A stretch of 64,000 nucleotides of DNA from NCBI GenBank assembly GCA_963833095.1, contig CAWHWQ010000005.1:320001-384000 (forward strand). Direction: 5' to 3'. Source of the stretch: Vulcanimicrobiota bacterium. Lineage in GTDB: Bacteria; Vulcanimicrobiota; Vulcanimicrobiia; Vulcanimicrobiales; Vulcanimicrobiaceae. A model generated the notes under the pieces. It was given only the letters and a program-made list of their open reading frames with translations, did not search any database and had not been told where the DNA came from. The translations under genes were made by a program, and so were the position numbers. This document shows positions 1 through 64,000 of this stretch, piece after piece (the first letter of the stretch is position 1; every line of letters starts with the position of its first letter).

Positions 1-947
1 ACATCGACGTCGGCGAGGATCGGATTGTGTAAATTGAAGTCGATGTGATCGTACGCGTACGAGTCGACGGTGATCGCCTGCAGGCCGCTGTTGGGCGATG
101 CGGCCAGCGCCTGATAGCGCGGCCAATTGATTGCCGTACCGCGTGCGAGCACGTCGATCGCGTGTGTTTGAACCTGCGTCTCAAGTGTATTCTCGTCGGG
201 TTCCGAATAAAGGTCGACCTCGTTGAGCTTGGGTTTACCTAAATAATAATCCGGATTGGCGGCCATGCGCACAACGGTGCCGCGCTCCCACTGAATCACG
301 CGAAACGGTCCGCTGCCGATCGGCATCGCGTTGAACGGCGCCGAGTTCTGCGTGCCCGCGGCGACAAAGGGCGCCAGGATATGCTCGGGAAGGATCGGCG
401 TGCTGCTGTTTACGCCCCAAAGCTGTTCCAGAAAGGGCGCGTAGAGGCGCTTCATGTGAATGACTGCCACGTGCTCGTCGCCGCAATCGATCGAACCGAT
501 ATCGCGGTAGCCGTCGGTGATCGCCACGTTCGTCTTCGGATTCATCACGTAACGCCAGGTGAATTTGAGATCCTCGCAGGTCAACGGTTTGCCGTCCTGC
601 CACGTAATGTTTGGGCGCAACTTATACTTGAGCGTCAGGCCATCTTTGCTTACATCGCCGTTCGTCAGCGAGGGTACCTCACGCAGCGCGTCGGGCACCG
701 GATTGCCCTTGCCGTCGTAGCGTATCGCATACGAGAAAATAAACATCGACACGTCGAGGCTGATCACACTGGTGTCGAGCGCCGGATTGAGTGATTTTAC
801 GTCGTACGCTTCACCGATGCGCAGTACGCCGGGACGCGTCCAAGGATGCCGTCCGCCCGTTGCGCCTTGGTCCGTCTTTGAGCACGCCGCCACGCCGCAC
901 GCGACCAGGACGAGCGCCGCCAGCGCGCGAGCAAATCGTCGGATCAA
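1..947 (-). CDS. Peptide ABC transporter substrate-binding lipoprotein (family 5), partial, runs off window start
   Basis: Manual translation from TTG at 947: MIRRFARALAALVLVACGVAACSKTDQ...PWTRPGVLRIGEAYDVKSLNP...WQDGKPLT; lipobox; resembles 38964..40589. Missing from the ORF track because there is no stop in the window. Confidence 0.85.
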   Translation of the reverse strand, partial: MIRRFARALAALVLVACGVAACSKTDQGATGGRHPWTRPGVLRIGEAYDVKSLNPALDTSVISLDVSMFIFSYAIRYDGKGNPVPDALREVPSLTNGDVSKDGLTLKYKLRPNITWQDGKPLTCEDLKFTWRYVMNPKTNVAITDGYRDIGSIDCGDEHVAVIHMKRLYAPFLEQLWGVNSSTPILPEHILAPFVAAGTQNSAPFNAMPIGSGPFRVIQWERGTVVRMAANPDYYLGKPKLNEVDLYSEPDENTLETQVQTHAIDVLARGTAINWPRYQALAASPNSGLQAITVDSYAYDHIDFNLHNPILADVD

Positions 948-2087
948 GCGTTGCTGCCGAGCATCGATTCGGGATCGATGCCGTGGAGGGCGCAAAATTC
1001 CCGGTAAGCCTGTGGCGTGATCTCCGAGGGTTTGATCTCGCTGCGTCCGCCCCAAAAGACGTTCGTATACGAAAAATCAATGCCGGCTTCGCGCAGATGC
1101 TCGTCGATCGCAGCTTTGTGCGCAAGCACGCGTTCCTTTTCCATTCCGTGCGCTACCGCCATGACGTTCACGTTCTTGAAATTCCGGACCGCCCTCGCGC
1201 CAATAGGCGTGCGTTATCACGAAGTGCCGCCCGACTTCACGCCCCGCCTCGATCTCGCGCCCGGGCGGAACGGCCCAGTGGAACAGCGCGTTGTAGCGGG
1301 TGACGCGCTCGTCGTTCGCGGTCGCCTTGACGTGTTCGAGGAAGGTCGAAAACCGCCCGATCACCCGCTGCTCGTTGAGTCCGCGCGCCACGCGCGCAAA
1401 TTCCTCAGGGCTTACGCCGGCTTCGCTCGCGCGCGCGAGCCAGACGTCGCGAACGATCTCCTCCGGCGCAAATTCGCGTTTGAGCGCCGTGAGCACACGC
1501 CACTCGAGCGGCGAGAGCTCGACGATTGCCGTATTGTTCGGCTCGGCGAGCGCATCCGCGCGCGCGCCCGGCTCGAGGCCGCGACGGCGCATGTGCCCGA
1601 CGCCCAGCGCGAAGACCATCTTCGCGGGCATCAACGCAAAGTGATCAGCGCCCACTTTGCCGGCGAGAAACTCGGCGTGCTTTTGCAGCGAGTAGCCCTG
1701 GGGCACCTTGAGCGTCGTCCAAAGACGGTAGGTGCTCCCCGGCGTCGCGGTGTCGGTGGACCGTATCACCACGTGGCCCGAAAACGGATCTTCCTTGAAC
1801 ATATAGTCAAAGGCGCGATCGAGCCGATCGGCTGGGACCTGCCACGCCACGAGCGCGCCTCGCGCAAGGTTCGTCGACATCAAGGTCTGGCGCACGCGCC
1901 GGATCGTCCCTGCGCGCAGCATCGCGACCACGCGCTCGATGACGGTGTCCGGCGCGATCCCGCTGCGCGCGGCGATCTCACCGAACGGATCCTCTTGGAA
2001 GCCCTGGAGGCGATCTTCAGAGACCGCCAGGATTGCGGCGTTGACCGGGTCGGAGACCGCGGCTGGAACGGTGGGCTGCGAGGACAT
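944..2087 (-). CDS. Lrp/AsnC-fold siroheme decarboxylase-like protein (fused AhbA/AhbB, NirDL-like); apparent 1-nt frameshift near 1181
   Basis: ORFs 1077..2087 and 944..1171 join as ...HAYWREGGPEF-KNVNVMAVAHG... if one T is removed; two HTH plus AsnC-type repeats. Confidence 0.7.
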
Positions 2088-2197
2088 GAGCGCAGCCTTT
2101 GACTGCGCGCCGAGATCGCCCTTGCTACCTGCGCGATGCAGGTGAAGGTTCGGAGCAACAGGAGCTGCGACCGGACGCAGCCCACGACCGAACCCGC

Positions 2198-3691
2198 CTA
2201 AAGGCTCAGGTCGCTCGCCCCTAGCGCGTAGTAGTACTGCTGTTCGGCCAGACGCTCGCCATAGAGTCCGGCGACGTAGTCGCGCTGCGCGGTCGCGAGG
2301 TTTGCTTCGGCGATCACGATTGCGGTGATCGTCGACGCACCCACCTTATATTGTGCCTGCGTGGCTTGGAGGCTCACCGTAGCGCTGGTCACCTCGGCTT
2401 GCGCCTGCACCAGCGTGGCCCGCGCCGAGATCAGATTGGCGAGGCCGCCGCGTACGTCGGACTGCACTTGCAGTCGCTCCGCAGTCAATGCGGCGCTGCC
2501 TTCATCGAGTGTCGCGGCTGCGACGGCGACGTTGTAATTGGTCTGCCCCTGATCGTAGATCGGGATGCTCAAGGTGGCGCCGATCGACTGCGGCGTCGAA
2601 TAAGGCAGCGACGCGTTCTCGCCGCTGATGATGGTCCGGCTCTTGCCGGCGCTGGCGTCGGCGGTCAGTGACGGGAAGCGCGCAAGCTTGGCAAAGCGCA
2701 GATTCTCTTTATCCGCTTCGACCGTATGCTCCGCCGCAATAAAATCGGGACGAAGCGTAAAAGCTTGCTGAAGCGATTGCGCGTAACTCAGCACTTTGGC
2801 CTGGGCCGGCGACGCTGCAAGCAATTGTGGATTGATCTGCGTATCCGCGTCGAGTCCGAGCGCCGTCGTGAACGTCGCTTGGGCTGCAATCGCCAGGCCT
2901 TGCGCGGTGATGAGTACTCCGCGCGCCTGCGCGGTCTGAAATTGCGCTGCAGCTAGATCGGAACGAGGCGCGGCCCCGGTACGAATCTGCGCTTCGACGT
3001 ACTGCTCGTTGATCTCGAATTCGCGCACCAGCGCGGCGTCCGAAGCAACCGATGCGTTGTCCTCGAGGAGCGTGTAGTAGTCGGTCGCGACCGTGAACGC
3101 GAGGAGTTGTAGTTGGCGTAAGAGCGTGTCGCGGCCCGCAAAGTCGGCTTCTTTCGCGCTTCGAATGCCCGCGACCGTACGTCCGCCGTCAAAGATCAAC
3201 TCGCTGATCGTTATCTGAGCCGAGAGCGACGTGCTTGTCGCGCCGTTCGGCGCCGTCGTGCTGCCCGGTGCGGCCGTCGCCCCGTTGTTATTGCCACCGC
3301 CGATCGATCCGAACGAGCGATTAGCGGAGGCATTTGCCGAAACGGCTGGGAGCAGCGCGCCCTGTTCGGCGCCGTACCGTGCGGCGATGGCGCGGTATTG
3401 CGCGCGCTCGGAAGAAAACGTCGGCGATTGCGCCACGGCAATGTCGATGGCTTGGTTCAACGTCACCGACATCGGAATGCCCGGCTTCGCGATTTGCGCC
3501 GCGACATCGGGTGCGGGCGATCCGTACGCCGGATAGGGAATCGGCGTACCCGACATGGTTGGCATAGGAGCAGGCGTTGGAACGGCGATCGGCGCTTGCG
3601 ACGGCGCTGCGCCGACCGCAAGCGGCGCGCACAAACCCAGCGCGAGGGCAACCGGCAGCGATCGCGCCATAAAACGGCGAGCAGAGGTCAT
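2198..3691 (-). CDS. TolC family outer membrane efflux protein
   Basis: Signal peptide, two OEP repeats (LLPAVSANAS, LSIPIYDQG, QYKVGAST). Confidence 0.9.
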   Translation of the reverse strand: MTSARRFMARSLPVALALGLCAPLAVGAAPSQAPIAVPTPAPMPTMSGTPIPYPAYGSPAPDVAAQIAKPGIPMSVTLNQAIDIAVAQSPTFSSERAQYRAIAARYGAEQGALLPAVSANASANRSFGSIGGGNNNGATAAPGSTTAPNGATSTSLSAQITISELIFDGGRTVAGIRSAKEADFAGRDTLLRQLQLLAFTVATDYYTLLEDNASVASDAALVREFEINEQYVEAQIRTGAAPRSDLAAAQFQTAQARGVLITAQGLAIAAQATFTTALGLDADTQINPQLLAASPAQAKVLSYAQSLQQAFTLRPDFIAAEHTVEADKENLRFAKLARFPSLTADASAGKSRTIISGENASLPYSTPQSIGATLSIPIYDQGQTNYNVAVAAATLDEGSAALTAERLQVQSDVRGGLANLISARATLVQAQAEVTSATVSLQATQAQYKVGASTITAIVIAEANLATAQRDYVAGLYGERLAEQQYYYALGASDLSL

Positions 3692-4947
3692 TGCGAGGAG
3701 CTTCCCCCATTGGCCGGAGCCTGAGCGTTCGTTGAATTGACGGCGACGGTACTGCCGTCTTTGAGGGTATCAGGGCGGGTCGTGATCACTTTGGTTCCCG
3801 CCTGAACCTTGGGCGAGATCACTTCCGACAGGGTGTCGGTCTGCACGCCAAGGCGGACCGGAACCTCTTGCGCCTTGTTGTCCGAGCCGACGATATACAC
3901 TGCATACCCATTCTCGGTTTGGGCTACCGCCGACCGCGGCACGACGATGGTATTTTCATGGGCCTGGCGTGGAACCGTCGCGGTAACCAGCATGCCGCCG
4001 CGCAGCACGTCGCCGGCGTTGGGCATTTGAATGCGTGCCAGGTACGAGAGCGTTCCGGCCGTGGGCACCGCATTCACCGTACTCACGCGCGCTTGAAAGG
4101 TACGCCCCGGCAAGGACGTCGAGGTAAAACTCACCGTCGAACCGGCACGCACGTAGGGAAGATCCGTATCCGGCACGTTGATGTTGATCCAGACCGTGTC
4201 GACGCGCGAGATCGCCAGCACCGGCGCTTGCGGTCCGGCGTACGCGCCCGGGTCAAGCAAACGCTGAGTGATCACCCCGTTGTAGGGCGCATAGAGCGTG
4301 GTCTGCGAGACCTGCGTGCCAAGCGTTCGCGCGTTGGCCGCTGCAGCTTGCGCCGCAGCCACCGCCGCCTTGGTGTTTTGCGCGCTCACGGTATTGTTGC
4401 GCAAGCCGATCTGGGCTGTGTTGTAGGCGTTCTCGGCCTGGACATAGGCTGCGCGCGCGGCCTCGAGTTGCGACTGCGAAACGTAGCCGCTCTTATAAAG
4501 CTCGGTGTCTTGGTCGTAGACGAGTTTAGCGTTGCGCAAGGCCGCCTGCGCAGTCGCAAGCGTGGCCTGGTTTGTCTCGACTAGCACCGGCAGGCCGACT
4601 TGAGAGCCGGTCGCGGTCGCGGATTGTTGCTGCGCCATCGCCTGCGCTTGCGAATATTGCGCGCGCAACACCGTGTCGTCGATCCGAGCGAGCACCTGGC
4701 CGGCACGCACCTGGTCGCCCACATTGACTGAAATCGATGTGATGGTCCCGTTCTGTTGGAACGCCAGCACTGACTGCTCGAGCGGCGCCACCTGGCCATC
4801 GAGCGACACGTACGTTGCGATGTTCTGTCGCGTCGCGGGCGCAACGTCGACGCTCAAAGGCGGCATTTGACGCTGCGGACTGTGGCCGCACGCACTCAAC
4901 GTGAGTGTGGCGCCAAGTGCGAAGACCGCAGCTCGCTGGTAATGCAT
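3688..4947 (-). CDS. Efflux periplasmic adaptor (membrane fusion protein), lipoprotein
   Basis: Start MHYQR after GGGAG; lipobox LSAC; VGDQVRAGQVLARID, coiled coil, LYAPYNGVI. Confidence 0.9.
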   Translation of the reverse strand: MHYQRAAVFALGATLTLSACGHSPQRQMPPLSVDVAPATRQNIATYVSLDGQVAPLEQSVLAFQQNGTITSISVNVGDQVRAGQVLARIDDTVLRAQYSQAQAMAQQQSATATGSQVGLPVLVETNQATLATAQAALRNAKLVYDQDTELYKSGYVSQSQLEAARAAYVQAENAYNTAQIGLRNNTVSAQNTKAAVAAAQAAAANARTLGTQVSQTTLYAPYNGVITQRLLDPGAYAGPQAPVLAISRVDTVWININVPDTDLPYVRAGSTVSFTSTSLPGRTFQARVSTVNAVPTAGTLSYLARIQMPNAGDVLRGGMLVTATVPRQAHENTIVVPRSAVAQTENGYAVYIVGSDNKAQEVPVRLGVQTDTLSEVISPKVQAGTKVITTRPDTLKDGSTVAVNSTNAQAPANGGSSSQ

Positions 4948-5094
4948 GGTACTCCCTATCTTTTTGACGGATCGCTTGTCTATGGCTGGATACGGTCGAC
5001 CCGCCCGCTTTGATTCATGATCCTGGGTCGAAATCCTGATAACTCCCGGAACATCGCTAGGAGCAAGCTCGGTTTCCGCGTATTCTCCCCGGGC

Positions 5095-5496
5095 ATGAGC
5101 GCGAAACTGGAGATCGGCCGCGCGTACAGCCTTCAAACCCGGGTCGAAGAATGGATGACCGCCGAGAAGGCCGGCAACAAGGGCGTCGATGTTCTCTCGA
5201 CCTCGATGCTGGTGCAGCTGGTCGAAACCGCCGCGCTCGCATGCATCGAGCCTGGGCTCGACCCCGCGTTCATCTCGCTAGGGACTCATATCGACCTGGA
5301 ACACCATAAACCCGTTCCAGTCGGTTTCATTGTCCGCACCGAAGTCGAGGTCGTGATGGTCGATGGACCGCGCTTGAGTTTTGCTGTCGCAGTGTTCGAC
5401 GAGCGGGAAGCCGTCGCCGAGGGCACGCACGAACGCTATTTGATCGAACGGTCGAAATTTCTCGCAAAGCTTGAAGAAAAGCTCGCCTCGGGCTAG
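5095..5496 (+). CDS. Hot-dog fold thioesterase, fluoroacetyl-CoA thioesterase (FlK)-like
   Basis: VLSTSMLVQLVE, GTHIDLEHHKPVPVG and GTHER motifs. Confidence 0.85.
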   Translation: MSAKLEIGRAYSLQTRVEEWMTAEKAGNKGVDVLSTSMLVQLVETAALACIEPGLDPAFISLGTHIDLEHHKPVPVGFIVRTEVEVVMVDGPRLSFAVAVFDEREAVAEGTHERYLIERSKFLAKLEEKLASG

Positions 5497-5511
5497 GGTT
5501 AAAGAAACTAA

Positions 5512-5606
5512 AGGCAGCCTGGGTCTCACTGCAGGGGGGGCAAACGGCCTCCCGAACACATTAAGAAGGATTGTCTCCGGGCCGTGCCCTTTTTTGGCCG
5601 CTGCCT
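5512..5606 (+). promoter_or_regulatory. Long imperfect stem-loop upstream of the stalk/beta-barrel gene (structured 5' leader or terminator)
   Basis: AGGCAGC (5512-5518) pairs with GCTGCCT (5600-5606); inner GGGC..ACGGCC pairs with GGCCGTGCCC followed by a T run. Confidence 0.45.
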
Positions 5607-5654
5607 CGAGACAACTCGTGGACTCATAGAATACTCGAAATCTAGGAGGAAACA

Positions 5655-6986
5655 TTGAAGCGACTGAGCACCGGAGTCCTCGCCGCGCTGTTAACGGCCG
5701 GTTTGGGACTTAACGCGGTTGCTGCTCCGACCTCCGCATCGCATGGAAACATTGGAACCAACGCGATTGCGCAGGCCTCGGGTGGCGCCATGGAGGCTCC
5801 GCCGGCGAACTTCGGTTCCCCGCCGTCGGGGCAGATCCCGATTCTCTTCAACGACCACCATGTCTATGCCAAGCCCGACGTCCTCAAGCAGGGTCGCGTG
5901 CTCGCTGCGCTCGTGCGCGGCGGTACCGTGCTCATCCCGCTTCGTTCGATGTTTGAGCAAATGGGCGCGACCGTTTCGTACGACGCGTCAAGCAAGACGG
6001 TGGACGTTAGTAAGCCCGGCGCCGACGTGAAGGTCACGGTCGGCAAACCGGAAGTGGTCATCAACGGTGAATCGCGTCCGTTGGACGTGCCGCCGATCAT
6101 GTACCAAGGGCATGTGCTCGTTCCGGTCCGTGTAATTTCGGAAGGAATGGGCGCGTACGTTCAGTGGGTGCCCGACCGGCAGATTGTCGTCGTGCGGTAC
6201 ATCCCGCCGACGCCGCCGCCGACTCCGACCCCGCCGCCCCCGCCGCCGCCGGCAACTGCACCGCCGACGCCGACCCCGGCGCCGGTTGCAACGCCGTACA
6301 AGGATCTCTTCGTCGCGGGTGATTACCTCGCGTCGCAAAAGGTCTACGACGAGTTCAGCCCGGGCAATAACGCGTGGGGCAACAACAACGGATTCTCGTT
6401 CGGTGTCCATGGAGCCGCTGAGTTTAATCTCTTCGGTCTGCCCTGGATGCTCGAAGGCAACTACCAGCAGCTCAATTACCCGCATAACTGCAGCGTCGAT
6501 TCGACAACCTTCGCGCCGCAGGCGAACTGCTACGTTACGACGATCGGCGGCCTCGGTTCAACCGCGGTTCCGGCGACAACCGTTCGTGACTACGACTTCG
6601 AAGGAAAACTCGGACTCAAGATTGCCGATCCGCGCATCTACATCGGCGTCGGCTATCTGTGGCGTTCGAACAACGTGGGATATCCCAAGCTCGGGAACAT
6701 CGGCTTCGGGCTGGAAAAACTGCCCGACCTCGATAAGCCGTTCTCGGTCTACGGGAGTGTGTGGTACTACGGTAACGTGAAGGGCAACTTCACCGATCCA
6801 TCGGGGAATTCGTACGCGCTTGCGTACAACATTCTCAACTACCAGCTCGGTCTCACGTACGTGTTCGGCACGAGCCCGCTCTTCATCGAAGGTGGACTCG
6901 TCGGTCAAGAGATCAAGAACAAGAGCAATGCTCCGAGCAACGCGTCCAACTTTGGACCGTTCATCGGACTCGGCCTCAAGTTCTGA
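5655..6986 (+). CDS. Secreted protein: copper amine oxidase N-terminal (stalk) domain, Pro/Thr linker, predicted outer membrane beta-barrel
   Basis: AGGAGG before TTG; VLIPLRSMFEQMGATVSYD and VLVPVRVISEGMGAYVQW stalk motifs; poly-Pro linker; amphipathic strands ending GLGLKF. Confidence 0.8.
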   Translation: MKRLSTGVLAALLTAGLGLNAVAAPTSASHGNIGTNAIAQASGGAMEAPPANFGSPPSGQIPILFNDHHVYAKPDVLKQGRVLAALVRGGTVLIPLRSMFEQMGATVSYDASSKTVDVSKPGADVKVTVGKPEVVINGESRPLDVPPIMYQGHVLVPVRVISEGMGAYVQWVPDRQIVVVRYIPPTPPPTPTPPPPPPPATAPPTPTPAPVATPYKDLFVAGDYLASQKVYDEFSPGNNAWGNNNGFSFGVHGAAEFNLFGLPWMLEGNYQQLNYPHNCSVDSTTFAPQANCYVTTIGGLGSTAVPATTVRDYDFEGKLGLKIADPRIYIGVGYLWRSNNVGYPKLGNIGFGLEKLPDLDKPFSVYGSVWYYGNVKGNFTDPSGNSYALAYNILNYQLGLTYVFGTSPLFIEGGLVGQEIKNKSNAPSNASNFGPFIGLGLKF

Positions 6987-7068
6987 AACGGTACGACCCG
7001 GCCCAACGGCCGGGTCGCACACCCTATCCTCCGAACCTTCACCCACCTCGTGGTGGGTTAGGAAAAAC

Positions 7069-7104
7069 AAAGAGGCCTCCGAGAAATCGGGGGCCTCTTT
7101 ATTT
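7069..7104. terminator. Bidirectional intrinsic terminator between convergent genes
   Basis: AAAGAGGCCTCCGA-GAAA-TCGGGGGCCTCTTT with A and T tracts on either side. Confidence 0.85.
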
Positions 7105-7838
7105 TAATGCTTCGGCGTCGGCGTCGGAGTCGGTGCCTGCATCGGCTGGTCGGTCGGAACCGGCGAGGGCTGAACGCATGGCGGCGTGATGATGTCGACA
7201 CTCGGCTGTCCCGCCGCTCGCGGCGGCGTCGCGGTCGCGGAAGGCGCGACCTCCGCCGGCACGACAACCCCGCTTGGGAGAGGCGTCGGGCAGAGCTGCG
7301 CATTTGCAAAATAGTGCTCGGTGAATCCGCGCGCGATATCGGCCTTCTCGAGCTTTCCGAAATACGTCCCGCCGAAACGCGACGTAAGGACGTGCATGTA
7401 CGTCCACGCCTTTTGCTGCGCATCTTGCGTATAGATTTTCCTATACATCACGATCGCCAGATAATAGCTGCGCGCCAACTGTGGATCGCCCGGGTAACGA
7501 TGCGACCACTGTTCGAGCGCTTCGTCCGCAAAAGCGACTTTGTTGATGATGCCCGAGTCGGTCGTATAGTCGCCGGCGCGAATCGTCTCATCGTGGAACG
7601 TGTTGTTGATGCCGAGAAAGCTCATCTTCATGCGGCCGAAATACTCGTCGCCGGGGGCCGAGTGGCTGTAATTTTCGCATTGCTGCTTTTCCCACTTGCT
7701 CTTGAGGCTCGCGCATTTATCTTTCGAAGCCGGCGTCGCGGCCGGTTTGGGCGCGCTCGCCGCCATCGCAGCGGAACCGAGCGCGACGCTCAGTGCAAGG
7801 GACGCGGCACACGCAAAGAACGGAGTAAGTTTCACCAA
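7104..7838 (-). CDS. Hypothetical secreted protein with Pro/Thr-rich C-terminus
   Basis: GGAGA upstream; signal peptide; APGDEYFGRMKMSFLGINN core. Confidence 0.75.
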   Translation of the reverse strand: MVKLTPFFACAASLALSVALGSAAMAASAPKPAATPASKDKCASLKSKWEKQQCENYSHSAPGDEYFGRMKMSFLGINNTFHDETIRAGDYTTDSGIINKVAFADEALEQWSHRYPGDPQLARSYYLAIVMYRKIYTQDAQQKAWTYMHVLTSRFGGTYFGKLEKADIARGFTEHYFANAQLCPTPLPSGVVVPAEVAPSATATPPRAAGQPSVDIITPPCVQPSPVPTDQPMQAPTPTPTPKH

Positions 7839-7930
7839 GGTGTCTCCCTAGTCGATGCCCGTAGGGGCAGCTTTATCGATTGCAGGTATTCGCAAGGCCA
7901 GGAGCGCCTCCCGCGTAGAATTGTTCTTCT

Positions 7931-9232
7931 GTGACCTCTCAGGTGATTCGCCTTGCGGCGCTGCAGTTGCGCGCGCACGATCGCGGTGATTATGAGCGCC
8001 TGCGCGCTTCCATTATCGAGCGCATCGAGCGAGCCGCTCGTGGACACGATCTCCTCGTGCTTCCCGAAGGGACCTTCCCGTCCTATGTGCTCGGCGACGC
8101 GGGAATCGACGATCGCTTGGTTGCGGACACGCTGGCCGAGCTGGCGCAGATTGCGCGTACCACCTCCTGCGTAATCGTCGCGGGCGCTGCGATGCGTCGT
8201 GACGACGCTCTCTACAACAGCGCGGTCGTCGTAGACCGCGATGGGTCGATCGCCGGGTCGGCGGAAAAGATCTTCCTCTGGCACTTCGACCGGCAATGGT
8301 TCGCGCCGGGATCCGCGATTGCGCCGATCGATACTTCGCTCGGACGCCTAGGCGTCCTGATCTGCGCCGATGGTCGCATGCCCGGAATCGGTCGCGCGCT
8401 GGTCGACGGCGGCGCAGAACTTCTCGTCATGCCGACTGCATGGGTAACTTCGGGGCGTAATCCACACGAACTCGAAAATTTGCAAGCCGATCTCCTCGCG
8501 CAGGTGCGCGCCTTTGAGAACGGCGTGCCGTTCGTCGCAGCCAATAAGTGCGGGGTCGAGCTGCAGATGGTTGCCTACTGCGGAAAATCGCAGATCGTCA
8601 GTGCTGCAGGTGCCCTGCTTGCGATCGCGTCGCAGGCCGAGGAAGAACTCGTCAGCGCGCGGGTAGAATTGGCCGTTCCCGCGCCGAAGCGCGCACGCGT
8701 TCCATCGCCGCAGAAGCGCGCCGAGCAAAGCGAGCGCGTGCTGCGAGTCGCGTTAGCGGCTCACGCGTTGCCGCCGAATTTGGCGGAGCGCTTGCGCATC
8801 CTCGAGGCCGACGTGGCGCTAGCGTCGAGCGGCGCGGATGACTTCGTTGCAGTCGACGCCGTGTTGCCTGCGGTGCGCGTCGATGCCACCGACGCCTTTG
8901 ACCCCGGACTGCTCCTCCAATACCGTATGGCCGGATACCGGCTCGCTATCCTGGATGCGGCGTCGTCACACCCGTGGCTCGAGCGCGTTGCTCGCGCGCG
9001 CGCAGCCGAGCTGCGGCTGTACGTCATCGTCTTTGACCGGGCAGCGCCGCGCGCTTATGCGATCGATCCGGACGGTGCGATCGTCGCCGGTACGTTCGAC
9101 GGCTACGAGATCGCAAGCTTTGCACTCGATTCGCGCCGCACCGCGCAAACGCTCGTGGCCCCCCACACCGACGTCGCCGATGGCGTCGCGCTGGTACAGT
9201 CACTTTCGCAACGCGCGGCGAGCGTTTCGTGA
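7931..9232 (+). CDS. Carbon-nitrogen hydrolase (nitrilase superfamily) with C-terminal extension
   Basis: Catalytic triad contexts VLPEG, AEKIFL and ICADG; VMPTAW; RAFENG. Confidence 0.85.
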   Translation: MTSQVIRLAALQLRAHDRGDYERLRASIIERIERAARGHDLLVLPEGTFPSYVLGDAGIDDRLVADTLAELAQIARTTSCVIVAGAAMRRDDALYNSAVVVDRDGSIAGSAEKIFLWHFDRQWFAPGSAIAPIDTSLGRLGVLICADGRMPGIGRALVDGGAELLVMPTAWVTSGRNPHELENLQADLLAQVRAFENGVPFVAANKCGVELQMVAYCGKSQIVSAAGALLAIASQAEEELVSARVELAVPAPKRARVPSPQKRAEQSERVLRVALAAHALPPNLAERLRILEADVALASSGADDFVAVDAVLPAVRVDATDAFDPGLLLQYRMAGYRLAILDAASSHPWLERVARARAAELRLYVIVFDRAAPRAYAIDPDGAIVAGTFDGYEIASFALDSRRTAQTLVAPHTDVADGVALVQSLSQRAASVS

Positions 9233-9726
9233 TCCACCCTTCTGCGCAGCCCCAGCACGAACGCCTCGTTCCATTCTTCACCGCCGTCGTCGCCGTTCTC
9301 GCGGCACTCGGTACCCTCTATTCGCATCACCGGTCCATCCAGGCGCTGGCGCTACGCAACGATGCGGTGCTCCTGACGCAAAAGGCCTCGGACCAGTACC
9401 AGTACTATCAGAGCAAACTGCTGCGGGTCACGCTCTATCAAGCGCTCAAGTTGCCCAAAGATGCGTCGAACGAGCAGCGCTCGTCGCTCGCCGTGTATAC
9501 CGCGGCTAAACATCTCGAGGAGCAAGCCGATCGCGAACAAGATCATGCCGAAGCCCTTTTGACGTCGTTTGAAACGCTCGAGATCGCGACAACACTCTTC
9601 GAAATCTCCATCGCGTTCGCGTCCATCGCCGCCCTCACTGACGCACGCATTCCCTTGTGGTTCGGCATCGGACTGACCGCGATCGGCATGGTCCTCGGTA
9701 TTATCGGGTACTTTCAAGCGCATTGA
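9229..9726 (+). CDS. DUF4337-like membrane protein
   Basis: N-terminal TM, ASDQYQYYQSK motif, C-terminal TM hairpin (EISIAFASIAAL). Confidence 0.75.
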   Translation: MIHPSAQPQHERLVPFFTAVVAVLAALGTLYSHHRSIQALALRNDAVLLTQKASDQYQYYQSKLLRVTLYQALKLPKDASNEQRSSLAVYTAAKHLEEQADREQDHAEALLTSFETLEIATTLFEISIAFASIAALTDARIPLWFGIGLTAIGMVLGIIGYFQAH

Positions 9727-10946
9727 AACGCCGGTTCGCGCTCGCGCTTCTTGGACTGGCAGTCGCGGCCGCGCCGCGCGCGCTTCCCGTTGACCGCGCG
9801 GTCGGATCGATTGCCGCGGCTGCGCTTCCCTATCTTCCGGGCAGTACACTGTCGATTCGGGTCGACGGCTTCAGGCCGCCTTTCACACTCTTCGTCAGCG
9901 GCCCAGGAAGCGTCGACGGGAGTACCTATCGCGTTTCGACCGGCGGGAAGCAGAGCACGCTCATTGCATCCGGCGCGCACGGCCTGGCGGTGCGCACCAT
10001 TGCGATCGCGCCAACACCGGATCCGCGCCGCGCCTTTATCGCCGTTGCAAGCTACGACGACGGGATCGTTTTGCACGATTCCATGCCCCCATTTCGCGCG
10101 CGCGCGGCACTCGGAATCGGCGGCGCTCCCGGCGACGTTGCGATCGATCGCAACGGTGCAATTGCGACGACCGCAACCGATGGTGACAGCGCGACCATTG
10201 CTTCGCTTACCCCTTGGCAAGTTCGCCGCTTCACGGGCGTAGCGCTCGGCGATGAGCTCGACTTCGATTCGCGCAGTAACGCGCTCTTCGTTACCAACCG
10301 CGATATAGACGGCTTCGGAGCCCTCACCCGCATCGCAGCCGACGGCACGGTTTCTCACCGAGTCCTCGGGCTGACCGCCGAAGGCCTTGCCATCGACCCG
10401 AAGCGTGAGCGCGTCTATGTCGCGAACGTCAACGACGGTACCGTTTCCATAGTCGATGCAACGAGCATGGTTGAGTTACGTCGCTTTGCGGTTGTCGCGC
10501 GCGTCTTCTCACTCGCTCTCTCAGACGACGGATCGCGTCTGTTTGCAGTTTCGAATCAAAGCCTGGGATCGCCGTTTTCGGCCCCCGGCAGCGTTGTCGC
10601 CGTCGACGTCATTGCCGCTGTCCCGCACGTCACGGCCCGAAGTGAACCTCTGACGTTCCCGATCGGGATCGCGTTCGACGGCGCGCACCACCGCCTCTAC
10701 GTGACCGATGAAGATACGGATGCGGTCGACGTCCTTGATGCGCGCACGTTGCGCGCCGCGCACTCGCCGTTACGCACGTGCATAACGCCGTGGAAGCCTA
10801 CGGTCGATGGACATTGGCTCTTCGTGCCGTGCGCCGGAAGCGATCAGGTCGACGTCTTCGACACAGCAACGCTGCGGCGCGTGCCCGGAGCTCCATTTGC
10901 AACCGGCGGCTATCCGCTTTCGGTGGCCGTGTGGAATCCCACCTAA
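9723..10946 (+). CDS. Secreted YncE/YVTN-like beta-propeller protein
   Basis: TTG overlaps upstream stop; signal peptide; repeats RVYVANVNDGTVSIVD and RLYVTDEDTDAVDVLD. Confidence 0.8.
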   Translation: MKRRFALALLGLAVAAAPRALPVDRAVGSIAAAALPYLPGSTLSIRVDGFRPPFTLFVSGPGSVDGSTYRVSTGGKQSTLIASGAHGLAVRTIAIAPTPDPRRAFIAVASYDDGIVLHDSMPPFRARAALGIGGAPGDVAIDRNGAIATTATDGDSATIASLTPWQVRRFTGVALGDELDFDSRSNALFVTNRDIDGFGALTRIAADGTVSHRVLGLTAEGLAIDPKRERVYVANVNDGTVSIVDATSMVELRRFAVVARVFSLALSDDGSRLFAVSNQSLGSPFSAPGSVVAVDVIAAVPHVTARSEPLTFPIGIAFDGAHHRLYVTDEDTDAVDVLDARTLRAAHSPLRTCITPWKPTVDGHWLFVPCAGSDQVDVFDTATLRRVPGAPFATGGYPLSVAVWNPT

Positions 10947-10947
10947 A

Positions 10948-13026
10948 ATGCTCTTTCCTCTTCTCTTTGCGATTCTGCCGGTGCATCTCGATCCCGCGCC
11001 GCCGTTTCCGCGGATCGCCTTCGACGCGCCGACCATCCAGCGAGTCGCGCCCGGCGTCGAGTACGGCGAGTACGATCTTATAACCAGCGCCGGTCCGATT
11101 GTCGTTCACGCGATCGCGGTTGCACCGCAGACGCCGCAGATCGAACTGAACACCGTGCTTGCCTCCGACGCATTGCAGTCAACCGGCGAAACGGTTTCGT
11201 CGATGGCGCGGCGCACGGGCGCCATCGCCGGGATTAACGCCGATTACTTCGATATCGGAAACACCAATCGTCCAACCAACATCGTCGTGCGTCGCGGAGC
11301 GCTACTGAGCACTCCAACGAAGCGCTACGCACTCATGATCGGCAGTAACGACACTCCGCAAATCATCGAGATGACCTTTACGGGGACGCTGCAACTTGCC
11401 GATCGCACGGTGTCGCTCGACGCGGTCAACCGAATGTCCAACGATGGAACGTCGCTACTGACACCGGCATTTGGTTCGGTCGCACCGCATGACAACGTCA
11501 CCCTGCTGGCACTGACGCCGACCAGTGGAAATCCACCGTTTGCAACATATCGCGTCAGCGCTGTTCTCGACAACACGATCGCGCAGCCGCCTGGATACTA
11601 TCTTGTAATCGGCCTCGATGCATACGCGCAGGTGGGCGTGCCCAATCCCGGCGACGCGATTGCGGCGAGCGGCGATCTCGCGCCCTTCCCGCTCGCTAGT
11701 CTCACAGCGGCAGTTGGCGGTGGTCCGCTCATCTTGAGCGCTGGTTCGTGGATCGACGACCCCGATGGGCCCAGCGGTGGCGAATTTGCGCAACGCATTC
11801 CTTGCAGCGGCGCGGCGCTGAGCAGCGACGGCACCTTGTACCTTCTCGAGGTAGATGGGCGGCAACCCGAACTCTCCGTCGGCATCACGCGCCCGGAGTT
11901 TGCCGCATTGATGCGGGCGTTTGGTGGCGTACGCGGGATGGCTTTCGATGGTGGCGGGTCGTCTGAGTTGGTGGCACGCATACCGGGCGAGACGAACGCG
12001 TCACTCGTGACGATGCCCTCGGATGGACACGAGCGTAAAGTTGCCGACGGAATCTTCGTGTATGACACGGCTCCGCTTGGGCCCGCGTCGCAGCTTCTCG
12101 CCGCACAGCCGGCGGTTCGCGCGCTCCCCGGGGCAAGCGTGAGCGTGCATTTCGTCGGCGCCGACGCTGCGCAACACGTCGTTGCCCTTCCGCAGCCTAT
12201 CGACGTGCACGTCGAGCCGTCAACGCTGGGGACGTATCGCGATGGGACGTTCACCGCCGCGGAACCCGGCGAGGGCGCGCTCGTCGCACGTGCCGGCGCG
12301 CTGATTCAAAAAGTACCCGTGCACGTTGTCGCCGAGCCGGCGCGGCTCGCGATTCTTCCGCAGGTTCCAAGTGTTGCGCAGGGCGGGCGCCTGACGCTAC
12401 AAGCGCGCGCGTACGACGCGCAAGGGTATGCTCTTGCATTGCCCGCGCAACTGCCCTGGCGCGCACAGGGCGCATCGATCGACGCAAATGGAACGCTCGA
12501 CGCGGGAAACACGAACGTTCTTGTCTCGCTGCTTCTCGGCGACCATCTGGCAAACGCTCGTGTCACCGTCGGGTTTCACGACGCGGCCCTCGCCTTCACG
12601 CCTTCGTTTATGACCGCGCCACGCGGCGGCGATGGCGCTGCCGGGCCGAGTCCCGAGTGCGCGTCGTGCACCCAGCTTCGCTACTCGCTCGGGCCGCAGG
12701 AACGAGCGGCATACCTCGTCACCGACGTCACGCTACCACAAGATAGCGTCGGAATCGCGTTCGAGGTCTTCGACGACGGTGAGGGAGAGCAGCTTAAGCT
12801 CGCGCTGCGCAATGCGATTAACGAAGAAGTTCTACTCTCGGCAGGTGTCATGAATCATCCCGGTTGGCGGGCGGTAGAGGTGCGGCTGCCATCCGGGCTC
12901 GCGCAACCAGCGCGCCTCGTCGCGATCTACGTCATCGGATCGAGCGCTTCGGCTTTGCTGCGCGGCAACATTTCGGTAAGGAATCTTCACGCTGTTGTAG
13001 CAGGCCAGGAGTCGAGTCGACCCTAA
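10948..13026 (+). CDS. Phosphodiester glycosidase family (NAGPA/DUF2233-like) secreted protein
   Basis: AIAGINADYF, AVGGGPLIL, VDGRQ and FDGGGSS motifs, then Ig-like/CBM-like region. Confidence 0.85.
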   Translation: MLFPLLFAILPVHLDPAPPFPRIAFDAPTIQRVAPGVEYGEYDLITSAGPIVVHAIAVAPQTPQIELNTVLASDALQSTGETVSSMARRTGAIAGINADYFDIGNTNRPTNIVVRRGALLSTPTKRYALMIGSNDTPQIIEMTFTGTLQLADRTVSLDAVNRMSNDGTSLLTPAFGSVAPHDNVTLLALTPTSGNPPFATYRVSAVLDNTIAQPPGYYLVIGLDAYAQVGVPNPGDAIAASGDLAPFPLASLTAAVGGGPLILSAGSWIDDPDGPSGGEFAQRIPCSGAALSSDGTLYLLEVDGRQPELSVGITRPEFAALMRAFGGVRGMAFDGGGSSELVARIPGETNASLVTMPSDGHERKVADGIFVYDTAPLGPASQLLAAQPAVRALPGASVSVHFVGADAAQHVVALPQPIDVHVEPSTLGTYRDGTFTAAEPGEGALVARAGALIQKVPVHVVAEPARLAILPQVPSVAQGGRLTLQARAYDAQGYALALPAQLPWRAQGASIDANGTLDAGNTNVLVSLLLGDHLANARVTVGFHDAALAFTPSFMTAPRGGDGAAGPSPECASCTQLRYSLGPQERAAYLVTDVTLPQDSVGIAFEVFDDGEGEQLKLALRNAINEEVLLSAGVMNHPGWRAVEVRLPSGLAQPARLVAIYVIGSSASALLRGNISVRNLHAVVAGQESSRP

Positions 13027-13036
13027 AACCGAGTCC

Positions 13037-14485
13037 ATGGGGTTTGAGGCTCTTGGTCGCCGGGCGCTTGACACGGCGAGCACTCGTGGTGCCCATTACG
13101 CCGACATTCGTTTCGAAAACGTGCACGGTGAACGCATCGAGGTGCGTAATGGTGTCGTGGCGTCACTCGCCGACGGGCAGAGTTGCGGCTACGGGATTCG
13201 CGCGCTCATTGACGGTGCCTGGGGATTCGCCGCGAGCAGTGACCTTTCCGATTCCGGCGTCGATCGGACCGCGGCTCGCGCGGTCGCGATCGCGCGAGCC
13301 AGCGCAGCGATAGCGCGCGAACGCTTCGGCGAGGCTCCGCTCCATGCGTACATCGATCGCTATCATACCCCGATCGTGCGCGATCCGCGCAAGGTCCCGC
13401 TCGGCGAACGCGTTGCGCTTCTCCTCGAAGCCGAGAAACTCGTTCATGCCGGCGAGCGTATCGCCGTCGGACGCGCGTGGCTGGACTTGTGGCGAACCGA
13501 GAAGTTCTTTTATAGCACCATCGGATCCGCGATCGAGCAAACGATCGTGCAGACGGGAAGCGGTGTGCAAGCGATGGCGGTCGGTGACGGCGACGTTCAG
13601 ACGCGCGCCTTTCCCGGCGACATCGGCCTTTACAAGTCGGGCGGTTGGGAGATCGTCGAGGAAGCAGCGCTCACGCAAAACGCGCAGCGCATCGGCGAGG
13701 AAGCCGCCGCGCTGCTTAGCGCTCCACAATGTCCAAGCGGCACCTTCGATATCATCCTCGGCGGCTCGCAGGTTTCGCTGCAGATTCACGAATCATGCGG
13801 CCATCCAGCCGAACTGGATCGCGTGATGGGATGGGAAGCCAATTTTTCCGGCACGAGTTTTCTCGAGGTTTCGCAACTCGACAAGCTGCGGTACGGATCC
13901 CCGGCCGTCACGATCGTGGTCGACAACAACCTGCCCTCAGGGATGGCGACATGCGGCTACGATGACGAGGGAACCAAATCCGGCACCTCGGACGTCGTGC
14001 GCGACGGCGTGCTGCGCGGATACGAGATGAGCAACGATACGGCGCGTGCGATCGGACGCACCAGCAACGCGTGCGTGCGGGCCCAGAGCTGGGAGTTCGT
14101 GCCCATGATCCGCATGTGCAACCTGAACCTTCTGCCGGGCGACGTCCCGTTCGAGGGGCTCTTCGACGGGGTGCGCGACGGTATTTATATGGAAGGCAAT
14201 CGGTCATGGTCGATCGACGATCGGCGCTTGAACTTCCAATTCGGTTGCCAAATCGGCTGGGAGATCAAGAACGGAAAGCGCGGCCGCATGCTCAAGAATC
14301 CCACGTACGCGGGCGTCACTCCGCAATTTTGGAACGCGTGCGACGCGATCGCTGACGTGGCGTCATGGAACGCGTGGGGGACGCCGAACTGCGGCAAGGG
14401 TGAACCGATGCAGTCCGGGCGCACAACGCAAGCCGCCTCGCCGGCGCGTTTTCGACAGGTGAGCGTCGGAGTCGGTTACCAGTGA
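13037..14485 (+). CDS. tldD: TldD family metalloprotease
   Basis: HESCGH (HExxxH), YDDEG, PMIRMCN, CGKGEP. Confidence 0.9.
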   Translation: MGFEALGRRALDTASTRGAHYADIRFENVHGERIEVRNGVVASLADGQSCGYGIRALIDGAWGFAASSDLSDSGVDRTAARAVAIARASAAIARERFGEAPLHAYIDRYHTPIVRDPRKVPLGERVALLLEAEKLVHAGERIAVGRAWLDLWRTEKFFYSTIGSAIEQTIVQTGSGVQAMAVGDGDVQTRAFPGDIGLYKSGGWEIVEEAALTQNAQRIGEEAAALLSAPQCPSGTFDIILGGSQVSLQIHESCGHPAELDRVMGWEANFSGTSFLEVSQLDKLRYGSPAVTIVVDNNLPSGMATCGYDDEGTKSGTSDVVRDGVLRGYEMSNDTARAIGRTSNACVRAQSWEFVPMIRMCNLNLLPGDVPFEGLFDGVRDGIYMEGNRSWSIDDRRLNFQFGCQIGWEIKNGKRGRMLKNPTYAGVTPQFWNACDAIADVASWNAWGTPNCGKGEPMQSGRTTQAASPARFRQVSVGVGYQ

Positions 14486-15813
14486 AAGCGCCGGAGCGGG
14501 AGGCGATCGCGCGGCGCGCAGTGGAACGCTCGCGCGCGGATCAGACCGAGGTCCGCATCAGTTGCAGCGACGAGTCGCTCACCCGCTTCACGCGCGGCAT
14601 CTCGAACCAAAACGTCGCAGCCGAGGATGTGACGATTTCGATTCGAGCGATCGTCGACGGACGTACCGGCGTCGCGACCTCCAACGACACTAGCGATGCG
14701 GCGGTCGACGCGTTGCTCGCGCAAGCGCTCGACATGGCCTCGTTCGCGCCCAGCGACCCGCTCGTGCCAGTGTTGCCGGAGGGCGGTCCGGCCCAAGCGC
14801 CGGCCGGATGTTACGTCGAGGCGACGGCGACGTGCGACCCGGCAACTCGAGGAACGATCGCGGACGCCATTTTGACGCGAGTGGAGCACGAGCGTTATTG
14901 GTGCGCAGGATACGTGTCCACTTCGAGCGGCGGGACGACAATCGCCAACTCTTCCGGTGCGCTTGCCTCGTTCGACGGCACCGACGCACAGGTCAACGTC
15001 AAGGCGACGGCCCCGGACTCGACCGGCTTTGCCGAGCATTACACCGTCGACGTACGAGAGCTCGACGGGAGCGGAGTCGGTGCGCAAGCGGTAGAGCTCG
15101 CGCGGGCAAGCGCGCAACCGCGCGCGGTCGAGCCTGGACCATGGACGGTGATCTTAGAGCCACCGGCCTTCGGCGAGCTTCTGACCTATCTGCTCGCGCA
15201 TTTTTCGGCCCAAAATTTCAGCGACGGCTCGTCATTCTGCTCCGATGGACTCGATCGCAAATACTTTGACGAACGCGTTACGATGGCTGACGACTTCAGC
15301 CATCCGCTTGCACCGGCGATGCCATTCGATTACGAGGGACAGCCGAAGTCAAAAGTCGCGCTCGTCGTGGCCGGCGTGGTGCGTAACGTCGTGACCGACA
15401 GCTACTATGCAAAAAAGCTTGGCCGGCCCGACACCGGTCATGCGCTTCCCGCACCCAACGCATACGGTCCCCAGCCGCTCAACGTCGTCGTTGCGCCGGG
15501 GACGCAAAGCACGCAAGACCTGATTGCAGGTACGAAGCGCGGGCTCTTGATTTCGCGCTTCTGGTACATTCGCACGGTCGATCAAAAACGCGCGATCGTG
15601 ACCGGGATGACGCGCGACGGCACGTTCTTGATCGAAAACGGCAAGATTGCGGGCGGCGTGCGCAACATGCGCTTCAATCAAAGTATCGTCGAGGCCCTCG
15701 GCTCGGTTGAATTCTCAAACGCGCAAAAGCGCACGGGATCCTACGCGGGATCACTGGTCGTCCCGACCGCGAAGATCGACCGCTTCACCTTTACTAGCAC
15801 AACCGACTTTTAA
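14482..15813 (+). CDS. pmbA: TldE/PmbA family protein
   Basis: Overlaps tldD stop; PFDYEG, TGHA, TGMTRDG; no HExxxH. Confidence 0.85.
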   Translation: MKAPEREAIARRAVERSRADQTEVRISCSDESLTRFTRGISNQNVAAEDVTISIRAIVDGRTGVATSNDTSDAAVDALLAQALDMASFAPSDPLVPVLPEGGPAQAPAGCYVEATATCDPATRGTIADAILTRVEHERYWCAGYVSTSSGGTTIANSSGALASFDGTDAQVNVKATAPDSTGFAEHYTVDVRELDGSGVGAQAVELARASAQPRAVEPGPWTVILEPPAFGELLTYLLAHFSAQNFSDGSSFCSDGLDRKYFDERVTMADDFSHPLAPAMPFDYEGQPKSKVALVVAGVVRNVVTDSYYAKKLGRPDTGHALPAPNAYGPQPLNVVVAPGTQSTQDLIAGTKRGLLISRFWYIRTVDQKRAIVTGMTRDGTFLIENGKIAGGVRNMRFNQSIVEALGSVEFSNAQKRTGSYAGSLVVPTAKIDRFTFTSTTDF

Positions 15814-15843
15814 CGGCCCTTCGGGCCGATCCGCAGATTTTCT

Positions 15844-16578
15844 CTACCGCCCTCCCGCTGCCAGGGCTGCCTTCATCAGTGTGGCGCGGAGTTTGCCGTC
15901 TTCGAGTTCGAACAATCCACGGATCGTGCGTCCTCCCGGCGTCGTTACCTCATGTTTGAGCGCGCCCGGATGGGTTTCGCTCTCCAATACAAGGCGTCCC
16001 GAGCCAAGCACGGTTTGCGCGACCAATACGCGCGCCTGTTCGTACGGAATGCCAAGCGCGATCGCAGCATCGATCAGTGCTTCGATCACAACAAAGATGA
16101 AAGCCGGTCCGCATCCGCTAATCGCGGTAACCGCGTCCATCAACGATTCGTCGAGCACGAGCGTACGGCCGAAGGTATCGAACAGCCCTCGCGTTTGCTC
16201 CAGCGCTTCTTCGTTGCTCTCGCGGGCGCGTGCGAGCACCGTCATCGCAGACGAGACGCGCGCGGGCGTATTCGGCATCACTCGCACGATCCGCGCTCGA
16301 TTCGCCGTCCAGTCGCGCAGCGATCCGGTCTCGACCGCCGCGACCGCCGAAACGAGGATCTGATCTTCGCGTAGCACCGGTGCGATCTGCGTGCAGACCT
16401 CGGCGGCGTCGCGCGGCTTCACGCAGACCACGACGATGTCGCTTCCCGCTGCAACGGCGCAGTTACGTAGCGCCGACGCGCGCGTGGTCGAGTCGATCTC
16501 GCGCACTTGTGGATTGCGCTCGAAGCCCCGCTGCAGCGCACCCCCAAGCGTTCCACGACCGATGATGCCGATCCGCAT
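15844..16578 (-). CDS. proC: Pyrroline-5-carboxylate reductase
   Basis: GIIGRGTLG, CVKP, RVMPNTP, SGCGPAF, VTTPGGRT; GAGGG SD. Confidence 0.95.
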   Translation of the reverse strand: MRIGIIGRGTLGGALQRGFERNPQVREIDSTTRASALRNCAVAAGSDIVVVCVKPRDAAEVCTQIAPVLREDQILVSAVAAVETGSLRDWTANRARIVRVMPNTPARVSSAMTVLARARESNEEALEQTRGLFDTFGRTLVLDESLMDAVTAISGCGPAFIFVVIEALIDAAIALGIPYEQARVLVAQTVLGSGRLVLESETHPGALKHEVTTPGGRTIRGLFELEDGKLRATLMKAALAAGGR

Positions 16579-16594
16579 GTTTCCCTCAATTAAT

Positions 16595-16633
16595 AAAAAA
16601 GACGAACCGCCCCGGTAACCGGAGCGGTTCGTC
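16595..16633 (-). terminator. Intrinsic terminator (attenuator) in the proC leader
   Basis: Minus strand GACGAACCGCTCCGG-TTA-CCGGGGCGGTTCGTC-TTTTTT, ending about 16 nt before the proC ATG. Confidence 0.85.
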
Positions 16634-16656
16634 GCAAAGTGCTTTGACGACGCGCG

Positions 16657-16719
16657 CTACCGAACCGGCATCTCCTGATGCGGCTGCGGCGGGCACGGCG
16701 GGATGTGCACGTACGTCAT
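16657..16719 (-). CDS. Putative proline-rich leader peptide MTYVHIPPCPPQPHQEMPVR (20 aa)
   Basis: ATG..TAG; 6 of 20 codons are CCG (Pro); lies between a promoter and the terminator upstream of proC. Confidence 0.75.
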   Translation of the reverse strand: MTYVHIPPCPPQPHQEMPVR

Positions 16720-16728
16720 TGTCCGGCG

Positions 16729-16758
16729 ATCTTACCCTGCCGCGCGCCTGCGCGTCAA
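16729..16758 (-). promoter_or_regulatory. Sigma70-type promoter for the proC leader
   Basis: TTGACG (16758-16753), 18-nt spacer, TAAGAT (16734-16729); 9 nt to the leader ATG. Confidence 0.7.
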
Positions 16759-17556
16759 GAGCACTCCAATGAATAAGGCGAGAAACCCCGCAGCAACGAC
16801 CGCCAGATCGGGAATCGACACCACCTCGATCGCCGGATAGGAAAGGACGCTGGCGCGCAATCTCAATCCGCCCAAGAGCACCGCTTGGCCGTCAGGCGCG
16901 ACGCCGATACCGTGCCGAACCGGCGCTCCGGTCTCGTCCTCGAGATCGAAGAGAACAACCGGTCCATGGATCGTCGACAGCGCCGGGATTGACGCCGCTT
17001 GTGCCGCCGAAAATAGTACCGCCTTGACAACGCGGTGTGCCGCTGGAACTGCAAACGTATCATATGGTAACGAGAAACCTGCGATCGTCTGCGTGTTTTC
17101 CATCAGTAGCACCGGTGAGAGGAAGGCGCTCCCAGTCGGCTGCGTGATCGTCAAATGCGCGCCGCGCTGATCGAAGGCCTCGACGCCAAGCACGGTGCGC
17201 GGCACGCTGCGCAGCAACGCCGTGGCGGTGTAGCGCCACGCGGCGATCGGCTGCGCATGCAACGGCGGAAATCTCATCGCTCCGCCAGCTTCGTCGACCT
17301 TCAAACTCGTGCCGGGAGCACCGATAACCGTCCGCGTATCCGGACCGAGCAGCCCGCTCGCTATCCCGGCGAACGCGATTGCACCAACGCCAAACGCGAC
17401 CAACGGGGCGCGGCGCATGCCCGCGATCGCCCACATCGCAAGGGCGGCAAGTCCTACGTTGTACCATCCTGCGTGATAGACTGCGCGTCCGGGCAGAACC
17501 ACCTCAAACACGACCGCGAGCACAACGAGCGCCGCGAGGAGCGTTGCGCTCCTCAC
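16732..17556 (-). CDS. Membrane protein, possibly a short ResB-like cytochrome c biogenesis protein
   Basis: C-terminal part of ORF 16732..18474; GTG start overlaps the upstream TGA; three N-terminal TMs, soluble domain, C-terminal TM; adjacent to a ResA/TlpA gene. Confidence 0.55.
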   Translation of the reverse strand: MRSATLLAALVVLAVVFEVVLPGRAVYHAGWYNVGLAALAMWAIAGMRRAPLVAFGVGAIAFAGIASGLLGPDTRTVIGAPGTSLKVDEAGGAMRFPPLHAQPIAAWRYTATALLRSVPRTVLGVEAFDQRGAHLTITQPTGSAFLSPVLLMENTQTIAGFSLPYDTFAVPAAHRVVKAVLFSAAQAASIPALSTIHGPVVLFDLEDETGAPVRHGIGVAPDGQAVLLGGLRLRASVLSYPAIEVVSIPDLAVVAAGFLALFIGVLLTRRRAAG

Positions 17557-18087
17557 GTAGCGCGCACGGCTTGACCGATCGCCGAACGCATCTGTTCGAT
17601 GGTAAGCGGCCCATCGAATCCGCGCTCGACGATACCACGCCGGTCGATCACCACCGTCGTCGGCAATCCCAAGCGCCGAAAAGACCCGTCCATATTGCTG
17701 GGCATCGTCGATCCAAATCGGGAACACGATACCGAGCGAACGCGCGAACGCCGCAGCGCGCGCCGCCGATTCGCCCTGATTCACGCCGACGACCGCCACG
17801 CCGTCTTTCGCGTACTCGCGCGCGACGGTTTGCAGATCCGGCATCTCGGCACGGCAAGGCGGACACCACGAGGCCCATAGATTCATCACGACGATTTTGC
17901 CGCGATACTGCGTCAGCGAGACCGGCGACGCCGCGATCGTCGCGAAGCGCAAAGACGGGAGCGGATCGCCCGACCAATCCAGCGGGACCCGGCCGGGCGC
18001 GCCCCGGGCGCGAAACAGCGGGACAATATGAGCAGCCGCGACCGCGATCGCCGCGAACGACAGCAGCCAACGGGCGCGCGGACTCAC
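17553..18087 (-). CDS. TlpA/ResA-like thiol-disulfide oxidoreductase; apparent frameshift near 17670
   Basis: NLWASWCPPCRAEMP; continues in a shifted frame as LPTTVVIDRRGIV...VRAT*. Confidence 0.85.
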
Positions 18088-18368
18088 CAATCGCCCATCC
18101 GATCTTCGTCGACTTCGCCTTCGAAGACGACCGTTCCGCTGGGCAAAACCGCCGCGAAAAACGGCATGTCGCGAAAGCGAACCTCGCGCTGCCGCGCCGC
18201 TTCGTCGCCGAGACTCGAAGAGCCGGCAGTAGCGATCCAGCACGTCGGGGCTGCAGCGCGCCACGTGCGGCGCGACGTTATAGGTCTCGACGAAACTTTC
18301 GTACGCGCGCTCGAACTCACGGCCCCAAAGCGGGCTTCGAGAACGATCTCGCGTCGGACGCGTTCCAG
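18084..18368 (-). CDS. Small hypothetical protein with two apparent frameshifts
   Basis: GAGGAGG upstream; segments join as ERVRREIVLEARFG-REFERAYESFVETY...YCRLFE-LGDEAARQ...EDRMGDW; start uncertain. Confidence 0.45.
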   Translation of the reverse strand: MERVRREIVLEARFGAVSSSARTKVSSRPITSRRTWRAAAPTCWIATAGSSSLGDEAARQREVRFRDMPFFAAVLPSGTVVFEGEVDEDRMGDW

Positions 18369-18403
18369 GGATGCCTCCTCGGTTACGGAGAAATCGCGAC
18401 GGC

Positions 18404-19273
18404 GTGCCCGCCCGAATACTCGACGGAAAAGCTCTTGCCGCCGAATTGCGCACGGAACTGCTCGCGCGTACCAATGCGCTGCGGGATGCCGGTATTCATC
18501 CCAAGCTGGTCATCGTTTTCGTGGGTGAAAACGAGTCGAGCGTCGCCTACGTCAGAAATCTGGTCAAAACGGCCGAGCGCGTCGGGATCGCGGTCGACGT
18601 CGACCGCCTGCCCGAGCTGCGACCGCGGCCGAGGTGCGCGCACGGCTCGAGCGGCTGCATGACGACCGTTCGGTCCACGGCGTCATGCTCCAGCAGCCGC
18701 TCCCGCCGCATCTTTCGATCCGCGAGATCGCCGACGCGATCCCGGCGCACAAAGACGTCGACGGCACGCATCCGATGAATCAGGGACACCTCGCGTTCGG
18801 CAGCGGCACCGAATACGTGCCCGCGACGCCGGCCGCGGTTATGCTGCTGCTCGAACGCAGCCCGCATTGGCCGCTGCGCGGCCGTCGCGCCGTGATGATC
18901 GGCCGATCGATCGTCGTCGGCGCACCGGTCGCGATGCTGATGCTCGCCCAGGACGCGACCGTCACCGTCCTGCACAAAGAGACGCGCGAGATGCGCCGTG
19001 ACGTAAAGAACGCGGAGATCGTCGTCGTCGCGACCGGCGTGCCGGGACTGATCACCGGCGACGACATCATGCCCGGCGCAACAGTCATCGACGTCGGCAC
19101 GACGGTCGTCGACGGCGTGCTCAAAGGCGACGTCGATTTCGAAAGCGCGGTAAAAGTCGCCGGCGCGATCACGCCGGTTCCCGGCGGCGTCGGCCCGGTC
19201 ACCAACGTCGCGCTGCTGCGCAACGTCGTCAAGAGCGCCGAAAAGATGGGCCTCTCCGCTTCGCTCGCGCTAA
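18404..19273 (+). CDS. folD: Bifunctional methylenetetrahydrofolate dehydrogenase/cyclohydrolase; apparent frameshift near 18620, 3' end uncertain
   Basis: ARILDGKALA...SVAYV in one frame; HKDVDG, PATP, GRSIVVG, IDVG and TPVPGGVGPVT in the next. Confidence 0.9.
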
Positions 19274-19284
19274 CGGCTGCTAGT

Positions 19285-20001
19285 TCAGTGAGAAGTACTT
19301 TCCGAAGAACTTCTCTTGGCCGGGGCGGTACGAGAGGTCTTCGCCGTTTTCGCTCGCGCTCGCGTAATTCCACTGCGGCGACGTTCGAGCAGCCGGCGCA
19401 ATTGCGGCAGCAGGCGCTCGAGGAAGTCGTACTCGGCGCGCAGGCGCGCCTTCGTGTCGAGAATTCGAGCAAACGCTGCTTGACGCGCTCGGCGACCTGA
19501 AGCGTGTCGCCGATCAGGTACGACGTGCCTGCGCGGATCGTCGGGCAGAGCGACCGTGCTCTCCTGACCCGAGAACTCGACGAGCATCGCGATGTACTCT
19601 TCGAAACGCTCGCGCACGCGTCGGTAGCAACTCGTCGACTTCGTCGATCGGCTGTCTGTTCCGGTTCCTCGATCACGTCGACGTCGGCAATCAAGTACGG
19701 TTCGCGGCTGATGACTTCGCGTGATGCGAAAACGCGTGCGCCCGACGGTCGAGACAAAAAAGCGCCCAAAAGGAAGCGGCTGCACGTCGAGGATCTCGGC
19801 GATCGAACCGACCTCATGCGGCAGTACGTTAGGATCGCCCGCCTCAGCCCCTTCGGCGATCAGCGCGACGCCGAAACCTTCTCCGGATTCCAGGCACTCG
19901 TTGATCATTTGCTTGTAGCGCGGCTCGAAAATATGAAGGTTGAGCACGGCGCCCGGAAACAGCACCGAGTTCAGTGGGAAGAGCCGCAAACGCCGAGCCA
20001 T
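19285..20001 (-). CDS. LON peptidase substrate-binding (N-terminal) domain protein; several apparent frameshifts
   Basis: LRLFPLNSVLFPGAVLNLHIFEPRYKQMI; coding segments alternate between frames downstream (KQRLLE). Confidence 0.8.
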   Translation of the reverse strand: MARRLRLFPLNSVLFPGAVLNLHIFEPRYKQMINECLESGEGFGVALIAEGAEAGDPNVLPHEVGSIAEILDVQPLPFGRFFVSTVGRTRFRITRSHQPRTVLDCRRRRDRGTGTDSRSTKSTSCYRRVRERFEEYIAMLVEFSGQESTVALPDDPRRHVVPDRRHASGRRARQAAFARILDTKARLRAEYDFLERLLPQLRRLLERRRSGITRARAKTAKTSRTAPAKRSSSESTSH

Positions 20002-20061
20002 AGAGGGGACCTTGATTCGGGCAGGTTGGCGGAGGTTCCCCGCTAACTGGAGAGCCGTACG

Positions 20062-20643
20062 ATGGACGACTTTAAGCGTTATCTCGACGCCCTGCATCCT
20101 GAGCAACACCCGTTGCTGCTCGAGCTGGAGCAGCATGGCCGCAAAGACGGCGTTCACGATCGTCTCGCGCGAGGCCGGACGCCTTCTCTCGGTCGTCGTC
20201 CACATGATGCAGGCTAATCGCATTTTAGAAATCGGCACCGGCTACGGCTATTCCACGCTCTGGATGGCGCTGGCGCAGCCGCCGATGGGCAAGATTTGGA
20301 CGATCGATCCCGATAGCGAACGAACGACATCGCCAACTCCTACTTCCGCCGCGCAGGTGAAGACGACTACATTACGATCTTCAACCAGGATGCGCTCGAG
20401 CTGCTCGAAAATTTTCAGCAGCGCAACCTCGATATCGTCTTCATCGACGCCGATCGTCACCTATATCGCGCGTATCTCGATTTGGTTATCCCAATGCTCA
20501 AGCTTTCCGGCATCGTCGTCGTCGACGATTGTCTCATCGGCGAGCTCGACGAGTTCAACGAATATTTCCTGTCGCATCCGGATCTCGACGCGACCATTCT
20601 TCCGCTTGGTAACGGAACCGGTATCGGAGCGCGTATCAAGTGA
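20062..20643 (+). CDS. O-methyltransferase (caffeoyl-CoA/YrrM-like); apparent frameshifts near 20155 and 20325
   Basis: MDDFKRYLDALHP..., ILEIGTGYGYSTLW, DIVFIDAD, GIVVVDD, ILPLGNG. Confidence 0.85.
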
Positions 20644-21174
20644 ACGCCCGCGCGGCCGATCCGGCCGCGTTCAGAACGGCGATGCGACGCCATCCATCGG
20701 GCGTCACCGTCGTGACATCGCTAAGGGAGGGCGAGCCGCGCGGCATTACGCTGAGCGCGTTTGCGAGCGTCTCGACAGACCCGCCGATGCTTCTGATCTG
20801 CGTGAACCGCAAGGCCCGCTCGTATTTGTATATCTGCGAGCTCGCGGATCTTCTGCGTCAACCTCCTTGCCGTGGAGCAGCGTGAACTCGCCGAGCGCTT
20901 CTCCGGCCGCATCAAGGAACATCAGTTCGACGACATTGCGTGGTCGACCGATGTAACCGGGGCGCCGGTGCTTGCCGGAACAATCGGACATTTCGATTGC
21001 GTGGTGGAGGCCGAACACCACGCCGGGTCGCACTCGATCCTCATCGGCAAGGTGCTCGCGTGCTCGGCGCGCGAGGGCGCACCGCTAGGTTACTACGAAG
21101 GCGCCTTCCGCGACTTCCATCTGCGAGCAAACGATGATCGTCGAGACCTTCCCCGTTGGCTTGCTGGCCTGTAA
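20640..21174 (+). CDS. Flavin reductase family protein; apparent frameshift near 20835, 3' end uncertain
   Basis: FRTAMRRHPSGVTVVT, SVSTDPPMLL, GAPVL, AGSHSILIG, PLGYY. Confidence 0.85.
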
Positions 21175-21769
21175 CGCGACGATCGTCGGCGACGAGGAGA
21201 CGCGCGACGCGATCGTCATCGACGGCGGCGACGGCGTCGATGACGTTCTCACACGGCTCAAGCAGCTCGGATTACGTGCGCGTTACCTTGTGCACACCCA
21301 CGCTCACTTCGATCATATTGCGGATGTCGGGCGTCTGCGCGAAGCCACGCGCGCTCTGGCATTACTCCACCACGATGACCTGCCGATCTATCACGACCAG
21401 CCGCGACTACTCAAACTGTTTGGGTTGCCGTCGATGCCACCCGTCGTGGCACTCGACGGCGACTTGGAAGACGGCTATCGAATGTCCATCGGTAAGGTCA
21501 CCTGCGACGTCTTGCATACGCCAGGACACACGCCGGGCAGCGTCTGCTTTGCCATCGAAGGCGGCGGTGCTACGCGACTCCTCACCGGTGACACGCTCTT
21601 TGCCGGCGCAATCGGACGTTGGGATTTGGGCGGCACGTCGATGGAAGACATCGTCGCGTCGATTCACCGCAAGCTGATGGACTATCCCGATGCGACGCCG
21701 GTCGTTCCGGGCCACGGCTCGTTCACGACGATCGGGCACGAACGCGCAAACAATCCGTACCTTCAGTAA
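21134..21769 (+). CDS. MBL-fold metallo-hydrolase (glyoxalase II/YcbL-like)
   Basis: THAHFDH, HTPGHTPG, TGDTLF, PGHG. Confidence 0.92.
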   Translation: MIVETFPVGLLACNATIVGDEETRDAIVIDGGDGVDDVLTRLKQLGLRARYLVHTHAHFDHIADVGRLREATRALALLHHDDLPIYHDQPRLLKLFGLPSMPPVVALDGDLEDGYRMSIGKVTCDVLHTPGHTPGSVCFAIEGGGATRLLTGDTLFAGAIGRWDLGGTSMEDIVASIHRKLMDYPDATPVVPGHGSFTTIGHERANNPYLQ

Positions 21770-22320
21770 GGCGCCTTGTTAACTCTCCATTTCTCGCAAA
21801 CAGTAGTGAAACGAATCCAATACAGCTTATCTTCAAGACGCTCGTGGGCGATGTACTTTCGGCCGAACCGGTAAAGCGTGAAGAAGCTTTGCTCAAGCTC
21901 GTGCCGCAGCATCTTGTCATCATAGACGCCTTTCAGCACCCCTGTAGCGATGTACTCACAATCGTCTAACTCGCCATCTAGTGCTTCATAAACGTCTCTG
22001 TCGCGTGGGACAGTGACATACTCACCGGGCGGTTCCAACACGGTTGTCTCGGGGTCATAAGAGTTGATTATGTCCCAGCGCCGGATGCTCTCGGTACTCA
22101 AGCCATACCGTTCTAAGAGCTTGAGCGTATGCTCAATCTCGTTGCTCCTCATCGTGTTGAGATTCGTAACCATCCATCCCGCCGCTACAAGCAATGAGCC
22201 GATGATCGGCGCCGCGTGCCAAATGTTACCAGGGTATCCCTCATATATGAGCCACCCCGATGCGACCAAACCGATCAACAGGATGAGCCCGCAAGCGAGC
22301 CGGAACGATAATCTTGACAT
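21763..22320 (-). CDS. DUF4760-like membrane-anchored protein
   Basis: Two N-terminal TMs; LDDCEYIATGVLKGVYDDKM...YWIRFTTVCEKW resembles the DUF4760 pattern (by eye); more A/T-ending codons than its neighbours. Confidence 0.65.
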   Translation of the reverse strand: MSRLSFRLACGLILLIGLVASGWLIYEGYPGNIWHAAPIIGSLLVAAGWMVTNLNTMRSNEIEHTLKLLERYGLSTESIRRWDIINSYDPETTVLEPPGEYVTVPRDRDVYEALDGELDDCEYIATGVLKGVYDDKMLRHELEQSFFTLYRFGRKYIAHERLEDKLYWIRFTTVCEKWRVNKAPY

Positions 22321-22325
22321 TGGAC

Positions 22326-22356
22326 AAAAGAAAAACCCCGCTACTTAGGCGGGGTT
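22326..22356 (-). terminator. Intrinsic terminator between the micropeptide ORF and the DUF4760-like gene
   Basis: Minus strand AACCCCGC-CTAAGTA-GCGGGGTT-TTTCTTTT. Confidence 0.8.
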
Positions 22357-22402
22357 AGTGTGCGGCTTTCCGTTTCTTGCCCTTGGCCTTGAGGTCTATC
22401 AT
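22355..22402 (-). CDS. Putative 15-aa lysine-rich micropeptide MIDLKAKGKKRKAAH
   Basis: Perfect SD AAGGAGGT 8 nt before ATG; TAA runs into the terminator stem; extended -10 TGaTAAGCT at 22435-22427. Confidence 0.7.
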   Translation of the reverse strand: MIDLKAKGKKRKAAH

Positions 22403-22489
22403 AGATTTTCACCTCCTTACCGGATCAGCTTATCACCTTTTCCTGAGACTCGGTACCTATCACGCCACAGCCTCGCAGCGGCAAGGCCT

Positions 22490-22972
22490 TTAGCGCAATG
22501 AAATGGTGAGTTTGCCGTCGGCAACCGCTTGCGGTGGCGAAGCTGCCGGACGCGAGGCTCGCGGCGCAGCTTCCATCGCACCGAAATCCGGCACGGCACC
22601 ACTTGCGACCTTGGCGCGGTAGTCGTCGATCGCGACCTTCAGCGCCTCGAGCGCTCGCTCGGGATAGTCTTTCTTCTTTTCAGGATAGCCCGAGAGTTCG
22701 GCTTCGACCTGCGCTGTCGTAATCGCGCCGGCTTCCTCGATCGTCTTGCCCTTGGCGAGTTCGACGACCAAGCTGCACGTAGCGGTCCCGAAGCCGCAAC
22801 CCGTGGTGAAATAGGAAATGTCCTCGATTACCGCGCCCGGCCCGACCTTCAAAAAAAAGTTGTACATGTCGCCACACGAGTCGCTGAAATATTCACCGCT
22901 CGCCGTCGGCGCATCCATCGTTTGGAATCCCGGGCGGGCTTCCACGAGCTGTTGAAACTTGGCAAAATCCAC
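22490..22972 (-). CDS. Divergent IscU/NifU-like Fe-S scaffold protein
   Basis: SCGD and TGCGFGTATCS motifs, KGKTIEEA. Confidence 0.8.
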   Translation of the reverse strand: MDFAKFQQLVEARPGFQTMDAPTASGEYFSDSCGDMYNFFLKVGPGAVIEDISYFTTGCGFGTATCSLVVELAKGKTIEEAGAITTAQVEAELSGYPEKKKDYPERALEALKVAIDDYRAKVASGAVPDFGAMEAAPRASRPAASPPQAVADGKLTISLR

Positions 22973-22975
22973 GAG

Positions 22976-23608
22976 TTAACTTACTCCCTTGAGTTGGAAC
23001 GTGCAGGCTTTCCCACCGGTCGCGAGCGACTCGATCTGCTCGTGTTCACCACCGATCGTCTCTTCGAGAACGTGATGGATCACCGAGCAGACTTCGGGAT
23101 GTTCTTTCACCACACCTGAGTAGGGACAGGTGTGCTCTTGTAACAAGAACCCCCCGTCGACCAAACTGTATTCGGCTACGACGCCCCGATCGCGCAAAAC
23201 TTGCGTGAGCTGAGCAACTTTGCCCTCGGGATCTTTCGCGGTGACCCTGTTCTTTACGCGCTCGACCGTCCGGCGCGCGATGCGATCGAAGATTTGCGCG
23301 ACCGCCGGCGGTCCGTACCGCTCCTTGACGTCGCGAAGCACCGCGGCGAGCATCTTGTCGTACTGCTGCGGGAAGAGGGTATCCGCTTGGGGCGTGAGCG
23401 AGAATTCGAGCGTCGGTTTGGTCGGTCCGCGCCGCACGGCGTGTTCCTCGACCAGACCATCGCGTTCGAGGACGACCAACTGCTGGCGCACCGCGTTGGG
23501 TGAGAGCCCGAAGAGCGCGGCAAGCTCGGCGGCAGAGGCAGTGCCTCGCTCGCGCAGCTCGGCAACGATCTTGCCGCGGGTAGTCTGGAAAAAGCGGTCG
23601 ACCTGCAT
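22976..23608 (-). CDS. SufR-like winged-HTH transcriptional regulator
   Basis: ELAALFGLSPNAVRQQL HTH; C-terminal HTCPY...VC...C cysteines; divergent from the suf genes. Confidence 0.8.
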   Translation of the reverse strand: MQVDRFFQTTRGKIVAELRERGTASAAELAALFGLSPNAVRQQLVVLERDGLVEEHAVRRGPTKPTLEFSLTPQADTLFPQQYDKMLAAVLRDVKERYGPPAVAQIFDRIARRTVERVKNRVTAKDPEGKVAQLTQVLRDRGVVAEYSLVDGGFLLQEHTCPYSGVVKEHPEVCSVIHHVLEETIGGEHEQIESLATGGKACTFQLKGVS

Positions 23609-23621
23609 GGCGTTCGACGGT

Positions 23622-23689
23622 ATCCTACCATGGCGTGGGACAGATAGTAAAGTAAATCCTTGACTTTCTGCGGGCGCCTACCATAAGCT
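23622..23689. promoter_or_regulatory. Divergent promoters with a central imperfect palindrome (candidate SufR operator)
   Basis: AAAGTAAA-TCC-TTGACTTT (23649-23667); plus strand TTGACT-18-TAAGCT; minus strand TTTACT-18-TAGGAT. Confidence 0.55.
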
Positions 23690-23777
23690 GGATTCCGTCG
23701 GCTTTTCGCCGATCGCGCATTGTGCGCTCGGAATCTTTGGCCGCCTCGTGCGGCAATATCTAATCTTGGAGGAAACA

Positions 23778-24548
23778 GTGGCCGATCAAGGGCTCCGCAT
23801 CGCCGGTCTACGCGCGAGCGTCGAGGGGAACGAGATCCTCAAAGGTATCGACCTGGTGGTCGAGCGCGGGAAAGTCCATGCCCTGATGGGCCCTAACGGC
23901 AGCGGCAAGTCAACGCTCGCCTTCTCGCTAGCCGGTCACCCGCACTACGACGTCACTGCGGGGACCGCGACCCTTGACGGCGAGGATCTGCTCGGACTCG
24001 CCCCCGATAAGCGCGCACGCGCCGGACTCTTTCTCTCGTTCCAATATCCCGCCGCGATTCCGGGGGTGAAAGTTCCAAACTTTCTCTACGCCGCGCGTCA
24101 AGCGGTGCGGCCGGGCGAACTCACCCCGGCGAAATTCCGCGCGCTGCTGCTCGAGAAAATGGACGTGCTTGGCATGGACCCCTCGTTTCTCGGACGCTAT
24201 CTCAATGACGGTTTCTCCGGCGGTGAAAAGAAGCGGCTCGAGATGCTGCAGATGGCTGTACTCGCGCCCAAGTATGCGATCCTCGACGAGACTGATTCCG
24301 GACTCGACGTCGACGCGCTGCAGGACGTCGGCGACACGATACAAGCCTTACGCGCGAGCGACGAGGGCAACGCCACCGGCTTTTTGATCATTACGCATTA
24401 TCCGCGCATTCTGCAACACATCACGCCCGACGTGGTGCACGTCATGATCGACGGTCGCATCGTCAAGACCGGCGGCCCGGATCTCGCGCAGCGTATCGAA
24501 CGCGAAGGATACGACGCACTGCGCGAAGAGAGCGGCGCACTTGCCTAG
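23778..24548 (+). CDS. sufC: Fe-S cluster assembly ATPase SufC
   Basis: GPNGSGKST, FLSFQYP, GFSGGEKKR, ILDETDSGLDVDA; GGAGG SD. Confidence 0.95.
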   Translation: MADQGLRIAGLRASVEGNEILKGIDLVVERGKVHALMGPNGSGKSTLAFSLAGHPHYDVTAGTATLDGEDLLGLAPDKRARAGLFLSFQYPAAIPGVKVPNFLYAARQAVRPGELTPAKFRALLLEKMDVLGMDPSFLGRYLNDGFSGGEKKRLEMLQMAVLAPKYAILDETDSGLDVDALQDVGDTIQALRASDEGNATGFLIITHYPRILQHITPDVVHVMIDGRIVKTGGPDLAQRIEREGYDALREESGALA

Positions 24549-25674
24549 TCTTCTCACGCCGCAGGAGCGCGACGTGGCGCTCGACGCCTTCGCGACGACG
24601 CGCACCGGCCGCGAAAAACCCAGCCAATATTGGAAGGTCGATCTCGAACGCCTCGTGCCGAACGCAGCGGCAGACGGCGCGGCCGGTGAGGTCGCGATCG
24701 AGAGCGCGTCGCAGCGCGCGATTGCGTGCGACCTGCAAACGGCGGCGCGCGACCACGCAGCGCTGCTCGCGCGCGCGTTTCGTCAGGCGATCGAACCGCA
24801 GCACAAGTTTGCGCACCTGGCGCTCGCCAACGCGCGCCTCGGCGCGTTCATCTATGTCCCGGCGGACTGCGCAATCGATGAGCCGATCGTCGTGCGCTAC
24901 CGCGCGGCTGACGGCGAGACGATCTTTCCGTATACCGTCGTCCTGGCTGAACGCGGCGCGCGCGTAACGATCATTGAGCGTCTCGACCTCGGCTCCGGCA
25001 CGTTTGCCTGCGGCGTCGCCGAAGTCGTTACCGAAGATGGCTCCGACGTGACCTATGCATCCGCGCAATTTGCTCCACAGGATGCGCGCGTACTCTTCAC
25101 GCGCGTCGCGCGCCCCGGCCGCGATGCACGCGTCGCGTGGGCCTGCGCTGAGCTCGGTGCGGCGCTCTCGGTTAGCGAACTCGCGATTACGATCGCGCAG
25201 CCAGGCGTCGATGCGAAAATCGCGACACTCTTCTTCCCCACCGGCTCGCAACACGTGGACGTCCTAAGCAGTGTCGATCACCGCACCGGCGACGCAACTT
25301 CCGAAACGTTGGTCAAAAGTGCCGCGTCCGGTCGCGGACAAGGGCGCTACCTCGGCAACATCCGGATCGCCGCGCACGCCCAGCGCAGCGATGCGTCGCT
25401 GCGCGATGACGCGCTGCTCCTCTCGAAAACGGCGCACATCGATTCGGTTCCCGCGCTGGAAATCGCCGCTAACGACGTGAAAGCCTATCACGGCGCAACC
25501 GTCGGCGCGCTCGACGACGAGAGCATCTTTTATATGACGACTCGAGGCATCGAACGCGCGGCGGCGGAGCGCATGATCGCGCTCGGGTTCTTTGAACCCG
25601 CGATCGACCGCTTCCCGACCGAGGCGCTGCGTGAAGAACTGCGCGTTGCCCTCCAGGCCAAGGTGATTTCATGA
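24541..25674 (+). CDS. sufD: Fe-S cluster assembly protein SufD
   Basis: PALEIAANDVKAYHGATVG, FYMTTRGI; lacks the long SufB N-terminus. Confidence 0.85.
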   Translation: MPSLLTPQERDVALDAFATTRTGREKPSQYWKVDLERLVPNAAADGAAGEVAIESASQRAIACDLQTAARDHAALLARAFRQAIEPQHKFAHLALANARLGAFIYVPADCAIDEPIVVRYRAADGETIFPYTVVLAERGARVTIIERLDLGSGTFACGVAEVVTEDGSDVTYASAQFAPQDARVLFTRVARPGRDARVAWACAELGAALSVSELAITIAQPGVDAKIATLFFPTGSQHVDVLSSVDHRTGDATSETLVKSAASGRGQGRYLGNIRIAAHAQRSDASLRDDALLLSKTAHIDSVPALEIAANDVKAYHGATVGALDDESIFYMTTRGIERAAAERMIALGFFEPAIDRFPTEALREELRVALQAKVIS

Positions 25675-26909
25675 TCGCGATTCGCACGCCCGAGGCGATT
25701 GCCGCGGATTTTCCGATTCTCCACAAGTTGACCTCGCGCGGCAAGCGGCTGGTGTATCTTGATTCGGCCGCGACCTCGCAGAAACCACAAGCCGTTATCG
25801 ATACGCTGGTTACGTACTACAGTGAGTACAACGCCAACATTCACCGCGGCGTGTATGAGATCGCCGAGCGCGCGACCGAGGCCTTCGAAACGGCGCGCAG
25901 TACGGTAGCTCACTTTATCAACGCCGATCATCGCGAGGTGATCTGGACGCGTAACGCCACCGAGGCGATCAACCTAGTCGGGTATAGCTGGGGCTTGCAA
26001 AACGTGAAACCCGGTGATGTGATTCTTACCTCGCAGCTCGAACATCACTCCAACCTCGTGCCTTGGCAACTGCTGGCCGAGAAAACCGGCGCGACGCTGC
26101 GCTTCATCACTGCCGACGATCGCGGCATTTTACAGCTCGACAATCTGGACCAGCTGCTCGACGGAGCAAAGTTGCTCGCGATCTCGCAGGTGAGTAACAC
26201 GCTTGGAACGATCACGCCGCTCGAGCGCATCGTGCCGGCGGCGCGCGCAGCCGGCGCGACGATCCTGGTCGACGGCGCGCAAGGCATTCCGCATCTTGCG
26301 GTCGACGTGAAAGCGCTCGATGTCGACTTCTACGCGTTCAGCGGTCACAAAATGCTCGGTCCGACCGGCATCGGCGTGCTCTACGGCAAGCGCGAGCTGC
26401 TCGAAGCGATGCCGCCGTTCCTTGCCGGTGGCGATATGATCCGCAAGGTCGAGTACGATCACACGACCTTCAACGATCTCCCGTGGAAGTTCGAGGCCGG
26501 CACGAGCAACATCGCCGACGCCATCGCGCTTGCCACCGCGGTTGACTATCTCTCGGATCTCGGGATGGATTGGGTACGCGCGCACGAACGCGAGCTGCTC
26601 GGCTACGCGCTCGAACGTCTTGCACCACTTCAATCGCGGGGTCTCGCGCTCTATGGGCCCAAGGATCCGGCACTCGCCTCGGGCGTGCTCTCCTTCAACT
26701 TCGCCGACGTTCATGCGCACGACCTGGCCTCGATCCTCGACACCGAAGGCATCTGCGTTCGCGCCGGGCATCATTGTACGATGCCACTGATGGAAAAGAT
26801 GGGTTGGCCGGCAACCGCGCGCGCATCATTCTACATTTACAATTCGAACGCCGACATCGATGCACTTGCTGAGGGCATCGAGAAGGCAGCACGCGTCTTC
26901 AAGATCTAA
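25671..26909 (+). CDS. sufS: Cysteine desulfurase SufS
   Basis: YLDSAATSQKP, EHHSN, SGHKMLGP, RAGHHC. Confidence 0.95.
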   Translation: MIAIRTPEAIAADFPILHKLTSRGKRLVYLDSAATSQKPQAVIDTLVTYYSEYNANIHRGVYEIAERATEAFETARSTVAHFINADHREVIWTRNATEAINLVGYSWGLQNVKPGDVILTSQLEHHSNLVPWQLLAEKTGATLRFITADDRGILQLDNLDQLLDGAKLLAISQVSNTLGTITPLERIVPAARAAGATILVDGAQGIPHLAVDVKALDVDFYAFSGHKMLGPTGIGVLYGKRELLEAMPPFLAGGDMIRKVEYDHTTFNDLPWKFEAGTSNIADAIALATAVDYLSDLGMDWVRAHERELLGYALERLAPLQSRGLALYGPKDPALASGVLSFNFADVHAHDLASILDTEGICVRAGHHCTMPLMEKMGWPATARASFYIYNSNADIDALAEGIEKAARVFKI

Positions 26910-26927
26910 GACCTTGGTGTTTCACTA

Positions 26928-27317
26928 ATGGACGATTTTTACCGCGACTTCATCCTTGACCATTACCGCAATCCGCGCAACTTCGGGCACCTCGATCAGC
27001 CCGCCGCATCTGCGGAAGATCTCAATCCGCTTTGCGGCGATACGATCCGGATGGAGTTCGACGTCGACGACGGCATCGTACGCGACGTGCGCTTTTCGGG
27101 CCGCGGCTGTGCGATCAGCCAGGCCTCCGCATCGATGCTCACCGAGACCATCAAGGGGATGCGACTCGAAGAGGTCGCGAAGCTCTCAAAGGACGTCGTT
27201 CTCGAAAACGTCGGCATCGGCATCAGTCCGACACGGATGAAGTGCGCCACGCTTGGCCTTCGCGTGGCCAAGAGTGCCGCGATCGGCGAAATCGCCGGCT
27301 GGCCGGACGAAGAGTAG
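26928..27317 (+). CDS. sufU: SufU sulfur-transfer/scaffold protein
   Basis: ILDHYRNPRN, NPLCGD, GCAISQAS, RMKCA. Confidence 0.9.
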   Translation: MDDFYRDFILDHYRNPRNFGHLDQPAASAEDLNPLCGDTIRMEFDVDDGIVRDVRFSGRGCAISQASASMLTETIKGMRLEEVAKLSKDVVLENVGIGISPTRMKCATLGLRVAKSAAIGEIAGWPDEE

Positions 27318-27347
27318 CCCCGCGACCGGGCAGCGAATGCCCCGCCG

Positions 27348-27677
27348 ATGCAGCACCACCATTTGACGGCGAGCGAATGGGATACGCTTGCGAAGGACCC
27401 GGAGTACCTTGCATTGCTGCGCGCGCGGCGACGGTTCGTCGTCCCCTCGACGGTCTTCTTTCTGCTCTTCTACCTCGCGCTGCCCGTCGGCATCGCGGTT
27501 GCGCCCGCGTTCATGAACCAGCCCGTGCTCGAGTCCTTGACGATCGCCAACCTCTACGGCTTTGCCCAGTTCATCATGGCGTGGGTCTTGCTCGCAGCGT
27601 ATATGCACGCCGCCCGTTCGTTCGATGACCGCGCGCAAACGCTGGTCGACCGGTTGACGGCTGAGCTCGCGAAATGA
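27348..27677 (+). CDS. DUF485 (YjcH-like) membrane protein
   Basis: Two TMs, RRRF and FD motifs; typical partner upstream of actP. Confidence 0.85.
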   Translation: MQHHHLTASEWDTLAKDPEYLALLRARRRFVVPSTVFFLLFYLALPVGIAVAPAFMNQPVLESLTIANLYGFAQFIMAWVLLAAYMHAARSFDDRAQTLVDRLTAELAK

Positions 27678-29302
27678 CCCAGGCGACACTCGTAATGTTC
27701 GCGATCTTTGTCGCGATGGCGCTGGTCATCACGTATTGGGCCGCCGGGCGCAGCACCTCGCGTCGCGGCTTCTACACCGCGCACCGGGAGATCAGCGGCG
27801 TGCAAAACGGTTGGGCCATCGCCGGCGACTACATGTCGGCGACGTCCTTTCTGGGCATCACCGGCCTCATCGCATTCTACGGCTTCGACGGGTTCATGTA
27901 TTCAATCGGATGGCTCGTCGCCTACCTCACCGTTCTTTTGCTACTGGCCGAGCCGTTACGCAACACCGGGCGCTACACGGTCGCCGACGTGATTGCGTTT
28001 CGACTACGCGGGCGAGGCGTGCGGGCGATTGCGGCCGTCACCACGCTCATCATCACGCTCTTCTACATGGTAGCCCAGATGGTCGGTGCCGGGTCGCTCA
28101 TCAACCTCCTGGTCCAACGCATCAACGAAACTGACGCGATCATCGTCGTCGGTCTGCTGATGTTGATCTACGTGCTGTTCGGCGGCATGCTTGCGACTAC
28201 GTGGGTGCAGATTATCAAGGCCGCGCTTTTGCTTGCAGCCTCGATTGCGCTGAGCCTCCTTGTGCTCGCGCACTTCGGCTTCTCGCTTTTCGCGTTTCGT
28301 GACGCTGCAATGTCCACGAGCGCAGGCGGCCATACGGTCGACCTGCTTCATACGGGACTCTTCTTTTCCGGTCCGCACGGCGCATTCGACGTCGTTTCGC
28401 TCGGCCTCGCGCTCGTACTAGGAACCGCAGGACTTCCGCACGTCTTGATGCGCTTTTTCACGGTTCCAACCGCGCGCGCGGCGCGCATTTCGGTTGGCTG
28501 GGCGATGGGTCTCATCGGCGCTTTCTATATCTTGACGACGATTATGGGCCTGGGTGCGGGAACGATCGTCGGACAAGCCGACATCGGTAAACATCTGCGC
28601 GACACACAAGCGCTCCGTTACATCATCAGTCATCCCGGACAGGCGACGCAGCTCAATGCCGAGTTGGTGCGTAATCAGGGCTACATCGTTCCCATAGAGA
28701 ACAGCAACTTGGCAGCGCCGTTGCTAGCCGACAAGCTCGGCGGCCCGTTACTCACCGCGTTCGTCGCGGCGGTCGCTTTCGCGACGATCCTTGCCGTCGT
28801 CGCCGGGTTGACGATCGCCGCTGCATCGTCCTTTGCGCACGACATTTGGTATAGCTTGATTCGAAGCGGCGCGGGGACCGAGAGCGAGCATATCTTTGTG
28901 GCGCGGAGCGCCGCGTTGGTCGTCGGCTTTACTGCGATCTTTCTTTCGGTTGGGCTACGAACCGTCAACGTCGCGTTCTTGGTCGGCCTCGCTTTTGCGG
29001 TCGCGGCAAGCACGAACGCGCCCGCCTTGATTCTCGCGCTCACCTGGCGGCGCTTCTCGCGTACCGGAGCGATTTGCGGGATGCTCGCAGGATTGATTTC
29101 ATCGCTGGTGCTGATGGCGATCAGTCCCGCCGTCATGGGCGATCACGCGATCTTCCCGCTGCGCAATCCGGGTATCGTCTCAATTCCGCTGGGCTTCATT
29201 GCTGCGATCCTCGGCACGTTCATCGCACGCGACCCCGAATCTGAGGCAATGTTCAATCAGCTCCAAGTAAGAGCCAACACTGGAATAGGAGCAGAGATTT
29301 AG
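27674..29302 (+). CDS. actP: Cation/acetate (monocarboxylate) symporter, SSS family
   Basis: NGWAIAGDYMSA, GTAGLPHVLMRF, AFATILAVVAGL. Confidence 0.88.
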   Translation: MTQATLVMFAIFVAMALVITYWAAGRSTSRRGFYTAHREISGVQNGWAIAGDYMSATSFLGITGLIAFYGFDGFMYSIGWLVAYLTVLLLLAEPLRNTGRYTVADVIAFRLRGRGVRAIAAVTTLIITLFYMVAQMVGAGSLINLLVQRINETDAIIVVGLLMLIYVLFGGMLATTWVQIIKAALLLAASIALSLLVLAHFGFSLFAFRDAAMSTSAGGHTVDLLHTGLFFSGPHGAFDVVSLGLALVLGTAGLPHVLMRFFTVPTARAARISVGWAMGLIGAFYILTTIMGLGAGTIVGQADIGKHLRDTQALRYIISHPGQATQLNAELVRNQGYIVPIENSNLAAPLLADKLGGPLLTAFVAAVAFATILAVVAGLTIAAASSFAHDIWYSLIRSGAGTESEHIFVARSAALVVGFTAIFLSVGLRTVNVAFLVGLAFAVAASTNAPALILALTWRRFSRTGAICGMLAGLISSLVLMAISPAVMGDHAIFPLRNPGIVSIPLGFIAAILGTFIARDPESEAMFNQLQVRANTGIGAEI

Positions 29303-29305
29303 CGT

Positions 29306-29356
29306 GCGCGAGCGCAGCGAGCCACCACGGCTCTAGTCGCGCGGCTTCGCTCGCGC
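29306..29356. repeat. Intergenic GC-rich palindrome between convergent genes
   Basis: GCGCGAGCG pairs with CGCTCGCGC; inner GAGCC/GGCTC hairpin. Confidence 0.5.
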
Positions 29357-30180
29357 TATATGTGAGTTGCGGAGTGGCCGGTGATTTGCATGCCGTACGT
29401 CCCCATGCGTAGCGTGAAGCTCGCAATATAGGTCCCTTTCGACGTTACGATCTGCGCGGTGACGGCGTAGGCGCCGTTGTCAGTGCGGCTCGTGCGTAGG
29501 TCGGCCACGTTGACCGTCACCTCCGGATTGATGAACGACTCGGTCGGCAATCCACCGGCCAAATAGCCTGCTGCCGTCGCCGAATCCCCGCGCGCGAGCG
29601 AGGAGATGTAGGCGCGCACGATCGCCGCGGCGTGTTCGGCGCTGTTTGCACCGGTAATAAGGACCGGCGTCGACGTCGCAATCGACGCCGTGGTCGGCGC
29701 GAACGCCGGCGGTGCGGTCGGCGGCGCTGTTGCAGGCGCGGGTCGCGTGGCGAACGTTACGCGGGTGGCGCTCGGCGTGGGTGTGAGGATCACGATTGCC
29801 GGCGTGGCATGCGTCGTTGGACGCGCCGTCGCAAGCGCTTTTGCGCTCGGGGAGGGCTTTGCGCTCGGTGACGCGCTCGCCGATGCTGATGCGCTCGGCG
29901 ATCCCGGCCCGCTCGGCGATGGCGTATGAGACAGCGCGGCTGTATGTGAGGGCGTCGGCGACGTCCTGGGCGCAAATGTCGCGGTGCTCTCCGGGAGAGG
30001 CGTGAAGCTTGGACGCGCGGTCGGTGCCTGCACGGGACCACCCGAACCAAAAACTTTCGTAAGCAAACCGCCGAGAAGCAACCCACCCAGAATCACCAAC
30101 ACCATCAATGGAATGATGGGAATTCCACCGCGTTTGGGTGGTTCGGGTTCAAGCCTGCGACGGCGCGGATAATCGCTCAA
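29356..30180 (-). CDS. Hypothetical single-pass membrane protein with long Pro/Thr/Ser linker
   Basis: Basic N-terminus, TM, low-complexity linker, small C-terminal domain. Confidence 0.75.
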   Translation of the reverse strand: MSDYPRRRRLEPEPPKRGGIPIIPLMVLVILGGLLLGGLLTKVFGSGGPVQAPTARPSFTPLPESTATFAPRTSPTPSHTAALSHTPSPSGPGSPSASASASASPSAKPSPSAKALATARPTTHATPAIVILTPTPSATRVTFATRPAPATAPPTAPPAFAPTTASIATSTPVLITGANSAEHAAAIVRAYISSLARGDSATAAGYLAGGLPTESFINPEVTVNVADLRTSRTDNGAYAVTAQIVTSKGTYIASFTLRMGTYGMQITGHSATHI

Positions 30181-30193
30181 GCGTTAGTGGCCA

Positions 30194-30580
30194 CTAAAGG
30201 GCGCCCGAGATGCCGTCGACCAGTGGTGCAGGCAACTCGCCCAATTCGCTCGGGTTCTCCTCGGCGTAGTGCGTCATCGCTTCCTTGAGGAGTCCAGGAT
30301 TGACTCGCGCATAGTCGATAAGTGCAGCCACCGCGTGAATGTCGGCGCTTTGGAGCCGATCGAGCGCAGCGTTCGCGCCCTCGGCCGCATCCTCCGACGA
30401 TTCGCCGCGGTCGCGAAATGCATTGAAAATCGATGTTACCAGCGCGTGTAGGGCGTTGTGCGGCATCGAGGAGACGCCGCCACGCAGGACATCGGCCAGA
30501 GCGGCGTCATCCATGCGCGCAACATGCTTTTCGACCGCATCGACCAGCGTCTGCACCGGCACGTTCCCAAAGGGAGGCAT
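30194..30580 (-). CDS. Hypothetical protein
   Basis: Coding-like C-terminal part of ORF 30194..30850 from MPPFG; start uncertain. Confidence 0.6.
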   Translation of the reverse strand: MPPFGNVPVQTLVDAVEKHVARMDDAALADVLRGGVSSMPHNALHALVTSIFNAFRDRGESSEDAAEGANAALDRLQSADIHAVAALIDYARVNPGLLKEAMTHYAEENPSELGELPAPLVDGISGAL

Positions 30581-30641
30581 CGGAGAGTACGGTACTCCCT
30601 CGCGGCAGGCGGCTCCTCGAAGATGCGCCAAAAGATACGTC

Positions 30642-30962
30642 GTGATTCGCGTTCGCGTGCCGCTCGATCTCCACGCCGTCACCGCTGCCGGCTCGGCGGC
30701 GTTTGCCCTCGCGACGCCGTTACGCATTCGCGATCTCCTTGCGCTCGCCGTGCGCGAATCGATCGGGCCACGCGCGCCGCACGACAAATTCCAGCGCAGC
30801 ATGGTCCGCACGCTCGCAGGGCTCGCCGCAGGCGACTTTACGGTCGACATCGACGGCCGCCTTTTCGCCGATGGCGAGGCGGTCGTCGTGTGCGAAGGTT
30901 CGGTCGCCGTGCGCTTCTTCGTTAGCCGCGGTCGACGCGCGGGCCTCGAGCTACAGCCGTAG
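30642..30962 (+). CDS. Hypothetical protein
   Basis: C-terminal part of ORF 30339..30962 from GTG (VIRVRVPLDL); start uncertain. Confidence 0.55.
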   Translation: MIRVRVPLDLHAVTAAGSAAFALATPLRIRDLLALAVRESIGPRAPHDKFQRSMVRTLAGLAAGDFTVDIDGRLFADGEAVVVCEGSVAVRFFVSRGRRAGLELQP

Positions 30963-31066
30963 ATCCTTCACCAACGCCGACGCCGCATGCGCCGCTCCTT
31001 GTCTTAGCCCGGCGCGCCCTGCAGTCGCTCGCGCGTCACGCGCTGGTCTATTTCATTAGCGCCGTC

Positions 31067-31702
31067 GTGGTCATTGCGCTGGAAGCCGCCATCGTATTCA
31101 CGTGGCGGGCGAATATAGCCGTAACGCTGCCGGTTGCAAGCGTCGTGGTTGAGCCATTTTTTGTCGCGATCGTCACCGCTTTTACCTATGCCGACGTCAG
31201 AGTAGATTTTCCAATGGGAGCCGTGTGGCTTCGCGTCCTCGAACGCTCGTGGGCGGTGCTCGTGATCGGGCTCTTAGTCAACCTGGTCGCGGCTCTGGGC
31301 TTTCAATCAATAGCCATCGCCGATCCGTTTCAAAAGCTGCTTGGGGCCGCGGTCCTCGTCGTCGCTATCTCGCTCATTTTTGCCGACGTTCACGCAACCG
31401 TGATCGATGATGCCGAACCATGGTGGCTGCTCGTGCCGCGATCGCTCAGCGCGAGTATGGTCGTCGTATGGCAAGGCCTTGCCTTCGCTCGCGCAATCAT
31501 TCTCTTCGCGCTCCAGATGTTGGTGCCAACGCTGCTAAGCTTGCTCGCGGTGGCCGCGCTCGACAAACGCCACGTGCCGCAAGCGCCGTTTTGGGCAAAC
31601 GCGGTGACCGTTGTGCTTCTCTTGGCGCCTGTGCAAGCGTTTTGCACCTATGTGTACCTCGACTTAATCGGGTATGAATCAAAGCACACTTGCAGCCGAT
31701 GA
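31067..31702 (+). CDS. Hypothetical polytopic membrane protein
   Basis: Multiple hydrophobic segments; the frame is open upstream, so the true start may be earlier. Confidence 0.65.
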   Translation: MVIALEAAIVFTWRANIAVTLPVASVVVEPFFVAIVTAFTYADVRVDFPMGAVWLRVLERSWAVLVIGLLVNLVAALGFQSIAIADPFQKLLGAAVLVVAISLIFADVHATVIDDAEPWWLLVPRSLSASMVVVWQGLAFARAIILFALQMLVPTLLSLLAVAALDKRHVPQAPFWANAVTVVLLLAPVQAFCTYVYLDLIGYESKHTCSR

Positions 31703-31719
31703 TAGTCTAAAGGTAGGAG

Positions 31720-32442
31720 ATGCAATTCCCGATTCGGGTCGCCGTCGTCGCTGCCGCGCTGATCCCCTCGCTCACTCTGCACGCGCTCGCCGATCAGGTC
31801 TACGGCGTCGCCGGAGAGGACACGTATCGCATAGGACGGGTGGTTAGCGAGACGCACATCACCTATCGCGGCGTCGAGCATCTCGGCGTCGCAACCGATA
31901 GCCATGGGCGCCGTTACGTCGCTGACGTCACCTACACGCGGGTCGACGATGCGGGCAAAGCGTCAGTTCGCGGAAAATTCGAGCAGGAGCTTCTTGGCGA
32001 CGGCACGTTCGAGGATGGCACCGATGAGGATCCGGACTTTCTGACGATCCTCAACCAACCGTTCGCCGTGCAGCTCGACGCAACGACACTGCGCGATCTC
32101 ACACGGCTTCACGGGATGGTTCCATTTCAGGCGGCCTCGCCGCTGGGCGGATCGCGTCTCTCCGGGTATCTGCGCTCCGCACCGCCCGGAATGGTCAGCG
32201 GACACCAGGTCGTCGGCGTGCGCTTCGAGGCCACGGGACCAATGACCGGGACGCTGCCCGAGCATCCCGACGCACTCCTCTCGGGGAACATGCACATGGA
32301 CGGAACCGCCTACTATGCTCAGCACGGAGCGCTCTTACTCGCGCTCGACGCAACCCTTACCATCGACGGCAAGCTCCAAAGCGGCCACGACAGCGTGCCG
32401 GTGCGCATCATCTACCACCGCGTGATCCGCTGCGCAAACTAG
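31720..32442 (+). CDS. Hypothetical secreted protein
   Basis: Signal peptide; SD-like AGGTAGGAG upstream. Confidence 0.75.
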   Translation: MQFPIRVAVVAAALIPSLTLHALADQVYGVAGEDTYRIGRVVSETHITYRGVEHLGVATDSHGRRYVADVTYTRVDDAGKASVRGKFEQELLGDGTFEDGTDEDPDFLTILNQPFAVQLDATTLRDLTRLHGMVPFQAASPLGGSRLSGYLRSAPPGMVSGHQVVGVRFEATGPMTGTLPEHPDALLSGNMHMDGTAYYAQHGALLLALDATLTIDGKLQSGHDSVPVRIIYHRVIRCAN

Positions 32443-32458
32443 GGCCGGCGCGGCCCGA

Positions 32459-32851
32459 TCAATAGGCTCCCACGAGTTGAACTTCTAAAGGGTGCCGAAA
32501 CGGCATCAACGACAAGTTCGTGACCGGCGTAAACGCGAGATGGCTTTGGTGACAATCGATGAGCATCTCAATGCCGCGCTTAACGCAGCCCGTCTCTTCG
32601 ATGTACTTTGAAAGCTTCTTCATGAAATAGGTGTGCGGATCGTGCAGCACCTTTGCGTAGTACGGATCGTCAGTTAAACCGACGGCACTAATGCCTTCTT
32701 TTGGAACGAGCCACACGAACCACGGATCCTGATTTCGACGGTACCCGATGAGCACGAGCGGAATTGCTCGCGATGAATCGAGATTGGGCAGAAAACTACA
32801 CAGAGTGTACGCGTCGAATGAGATCTCCGTCGGCTCGATCGTCTGCTGCAT
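32459..32851 (-). CDS. Hypothetical protein
   Basis: GGAGAGGA before MQQTIEP; globular composition. Confidence 0.65.
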   Translation of the reverse strand: MQQTIEPTEISFDAYTLCSFLPNLDSSRAIPLVLIGYRRNQDPWFVWLVPKEGISAVGLTDDPYYAKVLHDPHTYFMKKLSKYIEETGCVKRGIEMLIDCHQSHLAFTPVTNLSLMPFRHPLEVQLVGAY

Positions 32852-33056
32852 GGGCGTTCCTCTCCATGTGCCGTAAAACAACAACCGCCGCGTCGCTTGG
32901 AGCGACCGGCGGTTGAAAAACTGGTGCGTGCGGCACGTCGTGTACCATGCTCGAAAGGTTCCCTCGCGGCGGTCGGTGGCCCTGGCGACCCACCTTCAGG
33001 ATTTTCCGCGCGCAGCGTGAAACCCGCAGGAGGCGGGAAGTGGTCAGGATCACCGT

Positions 33057-33725
33057 ATGAGCGTGCTCGCACCACTCCCATGGGGAGTCCACGTGCCATC
33101 TGCGGCCCAGCAGACCAAGCCGCCGTCCAGCCGGACGTCGGATAAGGCTGCACCGAGCGTCGAAACCTTCGATCGCATCGTCGATGACTATCAGCGCCGC
33201 CTGTATGGTTTCGCCCTGCGTATGACCGGCAATCGCGAAGACGCCGAAGAGATCGTGCAGGACGCTTTCGTCCGAGCCTATCGCGCGCTGGGTAAAATGT
33301 CGCTCGAACAGCGGGCCGATCTGCGCCTGCAGCCGTGGCTCTACACCATTACGCTCAACGTGACACGCAACCGCCTGCGCAGCAAACGGCCGACCAACGT
33401 TGCGCTCGACGCTCTCGCCGACCCGGATGCCCTCTTACGCGACTCGCATGAGGGGCCGCCACAGCCCGAGACCATCGTCGAGCAGAACGCCGAGGTCGCG
33501 CTGGTAGAACGAGCGCTTCTGCAGCTGCCGATGCATTTACGTGCCGCGGCGACGCTGCGTTTTATCGAAGGTCGCAGCCATCCGGAAATCGCCGAAATTC
33601 TGCATCAACCGATCGGTACGGTGAAGTCGCACGTTCATCGCGCCGTGCGGATCTTGCGTCGCATTCTTGGTCCGCAAATCGGACGCACTGCCCCCGAAGG
33701 AGATCCCTTACATGCGCTGTCGTGA
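33057..33725 (+). CDS. ECF RNA polymerase sigma-70 factor
   Basis: DAEEIVQDAFVRAY and WLYTITLN (region 2); EIAEILHQPIGTVKSHVHRA (region 4). Confidence 0.93.
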   Translation: MSVLAPLPWGVHVPSAAQQTKPPSSRTSDKAAPSVETFDRIVDDYQRRLYGFALRMTGNREDAEEIVQDAFVRAYRALGKMSLEQRADLRLQPWLYTITLNVTRNRLRSKRPTNVALDALADPDALLRDSHEGPPQPETIVEQNAEVALVERALLQLPMHLRAAATLRFIEGRSHPEIAEILHQPIGTVKSHVHRAVRILRRILGPQIGRTAPEGDPLHALS

Positions 33726-34455
33726 CGTCGAAGCACTCTGGGACGAAGTCCGCGAGGACTGCGGAGAGTCGCTCAAGGAAGCCGTCGACATTCACCTACG
33801 CGCCTGCCCCCATTGCCAAGAGCTCTTTGAAGAGTTCGAAGGTGTCGCGTTTTGCCTCTCTTGTCTTCCGAAGCCCGAAGCATCGTGCGATCTCACCAAA
33901 CGCGTCGTCGAACACATCGCGTTGATCAAACAGCGCGAACGCACGACGCCGGTCGTGTTGGCGTCGGCGCAAACGCCGATCGGCCGACTTTATGTCGGCT
34001 TCAAAGAAGCGCGCATCGCCTATGTAGGCATCGATACCGGTGAAGATTTTGAGTTGGTGCGCGCGCGCGTCGAAAGCCGGCTGCGGCGCCCCGTCATCGC
34101 GGGGGAGGCACCGACCTGGTTGAGCCGCACGCTCGAACAATTCTTTAACACTTGGAGTGTCGATGACCGGATCATGGACATCGAGGATCTGACCCCGTTC
34201 GAACAGGCGGCGCTCCGGGCCGCAGCCCAAATCCCGCCCGGCGAGGTGCGCTCCTATTCGTGGGTCGCCACGCAAATCGGCCGCCCGCGCGCCGCGCGCG
34301 CCGTCGGACAGGTCATGGCCCGTAATCCGCTCGCGCTGCTTTTCCCCTGCCACCGCGTCGTCGACGCGCAGGGCGAACTCCATAACTACGGTTACGGGAT
34401 CGAGATGAAGGCGCGGCTACTCAAGATGGAAGGCTACATCGCGCGAAAGCTGTAA
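33712..34455 (+). CDS. ogt: Zinc-finger anti-sigma (zf-HC2/ZAS) domain fused to methylated-DNA--protein-cysteine methyltransferase
   Basis: N-terminal MRC...HLRACPHC (HxxxCxxC); C-terminal IPPGEVRSY, AARAVG and PCHRVV active site. Confidence 0.88.
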   Translation: MRCRDVEALWDEVREDCGESLKEAVDIHLRACPHCQELFEEFEGVAFCLSCLPKPEASCDLTKRVVEHIALIKQRERTTPVVLASAQTPIGRLYVGFKEARIAYVGIDTGEDFELVRARVESRLRRPVIAGEAPTWLSRTLEQFFNTWSVDDRIMDIEDLTPFEQAALRAAAQIPPGEVRSYSWVATQIGRPRAARAVGQVMARNPLALLFPCHRVVDAQGELHNYGYGIEMKARLLKMEGYIARKL

Positions 34456-34467
34456 CCTATCGCGGCA

Positions 34468-35178
34468 GTGGCCAGACACATCCTCATCGCGGGGTTCGAG
34501 CCCTTTGCCGGTGACAAGATCAACCCCAGCGAGATGGTGGCGCGCAGCTTTGAGGGCGCGCTGCTTTCCGGACGCTCGGTCGCGTCGCGGGTCATCCCCG
34601 TCGAGACGCGCAACGTTCGCGAGCGTTTCGAGCAGGCTCTGCTCGTCGATCAGCCCGACATCGTCATCTTGCTCTCGCAACTCGGTGGCCGCACGGCACT
34701 CTCGCTTGAACGCGTCGCCGTGAATGTGCTGGACTTTGAAACGCCCGACAATGTCGGCGTGATGCGCAAGGGCGACGTCGTCGCGCGCGGCGGTCCCGAA
34801 GCGCGCATCTCGAATCTTCCTTTCGAGAAGATCGTCGAGGCGTGGGCGGCCGCCGGCGTCCCGGGTTTTGTGTCCAATTCGGCCGGCACGTTTATCGGCA
34901 ACCAGGCGCTCTATGAGATGCTGGCGCTTACCGAAAATTCCGTACCACCGGCGATCGTCGGATTGGTGCATCTGCCCTATCTCCCCGCGCAGGCCATTGC
35001 CGCCGGAAGCGACTCGAATCCCTCGATGTCGTTCGACGTGATGAAAAAGGGTATCGAAATCATGGCCGAGACACTCGTGCCGTGGGTCGACGGGCGCACG
35101 CCCGAATCCTCGAAGCCTCGCGTCGGCTCGAAGCCGTCGGCTTGGATCCCTCGCGGTGTAAAGGAAGTAGAACGCTGA
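34468..35178 (+). CDS. pcp: Pyroglutamyl-peptidase I homolog with catalytic Cys replaced by Gly
   Basis: GFEPF, NPS, LERVAVN, SAGTFIGN (canonically AGTFVCN), VHLP. Confidence 0.8.
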   Translation: MARHILIAGFEPFAGDKINPSEMVARSFEGALLSGRSVASRVIPVETRNVRERFEQALLVDQPDIVILLSQLGGRTALSLERVAVNVLDFETPDNVGVMRKGDVVARGGPEARISNLPFEKIVEAWAAAGVPGFVSNSAGTFIGNQALYEMLALTENSVPPAIVGLVHLPYLPAQAIAAGSDSNPSMSFDVMKKGIEIMAETLVPWVDGRTPESSKPRVGSKPSAWIPRGVKEVER

Positions 35179-36800
35179 GCGACCCTCGTATTGCGGCGAT
35201 CCCCGACGTCCACGGTCACGCGAAGGGCGAACATCGTTCTTTTGCCGAGGAACGGCCGATCGCATATTCCCCCCGAATGCTGTTCTTGTGGTTCTACCAT
35301 GCCTGCCGGCGAAATTCGCCGCGCTTTCTCATGGTCTCGGATCACATCAATTATCTAACATTCGAGGACCCCGGCGCCGTGCATACCGTGCGGCGCGCGC
35401 TGAAGCTCGCCCACGCGGGCGATCTCTATGGCGCAGCGGAAACCGCCGGCGTCGATGTGACCCATGCCGCGGTGGTCGGCGAAAGTTTGCGACGCGGCAT
35501 GCGCTTTTCGATCGGTGCCGAGGTCGATAATGACCCGCGCGCAAGACCGGATGCGCAGAACATCGTTGACGCGATGCGACCGGACGGAATCATCCGCTCG
35601 GTCCATTTCTTACCGATCGACCATCCGGAGAAAGGGGCCGACTATATGTGGCCCTACGACAATCCGGAGTTTACGCATCTCTTCGACCACGTCGGCGTCG
35701 AGCGTACGTGGGAGCTCTACACCGCGCGTCTCTTCGACGACATCGAAAAGCTGCCCGGACACGTGATCGGCCACTTCTATCGCCCGGCAAGTTTCGGCCA
35801 TTGGCCCGACGAGAAAACGCTGGAAAAATACGAGGATCGGCTCCTCGATCTTGCCCATGCGCGCGGAATGGCCGTCGAGATCAACTCACGCGGCATCTAC
35901 CGCGCCGAAAACGAAGAACAGCGCGCCAAGTACATCGCCGCGAACAAGCGCCTAATGCGCAAGGCTCAGGCCCGCGGCGTCGGCATCGCCATCGGCTCCG
36001 ATGCGCACAGTCCCAAGGACCAGGGCGGCGCGTTCGACGCGGTACTTTCTATGCTCGACGAGTGCGGTATCAACGAGGTCGTTTTCCCGGTTGGCGGACG
36101 CCTGGCACGCGTCGTGCTGCGCGCCACGCGCGAACATCTCGAAGCGCACGCGCAGCGCTCGCCCGAGCCGGTGCAACCCGGAAGCAGTATCAGCGGCTTT
36201 AGCCGAGCGGAACTCGGCCTCCCCGACCAGCCCGAGCTCCAACCGCGCGTGTCGCGCGCGAGCGCGCAAGCTGCGCGGGATGCCGGCCCCAAAAAGCGCG
36301 CGAGCAGCCCGGAACGAACAACGAAGAAGCCCGCCGCCGCGGCGTCGCCCAAATCGACGTCGAAGCGCAGCGCCGAATCGTCCGCCTCATCAGCAAAAAG
36401 CAAAGAGACCAAGAGCGTCGCCAAGCCGCCGGTAAAAAAGACTGCGCCGGTCAAAAAAGCCGAGCCCGTGAAAAAGGCCGCTCCGGCCAAAAAGGCCGCG
36501 CCCGTCAAGAAACCTGTGCCCGCCAAGAAGGTCGCGCCCGTGAAAAAGGCGCCGGCCAAGAAGGCCGCGCCCGTGAAAAAGGCCGCACCGCTCAAAAAGA
36601 CGGCGGTGAAGAAGGCCGCGCCCGTCAAGAAGGCTGCGCCGGCAAAAGCCGCCGCAGCCAAGAAGAGCGCCAAGCCGGTGGTCAAGAAACCGGCTCCGGC
36701 GAAAAAACCGGCAGCGAAACCGGTAGCCAAGAAATCTGCAAAACCAGCTTCGAAACCGTCGAAGGGAACGACCAAAAAGAAAACCGTTAAACGCCGTTAG
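35175..36800 (+). CDS. PHP-domain phosphoesterase (histidinol phosphatase-like) with histone-H1-like Lys/Ala/Pro tail
   Basis: DVHGH, SDH, GAEVD, SVH, GH, EIN and GSDAH motifs; probable CTG start overlapping the pcp TGA after AAGGA. Confidence 0.8.
   Translation: MSDPRIAAIPDVHGHAKGEHRSFAEERPIAYSPRMLFLWFYHACRRNSPRFLMVSDHINYLTFEDPGAVHTVRRALKLAHAGDLYGAAETAGVDVTHAAVVGESLRRGMRFSIGAEVDNDPRARPDAQNIVDAMRPDGIIRSVHFLPIDHPEKGADYMWPYDNPEFTHLFDHVGVERTWELYTARLFDDIEKLPGHVIGHFYRPASFGHWPDEKTLEKYEDRLLDLAHARGMAVEINSRGIYRAENEEQRAKYIAANKRLMRKAQARGVGIAIGSDAHSPKDQGGAFDAVLSMLDECGINEVVFPVGGRLARVVLRATREHLEAHAQRSPEPVQPGSSISGFSRAELGLPDQPELQPRVSRASAQAARDAGPKKRASSPERTTKKPAAAASPKSTSKRSAESSASSAKSKETKSVAKPPVKKTAPVKKAEPVKKAAPAKKAAPVKKPVPAKKVAPVKKAPAKKAAPVKKAAPLKKTAVKKAAPVKKAAPAKAAAAKKSAKPVVKKPAPAKKPAAKPVAKKSAKPASKPSKGTTKKKTVKRR
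36421..36780 (+). repeat. Degenerate coding tandem repeat, about 18 bp (KKAAPV/KKAAPA)
   Basis: More than ten KKxAP-type units in the translated tail. Confidence 0.85.
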
Positions 36801-36818
36801 GCGACGAGGTACGCTGGC

Positions 36819-38873
36819 ATGGACATCGAGCGGCAACGCAACATCGCTTTTGTGGGCCCGCATCACGCGGGTAAGACCACGCTAGTCGAGGCCGTGCTTG
36901 CACATGGAGGCGCAATCGGGCGACGAGGATCAATTGCCGACGGTACCACCGTCACCGATCATGAACCCGAAGACATTGCGCACGCGCAATCCACGACGGT
37001 GGGCTTCGCCCACTGTTCCAGCGGCCAGGTCGACGTCACCATCCTCGACGCGCCGGGCTTCATCGACTTTTTCGAAGAGACGAAGCTTGCGTTGCGCGGT
37101 GCTGACGGTGCCGTCGTCGTGGTCGAAGCCGATCCCGCGCGCGTCGTGCAAACCAAAGCGCTGCTCGATTATCTCGAGTCGCGCACAATGCCTCACTGCT
37201 TCGTTATCAACAAGCTCGATCGGCCCGGCGCCGATTTCGAGGGGACGCTTGCGGCCTTGCAGAGCTTGTACGGACGGCACGTCGTAGCCGAGCAGTGGCC
37301 GATCTTCACGCGCTCGGCAGCGACCGAGAAAAACAGCGGATTTACGGGCTACGTCGATCTCGCCGATATGAAGACCTACACGTACGACGGCGAAAAAGAG
37401 CGCGAAGGCGCGGTCCCCGGCGACATTCTCGAGCGAGTGCGCACGGCGCACGGCGAGCTGCTCGAGGCGATGGCTGACTTCGACGACCACTTGATGGAAG
37501 AGTTGCTGGAAGGCGTTGAGCCGCCCCTCGACGAGGTCGAGCGCGATCTATGCAACGAGTGCTCGCACGACCAAATCGTTCCGGTTCTCGTCGCCGCCGG
37601 CGGGACGGGTGCCGGCGTCTCCGCTTTGATGCGCGCGCTCGAGCGCTGGTTCCCATCACCGGCAGAAGCTCCGGTTCTTGACGCGGAAGGCCGGCCGATT
37701 CCAGCCGATCCAGCGGCCGCCGTGATCGCGCACGTCATAAAAACGACGATCCATCCGCAATCCGGCAAGCTCTCGATCGTTCGCGTCGTCTCGGGCACGC
37801 TAAAATCCGACGCCACGCTCACCAATATTTCGCAGGGCGATGAGAAAGCGCGCTCGGGCGGTCTCTACCGTTTGCAGGGCAAGAAGCAAGAGGCCATTCC
37901 CGAGGCCGGGCCCGGTGCAGTCGTCGCCATCGCACGCCTCGAGTCCGTGAAGACTGGTGACGTGCTTGCCAGCAACGGGCACAAAGTGTTGCTGTCACGC
38001 GTCACGCTCAGCGAACCATGCTTCGCGATTGCGGTTAAGCCAAAGGAGCGCATCGACGAAGCCAAGATCTTTGCCATGCTCGCGCGCATCGTCGATGAGG
38101 ATCCGTCGCTGCGCTTGACGCGCGCCGAGATCACGGGCGAATTGTTGCTGCTTGGAAGCGGCGAGCAACACGTCACAATCGCCGTCGAACGGCTAGGGCG
38201 TAAGTATAAAGTCGAAGTCGAGACCGCGGCGCCGCAAATCCCGTATCAGGAGACGATCAGCGCAGGCACCGAGGTTCACTCGCGCTACAAGCATCAAACC
38301 GGTGGCCACGGACAATTCGGCGATGTCTGGCTGCGCTTCGAACCGCGTGAACGAGGTTCTGGGGTGACGTTCGAAGACAAAATCGTCGGCGGCGTCGTGC
38401 CACGTCAGTTCGTTCCGGCGGTCGAAAAAGGCGTGCGCGAGGCGCTGGCGCACGGACCGGGCGGCTATCCGGTCAGCGACGTTCACGTGACCCTCTTCGA
38501 CGGCCAATATCACGACGTCGATTCGAGCGAGCAGTCGTTCAGGACCGCGGCCAGTATGGGCGTGCGCGAGGCGCTGCCCAAATGCCATCCCGTCGTGCTC
38601 GAGCCGATCTCGCGCGTGAGCGTAACCGTGCCGACGCAGTACACCTCGACCGTAATCCAGCAACTGACCGGAAAGCGCGGGCAGATCCTTGGAATGAACC
38701 CGGCGGGGACACCGGGCTTTGACGTGGTCGAGGCCGACGTCCCACAGGTGGAGCTCTCGCGTTACATCACCGAATTGCGCACCGGTACCCAGGGACTGGG
38801 CACGTTTGCCTCTCGGCATGAGCGCTACGACCCCGTGCAAGGCAACAAGGTCGCTCCCAAAGCAACGGTCTAA
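36819..38873 (+). CDS. Elongation factor G-like protein (EF-G2 paralog)
   Basis: GPHHAGKTT, DAPG, NKLD, KHQTGGHGQFG, HDVDSSE; divergent from canonical FusA and outside a ribosomal operon. Confidence 0.9.
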   Translation: MDIERQRNIAFVGPHHAGKTTLVEAVLAHGGAIGRRGSIADGTTVTDHEPEDIAHAQSTTVGFAHCSSGQVDVTILDAPGFIDFFEETKLALRGADGAVVVVEADPARVVQTKALLDYLESRTMPHCFVINKLDRPGADFEGTLAALQSLYGRHVVAEQWPIFTRSAATEKNSGFTGYVDLADMKTYTYDGEKEREGAVPGDILERVRTAHGELLEAMADFDDHLMEELLEGVEPPLDEVERDLCNECSHDQIVPVLVAAGGTGAGVSALMRALERWFPSPAEAPVLDAEGRPIPADPAAAVIAHVIKTTIHPQSGKLSIVRVVSGTLKSDATLTNISQGDEKARSGGLYRLQGKKQEAIPEAGPGAVVAIARLESVKTGDVLASNGHKVLLSRVTLSEPCFAIAVKPKERIDEAKIFAMLARIVDEDPSLRLTRAEITGELLLLGSGEQHVTIAVERLGRKYKVEVETAAPQIPYQETISAGTEVHSRYKHQTGGHGQFGDVWLRFEPRERGSGVTFEDKIVGGVVPRQFVPAVEKGVREALAHGPGGYPVSDVHVTLFDGQYHDVDSSEQSFRTAASMGVREALPKCHPVVLEPISRVSVTVPTQYTSTVIQQLTGKRGQILGMNPAGTPGFDVVEADVPQVELSRYITELRTGTQGLGTFASRHERYDPVQGNKVAPKATV

Positions 38874-38963
38874 TATACGCTTTCGCTGAAATACCGCGGC
38901 TCGGCCCCCAGGCAGAACCCCGCGGATTCAGCGCAGCTGAATCCTGGGAGGCTTTTTCGCTTC

Positions 38964-40589
38964 GTGAAACCCCTGTTTGCCCTCGCCCTCCTCGCCGGGC
39001 TCCTTGCCGGCTGCTCGAAAGTTGCTAGCGACGCCGGGGGCGAGCACTCGTGGACGCTGCCGGGCGTCTTGCGCGTCGCGATTCAAACCGAACCGAAGAA
39101 CCTCAATCCGCTGCTGACCTCAAACACGACCGACGTGTTTATCGCGCGGTTCATGTTCCTACCCCTGATCCAGCCCAACGGAAAAGGTGTGCAGGAACCG
39201 CTCCTAGTCACCCAGGTTCCCGATACGAAAAACGGCGGCATTAGCGCCGACGGGCTTACGATCACCTATCACTTGCGCAAGGACGTGAAGTGGAGCGACG
39301 GTGTTCCATTCTCGAGCAAAGACGTCAAGTGGACCTGGCAAGCGCTCATGAACCCCAACAACAACATCGTTTCCCGGCACGGCTACGACGACATCAAGTC
39401 GATCGACACGCCCGATCCGGCGACGGTCGTCGTCCACCTCAAAGCGAAGTTTTCGCCCTTCGTCAACACCTTCTTCACTGACAGCGATCAGCCATACGGC
39501 GTCGCTCCCGAGCACGCGCTGGCAAAATATCCGAACGTCAATCAGATTCCGTTCAACAGCGAGCCGACCGTCTCGGATGGTCCGTTCCGTTTTGCCGAGT
39601 GGGTCCGTAACGATCACGTCTCGCTCGTCGCCAACAACGACTTCTTCCTAGGCAAGCCGGGACTCAAACGCATCGAGATAAAGGTCATTCCCGATGAGAA
39701 CACCTCGGTCGAGCAGCTCAGAACGCATGCGATCGACTGGATCTATCAGGCGTCGATCCATCTGTACCCGCAGGTTAAAGACATCCCCGGCGTTTCGATC
39801 GCGTGGATGCGAGTGAACGGCTACTACGACGTGCAGTTCAACACCGCGAGCCCGGCGATGAAGGACATCCGGGTGCGTCAAGCGATCGCTTACGCGCTGG
39901 ACAAACAGAATCTGGTGAATACGACGATGTACGGCCAGGAGACGGTGGCGACCGAAGACTTGCCGGACTGGATGTGGGCCTTCGATCCTCACGTGCGCTC
40001 GCTCCCCTACAACCTCGGCAAGGCGCGCCAACTCCTCACGCAAGCTGGCTACACTTCGGGCGCGGGCGGCATGCTGCAAAAGGATGGAGAGCCGCTGTCT
40101 CTGCTCTTAGTGACCAACAACTCGGACGCAACCTACAAACAGCTTGCCGTCCAGACTCAAGCGCAGCTCCACCGGATTGGGATCCAAGCGCAGATTAAGC
40201 TCTTCCCCGGGGCGCAGCTCTACGCGCCGGCTGGAGAGGGCGGCGTCTTGCAGAACGGCCACTTCGATCTCGTCGTCGACGGGTGGTATTCGGGCATCGA
40301 TCCGGATGACTCGTCGCAATTCATGTGCGCGAACGTCCCGCCGGGCGGGTACAACTACCCTCGGTATTGTAGTCCCGAGATGGATGCAGCCGAAACGATG
40401 GCACTGACCCATTACGATCAAGCCACGCGCAAGGCGGCCTACGCAAAAACGCAGGCATTGCTAGCGCACGACGTTCCGGAGATCTTCATCAACTGGTTGC
40501 GTCAAATGCACCCGATCAACGTCGACTTCAAGAATTTCGATCCGAACCCGGTCGTCGAGAACTGGAATGCATGGCAATGGACCATCTAG
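38964..40589 (+). CDS. Peptide ABC transporter substrate-binding lipoprotein (family 5)
   Basis: Lipobox LAGC; WSDGVPFSSKDVKWT; DIRVRQAIAYALD. Confidence 0.9.
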   Translation: MKPLFALALLAGLLAGCSKVASDAGGEHSWTLPGVLRVAIQTEPKNLNPLLTSNTTDVFIARFMFLPLIQPNGKGVQEPLLVTQVPDTKNGGISADGLTITYHLRKDVKWSDGVPFSSKDVKWTWQALMNPNNNIVSRHGYDDIKSIDTPDPATVVVHLKAKFSPFVNTFFTDSDQPYGVAPEHALAKYPNVNQIPFNSEPTVSDGPFRFAEWVRNDHVSLVANNDFFLGKPGLKRIEIKVIPDENTSVEQLRTHAIDWIYQASIHLYPQVKDIPGVSIAWMRVNGYYDVQFNTASPAMKDIRVRQAIAYALDKQNLVNTTMYGQETVATEDLPDWMWAFDPHVRSLPYNLGKARQLLTQAGYTSGAGGMLQKDGEPLSLLLVTNNSDATYKQLAVQTQAQLHRIGIQAQIKLFPGAQLYAPAGEGGVLQNGHFDLVVDGWYSGIDPDDSSQFMCANVPPGGYNYPRYCSPEMDAAETMALTHYDQATRKAAYAKTQALLAHDVPEIFINWLRQMHPINVDFKNFDPNPVVENWNAWQWTI

Positions 40590-40591
40590 GC

Positions 40592-41131
40592 GTGCCCAAT
40601 CAACCCGTCAGTCCGATGCCCGAACTGATCTGGCTGCGCAAAATGATCGTGGAGCGTGCGCTGACACGCGGCGACTACGTGCTTTCGGGCGGCGTTCGCA
40701 GCGACTACTATATCGACAAGTTTCGGCTGTTCTCGGATCCCCAGGTGTTGCGGCGCATCGCACGGCTGTTTGTTCCGCTCATCACCGAGGTCAATCCCGA
40801 TCTCATCGCCGGAACGGAACTCGGCGGTGTGGTGATCTCGACAGCGGTTTCGCAGATGTCCGGGCTTCCGCTGATCGCTGTTCGCAAATCACCCAAAGGC
40901 TACGGTGCGTTCGCCGACGAGTACGTCGAGGGCCCGTATGAAACCGGTCAGCGTGTCCTATTGCTCGAAGACGTCGTGACCTCGGGTCGCGAGTTGTTAG
41001 CGTCCACGGCGCGGCTCGAAGAACTGGGCCTGCACGTTACACCCTGCGCGGTCGTGAGTCGCGGCCTGGCGCCGGTACGCGCGCTGATTCAGTTCTCGCT
41101 TCCCCGCGGCGAAGCTAAGACAGAGAACTAA
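40592..41131 (+). CDS. pyrE: Orotate phosphoribosyltransferase
   Basis: LSGGVRSDYYIDK, ELGG, VRK, LLEDVVTSG PRPP motif; start uncertain. Confidence 0.8.
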   Translation: MPNQPVSPMPELIWLRKMIVERALTRGDYVLSGGVRSDYYIDKFRLFSDPQVLRRIARLFVPLITEVNPDLIAGTELGGVVISTAVSQMSGLPLIAVRKSPKGYGAFADEYVEGPYETGQRVLLLEDVVTSGRELLASTARLEELGLHVTPCAVVSRGLAPVRALIQFSLPRGEAKTEN

Positions 41132-41469
41132 GCTTCTCGTTCGCTCCGAGCGGCAGGCGAGTTCCCGCCGTGCAGCTGCCCGAATGTTCGGGCGAGCATC
41201 ACGCCCATGATGAGTGCGCCCAACCCCGCCGCGAGAACGCAATCCGTCGAACGTAGGTCGAAGTTTCCGACACGGCAGACGAGGACGTAACCGACCGCAA
41301 CGTTGAGGAAACCCCAAAGCACGTTGACCGTCGAAGAAGAGAGGCCCTTACCCGGCGGTTTCGCAAACGGGCTTTGAAAGGCATGACCCATCAAGCCGCT
41401 TACAACGTGGGGAATGCCGTTTGTTAGGAACGCGCCGCCGAAAAAGTATGCGACATACACAAGCCACAC
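41128..41469 (-). CDS. Small hypothetical membrane protein
   Basis: NGIPH...FQSPFAKPPGKGLSS...NVLWG; three TMs. Confidence 0.75.
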   Translation of the reverse strand: MWLVYVAYFFGGAFLTNGIPHVVSGLMGHAFQSPFAKPPGKGLSSSTVNVLWGFLNVAVGYVLVCRVGNFDLRSTDCVLAAGLGALIMGVMLARTFGQLHGGNSPAARSEREA

Positions 41470-41485
41470 TGTTGAAAGGTCCCCT

Positions 41486-42262
41486 TTAAATCGTTAGTTC
41501 GGTTCCATCGTCGGCGATGGCGCAAGGGCCGTGGTAGACGCTGCGCGCCGCGTCTTCTAATTCGCCCGGCGCGAATTCCGTACCGTAATGCGTGAGCACG
41601 AGCCGGCGAGCGCCGGCGCGCTGAGCCATCTCACCGGCTTCCACCGCTGAAAGATGGCCGCGCATGGGGCCGGTTTCAACGGAAAGTCCAAGCGCGGCTT
41701 CGCAAAGAAAGATGCTGCAGCCGCGCGCGAGATCTTCGACCCGCTCGCACGGCGCTGTGTCGCTCGAATAGCAGACGCTCGCGCCGTCGCGCTCGACGCG
41801 AACAGCATAGGCGTCGATGTAGTGAATGGTCTTCGCGAAGGTCACCGAGAGACGCCCAACCTCCAGCGTTTTGTTCGGATCGTACTCCGCAACCTCGAAG
41901 ACCTCGTCGAGAAAATCGTTCGGCCCTTCGCTCGAAAATGTCGCGGCGAAGGCGCGCAGTTGCCCCTCTCCTCCCGGTGGCAGCCAGATCGGCATACGAT
42001 CGTCGCGAAGCAGCGGTCCATACTTGAGACCATAGCGCAGCGGAATCAGATCGAGGAAGTGATCGGCGTGCATGTGGGTGATCACGATCCCGTCGAGATC
42101 CGGGTAGTCCATCACGATCCGAAGGTTCGCGAGCGCGCCCGTGCCCATATCGAGCAATAGGTTCGTCCCGCGTGCACGAATGAGATGGCAACTGCACGCC
42201 CGCCCGGGGCGAGGAACCGAGGCACTCGAGCCGACGACGCGCACGCGCATCGCCGCTGCCAT
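41486..42262 (-). CDS. MBL-fold hydrolase (RNase Z/ElaC/YhfI-like)
   Basis: THMHADH, YSSDT, CEA, GHL, LTH. Confidence 0.88.
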   Translation of the reverse strand: MAAAMRVRVVGSSASVPRPGRACSCHLIRARGTNLLLDMGTGALANLRIVMDYPDLDGIVITHMHADHFLDLIPLRYGLKYGPLLRDDRMPIWLPPGGEGQLRAFAATFSSEGPNDFLDEVFEVAEYDPNKTLEVGRLSVTFAKTIHYIDAYAVRVERDGASVCYSSDTAPCERVEDLARGCSIFLCEAALGLSVETGPMRGHLSAVEAGEMAQRAGARRLVLTHYGTEFAPGELEDAARSVYHGPCAIADDGTELTI

Positions 42263-42678
42263 TACGGTAGCGATGCGAGCACCTCATCGGCGTGATCGTC
42301 GACTTTGACTTTCGGCCAGACCTTGACGATCACACCCGTTCCATCGATCAAAAATGTCGCACGCGTCGTGACCCCGAGCGCAGTGTAAAGGCGAGAGTCG
42401 GTATCCGAAAGCAACATGAACGGGATCCCAAACTTCGCCTTGAATTTTTCGTGGGACGCGGGCGTGTCTCGGCTGACGCCGACGATGCGCGCACCCTTCT
42501 TCTGGAATTTTGGGTAGAGATCGCGAAACTGCGAGGCCTCGCTGGTACAGCCCGGTGTATCGTCCTTGGGATAGAAATACAGCACGAGCGGCCCGCCAAG
42601 CAGATCGGCCAGCTTCACGGGCTTACCTGCGTCATCGGCGACGGTGAGGTGTGGGAGCTTATCGCCTTGGGCCAGCAT
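42262..42678 (-). CDS. bcp: Peroxiredoxin Bcp/PrxQ
   Basis: YFYPKDDTPGCTSEA; a single Cys. Confidence 0.9.
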   Translation of the reverse strand: MLAQGDKLPHLTVADDAGKPVKLADLLGGPLVLYFYPKDDTPGCTSEASQFRDLYPKFQKKGARIVGVSRDTPASHEKFKAKFGIPFMLLSDTDSRLYTALGVTTRATFLIDGTGVIVKVWPKVKVDDHADEVLASLP

Positions 42679-42688
42679 TGCCGTCCTT

Positions 42689-44608
42689 TCAATTCGCATC
42701 GCTGAATTGGTCGAGCGGGACCATAAATAACAAGCGGTCGCCCGGTCTGACGTCCTGATCAAACTTGTGTACCGGAACGGCAACCCCTTTGCCGGCGCCC
42801 TGCTCGCGCCACACGTAAAGTGGAATCCAACGTACTTTGTATCCCGGCCGTTCCGGCGGAGCCGGGGGTGGGGCGTTTTCGGCACCCTGAAAGCGCTCGG
42901 CGAGCTGGAAAACGCGCGCGAACGGCCGGCCGGCAAAGATCGCAAATCGTCCGCGCGTACTCTCGAAGCGGGCGAGTCCGGCGATCGTCGGGGCCGTGAG
43001 TTCCGTGGTCGAAAACGAGGCGATTCCGAAGTGCCGCTTGATAGACGCTCCGAACGCGAGGTCATCGATCCGTAAGACCACGTGCATGTCAGATCGCGCG
43101 TGCTCACGCGTGCGGGTTCGCGCGCCGAGCGCGACTTCGAGGTTGGCAGTGTCGCTGTTTGTGACACCCACCAGCGCCTTGGCGCGCTCGGGCGAGCAAT
43201 AGGCGATGGTCTCGTCATTGGTCGCGTCACCGGTAAGAAGGTCGATCTTACGATCGCGAGCGAGCTCGATCAGAATCGCGTCGGGGTTGCGCTCCACGAC
43301 AACGACGTCTTCGCCCAGCTCTCGCAGATAATCGATGACGAGCGAACCGACATTGCCGGCGCCGCAGACGATCACATGACCGGCGCGGTGAATGCGCCGC
43401 AACCCGCGCGTACGGCGTAGCGTCGCTGCGTTGAGCGCCGAGGTGACTGTTGCCGTGAAGACCGCGAAGATCGTCACGCCGACGAGCATGGTGGCCATCG
43501 CTACGAGCAACGACAACGCTTGCCACGGAGGGATGTTCTGGGTCGCACAGTTCGCGCACGGTGTAATGTCGCCATAGCCCACGGTCGTCATCGTCGTCAT
43601 CACGAAATACAACGCGACGATCGGATTGATATGCAGAGCGATGGCGAAATAGATCGAGAAGACCAAATACATCACGAGGGCGACGCCGAAGACCGTACGT
43701 AAAATAGGCTCGGTTCGCTTGAGCGCGACGCGCACATCGCGCATACTCGCTCCCATCCGGCTACGCCACGAGGTTTCGCGTTTGCGCTCGCCTTGCGGCC
43801 ACGTGCGCTTGATATTCGCAATCGGGCCGAAAACGCAGACCCGCGCGTCCTCGGGAATCGGCGCGGCGAGCGTGTCGCCGTCGGCGCGATCCTCGTCGCC
43901 GTGGCAAATATACGGCGGGTTCCCGTCGATTGCCACGATACGCGCGCGCAGATGCTCCTCTGCGGCGATCACATCGAGCCCGTCGATGCCGAACTGCGCA
44001 GCGTCACGTTCGCAAAATCCGAAGAGTCCGCCGGGGGCATGTTGATCGGACTCCTGCTGATCGTGACGATGCACCGCTTTCGCGACCAGCGTTTCGAGCG
44101 TCGGAAACGGCAGCGCGTAGAAGCATGACGCATCGACCGCCGACGCGGCATAGGTTGCGGCCGCGTGCGCGGCCGGGGAGATCGCGGTGCAGTTATACTT
44201 CAACCCCTCTTGGATCTTGTGACCCAGCACGGGATTGAATTGGCGAATCGTTACGCGAGTGCGCTCGTTGATGTCGCGTGCAATCAGAGCGACGCGCAGG
44301 TTCAACCGGTCGTCTTGCGATACCGCGACGATGCAGAAATTCGGCTGCTCCGCTCGCGAGCCGGCCGGTTCGAGGCCCGCCTCACGCAGGCTTGCGGATT
44401 CTGCCGGGTCAAGGGCGTAATGGAAGAACGTCCCGGGAAACTCCGCGCGAAATTTCGCGACGGTTTGGGCGAGCAGATTCGCTGCCCGCTCCTCCTCGTG
44501 CTTCCAGACCAGGGCAACGCGCTGCCCAGCCGTCTTTAAAATCTCGCGGCAGATTTCGTAGGCCAGGTAGTCACCGCCGACGACGATAATGAGCGTCTCG
44601 GTCGCCAT
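42689..44608 (-). CDS. Potassium channel protein with TrkA-N/RCK domains
   Basis: TTVGYGD selectivity filter; VCGAGNVG RCK domain; N-terminal RCK-like domain. Confidence 0.85.
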   Translation of the reverse strand: MATETLIIVVGGDYLAYEICREILKTAGQRVALVWKHEEERAANLLAQTVAKFRAEFPGTFFHYALDPAESASLREAGLEPAGSRAEQPNFCIVAVSQDDRLNLRVALIARDINERTRVTIRQFNPVLGHKIQEGLKYNCTAISPAAHAAATYAASAVDASCFYALPFPTLETLVAKAVHRHDQQESDQHAPGGLFGFCERDAAQFGIDGLDVIAAEEHLRARIVAIDGNPPYICHGDEDRADGDTLAAPIPEDARVCVFGPIANIKRTWPQGERKRETSWRSRMGASMRDVRVALKRTEPILRTVFGVALVMYLVFSIYFAIALHINPIVALYFVMTTMTTVGYGDITPCANCATQNIPPWQALSLLVAMATMLVGVTIFAVFTATVTSALNAATLRRTRGLRRIHRAGHVIVCGAGNVGSLVIDYLRELGEDVVVVERNPDAILIELARDRKIDLLTGDATNDETIAYCSPERAKALVGVTNSDTANLEVALGARTRTREHARSDMHVVLRIDDLAFGASIKRHFGIASFSTTELTAPTIAGLARFESTRGRFAIFAGRPFARVFQLAERFQGAENAPPPAPPERPGYKVRWIPLYVWREQGAGKGVAVPVHKFDQDVRPGDRLLFMVPLDQFSDAN

Positions 44609-44610
44609 AG

Positions 44611-45174
44611 ATGTCACCCGTTTCGCCAGAGCCTGCCCGCCGCCCGCCGCATCCCCTCGCACTCGACCTCATCGAGCGCCTGGCGGACCGCCCCGGCGCG
44701 CGCGTGCTCGAAGTGGGGGCGGGAAGCGGACGCAACACACGCGCGCTGGAGACCGCGGGATTCGCGGTCTGTACGCTACCGCTGCAGGAGGCGTGCGCGG
44801 CGGGACTTACGACCCATGCATTGCTCCATGGGACGCCGCAATCCATCAGCGACCGACTGTCCGCAATCGCGCACGCGCTCGAACCCGGCGCCCCGCTCTT
44901 TGCGACGTTCGGATCCGTTCGCGATGCGCGGTACGGCGTAGGTGAAGCGCATGAAGCGCACGTCTACGCGTCGCGTGAAGGCGACGAGATCGGCATCGCG
45001 CATGCGTATTTCGACCGGGAACGCTTGCGCGCGCTCCTCGCGCCCCATTTCACCATTGAGTCGATGCGCGAAGTCGACGTCGACGAGGTCGCCGGGACGT
45101 GGGCGCACACGAGCGCACCGCTACGCGGCGCAGTGCATTGGTTCGTCGTCGCGACCGCGCGACTCTGTCAATAG
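44611..45174 (+). CDS. Class I SAM-dependent methyltransferase
   Basis: VLEVGAGSGRN motif I. Confidence 0.75.
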   Translation: MSPVSPEPARRPPHPLALDLIERLADRPGARVLEVGAGSGRNTRALETAGFAVCTLPLQEACAAGLTTHALLHGTPQSISDRLSAIAHALEPGAPLFATFGSVRDARYGVGEAHEAHVYASREGDEIGIAHAYFDRERLRALLAPHFTIESMREVDVDEVAGTWAHTSAPLRGAVHWFVVATARLCQ

Positions 45175-45488
45175 CGCGCGAGCGTCGGCTCGATGTGCTC
45201 CGCGTAGGCGTCGATGCCGCCTGCCACATTGACGACGTTCGAAAAGCCGCGCGCAGCGAGGAATCCGGCGACGCGCTCGCTCCGGCCGCCATGATGACAC
45301 ATGACGGCGATCGGAACCCCCGGATCGAGCTCACCGATGCGATGCGGAATTTCGGCCAGAGGAATCCAAACCGAACCGCCGACGCGCGCGGTAGCGACTT
45401 CATCGGGCTCGCGCACATCGAGCAGCACGAAGTCCTTGCCTTGGTCGCGCCAGTTCGCCAGATCGTGCACGCTGATCTCCGGAATCAT
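45168..45488 (-). CDS. Rhodanese-like sulfurtransferase
   Basis: [21 protein letters not shown]. Confidence 0.9.
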
Positions 45489-46273
45489 GCGCCTTTGGTT
45501 CCGATCAGATCGCGCATCGGACTTGAAGCATTCGCGTAGAGCCGCTTTTCCATTCGTCCCGCGAGGAACGCCTCGCGCCCGGCGATAACCGCGTGGCGCA
45601 TAGCACTCGCCATGCGCACGGGATCCTTGGCGGCGGCGATACCCGTGTTCATCAGCAGCGCATCGACGCCAAGCTCCATCGCGATCGCCGCGTCGCTTGC
45701 GGTGCCGACGCCCGCGTCGACGATCACCGGTACCTTTGCACGTTCCTTGATGATCGCAATCGTGTAGGGATTGCAGACACCCAGGCCGCTACCGATGGGC
45801 GCGGCCAGCGGCATCACGGCGGCGCAGCCCAGTTCCTCGAGTTGCTTGCAAACCACCGGATCGTCTCCGACGTACGGAAGAACCGTAAACCCGTCATTGA
45901 CGAGTTGCTCGGCGGCGTCGAGCGTACCGCGCGCATCGGGGTGAAGGGTCTGCGCGTCACCGATCACCTCGAGTTTGATGAGATCGGTCTCGAGCAGCTC
46001 CCGCGCGAGCTGAGCGGTCAGCACTGCATCTTTCGCGTTGTAGCACCCGGCGGTATTGGGAAGAATGCGAAACTTCGAGCGATCGATGAAATCCAACATC
46101 GTTTTCCCGCTGGCATCGTCGAGACTGATCCGGCGGATCGCAACGGTGATCATCTGCGCGCCGCTGGCTTCGTGGGCCGCCTGCATGACCTCCATCGAGG
46201 GATATTTCCCCGTCCCAACGATCAGTCGCGACGTGAACTCGTAGGCACCGATTCGCAAAATAGCATCACTCAT
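45485..46273 (-). CDS. thiG: Thiazole synthase
   Basis: [32 protein letters not shown]. Confidence 0.96.
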
Positions 46274-46284
46274 GTTCGTGCCCT

Positions 46285-46485
46285 TTACCCACCAGCGACC
46301 GCTTTGATGATCTCGACCGTGTCGCCGTCAGCGATTTCGATCGCGTCGTATTCGCCGCGCCGAACCACGCGATCGTTCTTTGCAACCGCGATTCCTGAGC
46401 GCAGAACCCCCAACCGTTCGAGCAAGCTCGACACGGTTGTACCGCTGGGAAGGTCGCACGACTCGCCATTGACCGTCGCTTTCAC
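46285..46485 (-). CDS. thiS: Sulfur carrier protein ThiS
   Basis: VKATVNG...C-terminal VAGG; between thiO and thiG. Confidence 0.93.
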
Positions 46486-47624
46486 GCATGGATGATTCGG
46501 CCCGCACTCCCCGCCATCCTCAAGGGCGAGAACGCTTGTAACGGCGTTGCGTCGCCGGTTTCGACAAAACTCGCAATCATCTCGGCGGTTTCGGGAGCTA
46601 GCAGAATGCCGTTGCGGTAGTGACCGGTCGCGAGCAACAAGCCCTCGATTGTGGTGGGGCCGATGAACGGACGCCCGTCTGGGGTCCCAGGTCGTAGCCC
46701 CGCCCACGATTCGGTGACCGTAAAAGCCCCAAGCGACGGTGCTGCGGCGAGCGCGGCATCCAGAAGCGCGCGAACGGCGTTCGCGGTCACGCGCTCATCG
46801 AATCCCGCATCCTCGACGGTCGCACCCACCAGCAGCCTGCCGTCGTCACGCGGCACCAGGTAGGCGCCGGGAACCCACGTGGCGCGCCGCAGGAGCCCGG
46901 CCGGTGCTCCCAGCGCCAGCATCTGGCCCTTGACGGGCTTGACCGGGGGCCGGGCTGATGCCGGAAGACCGGGCACGTTCGCCGCCCAGGCGCCCGCTGC
47001 GTTGATCACGACCGAAGCGGATGCAAAGCCGAGTTCGCTGCGCACCCCCAGAACGCGCCGCTCATCACACTCCACGCCGAGCTCGCCAACCGGCGCGTGC
47101 ACGACGACCCCGCGCGAACGCGCGGCGGCGAGCAGGGCTCGGCCCAGCCGGCGATTATCGACGCATCCCTGGCCCTGCACCAGGAGTGCGCCGGCGACGT
47201 GTTTGCCAAGCACCGGTTCCGCGATCAGCGACGCGCGACGATCGAGCATCTCGCACGGAACGCCGCGCGTCGTGAGCTCGCGCGCGAACGCTTCGAACGC
47301 GGCAAGCTGTTGCGCGTCAAACGCCGCTTCGATGATGCCGTCCAGCGAAAGCTCGACACGTAAGCCGCTCGCTTCGCTCACGCGCTCGACAAACGCCGGA
47401 TAGCGTTCGAGTGAACGGCAGCATAATTCCAACAACGCTTCGTCATCGATGTGCTCGGCATACGGCGCGAGCATACCCGCACCGGCCCAAGACGCCCCGT
47501 GTCCGGGCTCACCGCGATCGTAGACGCGCACCGTCGCACCGCGTTGCGCGAGCTCGAAGGCGATCGACAGGCCGATCAGTCCGCCGCCGACGACGATAAC
47601 ATCGCCATCGAGTAGATGCTTCAC
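46482..47624 (-). CDS. thiO: Glycine oxidase ThiO
   Basis: GGGLIG, AGAGML, PVKGQ, GLRP, GHYRNGILLAP; GTG overlaps the upstream TAG. Confidence 0.92.
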   Translation of the reverse strand: MKHLLDGDVIVVGGGLIGLSIAFELAQRGATVRVYDRGEPGHGASWAGAGMLAPYAEHIDDEALLELCCRSLERYPAFVERVSEASGLRVELSLDGIIEAAFDAQQLAAFEAFARELTTRGVPCEMLDRRASLIAEPVLGKHVAGALLVQGQGCVDNRRLGRALLAAARSRGVVVHAPVGELGVECDERRVLGVRSELGFASASVVINAAGAWAANVPGLPASARPPVKPVKGQMLALGAPAGLLRRATWVPGAYLVPRDDGRLLVGATVEDAGFDERVTANAVRALLDAALAAAPSLGAFTVTESWAGLRPGTPDGRPFIGPTTIEGLLLATGHYRNGILLAPETAEMIASFVETGDATPLQAFSPLRMAGSAGRIIHA

Positions 47625-49285
47625 TACATACCCGTGTAGACGGGGCCTTCGCCGCCTTGCGGCGGTACCCAGGTGATGATCTGATACGGGTCCGCGATAT
47701 CGCACGTCTTACAATGCACGCAGTTGGTGAAGTTGATCTGCAATCGTCCATGCACCGCGCCTTCGTCGCCGTCTTTTTCGAACATCGGCTCGTACACGGC
47801 GGCGGGACAGAAGTACGCGCACGGATTTCCGTATTCGACCGTGCAGCGGTCGCGACAGATGTTGGTGTCGGCCACGTGGAGATGGCTGGGCTGATTCTCT
47901 TCGTGGACCGCGCCGGAGTTATACACGTCGGTGAGCTTGTCGAAGGTCAACACGTTGTCGATCTTGGCGCGCGGCGTCTCTTTGGGACGATAGCCGGCCT
48001 TCACCATATTCTCGTAGCCGGGCTTGGACGGCAATTTGTCGATGAAACCGAACGCGCGCCCGCCCGTGTAGCTCGCCAGACCCGCGTTGAACATACCGGC
48101 CCACATCCCGTGTTCGAAGCCTTGGTGGAAGTTGCGCGCGCTGCGCATCTCGTCGTACGCCCACGAGTCGCGGAAGCGCTGTTCGTAGACCGAGAGCTGT
48201 TGGGCATCGAATTTTCGCGCTTGCAGCGCGTCCCACGCCGTGTCGGCGGCCATCATGCCGGATTTCATCGCGAGGTGCACGCCCTTAAGCCGCATCCCGT
48301 TGAGGAATCCCGCCGAATCACCGGCGATCATCAGTCCGTCCGAATACGGACGAATCATCGCGAAGAGTCCGCCTTCAGGAATCGCCTTTGCACCGTAACG
48401 AATCAGCTTCGCGCCCTCGAGCATCTTGCGGATCTCGGGATGTTCTTTCATGCGCTGTAACTCGTTGTGCGGGTCGGTCGTTGGGTTTTTGTAATCGAGC
48501 CCGGTGACATGACCGATATCGAGCACGCGGTCTTTCATTCCATAGATGAAACCGCCGCCAAAGGTTTCGGGCGGGAGCGGATAACCGAGGGTGTGTATTA
48601 CCGTGCCCGCGGGGAAACGATCGTCGGGTAACTGCCACAGTTCCTTAACGCCGGCGGCGTAAACTTGCGGCTCCTTGCCGTCGTCGAGTCCGAGGCGCGG
48701 AATTGCCTGCTTGGCAAGCGTACCGCGCGGGCCTTCACCCAACACCACGATCTTTGCGAGAAGATCGGCGCCGGGCTCGAAGTTCGCTTTTGGCTTGCCG
48801 TCGTGATCGACGCCCTTGTCACCGGTGCGCACACCGATAACGCGATCGCCGTCCCACAACAATTCTTGTCCGGGAAATTCACCGAACACTTGCACGCCAA
48901 GCTCCTCGGCCTGCGCCGCCATCCACTTGGTGAGGCGTTGGAGCGAGGAAACGAATTTACCGTGGTTGTTGAGGGGCGGCGGCGTGAACGGCGCCTTGAT
49001 CTTGCCGCCCTTGGTCAGAAACCAGAGTTCGTCGCGACCAACCGGCGCATCGACCGGCGCACCGCGCTCGAGCCAATCGGGAAGCAGCTCGGTAATTGCA
49101 CGGGGGTCGAGCACAAGCCCGGAGATCCCATGGTTGCCGATTTCCGCTGCCTTTTCGATCACCAGGATCTCGAGCTCGCGACCGGCCTCTTGTGCCAGCT
49201 GTCCGAGTCGAATCGCCCCGGCCAGCGAGGCTGGCCCTGCCCCCACGAAGAGCACGTCGACTTCTAATTGATCACGCTGCGCCAT
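47624..49285 (-). CDS. Electron transfer flavoprotein-quinone oxidoreductase
   Basis: VGAGPA FAD motif, KGVHLAMKSG, C-terminal CPAAVYE and CVHCKTCDI 4Fe-4S motif. Confidence 0.93.
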   Translation of the reverse strand: MAQRDQLEVDVLFVGAGPASLAGAIRLGQLAQEAGRELEILVIEKAAEIGNHGISGLVLDPRAITELLPDWLERGAPVDAPVGRDELWFLTKGGKIKAPFTPPPLNNHGKFVSSLQRLTKWMAAQAEELGVQVFGEFPGQELLWDGDRVIGVRTGDKGVDHDGKPKANFEPGADLLAKIVVLGEGPRGTLAKQAIPRLGLDDGKEPQVYAAGVKELWQLPDDRFPAGTVIHTLGYPLPPETFGGGFIYGMKDRVLDIGHVTGLDYKNPTTDPHNELQRMKEHPEIRKMLEGAKLIRYGAKAIPEGGLFAMIRPYSDGLMIAGDSAGFLNGMRLKGVHLAMKSGMMAADTAWDALQARKFDAQQLSVYEQRFRDSWAYDEMRSARNFHQGFEHGMWAGMFNAGLASYTGGRAFGFIDKLPSKPGYENMVKAGYRPKETPRAKIDNVLTFDKLTDVYNSGAVHEENQPSHLHVADTNICRDRCTVEYGNPCAYFCPAAVYEPMFEKDGDEGAVHGRLQINFTNCVHCKTCDIADPYQIITWVPPQGGEGPVYTGM

Positions 49286-49386
49286 GGCGGACCTGTTCGA
49301 GCTTCTTTAAATCGATCATTTCACGATAGTCTGAGAAACCGCATGCTGGTCCTCCCCTAGCCGCAGCGAGGCACTGACGTGAATGT

Positions 49387-50007
49387 ATGGGCATGAGTCT
49401 CGCACAAGCCGTGGGCCGCGGCTTTCGCTTGCTGTATCAGCCACGAGCCGAATTTCTCGCGGCTCTTCAAGAATCTGATGGCACATCAGATATTGCCCTG
49501 CGATTCCTTGCGCCGTGGCTGGCAGCAACCGCAGCCTTCTACGCCGTCCAAACGTCGTTCCGAGCAGGCTTCATAAACTTCGTGCTCGACCTCGCGGTCA
49601 CGTTCATCGCCGCTTGGGCCCTGATGCTGTTCTCTCGGGCTCTGAGCTCGCCGATCGATTTTCGCTCGGCGTTCCGCATCAACGCGTACACTGCACCGGC
49701 GGCGTTTGCCACAACCGTCCTCTGCGTGGTTCTGGCGAAGTTTTCCGCTCTCATCGCTCTCGCTGGTTTCGTATATGGGATCTACGTCATGTACATCGGC
49801 TGCAAGGTCACGATGCCGCGCGGCGGCGCCGTTGCAACTCGCGCCACCGCTGGAACGCTCTGCGTCGGCTTCGTAGCCTCGCTAGTCCTCGTAATGTTCA
49901 TGGGCGGATCGCCCGGCGGCGGGGGCGGCGAAATGCTCAGCCCCGACACAATTGCGCGCGAGCACATTCAATTCCGTGAAATGATGCACGACGCGCACAT
50001 GCGCTAA
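49387..50007 (+). CDS. Yip1-like membrane protein
   Basis: LLYQPRAEF start, several TMs, YGIYVMYIG. Confidence 0.7.
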   Translation: MGMSLAQAVGRGFRLLYQPRAEFLAALQESDGTSDIALRFLAPWLAATAAFYAVQTSFRAGFINFVLDLAVTFIAAWALMLFSRALSSPIDFRSAFRINAYTAPAAFATTVLCVVLAKFSALIALAGFVYGIYVMYIGCKVTMPRGGAVATRATAGTLCVGFVASLVLVMFMGGSPGGGGGEMLSPDTIAREHIQFREMMHDAHMR

Positions 50008-50711
50008 AGGAGTGTCAGCGCAAGCCGCACCGCTGCGACGTGAGTCGCAACGCGTGTAGCGAACGGGAGTACGGCCGACGGCGTCTCTAGCGTGAGCCCA
50101 AGCCGCGCCGCGTTGCGCACGAGCAACTGTGTGAGCGTTCTGCCGCCGATCTTTTCGGCTTCTGTGTCGGGATCGGGTGTGAGGACGTCGCGAGGATCGA
50201 TCGGTGTGCCGCCGCTTGCAAGCACGTCCACAATTTGCCGCCCGATTCCGGCTCCGCCGTATTCGTAACAGTAGAAGCCGCTGGCCTCATCGTCTTCGTG
50301 CAGATCGATGGCAAGTTCGAATTTGCGATCGCGATTGGCAGTAATGATCGCGCGCGCCTCCGGCGATGAGCCGCCTCGCCCAAACGTCCGATTGACATCG
50401 ACGCCGTCGATGCTCTCGCGGGTGCGCGCATCGTAACCGCTCGGATTCGTGCAGGGCCACAAACGGTACGAAAAGCGCGGATCGAGTTCGTCGTTCTCGA
50501 GCAGCGCGAGCAATGCGTGCGGACCGGCGGCCTCATCGCCGTGAACGCCCGCCGCGATGTGGATACCTGGAAGCCGATAGTCGCCGTACTCCGCGCATAA
50601 CAACGTGCGCGGCGCACCGACGCACGCCACTTCGCGAACGCGCACGTCTTTCGCGCGTAGCGCCTTCCAGCGCCGCACAATATCTTGGTAGGTGGGCTCT
50701 TGTACCGTCAT
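50004..50711 (-). CDS. M14-family metallo-carboxypeptidase/deacylase
   Basis: GVHGDE, NPSG, DVNR, DLHED, ETP. Confidence 0.85.
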   Translation of the reverse strand: MTVQEPTYQDIVRRWKALRAKDVRVREVACVGAPRTLLCAEYGDYRLPGIHIAAGVHGDEAAGPHALLALLENDELDPRFSYRLWPCTNPSGYDARTRESIDGVDVNRTFGRGGSSPEARAIITANRDRKFELAIDLHEDDEASGFYCYEYGGAGIGRQIVDVLASGGTPIDPRDVLTPDPDTEAEKIGGRTLTQLLVRNAARLGLTLETPSAVLPFATRVATHVAAVRLALTLL

Positions 50712-50837
50712 AAACATCCCATCCATGAAAATCCAAAACGGGGCGATGGGTTCCGCCGGCGTAGGCCTGGCGGCGATGGCCCGAGGATCATTTAGCCGGA
50801 AGGCCGACGTCGCGCACCGCGGAACAACGGCGACACC

Positions 50838-51878
50838 GTGATACACCGAAGCTTTGCTAGCGATAACAATGCACCGATTGCGCCGGAGATCCTTGCGGCG
50901 ATGCTCGCGGCCAACGAGGGCGACGCCGTCGGGTACGGCGACGATCCGTGGACCGCGCGCGCGGTCGCGCGCTTCCGCGAGCACTTCGGCGACGCAACCG
51001 GCGTGTATTTCACGTTCAACGGCACCGGGGCCAACGTCGTCGCGCTCAGTTGTGTCACACGACCCTGGGACGCAGTACTTGCGCCCGCGAGCGCGCATTT
51101 ACAGACCGACGAATGCGGCGCCTTCGAGCGTTTCACCGGTTCGAAGGTCATTCCAATCGCGACCGCCGACGGCAAGCTACGCGTCGCCGATCTCGAGCCG
51201 TACCTGCTCGGCGGTCACGGCGAGCATTTTTCGCAACCACGCGTCATTAGCGTTTCCAACACGACCGAATACGGCGACGTCTACGAGACGCGCGAACTTG
51301 CCGCGCTGTGCGCCTTCGCCCACGATCGCGGGCTGCTCGTGCACGTTGACGGCGCGCGCATTTCCAATGCCGCTGCCGCGCTTGGCACGACGCCGCGCGC
51401 GATCACCAAAGACGTCGGCGTCGATATCCTCAGCTTCGGCGGCACGAAGAACGGTCTGATGGGCGGAGAGGCAATCTGTTTCTTCGACCCGAGCCTCAGT
51501 GAAAACGTCGCACTGTATGCGCGCAAACAAGGGATGCAACTCGCTTCGAAGATGCGCTACATTTCGGCGCAGTTTGAGGCGCTGCTTACCGGCGACCTGT
51601 GGCTGCGTTACGCGTCACATGCCAACGCAATGGCGCAACGCCTGCTCGCCGGCGTGCGCGACATTCCCGGCGTAACGATTACGCGACCGGTACGCGCTAA
51701 TGCAATCTTCGCGACGCTCTCACGCGAGGCGATCGCACGCATTCAAGAGCAATTCTTCTTCTATTTCTTCAACGAAGCGCTTCCCGAAGTGCGCTGGATG
51801 ACCCATTGGGCTACGACGGAAGCCGACGTGGACGCGTTCATCGCTGCGGTAAAATCCGCCGTGTCATCCCGAGCATAG
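50838..51878 (+). CDS. ltaE: Low-specificity L-threonine aldolase
   Basis: FASDN, GTGAN, DECGA, HVDGAR, GGTKNG. Confidence 0.9.
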   Translation: MIHRSFASDNNAPIAPEILAAMLAANEGDAVGYGDDPWTARAVARFREHFGDATGVYFTFNGTGANVVALSCVTRPWDAVLAPASAHLQTDECGAFERFTGSKVIPIATADGKLRVADLEPYLLGGHGEHFSQPRVISVSNTTEYGDVYETRELAALCAFAHDRGLLVHVDGARISNAAAALGTTPRAITKDVGVDILSFGGTKNGLMGGEAICFFDPSLSENVALYARKQGMQLASKMRYISAQFEALLTGDLWLRYASHANAMAQRLLAGVRDIPGVTITRPVRANAIFATLSREAIARIQEQFFFYFFNEALPEVRWMTHWATTEADVDAFIAAVKSAVSSRA

Positions 51879-51886
51879 GGACTTCC

Positions 51887-52041
51887 TTTGTCATCCCGAG
51901 CGTAGGCGCGAAGTGCCGCAGTCGAGGGACCGAGAGATCATTGTTTCAGCGGACCCTGCGAGAATGCTCGCGCCGTCGGGAAGCGCGAGCCGCAGCTTCG
52001 GCTGTCCCTCGACTACGCTCCGCTACGCTCGGGATGACAAA
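51887..52041. repeat. 155-bp palindromic element (REP/MITE-like) with 19-bp terminal inverted repeats
   Basis: TTTGTCATCCCGAGCGTAG ... CTACGCTCGGGATGACAAA; inner GTCGAGGGAC/GTCCCTCGAC; partial extra copy at 51862-51874. Confidence 0.8.
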
Positions 52042-52043
52042 AG

Positions 52044-53276
52044 CTATGCGGTCCAGTCGAACATCGCTTCCCACTGAGGTTTGGGGAAGCGTTCTTTGCT
52101 CTTGATCGCCTCGACGTACTTGCGTTTGCCGGCGCGGTTGCCTTTGCCGAGCATGATCCCGCCGACCAGTCGGTCTTGCCAAAAGAATAGCGCGCGGTAC
52201 CAGTTCTTCTCACGATCGATCTTGCGCGCGACCTCGAGTTCGGGCTGCAGATCGGGCGAGAGACCGAACTGCGTGATCGTCTGCCCCTTGAAAAGCAGGG
52301 ATGAGTACTCGGGCACATCGTGGTATTTTTCGCTGCCGCCCATCATGTTCTGCGCGACGACCTTGCCATGCGCACCGGCATTGTTCCACGTTCCCATGCG
52401 ATAGCGCATTTCGAGGATCGGATCGTAGAAGTCGGCGATGTCGCCGGCCGCATAGATACCGGGGACGCTGGTTTCGAGATGGTCGTTGCAGATGATACCG
52501 TTCTTGCTCGCCTGGATCGGCGTCCCGTCCACGATTTCCGTGTTCATCGTCAAACCGAATCCGACGCCGTAGCAGTCGCCCGGAATCTCCAGGCCCTTCT
52601 TGGTGCGCACCTTGGTGACGACGCCGTTGGAACGAACGAACTCCTCGACCTCTTCGCCGTAGTGCATGTGCACGCCGTCGTTCTTGGCCGCTTCGTCGAC
52701 AAACTCACCCGCGACGTCGTCGAGCAGCCGGTGCAGCACGTGGGGCCCGCGCATGATCCAATGCGTCTCTACTTTGCGCGCGGCGAAGGCCTCGGCGAGC
52801 TCGTACGCGATGAACGAACCGCCGATTGCAACCGCACTCTTCGAACGATCGATTTGCTCGGAGATGGCACGCGTGTCATCCAGGTACTGAAAGTTATACA
52901 CGTTGCTAGCGCCGGTTCCACCGGGTGCCGGCGCCGGATTCGGGCGGCCGCCGGTTGCGATCAGAAGTGCGTCGAACGGATATTCGACGCCGCCGGCGCT
53001 CACGGTACGACCCTCGGTGTCGATCGCGTCGACACGCGTTCCCAGTTTGAGCGCGATGCGATTCCCCTCGTGCGCGGCGAAGTCGCGCATCATGACCTTC
53101 TCCTCGGGCAGCTGCTTGCGCAGCATCGGCGGGAGGGAGATGCGATTATAGAGGGGATACGGCTCGTCGCCGAAGAGCGTGATCTCGCAGTTGGCGTCGT
53201 GCTTACGCAGCTGTTCGGCCGCCGTCGTCCCGGCAAAGCCATTCCCTACGATGACATAGCGTCGCACATCGGACAT
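52044..53276 (-). CDS. NAD(P)/FAD-dependent oxidoreductase (ferredoxin/rubredoxin reductase-like)
   Basis: VGNGFAG, ATG, GGSFIAYE, TSVPGIYAAGD. Confidence 0.88.
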   Translation of the reverse strand: MSDVRRYVIVGNGFAGTTAAEQLRKHDANCEITLFGDEPYPLYNRISLPPMLRKQLPEEKVMMRDFAAHEGNRIALKLGTRVDAIDTEGRTVSAGGVEYPFDALLIATGGRPNPAPAPGGTGASNVYNFQYLDDTRAISEQIDRSKSAVAIGGSFIAYELAEAFAARKVETHWIMRGPHVLHRLLDDVAGEFVDEAAKNDGVHMHYGEEVEEFVRSNGVVTKVRTKKGLEIPGDCYGVGFGLTMNTEIVDGTPIQASKNGIICNDHLETSVPGIYAAGDIADFYDPILEMRYRMGTWNNAGAHGKVVAQNMMGGSEKYHDVPEYSSLLFKGQTITQFGLSPDLQPELEVARKIDREKNWYRALFFWQDRLVGGIMLGKGNRAGKRKYVEAIKSKERFPKPQWEAMFDWTA

Positions 53277-53286
53277 AATGGAGTAT

Positions 53287-53634
53287 ATGGACGTTCGGCT
53301 CGTGCAACTCCTGGGTTCGTTCATCACCGCGCGCAGCGAGTACGCGCTGGTGCGGCTCGAGTGCGCGATGCATGACCCCGCGCTCCCGGCGCCTCCCGTG
53401 ATCGACCGCTTGAGCGACGCCTCCGAGCGAGCGCTCCGCGACGAGTGGCCCGCGATCGAACGGCAATTGGAGGCGGCCCTTAGCTACGGGAAACATTTAT
53501 CGCGCAGCAGCGGTAAACGTTGGAGCGAGGACGCCGCCTACCGGGCATTCGACCGGGCGCTTCGCGAGCTTGACCAGTATGCGCGGGCGATCCGCTGGGT
53601 ACTTACCGTCACGGAAAGCGAGGATGCATCGTGA
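53287..53634 (+). CDS. Hypothetical helical protein
   Basis: ORF 53278..53634; second ATG preferred; stop overlaps the next start. Confidence 0.65.
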   Translation: MDVRLVQLLGSFITARSEYALVRLECAMHDPALPAPPVIDRLSDASERALRDEWPAIERQLEAALSYGKHLSRSSGKRWSEDAAYRAFDRALRELDQYARAIRWVLTVTESEDAS

Positions 53635-53861
53635 GCAGCGACGATTTTATGACCAAGGCTATGGAACAGGCACGGGAGTTGCAAGCCAAAATTGCGCAAG
53701 CGCTCGGGGAGAGCGACAAACTGCGCGATACACTCATGGCGCAAGCTCGGCAGAGTGCCGACGTTACCAATGAACAGACCAAGACCGCGCTCGACAACCT
53801 CGAGTCGGCGATGAAGTCGGGATCGGAGTTCCTGCAGAAGTTTCTGCGCGGCGATCAGTAG
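53631..53861 (+). CDS. Small hypothetical amphipathic helical protein
   Basis: GAGG SD, GTGA overlap, apolipoprotein-like composition. Confidence 0.7.
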   Translation: MSSDDFMTKAMEQARELQAKIAQALGESDKLRDTLMAQARQSADVTNEQTKTALDNLESAMKSGSEFLQKFLRGDQ

Positions 53862-53864
53862 ACC

Positions 53865-54983
53865 GTGCTCGCTGCCCTGATCCTTGCCGCGTCGATTAAC
53901 GGCGATGCCGCTTTTAAAGCGGGTGACTTTGCCGCGGCACAGAGCGCCTATGCCGCGACGATCCGAACGAATCCCAGCGACCTCGACGCGGCGTTGGGGC
54001 TCACGCGCCTGGCAATTTATGCCAACGATATGAACGACGCCGAGGTTTGGCTCGGCGTCGCGCACGGAATGGCGCCCAACGATTCGCGGGTCGCGGCAGA
54101 CCGGAGTACGATTGACGCTCGCACCAACGGCAGCATCGACAGTGTCGCTCCACATAAAGGACCCGCCGTCGTCCCATTCGTTCAAACCGATCCGTTGCCG
54201 ATGATCGAAGTGCGAGTGAACGGCCGCGTCGCGCACTTTCTGATCGACACCGGTGCGCCGAATATCGTGCTCGACGCGGACTTCGCGCGCGTGCTCGGGC
54301 TCGCAACCAGCAACGCGGGCCAAGGAACGTTCGCCGGCGGAGAGCGCGCGCAGACGATGAAGACGACGGTCAACGAACTCGACCTTGGCAGTTGGCAATT
54401 GAGCAACGTTCCCGCCACCGTGCTTCCGTTGCCCGCGTTTGGCGGTCCGCATGTCGACGGTATCCTGGGCTCGGCGCTTTTCACGCATTTCCTCGTGACG
54501 CTGGACTACCGCAACGGGAAGCTCATCCTCGACGACCGCAGCCGTTCGGAGGCGTTCGAACGCGAAGCCGCCTCCCAAGGAGAGACGAGCGTGCCGATGT
54601 GGCTTGTCGGCGATCACTTCATCTTCGTCCAAGGTCACGCCAACAGCGGACCGCTCGGACTCTTTAATGTCGATACCGGCGGAACGTTCGGCGTTCAGCT
54701 CACGAAGGCCGCACTTGACGATGCGGGTATCACCGTCGACACGGCGCATCCGCAAAGCGGCATTGGCGGTGGCGGCGCGGTCTCGTCGCTTCCCTTCAAC
54801 GCGAGCGTAACGATCGGCGCGTGCACGGTCGACAGTCTCGACGGCGTCTATTTTCCCGAACGAAACCAGTACGGCATCTTTCCCTTCACCGTAGCCGGAA
54901 CCGTCTCGCATCAATTCTTTCGCAAGACCGCCGTCACATTCGACTTCGTCGCCATGCGCCTGGTGATCGACTCAAAGAGCTAG
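53865..54983 (+). CDS. Secreted TPR plus tandem retropepsin-like aspartyl protease
   Basis: FLIDTGA...DGILG and FNVDTGG; N-terminal TPR-like helices. Confidence 0.85.
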   Translation: MLAALILAASINGDAAFKAGDFAAAQSAYAATIRTNPSDLDAALGLTRLAIYANDMNDAEVWLGVAHGMAPNDSRVAADRSTIDARTNGSIDSVAPHKGPAVVPFVQTDPLPMIEVRVNGRVAHFLIDTGAPNIVLDADFARVLGLATSNAGQGTFAGGERAQTMKTTVNELDLGSWQLSNVPATVLPLPAFGGPHVDGILGSALFTHFLVTLDYRNGKLILDDRSRSEAFEREAASQGETSVPMWLVGDHFIFVQGHANSGPLGLFNVDTGGTFGVQLTKAALDDAGITVDTAHPQSGIGGGGAVSSLPFNASVTIGACTVDSLDGVYFPERNQYGIFPFTVAGTVSHQFFRKTAVTFDFVAMRLVIDSKS

Positions 54984-56140
54984 CCGATCAGCGCGAGCTC
55001 GACCATCATTTTGAAGCCTACTTCGAGCGAGCGCTCATCGATGTCGTAACGCGACGAGTGTTGCGGCTCGATGCCGAGCGTCGGCCCGCGCACGCCCACG
55101 ACAAAGTACGCGCCGGGACGCAGCTCCATCATGTAGGACATGTCCTCGGCCCACATCACCACGTCGTGCGGATCCACGATGTTCTCCGCCCCGATCGCAC
55201 GCGCTGCCGCAGCGCGCACCACGTCGTTCATCGCGCGGTCGTTGACGGTCGGCGGATAGCCCCACAAATATTCGAACTCGTAGTCCATCCGCATCGCATC
55301 GCACGTGCCCTCGATCATACGCTCCATACGTTCGGGAATCGAGCGGCGGACCTCGTCGCTAAAGGCACGGACCGTGCCCATCATCTCGGCATTATCCGGA
55401 ATCACGTTGAAGGTGGTGCCCGCGTGCATCGTGCCGACCGTGACCACGACGGGATCTTTCGGTGCAATCTCGCGGCTCGCGATGGTTTGCAGCATGTTCA
55501 CGAGCTGCGACGCGCCGACGATCGGATCGACCGTCACCTGCGGCATCGCGCCGTGGCCGCCGCGCCCCTTGAGCGTGAGCGTAAAGCGATCCGACGAAGC
55601 AAAGAAGGCGCCGTCACGGATACCGACCTTACCGACCTCGAGCCCGCTATACAGATGGAGCGCAAAGCACCGATCGACGTGCGGATTCTCGAGCGCGCCC
55701 TCCTCGATCATCAGCTTGTTGCCCGCGGGGCCCTCTTCGGCAGGTTGAAAACAGAAGACGAGTGTCCCCGCGACGAGCTCACGACGGCGTGACAGCGCGC
55801 GCGCCGCGCTGAGCAAAATCGCGATGTGTCCGTCGTGACCGCAGGCATGCATCGCGCCCTTGCGCGTGGAGCGGTACGGAACGTCGGCGACTTCGTCCAT
55901 CGGGAGGCCGTCCATGTCGGCGCGCAATAACGTCACCGGCCCCGGGCGTCCGCCTTTTAAGGTAGCAAGGATCCCGGTCTTGCCGACACCCGTGCGAATC
56001 TCGTCGAAATTGCACGCGCGCAATTCGCGCTCGATGAATGCGGCGGTCTCGTACTCTTCGAACGAGAGTTCCGGATTGGCATGGAAGTGCCGGCGGTAGC
56101 GAACCAGCTCCTCGACCGGCACCTCAATTGTGTTATTCAT
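54980..56140 (-). CDS. M20D amidohydrolase
   Basis: RRHFHANPEL, RADMDGLP, MHACGHDGH, FQPAEE, EDM. Confidence 0.92.
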   Translation of the reverse strand: MNNTIEVPVEELVRYRRHFHANPELSFEEYETAAFIERELRACNFDEIRTGVGKTGILATLKGGRPGPVTLLRADMDGLPMDEVADVPYRSTRKGAMHACGHDGHIAILLSAARALSRRRELVAGTLVFCFQPAEEGPAGNKLMIEEGALENPHVDRCFALHLYSGLEVGKVGIRDGAFFASSDRFTLTLKGRGGHGAMPQVTVDPIVGASQLVNMLQTIASREIAPKDPVVVTVGTMHAGTTFNVIPDNAEMMGTVRAFSDEVRRSIPERMERMIEGTCDAMRMDYEFEYLWGYPPTVNDRAMNDVVRAAAARAIGAENIVDPHDVVMWAEDMSYMMELRPGAYFVVGVRGPTLGIEPQHSSRYDIDERSLEVGFKMMVELALIG

Positions 56141-56326
56141 ATCAGTCGACGATGAAAACGCTACGACCGGCTGCGTCGGGGTGTTCGGGGTTCCGTGACA
56201 TGAGCGGCATGGGGCGACGCATACGCTCGCTCGCCCGAGCGCCCCTGCGGGAGAGGATTTCCTTAGGGCCGCTCGCACTATCAATTCCCGGGCCCTGCGC
56301 CAGTTCTCACCCTAGGGAAGTAATCG

Positions 56327-57352
56327 ATGGCAAAAACCGACACGAAGGCCAAGAGCCTGGATCGTCGCGGACTCAGCGACGACCAGCTGCGGCAAATGCT
56401 TCGCAATATGCTCCTGCAGCGACAACTCGATAATCGCGGCTTCCAGCTCAATCGGCAGGGTAAGGTACCGTTCGCGCTGGGCAGTGAGGGACACGAAGCG
56501 CTACAGGCGGGTGCAGCCATGGCCTTCGAGCGCGGCAAAGATATTCTCGCGCCCTACTACCGTGATCTTGGACTCGCGCTCGGCGTCGGCCTCACGTCGT
56601 ACGAGATCATGCTCTCGATCTTCGCGCGCGCTGCCGACCACAACGGCGGACGCCAATTTCCCAATCACTACAATTCGAAGTCGCTGGGCATCATGTCGTT
56701 CTCCTCGATTCTCGCAGCGCACATTCCGCATGCGGTCGGGGCAGCATACGCGATCACCTATCGCGGCGAAAAGGATCGCGCCGTGTTGGTGACGTGCGGT
56801 GACGGTACGACCAGCGAAGGCGAGTGGCACGAGTCCATGAACTTCGCGTCGGTTCACAAGTTGCCGATCGTGATGTTGGTCGAGAATAACGAGTGGGCAA
56901 TTTCGACGCCGCTCGACAAGCAAATGGCGCAGCCCGAGATTTGGAAACGCGCCGCTGGTTACGGTATGCCGGGCAAGCGTTTCAATGGCTTTGATCCGAT
57001 CGAAACCTATGCAAATGTCAAAGAAGCTCTCGATCGTGCGCGCAACGGCGGAGGTCCGACCCTGCTCGAAGGGATGTGCTACCGTTTCCTCGCGCACTCG
57101 ACCGACGACAACGACATGACCTACCGCACGCGTGACGAGGTCAGCGAACATCGCAAAAACGATCCGGTGCCACTTTTCGTGAGCGTGCTCGTCGAAGCGG
57201 GCGTCGTGACCGAAGCCGACGTGAACAATCTCAAGAAAGACGTTTTGCGCGAAACCAACGAAGCGACCGATAAAGCCGAGGCTATGCCCTTCCCGCAACC
57301 ATCGGATCTTTACACGAATCTCTACGAAGGAGCATGGCAGCCGTGGCAGTGA
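56327..57352 (+). CDS. 2-oxoacid (probably branched-chain) dehydrogenase E1 alpha
   Basis: GDGTTSEG...ENNEWAIS TPP motif; YRFLAHSTDD. Confidence 0.92.
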   Translation: MAKTDTKAKSLDRRGLSDDQLRQMLRNMLLQRQLDNRGFQLNRQGKVPFALGSEGHEALQAGAAMAFERGKDILAPYYRDLGLALGVGLTSYEIMLSIFARAADHNGGRQFPNHYNSKSLGIMSFSSILAAHIPHAVGAAYAITYRGEKDRAVLVTCGDGTTSEGEWHESMNFASVHKLPIVMLVENNEWAISTPLDKQMAQPEIWKRAAGYGMPGKRFNGFDPIETYANVKEALDRARNGGGPTLLEGMCYRFLAHSTDDNDMTYRTRDEVSEHRKNDPVPLFVSVLVEAGVVTEADVNNLKKDVLRETNEATDKAEAMPFPQPSDLYTNLYEGAWQPWQ

Positions 57353-58344
57353 CCGCCGGTACGAAGGTTCTCAACAACGTCGAGGCCGTACGCGAAACGC
57401 TCTACGAAGCGCTCAAGAGCGACGATCGCACGCTCATTCTCGGCGAGGATGTTGGCGCGCGCGGCAACGTGTTTCTCATCACCAAGGACTTCATCAACGA
57501 GTTCGGGCCGCAGCGCATCATCGATACGCCGATCGCCGAAGCTTCGATCGTCGGCATCGCGGTCGGCATGGCGATGGAAGGTTTGCGCCCGATTGCCGAG
57601 ATTCAATTTGCCGACTTTATCTATCCGGCGTTCAATCAAATCGTCGGCGAAGCCGCCAAGACGCGCTATCGCAGCAACGGCGAATACACTTGCCCGCTGG
57701 TGATCCGCACGCCCTACGGCGGCGGCGTGCGCGGCGCCCTCTCACACTCGGTTTCGATCGAAGCGCTCTTCTACCATGTACCCGGACTGAAGATCGTGGC
57801 GCCGGCCTTCCCGGCGGATGTGAAGGGTCTGCTCAACGCGGCGATCGACGATCCTGATCCCGTGCTCTTCCTCGAACATAAGAAAACGTACCGCTTGATC
57901 AAGGGTGAGGTCCCCGAGGGTCATTACACCGTTCCGATCGGCAAAGCCAACGTCATAAAGGAAGGCACGCAGCTCACGGTCGTCTCGTACGGCCTTTACG
58001 TCCATTGGGCGCTCGAAGCGGCGCGCGCGCTCGAGAACGAGGGGATGTCAGTTGAAGTGATCGACCTGCGTTCGATTCGTCCGATGGACAAGTCGACGAT
58101 CATTTCTAGCGTAGAGAAAACGCGCAAGCTCTTGATCATTCATGAGGACAATAAATTCGGCGGTATCGGCGCCGAGATTTCGGCGATGGTCGCTGAGAAC
58201 GCGCTGTTCGCGCTCGACGCGCCGATCCGGCGCCTGTGCGGTCCTGACGTTCCGGCGATGGGCTATGCCGAACCGCTCGAACACGAGTTCATGTCATCCC
58301 CGGCCAAAATGGCCGACGCAATGCGAGATTTGGTGAAGTTCTAA
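57334..58344 (+). CDS. 2-oxoacid dehydrogenase E1 beta
   Basis: GEDVG, DTPIAE, EIQFADF, HS, FLEHK. Confidence 0.93.
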   Translation: MAAVAVTAGTKVLNNVEAVRETLYEALKSDDRTLILGEDVGARGNVFLITKDFINEFGPQRIIDTPIAEASIVGIAVGMAMEGLRPIAEIQFADFIYPAFNQIVGEAAKTRYRSNGEYTCPLVIRTPYGGGVRGALSHSVSIEALFYHVPGLKIVAPAFPADVKGLLNAAIDDPDPVLFLEHKKTYRLIKGEVPEGHYTVPIGKANVIKEGTQLTVVSYGLYVHWALEAARALENEGMSVEVIDLRSIRPMDKSTIISSVEKTRKLLIIHEDNKFGGIGAEISAMVAENALFALDAPIRRLCGPDVPAMGYAEPLEHEFMSSPAKMADAMRDLVKF

Positions 58345-58346
58345 TC

Positions 58347-59750
58347 ATGGCAACCACGATAACCATGCCGCAACTCGGTGAAACCGTCACCGAAGGGACC
58401 GTCGCGCAGTGGCTCAAGAAAGTCGGCGATCCGGTTGAGAAGTACGAAGCGTTTCTCGAAGTCTCGACCGACAAGGTCAACGCCGAAGTGCCGTCGCCCG
58501 TTACCGGCGTGATCACGCAAGTGTTGGTCAAAGAGGGCGATACGGTTCCGGTCGGCACTGCAATTGCCGTCATTGACGAGGTTGGCGGCGCAACATCGAG
58601 CGCGCCGGAATCCGCCGCGTCGCCGCCCGCAACAACCGCCGCCATGGCCAACAGCGTGCAAGAGGATCCCGTTCCGGGATTCAACATTCCGCAGCTCGAG
58701 CCCAAACCGCAAGGCAACGGACACGCGCGCAGCGAGAACGTGATTCCGAGTTCGTACGGCGCCCCCGGCGGACTCGAACCCGAGGCCGATGCGCTAACGC
58801 AAGACGCGCTTCGCGGTGCATCGCCTGCGGTGCGCAAGCTCGCGCGCGAGCACCACATCGACATCCGCGCGCTCAAAGGCACCGGCCAGAACGGGCGCGT
58901 GACGGCAGACGACGTCTTGACCGCATCGCGCCTGGGACCGGCGGCAGCCGTCGGCCAGGCAATCGCCGTAGGAACCAACTTCGGCGCGGCGCCTCCGCCG
59001 GCGGCAACCGCGGCGCCTCCGGCCGCCGGGACCTCGACCTACGCGCAACCGATCCCGGGAACCCTCGTTCCGCTGACGCAGGCACGACGCATCATCGCCG
59101 AGCGCATGGTCGAATCGATCCACAACGCGCCGCACGCATGGACGATGACCTCGATCGACGTGACCGGCGTGTGGAAGTGGCGCGCACGCGAGAAAGATCG
59201 CTTCGAGCGCGAGACCGGCTACAAACTCACGCTGCTGCCCTTCTTCATCCGCGCGGTGGTCGAATCGCTCGCGGCTTTCCCGCTGATGAATTCCAAATTC
59301 GCAGCCGAGGGCATCTACGTCAACAAAGACGTGAACATCGGTATCGCAATCGGCCTGCCGGCGACGCTGATGGTGCCGGTGATCAAAGGCGCCGACAAGC
59401 TCTCGATCAAGGGCCTGGCCATCGCAGCGGGCGAGCTGATCGATAAAGCGCGGCGCGGCAAGATCGGCGCTGACGATCTCGCCGGCGGTACGTTCACCGT
59501 GAATAACAACGGGGCGAACGGCTCCTGGGCCTCCGCACCGATTATCAACGCAGGCCAAGCCGGCATCGTTACCATGGAGACGGTCGAGAAGAAACTGCTG
59601 GTGCGTGAGGACGATTCGTTCGCGCCACGCTACGTGATGAACTCATGCCTCTCGCTCGATCACCGCGTGGTTGACGGATACGTTGCCAGCGGTTGGCTCG
59701 CAGATCTCAAGAAACGTCTCGAACGCATGACGCCCGACGGAGCACTCTAG
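58347..59750 (+). CDS. Dihydrolipoamide acyltransferase E2
   Basis: Lipoyl domain TDKV, E3-binding ASPAVRKLA, catalytic DHRVVDG. Confidence 0.94.
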   Translation: MATTITMPQLGETVTEGTVAQWLKKVGDPVEKYEAFLEVSTDKVNAEVPSPVTGVITQVLVKEGDTVPVGTAIAVIDEVGGATSSAPESAASPPATTAAMANSVQEDPVPGFNIPQLEPKPQGNGHARSENVIPSSYGAPGGLEPEADALTQDALRGASPAVRKLAREHHIDIRALKGTGQNGRVTADDVLTASRLGPAAAVGQAIAVGTNFGAAPPPAATAAPPAAGTSTYAQPIPGTLVPLTQARRIIAERMVESIHNAPHAWTMTSIDVTGVWKWRAREKDRFERETGYKLTLLPFFIRAVVESLAAFPLMNSKFAAEGIYVNKDVNIGIAIGLPATLMVPVIKGADKLSIKGLAIAAGELIDKARRGKIGADDLAGGTFTVNNNGANGSWASAPIINAGQAGIVTMETVEKKLLVREDDSFAPRYVMNSCLSLDHRVVDGYVASGWLADLKKRLERMTPDGAL

Positions 59751-59831
59751 ACGGTTCGGCCGGCTGCGCCGGTCGCACGTCCAGTGCTCCGAACCTTCAG
59801 CCGCATCGTGCGGCTCCAATGGAGAAAGTCA

Positions 59832-60485
59832 ATGGCAACTGCACACGCGATCAAAGAACTTCTGCGCCTGCCCTCGCCGGCGCCGCTACCGCTGGGCCTC
59901 GCCTGCGACGGCGATACACTTTGGATGGCCAGCCGCGAAACGCATCGCGTTTACGCAATCGACGCAAAACGCTGGACGGTCGGTGAGGAGGCGGAAGCAC
60001 CGGGCGGTCCGTTCGGGATGACGATGGTAGGCGATGATCTGCGCGTCGTGATTGGACTCGGTGAAAAGGATCACGACCGGTACATCTATCGTTTTGTTCC
60101 GGGTCACGGCTTCAAAAACGATCGCATCACCTGCCCCGATCTGACCGGAGCGCACGTCGCCTTTGACGGCGACACGCTCTTTCTTTCGCAAGCGTCGTAC
60201 CGCAAGATTCTCGCGCTCGATGGGCAAGGCAACACCGTACGCGAGATTCCCCTCGAACGCACGCCCATCGGCATGACGATAGCCGACGGCGTCTTCTACT
60301 TGATTACGGGCGACGAAGAGTTCGAGAATCTCGAGTTCTGGAAAGTCGACGCCCACACGGAAACGCCGCAGATCACGGTGTTGGCTTCGATTCCGTTCGA
60401 TGCGCGTGGTCTCGCGTACGACGGCACGAAGTTCTGGACCAGCCATCGCGATAACAACGAGATCGTCGCCTTCGAGAAACCCTAG
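59832..60485 (+). CDS. Hypothetical beta-propeller protein (glutaminyl cyclase-like repeats)
   Basis: GGAG SD; repeats GLACDGDTLW, AFDGDTLF, GLAYDGTKFW. Confidence 0.7.
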   Translation: MATAHAIKELLRLPSPAPLPLGLACDGDTLWMASRETHRVYAIDAKRWTVGEEAEAPGGPFGMTMVGDDLRVVIGLGEKDHDRYIYRFVPGHGFKNDRITCPDLTGAHVAFDGDTLFLSQASYRKILALDGQGNTVREIPLERTPIGMTIADGVFYLITGDEEFENLEFWKVDAHTETPQITVLASIPFDARGLAYDGTKFWTSHRDNNEIVAFEKP

Positions 60486-60486
60486 C

Positions 60487-61203
60487 CTAGCCGCTAAACG
60501 GCCCCTGGCTCTTCCCGTACTCGTCGTGCCAATTCCACCACTCGTACGTTGGAGTTTGCGGGTAGCCGGCGGGTGAGTCTTCCCACTCTTCCTGGCGCCC
60601 GAGCGCGGTGAGATCGAGGTAACTCCACGTGCTCCCAAGTGCTTCGTCGCCACGGTTGTTGACGAAGTAGGTGCGAAACACGCGCCCACCGTCGCGGATA
60701 AACGCGTTGGTGCCGTGCCATTCTTCCACGCCGAAGTCCGCGTCAAAATTATCCGTGATCGTGTACCAGGGAAACGTCCAACCCATCCGCGCTTTAACGC
60801 GCGCGATGTCCGCCTGCGGCGCGCGCGACGCATAGACGAAGCTGGTGTCCCGCGCGTGCAGGTGCACGACGTCGGCGACTTGGTCGGCCATCAACGAACA
60901 GCCGACGCACGCGTGGTCGGGCCAGCCCTTGACGCCGGGTTCGAAGAAGGCGCGGTAGACGACTAACTGGCGGCGCCCCTCGAACAAATCGAGCAGGCTC
61001 ACGTTGCCGTTGGGTCCTTCAAATTTATATGATTTCTCGACGGCGAGCCACGGCATCCGGCGGCGTTGCGCAGCGAGCGCGTCGCGCGCACGGGTTACCT
61101 CTTTTTCCTTCACGAGCAGTTGCTCGCGCGCAGCTTCCCACTCTTGAGCCGATACCACCGAAGGCGTTTTCATTGCGAGATCTTTCATTGCGAGATCGTT
61201 CAT
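60487..61203 (-). CDS. DUF899 thioredoxin-like protein
   Basis: LLVKEKE...RRRMPW, LLDLFEGRRQL, CVGCS, LDLTALGRQE; AGGAG SD. Confidence 0.9.
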   Translation of the reverse strand: MNDLAMKDLAMKTPSVVSAQEWEAAREQLLVKEKEVTRARDALAAQRRRMPWLAVEKSYKFEGPNGNVSLLDLFEGRRQLVVYRAFFEPGVKGWPDHACVGCSLMADQVADVVHLHARDTSFVYASRAPQADIARVKARMGWTFPWYTITDNFDADFGVEEWHGTNAFIRDGGRVFRTYFVNNRGDEALGSTWSYLDLTALGRQEEWEDSPAGYPQTPTYEWWNWHDEYGKSQGPFSG

Positions 61204-61213
61204 TGCATTTCTC

Positions 61214-61759
61214 CTAAAGTGTTGATCCGCCGCACATCGGCGGGATGAGCCCCAGAATCGACAGGGGCGCGACGATGAGTACAATTCCGACTGCCACGAT
61301 CGCTAGTCCAAGCGGCACATCGATGAGGGCCTTGGGGGGCACAAGTTTCTGAGCCAGCACGATCGCGGCGATCGCCGCCATCCACACAACGTTCATCGTA
61401 CCCAGAGCCGCTTGCATCAACATGAGCCCGACGCACGAGCCGACGCAATAGAACCCGAAGGTAAACCCGTAGCGAACATTCTGCTCGCAGCGGCGACGAA
61501 AGTACCGTTTGAGCGGCGTGAGCTCATAGACGCCTGCGAGTATTGCGACGGCTCCGGCGAAGAGTGTGCTATGCGACGAAGCCAGCGCGCGGATACCAAA
61601 GCTCACAAGCAACCACACGGCGAGATACGACGCAATGAAGAGAAGCACGGCCGCCACGCGATCCCCGCCGCGAGCGCGCCGCCACGTGGCGGGCGCTGCG
61701 CTCGGCAGCATCATCGCCGCCATCATCGACACCCATGACGCCGTGCCCATTTCCATCAC
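61214..61759 (-). CDS. DUF2182 metal-binding membrane protein (short form)
   Basis: MMAAMMLPS, YELTPLK...C, G.YCVGSC..LM. Confidence 0.85.
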   Translation of the reverse strand: MMEMGTASWVSMMAAMMLPSAAPATWRRARGGDRVAAVLLFIASYLAVWLLVSFGIRALASSHSTLFAGAVAILAGVYELTPLKRYFRRRCEQNVRYGFTFGFYCVGSCVGLMLMQAALGTMNVVWMAAIAAIVLAQKLVPPKALIDVPLGLAIVAVGIVLIVAPLSILGLIPPMCGGSTL

Positions 61760-62202
61760 AGCACGCGTTCCAGCTCCACGAGCATCGCACCCCAGCCCTT
61801 CGCATGATTGTCGCGCTGCTGCGCATCACGGAAGTTTTCATGCGTGAGGGTGAGTTCGGTCTGCGTGCCGCGCGGCGCGAACTCGAGGCTGAGGATCGTC
61901 TCGCGCGCGAGCGCCGGATCGTCCTCTTCCCACGACCACGTGCACACGATGCGCTCATTCGGCACGAGCTCGCGATAGGTTCCGGTCGCTATGAACTGCT
62001 CCCCGTCCTCGCGATGCATAACGATGCGAAAGCTTCCGCCCAGACGCACGTCCGTCTGAGCATCGACGCGCGCGTTACCTGAAACGCACATGAATTCGCG
62101 CAAGATATCCGGGTCGGTCCAAGCCTTATAGACGCGCGCGGGCGAAGCATTGAACGTGTGTTTCAAGATCAATGTCGTCGGCGCGGTGGTGCTGTTATTC
62201 AC
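61756..62202 (-). CDS. SRPBCC/AHSA1-like protein
   Basis: RVYKAWTDP, DVRLGG, GTYRELVP, HAKGW. Confidence 0.9.
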   Translation of the reverse strand: MNNSTTAPTTLILKHTFNASPARVYKAWTDPDILREFMCVSGNARVDAQTDVRLGGSFRIVMHREDGEQFIATGTYRELVPNERIVCTWSWEEDDPALARETILSLEFAPRGTQTELTLTHENFRDAQQRDNHAKGWGAMLVELERVL

Positions 62203-62543
62203 GTCTGATCGATCCTTTCAGGATTGCGGGCGAAGTAGTCATCCAAGCGTGCAAATGTCGCTTCCCAGAACCGGCGCTGCTCTTCGAGCCAACTCGATGC
62301 GGCCTGCATCGCCTTGGGCTCCAGCTCGCAATGGTGCACGCGGCCATCGATCTCGCGATTGAGCAAACCCGAACGCTCGAGCACCTTGAGATGCTTGGAG
62401 ACCGCCGGCTGCGACATCGAAAATTCCGAGGCGATCTGCCCTACCGTGAGCCGGCTGTGGGCCAGACGCTCGACGATCCGGCGCCGCGTAGGGTCCGAAA
62501 GGGCGGCGAAGACGGCGTCGAGCCTCAAACTATTGTTAACCAT
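62199..62543 (-). CDS. ArsR/SmtB family transcriptional regulator
   Basis: FAALSDPTRRRI, SQPAVSKHLKVLERSGL. Confidence 0.92.
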   Translation of the reverse strand: MVNNSLRLDAVFAALSDPTRRRIVERLAHSRLTVGQIASEFSMSQPAVSKHLKVLERSGLLNREIDGRVHHCELEPKAMQAASSWLEEQRRFWEATFARLDDYFARNPERIDQT

Positions 62544-62580
62544 TTGGTTATATATTAGGCGAAACACGCCGCCTTGTCAA
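62537..62580 (-). promoter_or_regulatory. Sigma70 promoter and palindromic operator over the ArsR start codon
   Basis: TTGACA-17-TAATAT; palindrome TAACCA-AA-TGGTTA at 62537-62550. Confidence 0.75.
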
Positions 62581-62593
62581 ACGTAGGTTCAGC

Positions 62594-63292
62594 ATGAGAC
62601 GCCTGCAATTTTTGCCCATCTACGCCATGCTTGCCGCGCTGATCGCGCTTCCGACGGCCGGTTGCGCCTTTGACGAAGGGCGCGTGAACGAAGACTTCCA
62701 TGCGACGCTGGCCCAGGCGCCGGCTTCGATCGAAGTGCACAACGCGGTCGGCGGAATTACCATCGTGGCCTGGGACAAGCCAAGCGTTGAGATCGATGCG
62801 CGCAAGTGGGGGAGTTCGCTCGAGGACGTTCGCGCGATTACGATCTCCGTTCAACCGAGCGCCACGGCGCTGATCGTAACCTCGCATTTCCCCACGAATT
62901 CGACCCACTGCCGGGTCGAGTACACGATTCACGCGCCCGCCAAGGCGAATCTCGATCTCGAGGAAAGCGTCGGAGGCATCAAGAGCACCGGCTTTACAGG
63001 GAATGCGCGCGAGAGCACCAGCACGGGCGCGGTCGCCGCGTCGATGGCGTCCGTCGGCGGAGCGCAGCACATCGCGCTGGAGGTCAGCGTCGGCGCCATT
63101 GCGCTCAAGATTCCCGCACAAAGTAGTGCCACGATCTCTGCGTCAACGTCGGTAGGCGCTATCAAGGCCGATTTTCCACTTTCGTATACGCAAAAATTCG
63201 TTGGTTCCAGCGCGAGAGGATCGATCGGCAAAGGCGACGCGCAGGTTGAGCTCACCGCGGCGACGGGCGCGATTGCCATCCAGCGCGAATAG
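62594..63292 (+). CDS. DUF4097/putative adhesin beta-strand repeat lipoprotein
   Basis: TAGC lipobox; repeated VGGI/TGAV/VGAI strands. Confidence 0.75.
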   Translation: MRRLQFLPIYAMLAALIALPTAGCAFDEGRVNEDFHATLAQAPASIEVHNAVGGITIVAWDKPSVEIDARKWGSSLEDVRAITISVQPSATALIVTSHFPTNSTHCRVEYTIHAPAKANLDLEESVGGIKSTGFTGNARESTSTGAVAASMASVGGAQHIALEVSVGAIALKIPAQSSATISASTSVGAIKADFPLSYTQKFVGSSARGSIGKGDAQVELTAATGAIAIQRE

Positions 63293-63298
63293 CGCCGG

Positions 63299-64000
63299 AT
63301 GCAGCGAACCGACCTCGGTATCGAAACGATCCTCGTTCACGGCGACCGCGACGCGGCTTCGGGCGGTTCTGTCACACCGCCGATCTACCAAACCTCAACC
63401 TTTGCCTTTGACGACGCCGATGCTATGGCCGCGGCCGCGCGCACGCCGACGTTCGAGCGATTCTACACGCGCTACGGCAATCCGAATCACGGCGCGGTCG
63501 AACGGATTCTCGCGTCGATCGAAGGCGGCGAAGCGGCAATGGTTAGCGCTTCGGGCATGGGCGCGATCACCTCAACCGCGATTGCACTAACCTCGGCCGG
63601 CGCGCATGTCGTCTCGCAGCGAATGATCTACGACGGCACGCGCGCGCTTTTGAGCGACATTCTCGCGCGGTTCGGCGTCGAGGTCACATACGTCGATCAG
63701 CACGATACGACCGCCTTCGCGGACGCCATGCGCCCGAACACGCGACTGGTCATGCTCGAATCGCCCAGCAATCCGTTGCTCGGCATTACCGACGTTGCCG
63801 CCGTCGCGCGCATTGCGCACGATGCCGGAGCGCTGGTGAGCATCGATAGCACGATCGCGACGCCGGTGAATCAGCGCCCGCTCGAACTGGGTGCCGACGT
63901 CGTGCTCCACAGCGCGACGAAATATCTCGGCGGCCACTCCGACCTCATCGCCGGCGCGGTCATCTCCTCGCGCGAGCTCATCGCGCGCATTTGGGAAGCG
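63299..64000 (+). CDS. PLP-dependent trans-sulfuration enzyme (cystathionine gamma-synthase/methionine gamma-lyase family), partial
   Basis: Manual translation: [40 protein letters not shown]; runs off the window end. Confidence 0.92.

Follow-up and report, generated by a model that had tools for sequence, protein, structure and literature searches.

A candidate proline-sensing leader-peptide attenuator upstream of proC in an uncultured bacterial phylum

Ribosome-mediated attenuation is textbook knowledge for the Trp, His, Phe, Leu, Thr and Ile/Val pathways. The control of proline biosynthesis is usually described in terms of feedback inhibition or, in Bacillus, of T-boxes, under whose control the proline biosynthetic genes of Bacillus subtilis stand. 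The general principle of leader-peptide attenuation is set out in the accessible part of PMC1183508. ORFs with proline codons have been described in two Salmonella leaders, mgtP in the mgtCBR leader and mgtL in the mgtA leader; according to the available text of PMC3641672, their Pro codons sense low prolyl-tRNA and switch alternative stem-loops, and replacement of the Pro codons of mgtP abolishes the response. In mycobacteria, leaderless polycysteine short ORFs attenuate cysteine-related downstream genes, as stated in the accessible portion of bioRxiv 10.1101/834739, and leader-peptide attenuators of Actinobacteria have been predicted by comparative genomics, as the available part of PMC1262725 reports.

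Has such a leader been described for proline biosynthesis? The original prediction for the locus studied here knew of no described leader-peptide attenuator of proC, and our own full-text literature search, which covered articles without their supplements, likewise found no description of a leader-peptide attenuator of proline biosynthesis. In the accessible portions of PMC2965389, PMC4833913, PMC13236596 and PMC1262725, the word 'proline' occurs 0 times. The further statement of the prediction that the Pro-rich leaders mgtL and mgtP control Mg-related genes agrees with the available text of PMC3641672. The mechanism considered below is an already known one, of the trp/his type; what appears to be new, within the reach of that search, is the predicted proline specificity and the proC target.

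Layout of the leader and its reading frame

The stretch of DNA that we analysed is 64,000 nt long and is called the window in this report; all coordinates are positions in it. The locus, made up of the 180 bases that separate proC from the upstream ORF and of proC itself, has the following parts.

16758..16729, minus strand: sigma-70-like promoter, TTGACG-18-TAAGAT
16753..16758, minus strand: -35 hexamer TTGACG, within the final codons of the upstream membrane-protein ORF
16729..16734, minus strand: -10 hexamer TAAGAT, overlapping the TAA stop codon of the upstream ORF
16719..16657, minus strand: leader uORF of 20 codons plus stop, peptide MTYVHIPPCPPQPHQEMPVR
16681..16701, minus strand: regulatory cassette, codons 7-13 (P P C P P Q P), putative ribosome stall sites
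16633..16601, minus strand: terminator hairpin (regions 3:4), 15 pairs, 11 of them G-C, with a 3-nt loop
16595..16600, minus strand: T6 tail of the terminator, directly 3' of the hairpin
16582..16587, minus strand: Shine-Dalgarno-like GAGGGA of proC, read from the sequence
15844..16578, minus strand: proC, pyrroline-5-carboxylate reductase, 244 aa (TIGR00112 and Pfam P5CR_dimer)

These parts correspond to what had been predicted: a promoter TTGACG-18-TAAGAT, found on the minus strand at 16758..16729; a near-leaderless 20-codon ORF with six CCG Pro codons, five of them in codons 7-13; a 15-bp terminator with U6, located at 16633..16595 on the minus strand; and proC as the downstream gene. The last assignment is based on a TIGR00112 score of 218.5 bits (cut-off 196.75) and a P5CR_dimer match at 2e-36, and proC is the only P5CR-dimerisation match in its own genome. 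Between positions 14000 and 19000 there are only two promoter-like sites, against 0.7 expected from shuffles, and TTGACG-18-TAAGAT is one of the two. No Shine-Dalgarno-like sequence precedes the uORF, and the leader transcript, its 5' end being read from promoter geometry, would be near-leaderless. The terminator ends 16 nt short of the proC start codon. Folding of the 151-nt leader gives -63 kcal/mol, whereas 200 shuffles give -51.3 +/- 3.9 kcal/mol (z = -2.98), and none of the 200 folded as well.

Are the proline codons themselves remarkable? CCG is the commonest Pro codon of the genome (57% in long ORFs), and at least six Pro are present in 0.96% of the 3,978 ATG-initiated ORFs of 18-26 codons in this genome, which has 62% G+C. 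By itself, the Pro count of the uORF is only mildly unusual.

An Rfam cmscan of 15500-17800 gave nine weak matches at E <= 10, none of which reached its gathering score. At the same cut-off and over the same interval, neither the T-box (RF00230) nor the His, Leu, Thr, Trp and Phe leader families were matched. The scores of rnk_pseudo, the best match (27.1 bits, gathering 55), and of BcKCsr2 (20.3 bits, gathering 40) were sub-threshold and were read as generic terminator-like similarity.

Conservation in related genomes and paralogous leaders

A ProC protein search of 41 genomes gave a match in 26. Our same-genus set of 17 loci consists of the window's own genome and the 16 of 17 relatives that had a ProC match, with 72-98% identity to the ProC of the window. 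The leader is kept upstream of proC at all 17 loci; at each of them CTCTTGACG (the -35 region) and GGTAAGATCG are invariant, and the ATG of the uORF lies 9 nt past the end of the -10 box. The uORF has 20 codons at 16 loci and 21 at the other, as a result of an in-frame 3-nt insertion, and its peptide contains 5-6 Pro. Codons 2-7 vary freely in amino acid among the 17 loci, with no stop and no frameshift. The 49-nt core, which begins at Pro codon 8 (CCG) and ends shortly after the stop, is nucleotide-invariant in the genus except for three substitutions, and a change within codons 14-20 is found at only three of the 17 loci. It is because of this conservation at every same-genus proC locus, and not because of the Pro count alone, that a chance origin is excluded.

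Beyond the genus, a phylum-wide search found proC in 81 of 201 genomes, including 26 of the 113 genomes of the window's family; the tallies of 201 genomes and of the 151 genomes mentioned below include those flagged as unpublished (G198, G223, G225, G228, G234, G238 and G266), and nothing else in this report draws on them. Among the matches listed, the best named ProC relative is from Eremiobacterota, with 45% identity, and the organism itself probably belongs to that phylum. Diverged leaders precede proC in eight further genera of two families, which we label g35, g37, g30, g32, g40, g4 and g8 and, in the second family, g9. We took 40 more proC upstream regions, 18 from the window's family and 22 from other families. 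A diverged leader is present in 5 of the 18 (g35, g37, g30, g32 and g40), the other 13 being without a leader, and no leader was seen by eye in the 22 regions from other families; it is also present in g8 (L022) and in three g9 genomes (L024-L026). The leader peptides are as follows.

g35: MTNRVAFPCPPQPHQEMPVR
g37: MTRAFGPVPCPPSPHRRMPVR
g30: MIRHSMPPCLPTPPPRVPAG
g32: MITLRRPQFPPCWKERVPQG
g40: MLAATVRVPPRRPMRSAPVRVRHG
g8: MFHTPASGFDPRPRCTMQTRRGAMVM
g9: MF(R/H)..FRPSIPPLR...LG

In all of the leaders from other genera, a -10-like box lies 6-10 nt ahead of the start codon and a terminator follows downstream. The g30 leader has seven Pro, spelled CCT, CCG and CCC, and from these synonymous codons it follows that proline coding, or the codon class, is conserved rather than one nucleotide string. 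The enrichment in Pro is modest in g9 (3-5 of 26 codons) and weak in g8 (3 of 26 codons, with no Pro-Pro pair). An alignment of related proC upstream regions had been proposed as a check of the original prediction, and it finds the Pro-codon uORF conserved in nine genera. Among 79 listed proC loci from other phyla, none has a Pro-rich uORF, the maximum being three Pro in 28 codons, and five have a terminator-like hairpin within 120 nt upstream.

Which genes does this type of leader precede in the family? We built a covariance model, R1, from proC leaders only and ran it on 151 genomes of the family. Each of the 16 listed matches of at least 50 bits (genera g1, g35, g30, g37, g32 and g4) is found immediately ahead of a proC homologue; by blastp, the ORFs that follow match ProC with E values of 1e-55 to 1e-93. 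The matches of 26-40 bits are leaders of the same scaffold before other genes. Nine of these stand before a gene for DAHP synthase (PF00793; L182 scores 220 bits), with uORFs that include MTNLRASSYWFSFPPHDPCR, MSIAFRFWYWFSRTFVPVP, MKISFARYFWWLTARQMPVS and MTHRAFSYWYWFAPHESMPVR, and one stands before the gene for anthranilate synthase I, trpE (PF04715, PF00425), with the uORF MDANNRGWWPVGYRIDTR. These aro/trp uORFs contain runs of W, Y and F. The C-terminus of one aro leader peptide reads ...PHESMPVR, against ...PHQEMPVR in the window. When proC and aro leaders were aligned together (alignment A4), an invariant TGCCGGT, the stop-codon region and GC.CGC were common to both, and the codon cassette alone differed.

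This difference was counted in one leader per genus, with Met1 and the four scaffold codons at the end excluded. In the proC leaders (nine genera) 37 of 152 codons are Pro, in the aro/trp leaders (eight) 2 of 117 (Fisher 3e-8); for Trp, Tyr and Phe the counts are 9 of 152 and 39 of 117, respectively (Fisher 5e-9). These p-values overstate independence because the genera are related, but the contrast is clear-cut all the same. We regard the paralogy with the aromatic leaders as the strongest evidence for a proline-sensing attenuator as read from these sequences. Pro18 belongs to the scaffold that the non-proline paralogues share, and is therefore probably not a sensing codon; its role is more probably structural, as part of the CCGG of region 2.

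In the window's own genome (G000) we looked for ORFs preceded by a strong terminator. There were 61 candidates, and a short uORF lies upstream in 16 of these; apart from the proC leader, three stand out.

Before a hisG-like gene (TIGR00070, 57.7 bits, below the cut-off of 75.75): leader MSVFQAHVHHHHHHGLASRVR (HHHHHH)
Before pheA, prephenate dehydratase, with a DAHP synthase homologue just downstream: leader MTVHSFSYAFWYYYFGLGGPRGFAHA (FSYAFWYYYF)
Before ilvB, acetolactate synthase (TIGR00118, 598 bits): leader MILASLLLVVLALISRSSPNRLGLTTA, rich in I, L and V

In these His, aromatic and Ile/Leu/Val leaders, the start codon lies 6-11 nt past a -10-like box. The presence of cognate-codon leaders before the hisG-like gene, pheA and ilvB thus indicates that the organism uses the leader-peptide mechanism, and near-leaderless leader peptides with cognate codons appear to be routine in it. 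The genus proC leader has no second copy in its own genome by nhmmer (next best E = 0.16).

The scaffold that the paralogous leaders share comprises the C-terminal codon tail ...PH..MPVR, a stop followed by GCGCGCG, and the terminator GCCGC...ACCGG...GCGGC. We speculate that it is a re-codable attenuator chassis: in this Eremiobacterota family, one leaderless scaffold might have been duplicated and re-aimed, at proline, at the aromatic amino acids and at tryptophan, by the swapping of nothing but a cassette of 6-8 codons, and the proC switch, whose cassette is built from Pro-Pro pairs, may for that reason add EF-P-dependent translation speed to proline supply. We give this proposal an even chance of being right. 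If true, the chassis would show, in a case from nature, how attenuators for further amino acids come about, and a scaffold shared with aromatic and trpE leaders would offer a rare view of a change in attenuator specificity.

Alternative pairings and the proposed switch

An alignment of 21 proC leaders (A2) gave an RNAalifold consensus of 31 pairs, 9 of which show compensatory change; in the terminator, both sides are altered in 6 of 13 pairs. The elements that bear on the switch are these.

16651..16697, minus strand: hairpin 1:2, predicted anti-antiterminator or pause hairpin (MFE fold; RNAalifold consensus columns 26-72)
16655..16668, minus strand: region 2, CCGGTTCGGTAGCG, putative 5' strand of the antiterminator (codons 18-20, stop and 2 nt)
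16630..16652, minus strand: middle hairpin of variable sequence, lying inside the antiterminator as originally predicted
16612..16626, minus strand: terminator core, able to pair with region 2

In hairpin 1:2, the Pro-codon region is paired with the final codons, the stop codon and the GCGCG that follows it. The hairpin also forms in the free-RNA folds of 11 leaders, and covariation is scarce in it because most of its pairs never vary. It was absent from the description given by the original prediction. The middle hairpin differs in sequence between species and is retained as a hairpin, in a region that aligns poorly.

For the antiterminator, pairs were counted in 21 aligned leaders, an alignment made with the covariance model (A3) being left out since reverse-strand matches were mixed in. 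The antiterminator hairpin as first described is present: in its register, CGGTT(CG) with (CG)AACCG, 92.5% of the cells of the outer stem are paired and two pairs show double changes, values reached in 1 of 500 shuffles for the percentage paired and in 37 of 500 for the double-change pairs. However, a core register, in which CCGGTTCGGTAGCG pairs with the terminator core CGCTCCGG..ACCGG, fits at least as well, with 96.7% of cells paired and two double-change pairs (reached in 14 and 17 of 500 shuffles, respectively). Judged on the alignment, the two registers fit about equally well, and because the covariation is thin, at two double-change pairs per register, both remain. The aro paralogues show the core register: CCGGTGAGG lies opposite CCTCACCGG, CCGGTGAG opposite CTTACCGG, CCGGTAAG opposite CTTACCGG, and CCGGTGC opposite GCACCGG. 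We read these pairings of the aro leaders as covariation across paralogues.

Does the folding energy single out the antiterminator? Any G+C-rich spacer is able to pair with a G+C-rich terminator arm. When the spacer was dinucleotide-shuffled 300 times in 11 leaders, the antiterminator energy could not be told apart from that of the shuffles (z between -1.75 and +0.34), and we therefore draw no support from it. For the duplex of region 2 with the terminator, 26 of 26 leaders do better than the mean of their shuffles, but the individual z values are small (-0.03 to -3.7). Constrained folds were made for 11 leaders of eight genera, the bases under a ribosome at the Pro cluster or at the stop codon being masked. 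With the Pro cluster masked, region 2 pairs with between 5 of 9 and 17 of 19 bases of the terminator 5' arm, at -16 to -41 kcal/mol, the exception being a mask at the late Pro19 of L026, which leaves 4 of 14 bases of that arm paired. With the stop codon masked, the antiterminator structure falls to -0.6 to -9.1 kcal/mol. Folding of both conformers had been suggested as a check; under the Pro-cluster mask region 2 pairs with the terminator, and the energy is no better than that of a shuffled spacer. On these models, an antiterminator is likely to exist.

We consider it probable that the leader is a classical ribosome-mediated transcription attenuator that senses proline through its Pro codons and controls proC. 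The trp/his-type reading that had been proposed is supported in silico by the conservation of the uORF, by its Pro codons, by the compensatory changes in the terminator and by the match between codons and pathway, and the alternative pairings are likewise present in the folds. The switch would work as follows. Transcription would begin a few nucleotides upstream of the ATG, and ribosomes would translate the 20-codon uORF with no Shine-Dalgarno sequence to guide them. As long as prolyl-tRNA is in good supply, the ribosome would reach the stop codon and cover region 2, as expected of a terminating ribosome given that region 2 is no more than about 12 nt away from the stop codon; the 15-bp terminator would then form, and transcription would end before proC. 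If no ribosome is loaded, the Pro-codon region would pair with region 2 in hairpin 1:2, and the terminator would form again. When prolyl-tRNA is scarce, the ribosome would stall on codons 7-13, so that hairpin 1:2 is opened and region 2 is freed; the freed region 2 would pair with the 5' arm and core of the terminator to give the antiterminator, and RNA polymerase would read into proC. The start of transcription, the translation of the uORF, the stalling and the readthrough are steps that we infer. The sequencing runs listed for the locus are four DNA runs from a single study, with no RNA run among them, and the organism itself is known from assemblies alone.

Might the same architecture answer to another signal? 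The leader could report polyproline translation capacity, that is, EF-P or its modification, or general translation speed, with the rise in proC being a side effect or part of a wider response. Ribosomes stall at Pro-Pro pairs when EF-P is limiting, and eight of the nine genera have such a pair in their proC leaders, with PPP in g30. Nevertheless, the g8 leader is without such a pair, consecutive cognate codons are normal in classical leaders, and the regulated gene is a proline-synthesis gene. Furthermore, the paralogous leaders obey a cognate-amino-acid rule, with W, Y and F before aromatic genes and HHHHHH before the hisG-like gene. We consider a signal of this kind unlikely.

It is very unlikely, in our view, that the leader is an RNA-only switch, in which the invariant 49-nt core would bind a protein, a tRNA or a small molecule and the reading frame would be incidental. 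The core is nucleotide-invariant in 17 species, third codon positions included, a degree of conservation that exceeds what the peptide needs and would suit a protein- or ligand-binding RNA just as well, but this invariance is also explained by the overlapping demands of the codons and of both pairings, 1:2 and 2:3. Outside the genus the core segment changes while the Pro codons and the frame are retained; within it, the single indel keeps the frame, and the distance from the -10 box to the start codon is constant; in the paralogues it is the codon cassette alone that is swapped. An RNA-only switch is also at odds with the Rfam search described above, which found no family at gathering score and no T-box match at E <= 10.

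Finally, that there is no regulation at all, the hairpin being the terminator of the upstream membrane-protein gene, the proC promoter lying elsewhere and the uORF being a chance product of G+C-rich sequence, is barely credible: about 1% of the short ORFs of the genome have at least six Pro by chance, and in some genera (L115, L119) proC directly follows the same upstream gene with no leader, but the terminator lies about 100 nt past the stop of the upstream ORF with the conserved promoter and uORF between them, no room is left for another promoter in the 22 nt between the T-tail and proC, and the conservation of the leader in nine genera, together with the pattern of the paralogues, argues against chance.

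Metabolic context and comparison with known systems

Why would a proline-sensing attenuator be placed at proC? In the 18 genomes of the genus, of which two are single-contig and 93-96% complete, neither glutamate 5-kinase (proB, TIGR01027) nor glutamate-5-semialdehyde dehydrogenase (proA, TIGR00407) scored over the cut-off in any (0 of 18 for each), and ornithine aminotransferase (TIGR01885) was over the cut-off in all three genomes searched for it. The probable route to proline is thus from ornithine through P5C, with ProC as probably the only dedicated step to proline, which would account for the placing of the switch at this gene. A conserved Pro-codon leader before proC would extend classical attenuation to proline, and the leaders described here suggest that leaderless leader peptides are commonplace in a phylum that is still uncultured. 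The proC leader would also be a compact natural proline sensor, one that can be tested with reporters.

How does the proC leader compare with the systems described so far? Like the Actinobacteria set, as given in the available part of PMC1262725, it is a predicted classical attenuator from G+C-rich genomes outside the Proteobacteria; by term count, the accessible text of that set holds no proline case. It resembles the mycobacterial polycysteine ORFs, in the accessible account of bioRxiv 10.1101/834739, in being leaderless, rich in the codons of one amino acid and followed by related genes, and differs from them in that the amino acid is proline rather than cysteine and that those ORFs belong to Actinomycetota. 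Unlike the proC leader, mgtP and mgtL are Shine-Dalgarno-led, lie in long multi-signal leaders and control Mg2+-transport and virulence genes, according to the available text of PMC3641672. The sensing is alike, but there is no sequence relationship to the proC leader, which is not a member of that family.

The T-boxes of Bacillus follow a shared logic, in that the charging of tRNA-Pro sets the readthrough of a terminator before proline-synthesis genes; there, however, uncharged tRNA binds the RNA directly, with no ribosome and no uORF, unlike in the scheme proposed for the proC leader. The enterobacterial leaders trpL, hisL, pheL, leuL, thrL and ilvL differ from it in amino acid and target, which here are proline and proC, in being Shine-Dalgarno-led where the present uORF is near-leaderless, and in their host, which here belongs to an uncultured phylum. 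What the proC leader shares with them is a short ORF in which codons for the end-product of the pathway are clustered and an intrinsic terminator close ahead of the first gene for biosynthesis; its predicted hairpins 1:2, 2:3 and 3:4 would correspond to their alternative hairpins.

Proline route and the distribution of proC

The occurrence of proC within the family of the window's genome (f1) is patchy: the gene was found in 26 of 113 genomes, and of the 44 genomes of genus g20 only one has it. When the whole genomes of the window's genus were searched, neither proB nor proA was found over the curated cut-offs (0/18 for each), and an ornithine aminotransferase was present in all three of the genomes searched for it. 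On this gene content of the genus, proline is probably made from ornithine.

The region upstream of the proC leader

The promoter of the proline leader lies within the end of another reading frame.

16732-18474, minus strand: upstream ORF of 580 aa, mechanically called
16732-16760, minus strand: last nine codons of this ORF (...LLTRRRAAG*), containing the leader promoter

Because the promoter is encoded inside these last codons, the C-terminus of the protein and the -35 and -10 boxes constrain each other. Residues 168-279 of the ORF form a redoxin/AhpC-TSA domain, and the hydrophobic part of approximately 300 aa that follows has no Pfam match; the ORF may represent two genes. The hydrophobic part is also found before proC in other genera (loci L115 and L119).

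A different conserved element was observed about 60-170 nt 5′ of proC at two loci of genus g41 (L125 and L126). In this element, a TATAAT promoter precedes a stretch that is rich in G/C and resembles a hairpin (GGGGGCCCC...GGGGGG); neither a T-tail nor a Pro-rich ORF is present.

Leaders of other amino acid pathways

Outside the window, three further leader peptides were located on contigs C1 and C5 of the same genome.

C5, about 455,700-455,530, minus strand: MILASLLLVVLALISRSSPNRLGLTTA, rich in Ile/Leu/Val
C1, about 403,130-403,370, plus strand: MSVFQAHVHHHHHHGLASRVR, His leader, near-leaderless
C1, about 46,230-45,447, minus strand: MTVHSFSYAFWYYYFGLGGPRGFAHA, aromatic leader, with terminator

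The Ile/Leu/Val leader has a 15-bp terminator with 12 G-C pairs and precedes the gene for the acetolactate synthase large subunit. The His leader is followed by a 13-bp terminator and a hisG-like gene, which scores 57.7 bits against TIGR00070, below the cut-off of 75.75. Downstream of the aromatic leader lie a prephenate dehydratase gene and then a DAHP synthase homologue (C1:44314-45081).

In genus g4, a leader was found on the same scaffold as the proC leaders.

Locus L175 (genome G296), local 1501-1660, minus strand: MDANNRGWWPVGYRIDTR, trpL-like leader with a GTG start

Its terminator tail is T-poor (TTCTGTTCTGTTC), and the gene downstream encodes anthranilate synthase I.

Follow-up and report, generated by a model that had tools for sequence, protein, structure and literature searches.

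A stretch of 64,000 nucleotides from a Vulcanimicrobiota bacterium (hereafter the window, from whose first letter all positions are counted) carries on its minus strand a two-gene module, in which a gene of only 15 codons for a lysine-rich peptide stands before a gene for a membrane protein of the DUF4760 family. That the two form a real module is well supported: the anatomy of the locus, the conserved pairing of its genes, the signs of coding constraint on the smaller one and the mobility of the whole are all observed, and the same small mobile unit recurs in related uncultured soil bacteria. As to what the pair does, the reading that we prefer, and hold only tentatively, is that it could follow a toxin-antitoxin-like or abortive-infection logic. 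The parts of the locus are as follows.

22492-22490, minus strand: stop codon TAA of the iscU-like (NifU_N) gene.
22484-22454, minus strand: alternative, putative promoter-like stretch TTGCCG...TGATAGGTA (also read TTGCCG ... GTGATAGGTA).
21770 to 22453: low-GC, lineage-specific block of 684 bp, with the micro-gene, the terminator and the DUF4760 gene.
22435-22427, minus strand: candidate extended -10 TGATAAGCT (TGaTAAGCT), a string present within the block.
22418-22411, minus strand: Shine-Dalgarno (SD) sequence AAGGAGGT, separated by an 8-nt spacer from the micro-ORF ATG.
22402 (ATG) to 22357-22355 (TAA), minus strand: micro-ORF MIDLKAKGKKRKAAH, 15 codons and stop, net charge +5.
22356-22334, minus strand: terminator stem-loop AACCCCGC-CTAAGTA-GCGGGGTT, from the terminator scan (8 pairs, 6 of them G-C, loop of 7).
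Directly 3' of the stem-loop, minus strand: T-rich tail TTTCTTTTGT, from the terminator scan.
22321 to 22335, minus strand: U tract TTTTTCTTTT and 5-nt GTCCA spacer, the interval from the terminator to the DUF4760 ATG, by sequence reading.
22320 (ATG) to 21763 (end), minus strand: DUF4760 ORF of 185 aa, whose stop overlaps that of a convergent MBL-fold gene.

The block is bounded on one side by the stop codon of the MBL-fold gene and on the other by the conserved 3' flank of the iscU-like gene. Within it the two genes follow closely on each other, much as the preliminary description had seen: the first two bases of the terminator stem (folding energy -11.3 kcal/mol) are the final two of the micro-ORF stop codon, 13 nt lie between the end of the terminator and the DUF4760 ATG, and the 34 nt from the micro-ORF stop to the DUF4760 start are taken up throughout by hairpin and U tract. 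Since this interval holds nothing other than these elements and the 5-nt spacer, a separate DUF4760 promoter would not fit, and no SD-like motif precedes the DUF4760 ATG at this locus.

The micro-gene, for its part, has strong signals of its own. Its SD sequence had been described as perfect and as the strongest noticed, and indeed the window has just one other AAGGAGGT site, behind which no start codon follows; genome-wide, on both strands, the octamer occurs 25 times, with an ATG or GTG 3-9 nt after it in 7 cases. A scan of both strands of the 5.6-Mb genome found 74 small ORFs that are rich in Lys/Arg and have a terminator-like site behind them, and an SD match of at least 6 bases is found in just one of them, namely the micro-ORF of the window. 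The extended -10 that had also been described stands as a string, although a consensus scan called no sigma-70 site for the micro-gene, TGaTAAGCT included, and a second candidate has appeared beside it. The promoter may be the string at 22435-22427, which would give a leader of ~18 nt, or the stretch 22484-22454, which sits in the flank common to the window and genome G002 and aligns with a GTG-n-TA-nn-AT element before the micro-ORFs of other loci (invariant G33 T34 G35 A41 T42).

Both the composition of the block and its distribution mark it as an insertion. Its GC content, already suspected to be lower than that of the flanks, is 0.518 against 0.619 for the genome, a value as low being reached by only 0.22% of 4098 genome windows of 684 nt (sd 0.03). 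A search of close relatives found the 684 bp, hairpin included, to be missing at 16 syntenic loci of the same genus; no protein or DNA match to the block was found in 60 related genomes, and a related strain's metagenome contigs depart from the window at 21776. The loci that carry the same subfamily elsewhere have changing neighbours (rpoA-rplQ, amidohydrolases, a TIR gene, IS1595 transposases), and at one of them (L074) the copy sits within an IS1595-type transposon, in which inverted repeats of 36 nt flank a transposase, the micro-ORF and the DUF4760 gene. A repeat search around the window's own block gave no convincing direct or inverted repeats, and tblastn and a scan of viral contigs gave no homologues on plasmids, phages or viral contigs. 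Two further regularities were considered among these neighbourhoods and rejected: (i) a general association of DUF4760 with TIR, as only one of the seven sequence types (L063) has a TIR gene as its neighbour and none occurs among 131 ORFs around 29 one-helix loci; and (ii) a conserved third gene, as L074 and L063 alone share a homologous ORF after DUF4760 (40% identity), which has no Pfam match, which the other loci lack and which a search of the window's genome did not recover.

Further evidence for the module comes from the comparison of loci, retrieved with a 7-row alignment (A2) as the query. DUF4760 is very common across the phylum (Eremiobacterota); the subfamily with a second hydrophobic helix, to which the window protein belongs, occurs in only 10 of 401 phylum genomes. 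At every one of its 11 full-length loci examined (the window, L062=L068, L064, L065, L063=L069, L066, L070, L071, L072, L073 and L074, which fall into 7 sequence types and encode 8 different peptides) a very short basic ORF, 8-25 codons long, with its own hairpin and U tract lies within 350 nt upstream, so that the pairing of a small product with the membrane protein, proposed from the window alone, holds among its same-subfamily homologues. Under a fixed automatic rule the cassette was detected at none of 29 one-helix DUF4760 loci and in 8 of the 10 subfamily entries supplied, where the two misses (L072, L074) failed solely on the strict hairpin/T-tract criterion and L064 was not among the entries. 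From these counts were left out a C-terminal fragment (L075, in G190), uninformative as it has no hydrophobic N-terminus, and L076 (G109), a one-helix locus already counted as L036; the control set excludes L033, which is the same place as L071. The 11 loci are mutually related, mostly within one genus, and therefore are not independent. The micro-gene is in tandem with DUF4760 in 5 of the 7 sequence types, its stop 34-102 nt from the DUF4760 start with mostly terminator between them, and is divergent in the other 2 (L063/L066/L069 and L073), where it keeps its own terminator and no gene stands behind it. The one-helix relatives occupy housekeeping neighbourhoods and tandem arrays without any micro-gene, for which reason DUF4760 as such is not obviously a toxin.

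The small ORFs show signs of being translated genes. Six of the 8 peptides share the N-terminal motif hydrophobic-[DE]-hydrophobic-[KR], with L074 keeping [DE]-hydrophobic-[KR] only and L073 having no motif; it is found in none of the remaining 73 background ORFs in the window's genome, where there is no second copy with it. Behind the motif the tails are rich in Lys, Arg and Pro (KPK, KPR, PKPRKPRRRR), and the shortest peptides have 8-11 residues (L074, L070, L071). An SD match of 4-8 bases precedes 6 of the 8 different micro-ORFs scored, and by eye GGAGGGAG can be read in L074 and AAAGGAG in L072. Between L070 and L072 the micro-ORF is identical at 35 of 36 positions, the single change being synonymous, against 51/60 and 43/60 in the flanks; between L063 and L066 it agrees at 58 of 60, with one synonymous and one stop-codon change, next to a 3' flank full of indels; and the micro-ORFs of L062 and L065 differ by an in-frame indel of 6 nt. 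The proper spacing of the SD sites, together with these synonymous and in-frame changes, argues for translation of the micro-ORF. The DUF4760 gene itself has a TGA at codon 10 in L062/L068 (TGC in L064) and, in L070, an indel of 1 nt relative to L072, with the micro-ORF intact in both cases. Both broken genes were read in metagenome-assembled genomes, so that errors of assembly may account for them.

The assignment of the larger product to DUF4760 was confirmed with the Pfam HMM (PF15956; E 3.1e-10, 40.8 bits against a gathering cut-off of 25), in a match that spans profile positions 9-141 of 141 and with which a six-frame genome search agrees; the only other Pfam rows at E up to 0.1 are Phage_holin_2 (E 0.02) and DUF7541. 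Of the two transmembrane segments first proposed, one is clear, with residues ~4-28 hydrophobic (19-aa Kyte-Doolittle mean up to 2.23), whereas the second (~35-55) reaches a hydropathy of just ~1.2 by hand sum and, in the AlphaFold model, packs against the first to form a helical hairpin. From this model (AlphaFold2, pLDDT 90.6, helices 3-28 and 33-71) the protein is predicted to consist of an N-terminal hydrophobic helical hairpin and an acidic, all-helical cytosolic domain. The latter has a net charge of -7 and a pI of 5.0 in the window, and its charge averages -5.9 across 22 subfamily members, 3 of which have it basic instead of acidic. When the model of the C-domain (pLDDT 92) was compared with 48161 chains, the top three were EP domains of PAD4 and EDS1, which with SAG101 make up the plant proteins that have this domain (rmsd 3.3-3.8 over 119-122 of 129 residues), with Z of 10.2, 9.8 and 8.0, values which, for helical bundles and below ~13, are not decisive; the next match is a GST C-domain (Z 7.1). 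Foldseek against PDB and BFVD with the DUF4760 models, the C-domain included, gave nothing at E 0.001 or better, NCBIfam gave no match, the best PHROGs E is merely 0.013, and the ESM Atlas reaffirmed the DUF4760 assignment and nothing further. The same genome contains a second DUF4760 copy. No family of PADLOC-DB 2.0 matches either copy at E up to 1, and in the literature searched the sole mention of DUF4760 is an entry in a gene table.

If these parts work together as we suppose, the strongly expressed micro-gene, with its promoter, perfect SD, 15 codons and terminator, would yield a tiny, highly cationic peptide, while the DUF4760 gene, having neither promoter nor SD, would depend for its expression wholly on transcription that runs on past the terminator, and the cell would therefore hold much peptide and little membrane protein. 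The peptide could then act in trans on the acidic cytosolic domain, keeping the membrane protein inactive; were synthesis of a short-lived peptide to stop, through loss of the element or because a phage shuts off host expression, the membrane protein would be freed and might harm the membrane. Binding, toxicity and trigger are in this scheme our inference. The divergent micro-gene of 2 sequence types speaks for action in trans, and the decay of DUF4760 beside an intact micro-ORF and the acidity of the cytosolic domain also favour the reading. Against it count the lack of any PADLOC match, the absence of homologues from the plasmids, phages and viral contigs searched, the basic domain of 3 of the 22 subfamily members, and that we know of no antitoxin as small as 8-25 residues.

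Some known systems resemble this arrangement in part. In ToxIN and AbiQ a promoter is followed by a small abundant first product, an intrinsic terminator and a weakly expressed, promoterless second gene, and the first product is a tandem-repeat RNA which an endoribonuclease toxin both cuts and binds. The module shares with them this order of parts, with a terminator between first and second gene, as well as a compact, mobile locus, and would share the abundance of the first product and the weak expression of the second gene. However, the first product of the module is, judging from its sequence, a translated peptide of 8-25 residues, the second is a membrane-anchored DUF4760 protein, and the first gene is sometimes divergent. 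A repeat search over 21300-22900 found no tandem repeat array at 22330-22460, where there is only a 13-nt chance match to the iscU-like gene, and no ToxN/AbiQ-type endoribonuclease was found at the locus (Pfam at E up to 0.1; PADLOC). The module is thus not a member of ToxIN, and a type III affiliation is not supported. In Bacillus the membrane-bound toxin SpoIISA, which has a cytosolic domain, is reported to be bound and neutralised by a small cytosolic protein, SpoIISB or SpoIISC (PMC4926146, PMC4526809). This would be the closest functional analogue of the action proposed for the peptide on DUF4760, although the window protein matches only DUF4760 in Pfam and has no sequence relation to SpoIISA. 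The SpoIISB(C) antitoxins are also of ~45-56 residues and encoded downstream, unlike the small partner here, a peptide of 8-25 residues whose gene is upstream or divergent and ends in a terminator of its own.

An alternative, which had been raised with the first description and which we consider unlikely, is that the peptide has no role in trans and that translation of the micro-ORF in cis sets the formation of the hairpin and hence read-through into DUF4760. The locus invites this idea, since a short ORF with an SD straight before a terminator and a downstream gene recalls the trpL-type attenuators (Rfam RF00513), stop codon and stem have 2 nt in common, the second gene has neither SD nor promoter room, and the tandem layout prevails among the sequence types. 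However, the Trp_leader row, the nearest in Rfam, is insignificant (E 4.2, with 17.3 bits where the gathering score is 41), and all rows that the locus gives at E up to 10 are at chance level. No antiterminator was found: in the minimum-energy fold of the leader region the terminator is accompanied by just a weak SD hairpin, no rival structure is prominent, and with a z-score of -1.13 the fold is equalled by 29 of 200 shuffles. Nor is the ORF always upstream on the same strand, and the 2 sequence types with a divergent micro-gene disfavour attenuation in cis as a general mechanism. In all loci except the window, moreover, the hairpin starts 23-36 nt past the micro-ORF stop, outside the reach of a terminating ribosome, and conservation covers the peptide sequence and not its position alone, as a conserved motif with a variable tail that differs from the runs of one regulatory codon.

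It could also be, with no better prospects, that the peptide is the active agent, a cationic molecule directed at the ribosome, nucleic acid or membrane, and that DUF4760 is its immunity factor, receptor or exporter. Many bacteriocin-immunity pairs have the peptide gene first, with strong expression signals, as here; the Lys/Arg/Pro-rich tails fit such an activity, and the evidence of pairing is identical to that for the toxin-antitoxin-like reading. Yet no export or maturation genes are conserved beside the module at the subfamily loci, the shortest peptides are very short for such a role, and decay strikes the DUF4760 gene and not the peptide gene, which is not what one would expect were DUF4760 the cell's protection against the peptide.

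That the micro-gene is a stand-alone gene of the polylysine type, fortuitously adjacent to DUF4760, or that its product is a small non-coding RNA, seems highly improbable. Its own terminator would suit either; the cassette, nevertheless, accompanies all the full-length subfamily loci and none of the controls, in unrelated neighbourhoods and both orientations, its own genome has no second copy with the motif, and the SD spacing and the nature of the substitutions point to translation. Lastly, a chance ORF before a hairpin that is merely the terminator of the sufR-iscU transcript is scarcely credible, for although the hairpin follows the iscU-like stop at a distance of 134 nt, on the same strand, and would in practice end that transcript too, the 16 syntenic loci have neither hairpin nor ORF, the block is a low-GC insertion, and homologous cassettes accompany the DUF4760 gene elsewhere.

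Returning to the toxin-antitoxin-like reading, its boldest form would make of the module a new abortive-infection or addiction class carried on IS1595-type transposons, its ribosomally made peptide of 8-25 residues the smallest protein antitoxin known, and its effector a membrane hairpin joined to a bacterial counterpart of the plant EDS1/PAD4 EP domain, acting as a sensor of a small molecule, possibly the product of a TIR protein; we regard this as a very long shot. What the finding brings in any case is a first handle on DUF4760, in a pair of less than 700 bp, and an unannotated gene of 8-25 codons whose reality follows from its being inherited strictly together with a partner gene. Should the peptide prove to be an antitoxin or a regulator of a membrane effector, toxin-antitoxin biology would reach to peptides far below the sizes that gene callers consider, and this extension would fall in a phylum without cultured model organisms.

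The cassette under study occupies the minus strand of the window downstream of an iscU-like gene, and its parts, in the order in which they are transcribed, are the following.

Features of the cassette in the window
22490, minus strand: end of the iscU-like gene (NifU_N; sequence reading, Pfam)
22418-22411, minus strand: Shine-Dalgarno (SD) sequence AAGGAGGT, with an 8-nt spacer to the micro-ORF start
22402-22355, minus strand: 15-codon micro-ORF encoding MIDLKAKGKKRKAAH, net charge +5
22356-22334, minus strand: terminator stem-loop (terminator scan), whose first two bases are part of the micro-ORF's TAA stop
Between the terminator and the DUF4760 ATG, minus strand: tract TTTTTCTTTT, then GTCCA
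22320 (ATG) to 21763 (end), minus strand: 185-aa DUF4760 ORF, whose end overlaps the stop codon of the MBL-fold gene that converges on it

All the elements that the preliminary description had listed (SD, ORF, terminator, U tract and ATG) are thus present, and its assignment of the larger protein is borne out by the Pfam HMM (PF15956, 40.8 bits against a cut-off of 25); as for its promoter, the string is there, but a consensus scan calls none, although two candidates exist. The SD sequence AAGGAGGT has 25 copies genome-wide (both strands) and two in the window, where only that of the cassette precedes a start codon.

The homologues of the two-helix subfamily, that is, DUF4760 proteins with an N-terminal hydrophobic helical hairpin, were scanned for a short basic ORF followed by a hairpin, and in every full-length locus compared (the window and, from other genomes, L062=L068, L064, L065, L063=L069, L066, L070, L071, L072, L073 and L074) a tiny basic ORF adjoins the DUF4760 gene, a count to be read as seven sequence types and not as eleven independent events, since the loci are interrelated and mostly from one genus. 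A G+C-rich hairpin and then a U-rich tract lie 3′ of each.

Micro-peptides of the two-helix subfamily, aligned by eye
Window: MIDLKAKGKKRKAAH
L062, L064, L068: MERVDFKASNKGKKPKAKPKPKPKG
L065: MDRIDFKASNKGKKPKTKPKPKN
L070, L072: MVDFRGRGGRK
L071: MKVTWEVKPRR
L074: MTRDIKPR
L063, L066, L069: MIECRPKPGKPRGGKKPSR
L073: MTFGPKPRKPRRRR

A fixed rule (an ORF of 6-30 codons in which Lys and Arg make up 30% or more, and no more than 70 nt away a terminator with a perfect stem) picked out 8 of 10 subfamily entries (L064 left out), L072 and L074 missing only the strict stem/T-tract criterion, and 0 of 29 control loci of the common one-helix type. Applied to the window's whole genome it found 74 sites in 5.6 Mb, among which the window's cassette alone has an SD match of at least 6 bases or the N-terminal motif described below. 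A module of peptide and DUF4760 protein is, on this comparison, very probably real.

Several properties point to translation of the micro-ORF. SD-like sequences are properly spaced from it in most loci, and in L062, L064 and L065 a TG-extended -10-like element precedes the ATG by 6 nt, a distance which suggests a leaderless mRNA. An N-terminal pattern hydrophobic-[Asp/Glu]-hydrophobic-[Lys/Arg] is found in 6 of 8 peptides, with L074 as a seventh ([Asp]-Ile-Lys), followed by a Lys/Arg/Pro/Gly tail of variable length. Between L070 and L072 the ORF is identical at 35 of 36 positions, the single change being synonymous, as against 51/60 and 43/60 in the flanks; between L063 and L066 it agrees at 58 of 60, with one synonymous change and TAA to TAG, and the 3′ flank is full of indels; and L062 and L065 differ by a 6-nt in-frame indel, three synonymous and four amino-acid changes. 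These coding-type changes are suggestive of a peptide gene, and are statistically not strong because the ORFs are very short.

In five sequence types the order is micro-gene, terminator, DUF4760 gene, with a stop-to-start gap of 34-102 nt that is mostly terminator, so that there is hardly space for a separate promoter of the DUF4760 gene, whose expression must rely on read-through. In the other two (L063/L066/L069 and L073) the micro-gene lies on the opposite strand, its start about 50 nt from the DUF4760 start, and ends in its own terminator with no gene behind. One earlier proposal was an attenuator sensing the ribosome on the micro-ORF, and the overlap of stop codon and terminator stem in the window would suit it; but this overlap is peculiar to the window's copy, since elsewhere the hairpin starts 23-36 nt past the stop codon, the window's leader folds into no structure beyond the terminator (z -1.13), and a divergent micro-gene could not act in this way, for which reasons attenuation cannot be the common mechanism. 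What is conserved is the pair of genes.

The source genome is a 2.8-Mb, 81%-complete metagenome-assembled genome, in which the block 21770-22453 has 51.8% GC as against 61.9% overall, in agreement with the AT-richness first noted; only 0.22% of 4098 equal-size windows are that low. (A second dip, of 0.53-0.57 with strongly negative GC skew, lies at 20200-20700, about 1.5 kb from the cassette.) Close relatives do not carry the cassette: the DUF4760 protein was found in 0 of 60 at E 0.001, the 150-nt micro-gene region in no related genome (best other match 21 nt, E 0.015), and ORF, hairpin and DUF4760 gene at 0 of 16 syntenic sites 3′ of the iscU-like gene in 16 same-genus genomes. At four of these (L006, L010, L012, L019) there is next to nothing between the iscU-like gene and the MBL gene's end, and at the remaining ones a different gene lies between. 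The closest relative, G002 (locus L005), shares about 38 nt past the end of the iscU-like gene, among them a promoter-like element, GTGATA-GGTA, and from there on has another small gene (L005 1980-2300, syntenic with window ~22490-22450), for a coiled-coil protein of ~83 aa with a hydrophobic helix at its C terminus. This places the left edge of the insertion near 22453; on the right it is bounded by the stop codon of the MBL gene (21769/21770). Both junctions are bridged by soil-metagenome contigs, and contigs of a related strain diverge at 21776. By these comparisons the low-GC block is an insertion, and small insertions seem to have a hot spot in this intergenic stretch. That the hairpin is simply the ancestral sufR-iscU terminator is ruled out by its absence from the 16 syntenic loci and by its place within an insertion.

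The neighbours differ wholly between loci: rpoA-rplQ in L070, amidohydrolases and a TetR gene in L062, a TIR-domain gene in L063, IS1595-family transposases in L073 and L074. In L063 about 500 nt separate the module from the TIR-domain gene on its upstream side, and no such gene was found near DUF4760 at the 29 one-helix loci. In L074, inverted repeats of 36 nt, 83% complementary (340-375 and 3087-3122), enclose the transposase and three passenger ORFs, namely the micro-ORF, DUF4760 and a 278-aa protein; the module is there transposon cargo. The 278-aa protein has no Pfam match, and a 40%-identical homologue stands behind the DUF4760 gene in L063, with none at the other loci or in the window's genome. 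Searches of plasmids, phages and viral contigs gave no relative.

DUF4760 is massively expanded in the phylum, being present in 260 of 401 genomes, often in tandem arrays and nearly always with a single N-terminal hydrophobic helix, whereas a search with a profile built on the seven closest members detected the two-helix subfamily in only 10 of 401, seven of them of one genus; both tallies, and the control locus L034, include genomes flagged unpublished, from which no two-helix locus comes. Among 1.84 billion proteins the subfamily has 58 representatives, 24 below E 1e-10, and within the window's genus it occurs only in the window's own genome. That genome has a second, one-helix DUF4760 gene below the cut-off (23.5 bits; contig C2 186665-187075, L003 1453-2055), without the micro-ORF cassette. 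One-helix genes reach 45 first-look candidates in one 3-Mb genome, commonly form head-to-tail arrays of 3-5 copies (e.g., L035, L039, L042, L050, L052), and are repeatedly the next gene after one for a carboxyl-transferase (L038, L039, L044, L052, L054, L056).

The model of the window's protein is all-helical (pLDDT 90.6), with helices 3-28 and 33-71 paired as a hairpin and a cytosolic domain of five helices; of the two transmembrane helices first proposed, both are thus modeled with confidence, but the second is just moderately hydrophobic. The cytosolic domain is acidic, with a net charge of -7 in the window's protein and of -5.9 on average among 22 members, three of which are basic instead. 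Foldseek gave no matches with the model; an exhaustive aligner, queried with residues 57-185 (window 21766-22152, minus strand), placed plant PAD4 and EDS1 EP domains at the top (Z 10.2, 9.8, 8.0; 119-122 of 129 residues aligned), ahead of GST C-terminal domains from Z 7.1, a likeness that is a lead only, because such Z values are not decisive for helical bundles.

The ToxIN-type reading offered at the outset holds for the layout, which is similar, but not for membership: ToxIN is defined by a repeat RNA antitoxin and a ToxN-type nuclease, and the module has no repeat RNA and, by Pfam, no such nuclease. The nearest functional analogue of the mechanism proposed below is SpoIISA/SpoIISB, in which a small protein of the cytosol neutralises a membrane toxin (PMC4926146, PMC4526809), and which has no sequence relation to the module. 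In the full texts searched, DUF4760 appears in a single paper, and there only as an entry in the gene table of a Serratia genomic island, in which the 909-nt DUF4760 gene lies between two 117-nt hypothetical genes (PMC9964261), and matches for Eremiobacterota toxin-antitoxin were unrelated, so that no description of the module was found in either search.

The module is, then, a mobile unit, predicted to make much of a tiny cationic peptide and little of a membrane-anchored acidic protein, whose two genes stay together in either orientation. Damage was seen only in DUF4760 genes, each with an intact micro-ORF beside it: L062/L068 have TGA at codon 10, where L064 has TGC, and L070 has a 1-nt indel. 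Errors of assembly could account for either, and the pattern is in line with a peptide restraining the membrane protein; against such a mechanism count the lack of a PADLOC match for the DUF4760 protein and the many one-helix paralogues in housekeeping neighbourhoods without a micro-gene. The most likely mechanism, offered as a tentative prediction from sequence, is that the peptide would bind and restrain the membrane-anchored DUF4760 protein, which would be released once peptide synthesis is lost, following a toxin-antitoxin or abortive-infection logic.
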